Source of the DNA: a virus
Strand: one strand, 5' to 3'
UHGV virus genome: UHGV-1693931
DNA: 10,746 nucleotides
The translations under genes and the position numbers were made by a program. The notes under the pieces were generated by a model. The model saw only the letters and a program-made list of their open reading frames with translations, was not told where the DNA came from and did no database searches. Shown here one piece after another: positions 1-10,746 of the stretch. Every line of letters starts with the position of its first letter. The stretch's first letter is position 1.

Positions 1-605
1 CCTCAGACCGCAGCAAAAACCCGATGCTGCAGGATGTGGCCGTCGGCTGGCTGCAGAAGTACCGCAACGAAGCCCCGGCGCGTGTGATGAGTAACATCAC
101 CGACGCTGACGGTAAGGTCGTTTCGGCGGTGATTCGTGTCGGTAAGAACGGCGACTATGAGAACCTCGACGCGCTGGTGATGGACGGTACCAACACCCTG
201 ATTGACGAGATTTATCAGGATGACCCGAAACTCGTTGCTATCGTTGGTCGTAAGCTGCTGGCCGACAAATATTTCCCGCTGGTGAACAAACAGCAGGAAA
301 ACACCGAGTCACTCGCGGCGGATATCATCATCAGCCAGAAGCGCATCGGTAACCTGCCCGCCGTTCGCGTGCCGTACTTCCCGGCGAATGCGGTGCTTGT
401 TACCACGCTGGAAAACCTCTCTATCTACTTCATGGATGAGAGCCACCGCCGCAGCATTGATGAGAACCCGAAAAAAGACCGCGTGGAAAACTACGAGTCG
501 ATGAACATTGACTATGTGGTAGAGGCGTATGCCGCCGGTTGCCTGCTGGAAAACATCACACTCGGCGATTTCACCGCACCTGCAGCACCGGAAAGCGGAG
601 AGTAA
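1..605 (+). CDS. N: major capsid protein, C-terminal part (P2 gpN family); 5' end outside window
   Basis: Reading frame open from the left edge (codons from position 3, no stop) to TAA 603-605. Translation ...MLQDVAVGWLQKYRNEAPARVMSNITDADGKV...YESMNIDYVVEAYAAGC... is recognisable as the C-terminus of the P2 gpN capsid protein. The small terminase gene follows 4 nt later as in P2. Confidence 0.88.
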   Translation, partial: SDRSKNPMLQDVAVGWLQKYRNEAPARVMSNITDADGKVVSAVIRVGKNGDYENLDALVMDGTNTLIDEIYQDDPKLVAIVGRKLLADKYFPLVNKQQENTESLAADIIISQKRIGNLPAVRVPYFPANAVLVTTLENLSIYFMDESHRRSIDENPKKDRVENYESMNIDYVVEAYAAGCLLENITLGDFTAPAAPESGE

Positions 606-609
606 GCCC

Positions 610-1359
610 ATGACGAGCCCCGCACAGCGTCACATGATGCGGGTCTCGGCCTCTCAAGCCGCGCAGCGGGAACAAGCCCCGCTGCGCCATGCAACCGCCT
701 ATGAGCAGATGCTGGTAAAGCTGGCCGATGACCGCCGCACGTTGAAAACCATCCGTTCAAACGAACTGAAAGCCGCGAAAAAGCGCGAGCTGCTGCCGTT
801 CTATGCGCCGTGGGTTGCCGGTGTGCTGGCTGATGGCCGTGGCGCACAGGATGACATTCTGATGACCGTCATGCTGTGGCGTCTTGATGCCGGTGATATC
901 GCTGGCGCGCTGGAGATTGCGCCCTACGCGCTGAAATACGGCCTCACCTCTGACCATCGCCGCACCACGCCTTACATGCTGGTTGAGGAGGTGGCGCTTG
1001 CCGCGCTGCGCCTGCGCGATGCCGGTAAGCCTGTCGACCTCGCATTACTGCTGACCACCATCAGCCTGACCGACGGCGCTGACGTTCCCGATATGGTGCG
1101 CGCCCGTCTGCATAAGGTGACTGGCCTGACCCTGCGCGATACCGGTAAGAACGCCGACGCGCTGGCGCAGTTTCAGCGCGCGATGCAGCTCGACCGCAAT
1201 GCCGGTGTACGCAAAGAGATTGAGCGGCTGGAGCGCGCATTGAAGCCTAAGCCCGAGGCTGCGCCCCGTAAAACGACTAAACCGCGCACGCGCAAACCTG
1301 CCACCAAACCGGCGGCAAAGCGCGGGCGTCCACCAAAGGCGGTAAAAACCGCCGGTTAA
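610..1359 (+). CDS. M: terminase small (endonuclease) subunit, P2 gpM family
   Basis: ATG 610 with GGAG at 597-600; product begins MTSPAQRHMMRV..., matching the P2 gpM N-terminus. The upstream in-frame ATG 529 of the ORF track lies inside N and is not used. Lys/Pro/Arg-rich C-terminal tail. Confidence 0.9.
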   Translation: MTSPAQRHMMRVSASQAAQREQAPLRHATAYEQMLVKLADDRRTLKTIRSNELKAAKKRELLPFYAPWVAGVLADGRGAQDDILMTVMLWRLDAGDIAGALEIAPYALKYGLTSDHRRTTPYMLVEEVALAALRLRDAGKPVDLALLLTTISLTDGADVPDMVRARLHKVTGLTLRDTGKNADALAQFQRAMQLDRNAGVRKEIERLERALKPKPEAAPRKTTKPRTRKPATKPAAKRGRPPKAVKTAG

Positions 1360-1452
1360 CTGAACGCTCCCCGAGCCGGGCGGCACGCCGGTCAAAGCGG
1401 GTTTTGACCCTGACGGCGACCGGCGTCCACCGCCCAACCTAATGAGGTTGTC

Positions 1453-1962
1453 ATGACGACAGTAATACTGAATCAGCCCGACGAACCGCAGGACGTACCG
1501 GGCGTGGTGATTCCCGCACCGGAGACGGGCGACGCAGTGATTAAAAATACGTTCTTTTTCCCTGATGTGGATCCGAAGCGGGTGCGCGAGCTGATGCGCC
1601 TTGAGCAGACGGTTTCCGATGCGCGCCTGCGCAACGCCATCAAGACAGGCATGGCGGAAACCAATGCGGAGCTTTATGACTACCGGCTGCGCCAGATTGC
1701 AGCCGGGTTTAAGACACTGGCCGACGTGCCTGACGCCGAGGAAATCGACGGTGAGAATGTGCGCATTTTCCACTACCTGAGCGCCGTGACGGCGATGGCA
1801 ACCGCCACCCTGTATGAGCGTTATCGCGGGGTTGAGGCCACCGGCAAGGGTGACAAAAAAGCTGACAGCGTCGAAACCACCATTGATGACCTGTGGCGGG
1901 ATATGCGCTGGTCGGTCGCGCGCCTGCAGGATAAGCCGCGCTGCATCGTGGGTCAGCTCTAA
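1453..1962 (+). CDS. L: head completion/stabilisation protein, P2 gpL family
   Basis: 169-aa ORF starting ATG 1453 with GAGG 8 nt upstream; translation MTTVILNQPDEP...YLSAVTAMATATLYERYRG... is gpL-like; position between M and X as in P2. Confidence 0.9.
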   Translation: MTTVILNQPDEPQDVPGVVIPAPETGDAVIKNTFFFPDVDPKRVRELMRLEQTVSDARLRNAIKTGMAETNAELYDYRLRQIAAGFKTLADVPDAEEIDGENVRIFHYLSAVTAMATATLYERYRGVEATGKGDKKADSVETTIDDLWRDMRWSVARLQDKPRCIVGQL

Positions 1963-2165
1963 TGAAAGTCTACGCGATGCAGGGCGATACCCTCGACGCG
2001 CTTTGTGCCCGGTATTACGGGCGCACTAAGGGTGTGGTCGAGACGGTGCTGCAGGCTAACCCCGGCCTGTCTGAGCTGGGCGTCATTCTGCCGCATGGCA
2101 CGGCGATTGACCTGCCCGACGTGGCATCGTCACCCGTAACAGAAACTATCAACCTTTGGGAGTAA
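1962..2165 (+). CDS. X: tail protein X (small LysM-like tail protein), P2 gpX family
   Basis: 67-aa ORF; ATG overlaps the L stop (TAATG at 1960-1964); translation MKVYAMQGDTLDALCARYYG...AIDLPDV is gpX-like; size and position match P2. Confidence 0.85.
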   Translation: MKVYAMQGDTLDALCARYYGRTKGVVETVLQANPGLSELGVILPHGTAIDLPDVASSPVTETINLWE

Positions 2166-2168
2166 ACC

Positions 2169-2465
2169 ATGACAGAAGGGGAAAAAGGCGTCCTGTCACT
2201 GTTTGTGATTGGCGTGATGATTGTTGTCGGAAAAGTGCTGGCGGGTGGTGAGCCCATTACCCCGCGCCTGTTTATCGGCCGCATGCTGCTCGGCGGTTTT
2301 GTTTCAATGGTCGCCGGTGTTGTTCTGGTGCAGTTTCCAGATATGTCACTGCCTGCCGTTTGTGGAATTGGATCCATGCTCGGCATTGCAGGTTATCAGG
2401 TGGTGGAAATCGCCATTCAGCGCCGCTTTAAGTCACAACAGGGGGATAGCGATGCCGGTCATTAA
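2169..2465 (+). CDS. Y: holin (P2 gpY-like, predicted three transmembrane segments)
   Basis: 98-aa ORF immediately upstream of the endolysin gene. Three hydrophobic stretches (VLSLFVIGVMIVVGKVLAGG, LLGGFVSMVAGVVLVQF, LPAVCGIGSMLGIAGYQVV) and a charged C-terminus (QRRFKSQQGDSD), the usual class I holin layout. Confidence 0.8.
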   Translation: MTEGEKGVLSLFVIGVMIVVGKVLAGGEPITPRLFIGRMLLGGFVSMVAGVVLVQFPDMSLPAVCGIGSMLGIAGYQVVEIAIQRRFKSQQGDSDAGH

Positions 2466-2949
2466 TACTCACCAGAATATCGCCGCGTTTCTGGACATGT
2501 TGGCCTATTCCGAAGGGACGGCGACGCATCCGCTGACGAAAAATAGTGGTTACGACGTCATTGTCACTGGCATTGATGGCAAGCCGGAAATTTTCACCGA
2601 CTACACCGACCACCCTTTCGCACACGGCAGACCAGCGAAAGTGTTTAATCGACGCGGCGAAAAATCCACGGCATCAGGGCGTTACCAGCAGCTTTATCTC
2701 TACTGGCCGCACTATCAGAAACAGCTCGCATTGCCTGATTTCAGCCCGTTGTCGCAGGACAAACTTGCGATTCAGTTAATCCGGGAGCGTGGTGCCATTG
2801 AGGATATTAAGGCGGGGCGTATTGAGCGAGCAATTTCACGTTGCCGCAATATCTGGGCGTCGCTGCCGGGGGCCGGTTACGGCCAGCGTGAGCACAGCCT
2901 CGACAAACTGGTCACTGTGTGGCGCACGGCTGGCGGGGTGATGGCATGA
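2452..2949 (+). CDS. K: endolysin (phage lysozyme, P2 gpK family)
   Basis: ATG 2452 overlaps the holin 3' end by 14 nt in another frame; 165-aa product MPVINTHQNIAAFLDMLAYSEGTATHPLTKNSGYDVIVTG... matches the P2 gpK lysozyme. The longer 2221 start in the ORF track overlaps most of the holin and is rejected. Confidence 0.92.
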   Translation: MPVINTHQNIAAFLDMLAYSEGTATHPLTKNSGYDVIVTGIDGKPEIFTDYTDHPFAHGRPAKVFNRRGEKSTASGRYQQLYLYWPHYQKQLALPDFSPLSQDKLAIQLIRERGAIEDIKAGRIERAISRCRNIWASLPGAGYGQREHSLDKLVTVWRTAGGVMA

Positions 2950-3359
2950 AAATCCTGATAACGCTGCTGGTGCTGGCCGTGTTCGGGCTGCTGTGGTTGC
3001 GCCATGAGAACGGCAATTTATCCCGCTCCTTTGAGACGGCAAACCGCGTCGCGAGCGAACAAAAGACGACGATTGGCATGCTGAAAAATCAGCTCAGTGT
3101 TGCCGGTCAGCTTGCCCGACGTAATGAATCCGCGCAGGTGGAACTGCGCGAACAGCTCGCAAAGGCCAGTGCAGAGGCCAGCCGCCGTGAGCAGACGATA
3201 ACGAGGTTACTTAATGAAAATGAAGCCTTTCGCCGCTGGTATAACGCTGCTCTGCCTGACGTTGTGCGTCGGCTGCACATCCGCACCGCCTGCGCCAGCG
3301 CCGGTGATTGTGGTCAACGGATGCCCGAGAGTGAGCCTTTGCCCGATGCCGGGAAGTGA
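2946..3359 (+). CDS. lysB: LysB, Rz-like inner-membrane spanin component
   Basis: ATG 2946 overlaps the K stop (ATGA). Product begins MKILITLLVLAVFGLLWL (N-terminal membrane anchor) followed by a charged, probably coiled-coil region (ELREQLAKASAEASRREQTITRLLNENEAFRRW). The GTG at 2919 in the ORF track would add 9 residues inside K and is less likely. Confidence 0.8.
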   Translation: MKILITLLVLAVFGLLWLRHENGNLSRSFETANRVASEQKTTIGMLKNQLSVAGQLARRNESAQVELREQLAKASAEASRREQTITRLLNENEAFRRWYNAALPDVVRRLHIRTACASAGDCGQRMPESEPLPDAGK

Positions 3360-3504
3360 CCCGAAAACCAATGGCGACCTGAGCGCAGATATCCGCCGCC
3401 TTGAGGGCGCGCTGACCGCCTGCGCGCTGCAGGTCAAAACCGTCAAACACTGTCAGGATGAACTCGATGCAGAAGCACAAAAGCCTGCGCAAAGCGCTGA
3501 TTAA
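3214..3504 (+). CDS. lysC: LysC, Rz1-like outer-membrane lipoprotein spanin component, embedded out of frame in lysB
   Basis: 96-aa ORF in the +1 frame relative to lysB, starting inside lysB and ending 145 nt past its stop. GAGG (3203-3206) 7 nt before ATG 3214. Signal peptide with lipobox-like LTLCVGC followed by a Pro-rich mature part (SAPPAPAPVIVVNGCP). Same arrangement as P2 lysB/lysC. Confidence 0.75.
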   Translation: MKMKPFAAGITLLCLTLCVGCTSAPPAPAPVIVVNGCPRVSLCPMPGSDPKTNGDLSADIRRLEGALTACALQVKTVKHCQDELDAEAQKPAQSAD

Positions 3505-3934
3505 CGCCGTGCCGCAGCTCCGAAATAACCCCGATATGCTGCGCCTATTTGCCGACAACGGCCATACCGATTCCCGACTGGCGAGCTCGCTGTCGTTTGA
3601 AAAGGTGTATGTGCTGAACGTGGTGGTGACCGACTTTACCGGCGACCTTGATTTGATATTCGTGCCGGTGCAGGCGTGGCTGCGTGAACATCAGCCGGAC
3701 ATTATGACCACCGACGACGGGCGGGAAAAAGGATTCACCTGGATTATTGATATCAATAACGATGATTCGCTCGATATCAGTATCAGCCTGAGGCTCACCG
3801 AGCGCACGCTCGTCAAAGAGGTCGATGGCGCGCTGCATGTCAGTTATGCGCCAGAGCCGCCACTGCCTGAGCTGGTGACGCGCCCGGTTGCTATGTATGC
3901 AAACGGTGAATTAGTGAGCCAGTGGGATGAGTGA
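3467..3934 (+). CDS. R: tail completion protein R (P2 gpR family)
   Basis: Translation MQKHKSLRKALINAVPQLRNNPDMLRLFADNG...ISISLRLTERTLVKEVDGALHV... is gpR-like. ATG 3467 has AGGA (3455-3458) 8 nt upstream; the in-frame ATG at 3458 lacks a Shine-Dalgarno and is a less likely start. Overlaps the lysC 3' end. Confidence 0.88.
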   Translation: MQKHKSLRKALINAVPQLRNNPDMLRLFADNGHTDSRLASSLSFEKVYVLNVVVTDFTGDLDLIFVPVQAWLREHQPDIMTTDDGREKGFTWIIDINNDDSLDISISLRLTERTLVKEVDGALHVSYAPEPPLPELVTRPVAMYANGELVSQWDE

Positions 3935-4376
3935 GTTAACCGCGCTGCAGGAGCGTCTTGCCGGTCTGATTGCCAGTCTGTCACCGGCGGCGCGTCGGCA
4001 AATGGCGGCTGAGATTGCGAAAAAGCTGCGTACCAGTCAGCAACAGTGCATCAAGCGCCAGCAGGCACCAGACGGCACCCCGTATGCCGCGAGAAAGCGT
4101 CAGCCGGTGCGGAGCAAGAAAGGCCGCATTAAGCGCGAAATGTTCGCCAAACTGCGCACTAGTCGCTTTATGAAAGCCAAAGGCAGCGACAGTGCGGCGG
4201 TGGTGGAGTTTACCGGCAAGGTGCAGCGCATGGCGCGGGTGCATCAGTACGGCCTCAAAGACCGGCCAAACCGCAACAGTCGGGATGTGCAGTATGAGGC
4301 GCGGCCGTTGCTCGGTTTCACCCGCGACGATGAGCAGATGATTGAAGACGTCATTATCAGGCACCTCGGCAAATAA
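3927..4376 (+). CDS. S: tail completion protein S (P2 gpS family)
   Basis: 149-aa ORF; ATG 3927 overlaps the R stop (ATGAGTGA); translation MSELTALQERLAGLIASLSPAARRQMAAEIAKKLRTSQQQ... is gpS-like. Confidence 0.9.
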   Translation: MSELTALQERLAGLIASLSPAARRQMAAEIAKKLRTSQQQCIKRQQAPDGTPYAARKRQPVRSKKGRIKREMFAKLRTSRFMKAKGSDSAAVVEFTGKVQRMARVHQYGLKDRPNRNSRDVQYEARPLLGFTRDDEQMIEDVIIRHLGK

Positions 4377-4444
4377 ATATTGTGTGAACCACCACCGGAG
4401 CCGCGCGAATTGGCGCGACTCCAGACCAGAGGCATCCTTGCACT
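4377..4444 (+). promoter_or_regulatory. S-V intergenic region; candidate late promoter region for the V-W-J-I-H-G operon
   Basis: Only 68-bp gap in an otherwise overlapping gene series, at the position of the P2 late promoter P_V. A 5-bp GC stem (4402-4406 with 4413-4417) is present. No convincing sigma70 hexamers and no exact TGT-N12-ACA dyad were found by eye, so this rests mainly on position. Confidence 0.25.
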
Positions 4445-5086
4445 ATGAATACGTTATCCACGATACAGGAGCTCGCGCGCGCGATTCGCAATCTCATCCG
4501 GTCAGGTGTGGTGACTGAGGTCGATACCGTGCAGGGGCTGTGCCGTGTACAAAGCGGCGGGATCCAGACTACATGGCTGAACTGGCTGACCACCCGCGCC
4601 GGTCGTTCGCGGACGTGGTGGGCACCCTCGGTCGGTGAGCAGGTGCTGCTGCTGGCCATCGGTGGCGAGCTTGATACCGCTTTTGTGCTGCCGGGTATTT
4701 TCTCCGACGATAACCCCGCCCCGTCTGCCTCGGCGGATGCGTGGCATGTGGCTTTTCCTGATGGTGCGGTCATTGAGTACGAGCCCGAGACCGGCGCGCT
4801 GACGGTCAGCGGCATCAAAACGGCCGACGTGACGGCATCGGAATCTATCACCGCAACCGTGCCGCTGGTACTGGTGAAAGCCTCGACCAGCATCACCCTC
4901 GACACCCCTGAGGTGATTTGCACCAATAAGCTGACGACGGCGACGCTTGAGGTGCAAAAGGGCGGCACGATGAAAGGCAATATCGCGCATTCCGGCGGGA
5001 AATTAACCTCTAACGGTGTGCAGGTTGATGACCATGACCACGGCAATGTGCAGAGCGGCGGAAGCTGGACGAAGGGGATTCAATGA
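4445..5086 (+). CDS. V: baseplate central spike/assembly protein V (P2 gpV family)
   Basis: 213-aa ORF; translation MNTLSTIQELARAIRNLIRSGVVTEVDTVQGLCRVQSGG...VQVDDHDHGNVQSGG is gpV-like. Confidence 0.92.
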   Translation: MNTLSTIQELARAIRNLIRSGVVTEVDTVQGLCRVQSGGIQTTWLNWLTTRAGRSRTWWAPSVGEQVLLLAIGGELDTAFVLPGIFSDDNPAPSASADAWHVAFPDGAVIEYEPETGALTVSGIKTADVTASESITATVPLVLVKASTSITLDTPEVICTNKLTTATLEVQKGGTMKGNIAHSGGKLTSNGVQVDDHDHGNVQSGGSWTKGIQ

Positions 5087-5430
5087 CGGTGCGCTATCAG
5101 GGTATGAACCGAAATACCGGCCTCGGCATCAGCGACACTGAGCACATCAGCCAGAGCATGCGCGACATTCTGCTGACGCCGGTCGGGTCGCGGGTGATGC
5201 GTCGTGAATATGGCTCGCTTCTGTCGGAGCTGATTGATATGCCGCAAAACCCGGCGCTCAGGCTGCAAATTATGGTGGCGTGCTATTCGGCAATCCAGAA
5301 GTGGGAGCCGCGCATCAGGCTTACCGCTATCAGCTTTGAGACCGGCGACGCTGGCGAGATGTATGTCGATATTACCGGGATGCGTACCGATAACGGTGCG
5401 TCAGTTTCAACCACTGTTTCACTGAGTTAA
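5083..5430 (+). CDS. W: baseplate wedge protein W (P2 gpW / T4 gp25-like family)
   Basis: 115-aa ORF; ATG overlaps the V stop (ATGA at 5083-5086); translation MTVRYQGMNRNTGLGISDTEHISQSMRDILLTPVGSRVMRREYGS... is gpW-like. Confidence 0.9.
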   Translation: MTVRYQGMNRNTGLGISDTEHISQSMRDILLTPVGSRVMRREYGSLLSELIDMPQNPALRLQIMVACYSAIQKWEPRIRLTAISFETGDAGEMYVDITGMRTDNGASVSTTVSLS

Positions 5431-5456
5431 ATCACTATGGCAAACGTTGACCTGAC

Positions 5457-6326
5457 GTGGTTGAGGAACTGAACTATGAAACCATCCTTGCGGAGCGCAT
5501 TGCGACGCTGATTTCGCTCTATCCAGAAGACCAGCAGGAGGCTATTGCCCGGACGCTGGCACTTGAGTCGGAGCCGATTGTTAAGCTGCTGCAGGAAAAC
5601 GCCTACCGTGAAGTTATCTGGCGTCAGCGGGTGAACGAAGCCGCGCAGGCGGTAACGCTGGCCTATTCCTCCGGTAACGACCTCGACGTCGTGGCCGGGA
5701 ACAACAATACCAAACGCCTGACCATCACCCCGGCGGATGACACCACCATCCCGCCGACGCCTGCCGTTATGGAATCCGATACCGACCTGCGTCTGCGCAC
5801 GCAACAGGCGTTTGAAGGCTTGAGTGTTGCGGGGCCGGTCGGTGCATATGAATATCACGGGCGCAGCGCTGACGGGCGAGTCGCTGATGTGTCGGTCACC
5901 AGTCCGTCGCCAGCCTGCGTGACGATTACGGTGCTATCGCGCGAGGGTGACGGCACTGCCAGCCCTGAACTACTGGCGATTGTTGATAAAGCGCTGAACG
6001 CCGAAGATGTGCGGCCGGTGGCCGACCGGGTAACTGTCCAGTCAGCCGAGATTGTGCCGTACCAGATTGACGCGATGCTCTACGTTTACCCCGGCCCGGA
6101 ATCCGAACCCATCCGACAGGCATCAGAGCAGAAGCTGCAGAGCTATATCAGCGCGCAGCACCGCCTCGGGCGTGATATACGCCTGTCAGCCATTTATGCG
6201 GCGCTGCATGTCGAAGGTGTGCAACGTGTCGAGCTGGCATCGCCGCAGGCCGACATTGTGCTGAGTAAGTCGCAGGCGTCGAACTGTACCGAATACCAGA
6301 TAACTATCGGGGGATCGGATGAGTGA
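5457..6326 (+). CDS. J: baseplate assembly protein J (P2 gpJ family); start uncertain, apparent GTG start or 5' frame disruption
   Basis: 289-aa frame from GTG 5457; translation VVEELNYETILAERIATLISLYPEDQQEA...RLGRDIRLSAIYAALHVEGVQRVEL... is clearly gpJ-like. An in-frame TGA (5448-5450) sits two codons upstream, and the nearest ATG (5437) is in another frame and stops after 11 codons. Confidence 0.82.
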   Translation: MVEELNYETILAERIATLISLYPEDQQEAIARTLALESEPIVKLLQENAYREVIWRQRVNEAAQAVTLAYSSGNDLDVVAGNNNTKRLTITPADDTTIPPTPAVMESDTDLRLRTQQAFEGLSVAGPVGAYEYHGRSADGRVADVSVTSPSPACVTITVLSREGDGTASPELLAIVDKALNAEDVRPVADRVTVQSAEIVPYQIDAMLYVYPGPESEPIRQASEQKLQSYISAQHRLGRDIRLSAIYAALHVEGVQRVELASPQADIVLSKSQASNCTEYQITIGGSDE

Positions 6327-6927
6327 CCGACTTTTACCCGTTGGTTCATCACCGCTGGAAGTCGCCGCCGCTGCCGCGCTCGCAGAGATTAAGCGTGTGC
6401 CGGTACCGCTGCGCACGTTGTGGAACTGGCGCGACTGCCCGGTGAAGCTGTTGCCGTATCTGGCATGGGCGCTGTCGGTCGACAGGTGGGATGAGAAGTG
6501 GCCGGAGGCGACAAAACGCAGCGTCTGTGCTTCCTCGTTTTTCATCCATCAGCACAAAGGCACCATCAGCGCATTGCGTCGGGTGGTTGAGCCGCTCGGT
6601 TTTCTGATTGAGGTGCGCGAATGGTGGCAGCTCGGCGAGGAGCCAGGCACATTCCGCCTTGTTGTCGGTGTGCTCGACAGCGGCATTACTGACGAAATGT
6701 ATCAGGAGCTTGAGCGTCTGATTGAAGACGCCAAACCGGCAAGTCGCCATCTGACCGGGCTGGCTATCAGTCTGAGCGCGACCGGCGAACTGTGTGTCGG
6801 CGCAGGATGCTATCACGGCGACGCGCTGACCGTTTACCCCTACACCCCAGAGGAAATTGTCGTCGGCGGTGAATATTACCCGGCCTCGGCCATCCATTTG
6901 ATTGATAACATGAGAGTGAATGCATGA
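6319..6927 (+). CDS. I: baseplate/tail protein I (P2 gpI family)
   Basis: 202-aa ORF; ATG 6319 overlaps the J 3' end by 8 nt; translation MSDRLLPVGSSPLEVAAAAALAEIKRVPVPLRTLWNW...LAWALSVDRWDEKWPE... is gpI-like. Confidence 0.88.
   Translation: MSDRLLPVGSSPLEVAAAAALAEIKRVPVPLRTLWNWRDCPVKLLPYLAWALSVDRWDEKWPEATKRSVCASSFFIHQHKGTISALRRVVEPLGFLIEVREWWQLGEEPGTFRLVVGVLDSGITDEMYQELERLIEDAKPASRHLTGLAISLSATGELCVGAGCYHGDALTVYPYTPEEIVVGGEYYPASAIHLIDNMRVNA

Positions 6928-10746: not shown

Follow-up and report, generated by a model that had tools for sequence, protein, structure and literature searches.

A conserved AT-hook-like motif near the C-terminus of the P2/186-type small terminase

The small terminase gene and its basic C-terminal tail

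The window, the whole stretch of 10,746 nucleotides that was analyzed, is the late region of a prophage of the P2 family (Peduoviridae), in which the small terminase gene lies between the major capsid gene and gpL, with X, lysis and tail genes following behind gpL (Table 1). The resulting gene order N-M-L is identical in the P2 and 186 records. The start of the small terminase is ATG 610, which matches the starts of 186 R and P2 M (the program-made list of open reading frames gave 529), and the TAA stop occupies positions 1357-1359. A Pfam profile search assigned residues 35-161 to PF05944 with 136.5 bits at a cut-off of 29.4, and the protein matched PHROG 74 (terminase small subunit) with E=1e-94; a search of NCBIfam returned no model for it. 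The identity to phage 186 R amounts to 93% over all 249 residues, with two differing positions in the tail, and the body is about 72-75% identical to that of P2 gpM. Judged from these similarities the protein is a small terminase of the P2-gpM/186-R type in a phage-186-like prophage, and the family matches together with the N-M-L order confirm the identity that a preliminary description had proposed from the letters alone. At the family level there is essentially no difference to 186 R and P2 gpM; the window encodes an allele of a protein whose sequence has been available for decades. Its presumed role together with gpP in cos cleavage and packaging is assigned by family membership.

Table 1. 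Features of the small terminase locus and further features of the window.
Feature	Position	Strand	Residues	Basis or remark
P2-type major capsid gene, C-terminal part	24-605			PF05125
Small terminase gene (P2 M / 186 R homologue)	610..1359	+	249 aa plus stop	Translation, PF05944, PHROG 74, flanking genes
Predicted folded body	610..1242	+	1-211	Ten alpha-helices, TPR-like solenoid, without helix-turn-helix
Basic Pro/Lys/Thr/Ala-rich spacer KPKPEAAPRKTTKPRTRKPATKPAA, predicted disordered	1243..1317	+	212-236	AlphaFold2 coil
AT-hook core KRGRPPK (by sequence)	1318..1338	+	237-243	PF02178 alignment, clade conservation
Short variable C-terminal end AVKTAG plus TAA stop	1339..1359	+		33% identity among divergent clade members
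M-L intergenic spacer	1360-1452
GC-rich hairpin GGGCGGCACGCCGGTC...GACCGGCGTCCACCGCCC	1378-1435	+		Within the M-L intergenic spacer
gpL gene	1453-1962			PF05926
242-aa open reading frame	8875-9603	-		Directly after the tail-fibre assembly gene
52-aa open reading frame	9615-9773	+		Partial Resolvase domain (PF00239)

The codon of K212 begins at nt 1243, and residues 212-249 (nt 1243-1356) read KPKPEAAPRKTTKPRTRKPATKPAAKRGRPPKAVKTAG. These 38 residues are composed of nine Lys, eight Pro, seven Ala, five Arg, five Thr, two Gly, one Glu and one Val and carry a net charge of +13 compared to +6 for the 211-residue body. In P2 gpM the C-terminal end is ...TPAKRGRPKKKAS, and the corresponding tail is KPKPEPQPKAATRAPRKTRSVTPAKRGRPKKKAS. 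Translation and composition thus reproduce, with exactly the same coordinates and sequence, the Lys/Pro/Arg-rich tail with KRGRPPK that had been noticed before. In those tails of the clade for which the distance was counted, GRP is located 5-9 residues from the C-terminus. Among 200,000 shuffles of the tail that preserve its composition, [KR]RGRP appeared in 0.2%, RGRP in 0.6% and GRP in 5.7%, and the motif is more than a product of chance. A frameshift artefact or a mis-called stop can be discarded, as the same tail is present in all 120 homologues that are at least 91% identical; all but five of these are exactly 249 aa long.

The AlphaFold2 model shows a confident TPR-like body of ten helices (residues 4-211), followed by a tail modelled as coil with a pLDDT of about 45-50. 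The pLDDT drops to about 70 and then 50 across the spacer and is below 50 at residues 225-227, 232-240 and 245-249, which places the hook core within a segment predicted to be intrinsically disordered. A sequence search of the PDB with the small terminase gave no match, and the family is without an experimental structure. The predicted body does not resemble any of the solved small terminases. Canonical small terminases consist of an N-terminal helix-turn-helix (HTH), a helical-hairpin oligomerisation core, a stalk and a flexible C-terminal moiety (PMC9611059). The HTH and the oligomerisation core are absent from the predicted gpM, which has the flexible and variable C-terminal moiety in common with them. 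An HTH domain (PF06056/HTH_23) is found instead at the N-terminus of the 186 large terminase, the homologue of P2 gpP (L012:1961-3727, minus strand), and therefore the recognisable major-groove reader of the P2 family lies on the large subunit.

The spacer between M and L contains a GC-rich hairpin, which as RNA has a folding energy of -43.7 kcal/mol (z = -2.9 compared to shuffled sequences). The flanks of its stem are conserved in 186 and P2; towards the apex the sequence changes, yet base pairing is preserved in each of the three. As no T-run follows, the hairpin does not look like an intrinsic terminator.

Conservation of the tail among gpM homologues

The homologues came from three word-index searches and an exhaustive HMMER search, which together gave 479 proteins. 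We binned these by identity to the folded body of the query, and distinct tails were counted in each bin. For phages the tails were read from fetched and translated loci; low-complexity-filtered tblastn alignments against phages ended at residue 212-216. Over the whole family tail length is highly variable and ranges from 0 to more than 100 residues. At a body identity of at least 60% there are 130 distinct tails with a median length of about 37-38 aa and a median charge of about +12 to +13, and 123 of them contain [KR]RG(RG/PG)RP. Of the seven exceptions two are point variants, and the other five are evidently products of frameshift, fusion or truncation. Between 45 and 60% identity the motif is present in only one of 48 distinct tails, a P2 chimera, and the median tail has 13 residues and a charge of 0. 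Between 30 and 45% it occurs in six of 193 distinct tails, and 109 of the 193 have a basic end, defined as a net charge of at least +5 over the last 20 residues.

Among the closest relatives the tail is kept in all 120 database clusters with at least 91% identity; KRGRP is altered in two of them (RGRL and RGRQ), and several spacer positions vary freely. For more distant comparisons we used pairs of P2/186 clade members with bodies less than 80% identical (mean 72%). In these pairs the hook 9-mer is 77% identical, the spacer 41% compared to 36% for shuffled spacers, and the end behind the hook 33%; the spacer is 20-28 aa long throughout the divergent members. Each of the five codons of KRGRP shows synonymous differences between the window, P2 and Klebsiella phage Kp4884-2, and the restriction of the changes in the hook codons to synonymous ones indicates that selection acts on the protein. 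By sequence comparison, purifying selection acts on the hook as a protein sequence in the whole P2/186 clade, and the overall pattern is the one expected of a short linear motif that such selection maintains on a disordered tether. A DNA-level explanation of the tail region was also considered and discarded: the DNA that encodes the tail contains no tandem repeat, neither a promoter-like nor a terminator-like site was found at 1200-1500, the GC content is similar to that of the remaining small terminase gene, and the changes in the hook are synonymous only.

The gpM homologues outside the P2/186 clade end in various ways, with short tails, acidic tails and basic ends without GRP among the more distant proteins. 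In the SEN4, KSP20, Xuanwuvirus, Reipivirus and Reginaelenavirus types the linker is acidic or neutral and leads into a K/R/T/A-rich end without GRP, and a basic K/R/T/A-rich end without GRP is also characteristic of the Yersinia-type tails. Short and non-basic tails are found in Graikaemvirus, Kapieceevirus, phiCTX and the Mannheimia and Ralstonia phages. The six hooks in the 30-45% bin all belong to one Erwinia/Pantoea-type clade, where VKRGRPAGVKK follows a long acidic linker. The members of this type (proteins P0421, P0422 and P0434-P0437 of our set) have bodies 37-42% identical to the query and tails of 93-137 aa, with [VK]KRGRP[AS][AG] inside a basic end after the long acidic linker. Either the common ancestor already had the hook and several lineages lost it, or the hook has two separate origins. 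The alternative raised in the preliminary description, a lineage-specific extension, also holds in so far as the tail exists only in some gpM lineages, with the hook conserved within P2/186.

The widespread basic ends bear on the question of whether the tail could be a generic polycationic and disordered extension, which provides non-specific nucleic-acid affinity, solubility or oligomer spacing and whose GRP has no role in the minor groove. The GRP-less ends of the SEN4, KSP20, Yersinia, Xuanwuvirus, Reipivirus and Reginaelenavirus types, as well as the large share of basic ends in the 30-45% bin (109/193), are what such an extension would predict. However, charge alone leaves the conserved Gly and Pro unexplained, the P2/186 spacer is near-random whereas [KR]RGRP is fixed despite synonymous codon changes, and the core VKRGRPAGVKK recurs in the distant Erwinia/Pantoea clade, so that we regard a purely generic function as quite unlikely. 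That basic ends are found again in other enterobacterial gpM clades rather suggests a more general requirement for positive charge at the distal end, of which the hook is a specialised version.

Resemblance to AT-hooks

AT-hooks are best known from eukaryotic chromatin proteins. The motif is defined as a peptide of 10-15 residues with a GRP core, flanking K/R residues and often nearby prolines, and it binds A/T-rich DNA by placing its RGR core in the minor groove (PMC11354804). In the window R238-G239-R240-P241 provides the GRP core with the RGR tripeptide, and basic residues on both sides as well as nearby prolines are present in K233-P-A-A-K-R-G-R-P-P-K-A-V-K246. Every sequence feature of the definition is found in the window peptide PAAKRGRPPKAVK and in TPAKRGRPKKK of P2, and TPAKRGRPKK of P2 is closely similar to the original AT-hook consensus of Reeves, TPKRPRGRPKK.

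In a Pfam search the only family matched by the tail was PF02178 (AT_hook), which aligned to tail residues 26-35 with 15.1 bits at a cut-off of 17.4; the other hook-bearing tails likewise matched no other family. As a control we scored human HMGA1, which reached only 16.2 bits and was also below this cut-off; the threshold of 17.4 therefore does not separate true single hooks in this test. Basic gpM tails without GRP gave no match to PF02178. One subclade of P2/186 has the variant KRGRGRPRK, which we take to be identical to the first hook of HMGA1. The earlier suggestion that KRGRPPK resembles an AT-hook is thus borne out at the sequence level by the published definition (PMC11354804) and by the sole Pfam match; the tail motif qualifies as an AT-hook by sequence, with binding to the minor groove as its predicted property.

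The closest parallels differ in architecture. The hooks of HMGA have the RGRP core, the flanking K/R residues, the nearby prolines and the disordered context in common with the window tail, but there are three of them compared to one in the window, which moreover belongs to a viral packaging protein, and they carry Arg/Lys-Lys after GRP where the window tail reads Pro-Pro-Lys. A bacterial AT-hook with structural confirmation is known from WhiB7 (PMC11354804). In WhiB7 and in the HMGA-like domain of CarD the hook is a short C-terminal RGRP arm accessory to a DNA- or protein-binding module, which corresponds to the arrangement in the window protein. Both are transcription factors with experimentally validated hooks, whereas the hook of gpM is a putative one, and its partner modules, a TPR-like small-terminase body and the HTH of the large terminase, are unlike those of WhiB7 and CarD. 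Single hooks bind only weakly on their own, and some motifs of the RGRP type are poor binders, as one hook of MeCP2 is much weaker than the other (PMC5028900); AT-hooks often accompany major-groove binding domains, according to a review.

Among small terminases, a GRP "AT-hook" (PKKRGRPAK) has been pointed out in the Sf6-gp1-like YffO (PMC10380284). In YffO and Sf6 GRP is N-terminal, whereas it lies near the C-terminus in the gpM of the window. The folds differ as well: P22 gp3, lambda gpNu1 and Sf6 gp1/YffO combine an HTH with an oligomerisation core, in contrast to the predicted TPR-like solenoid of gpM. P22 gp3 and lambda gpNu1 nevertheless possess a variable and flexible terminal segment implicated in binding of DNA and/or the large terminase, which is comparable to the gpM tail.

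RNA has to be considered as a ligand, too. It is bound by "extended AT-hooks" of the Tip5 type, in which a basic patch lies on either side of GRP at a distance of about 12 residues (PMC11354804). The tail might accordingly bind RNA, for example for autoregulation of the late mRNA or by using the structured M-L intergenic RNA. A basic patch, RKTTKPRTRK, is located 11-20 residues upstream of GRP, in weak resemblance to the layout of the extended hook (PMC11354804), and a conserved stable hairpin lies directly downstream of the stop codon of the small terminase. But only 8 residues follow GRP, which leaves the tail without a downstream patch, the position of the upstream patch is not conserved across the P2/186 clade, and nothing links terminase to RNA. 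We therefore consider RNA binding highly improbable.

A literature search for terminases with an AT-hook found no paper on the P2/186 terminase. The protein sequence has long been known; the hook and its pattern of conservation, however, do not appear to have been recognised before. For annotation the gain is modest, in that the AT-hook joins the DNA-binding devices of phage small terminases.

Possible role at cos and further features of the window

P2, 186 and P4 form a classic helper-satellite packaging system, which is now used for cosmids and transducing particles. Their 19-nt cohesive ends are almost the same, and a 55-bp cos core is conserved in all three, in agreement with PMC9594776 and PMC9122126; for the extent of the functional cos site we relied on PMC9594776 and PMC5694545. 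Within the core the sequence ATTAAAA is conserved. Beyond it the left ends (L013:1-60 for P2, L012:1-60 for 186 and L016:1-60 for P4) diverge in sequence. About 40-55 bp into the left end an A/T-rich tract can be seen in each of them, ATTGTATTTTTTCA in P2, AATGATAAAAATTATC in 186 and GTTAGTTAATTATTTG in P4.

The preliminary description had named close homologues with identical packaging specificity as the place to look for a missing or non-basic tail. No such case was seen among P2, 186 and their relatives: their cos sites are nearly identical, and none of them has lost the hook. A different situation is found in Ralstonia phage RSY1, with a gpM about 48% identical to the query and a neutral, hook-less tail of 15 residues (KNTAKADAKEGDGRS), in which the 55-bp core is retained (PMC5694545). 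As the core is kept without a hook in RSY1, core recognition does not need the hook, and the identity of the core argues for a hook that is accessory and not a determinant of cos specificity. Since most gpM homologues are hook-less like RSY1, the hook is also not essential for the basic function of the family. The A/T tract near +40 is likewise absent in RSY1. We take a link between the hook and A/T tracts at cos as a lead only, because it involves three related cos sites and RSY1 is confounded by its GC-rich host.

Based on the sequence evidence, we propose that the tail serves as an accessory minor-groove and electrostatic DNA anchor of the terminase, and we would put the probability of this reading, including the inferred DNA binding and action at cos, at roughly 55%. 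The tail would be a predicted-disordered C-terminal arm that consists of a basic, proline-rich tether of about 25 residues and a single AT-hook (KRGRPPK) near the C-terminus. The RGR core would insert into the minor groove of A/T-rich DNA and the basic tether would run along the backbone, which would give the terminase an additional DNA anchor of low sequence specificity at or beside cos that adds affinity or helps to shape the DNA at or near this site. The hook has two candidate targets, ATTAAAA within the core and the A/T tract located some 40-55 bp inside the left end. The conserved functions, assembly of the holoenzyme and recognition of the 55-bp core, would reside in the TPR-like body and the N-terminal HTH of the large subunit. 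Small terminases in general have a flexible and variable C-terminal moiety, and its deletion in P22 abolishes DNA binding (PMC9611059).

The deletion in P22 also abolishes association with the large terminase (PMC9611059), and the C-terminal moieties of lambda gpNu1 and P22 gp3 bind partners of this kind. It is thus conceivable that the tail is a protein-protein arm for gpP, the portal or the prohead, with the basic hook docking on an acidic surface and not on DNA, and the C-terminal 40 residues of gpP are indeed mildly acidic (-3 to -4). However, the termini of gpP are equally acidic (-5) and equally conserved in the hook-less RSY1, and no partner surface specific to the lineage was found; the comparison of gpP including RSY1 revealed no co-varying acidic tail on the large terminase as a partner for the basic tail. 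Furthermore, most gpM homologues are without the tail and must still bind the large terminase, so that this function is probably located in the conserved body, and an invariant RGRP with K/R flanks is a signature of nucleic-acid binding and not of a docking peptide (PMC11354804). Taken together, we judge a protein-protein arm to be unlikely and favor the DNA anchor.

The proposed anchor can be extended to a more speculative model, to which we give a low probability. P2-family terminases may split DNA recognition between the two subunits, with an HTH-less, TPR-like scaffold in the small subunit and the HTH on the large one, and the small subunit of P2/186 may add an HMGA-like tethered hook that holds or bends A/T-rich DNA beside the 55-bp cos core. 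If this were true, the terminase would carry an architectural element of its own in the form of the hook, which could also explain the effect of the flanks of the cos core on the transduction efficiency of P2/P4 cosmids. In any case, a conserved single AT-hook on the small subunit provides a precise hypothesis for DNA binding by the P2/186/P4 terminase and could guide the design of better cos cassettes, in which, for instance, the A/T tracts on the flanks of the 55-bp core are retained or introduced.

Two further open reading frames are located downstream of the tail-fibre genes of the window (Table 1). The 242-aa frame on the minus strand matched nothing in Pfam, PADLOC or PHROGs and may be a cargo or defence gene; its position is presumably the one where P2 carries the Z/fun moron. 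The 52-aa frame matches only the last ~26 positions of the Resolvase catalytic domain, with 20.2 bits compared to a cut-off of 23.3, and is probably the remnant of a Hin/Gin/Cin-type invertase adjoining the tail-fibre genes.
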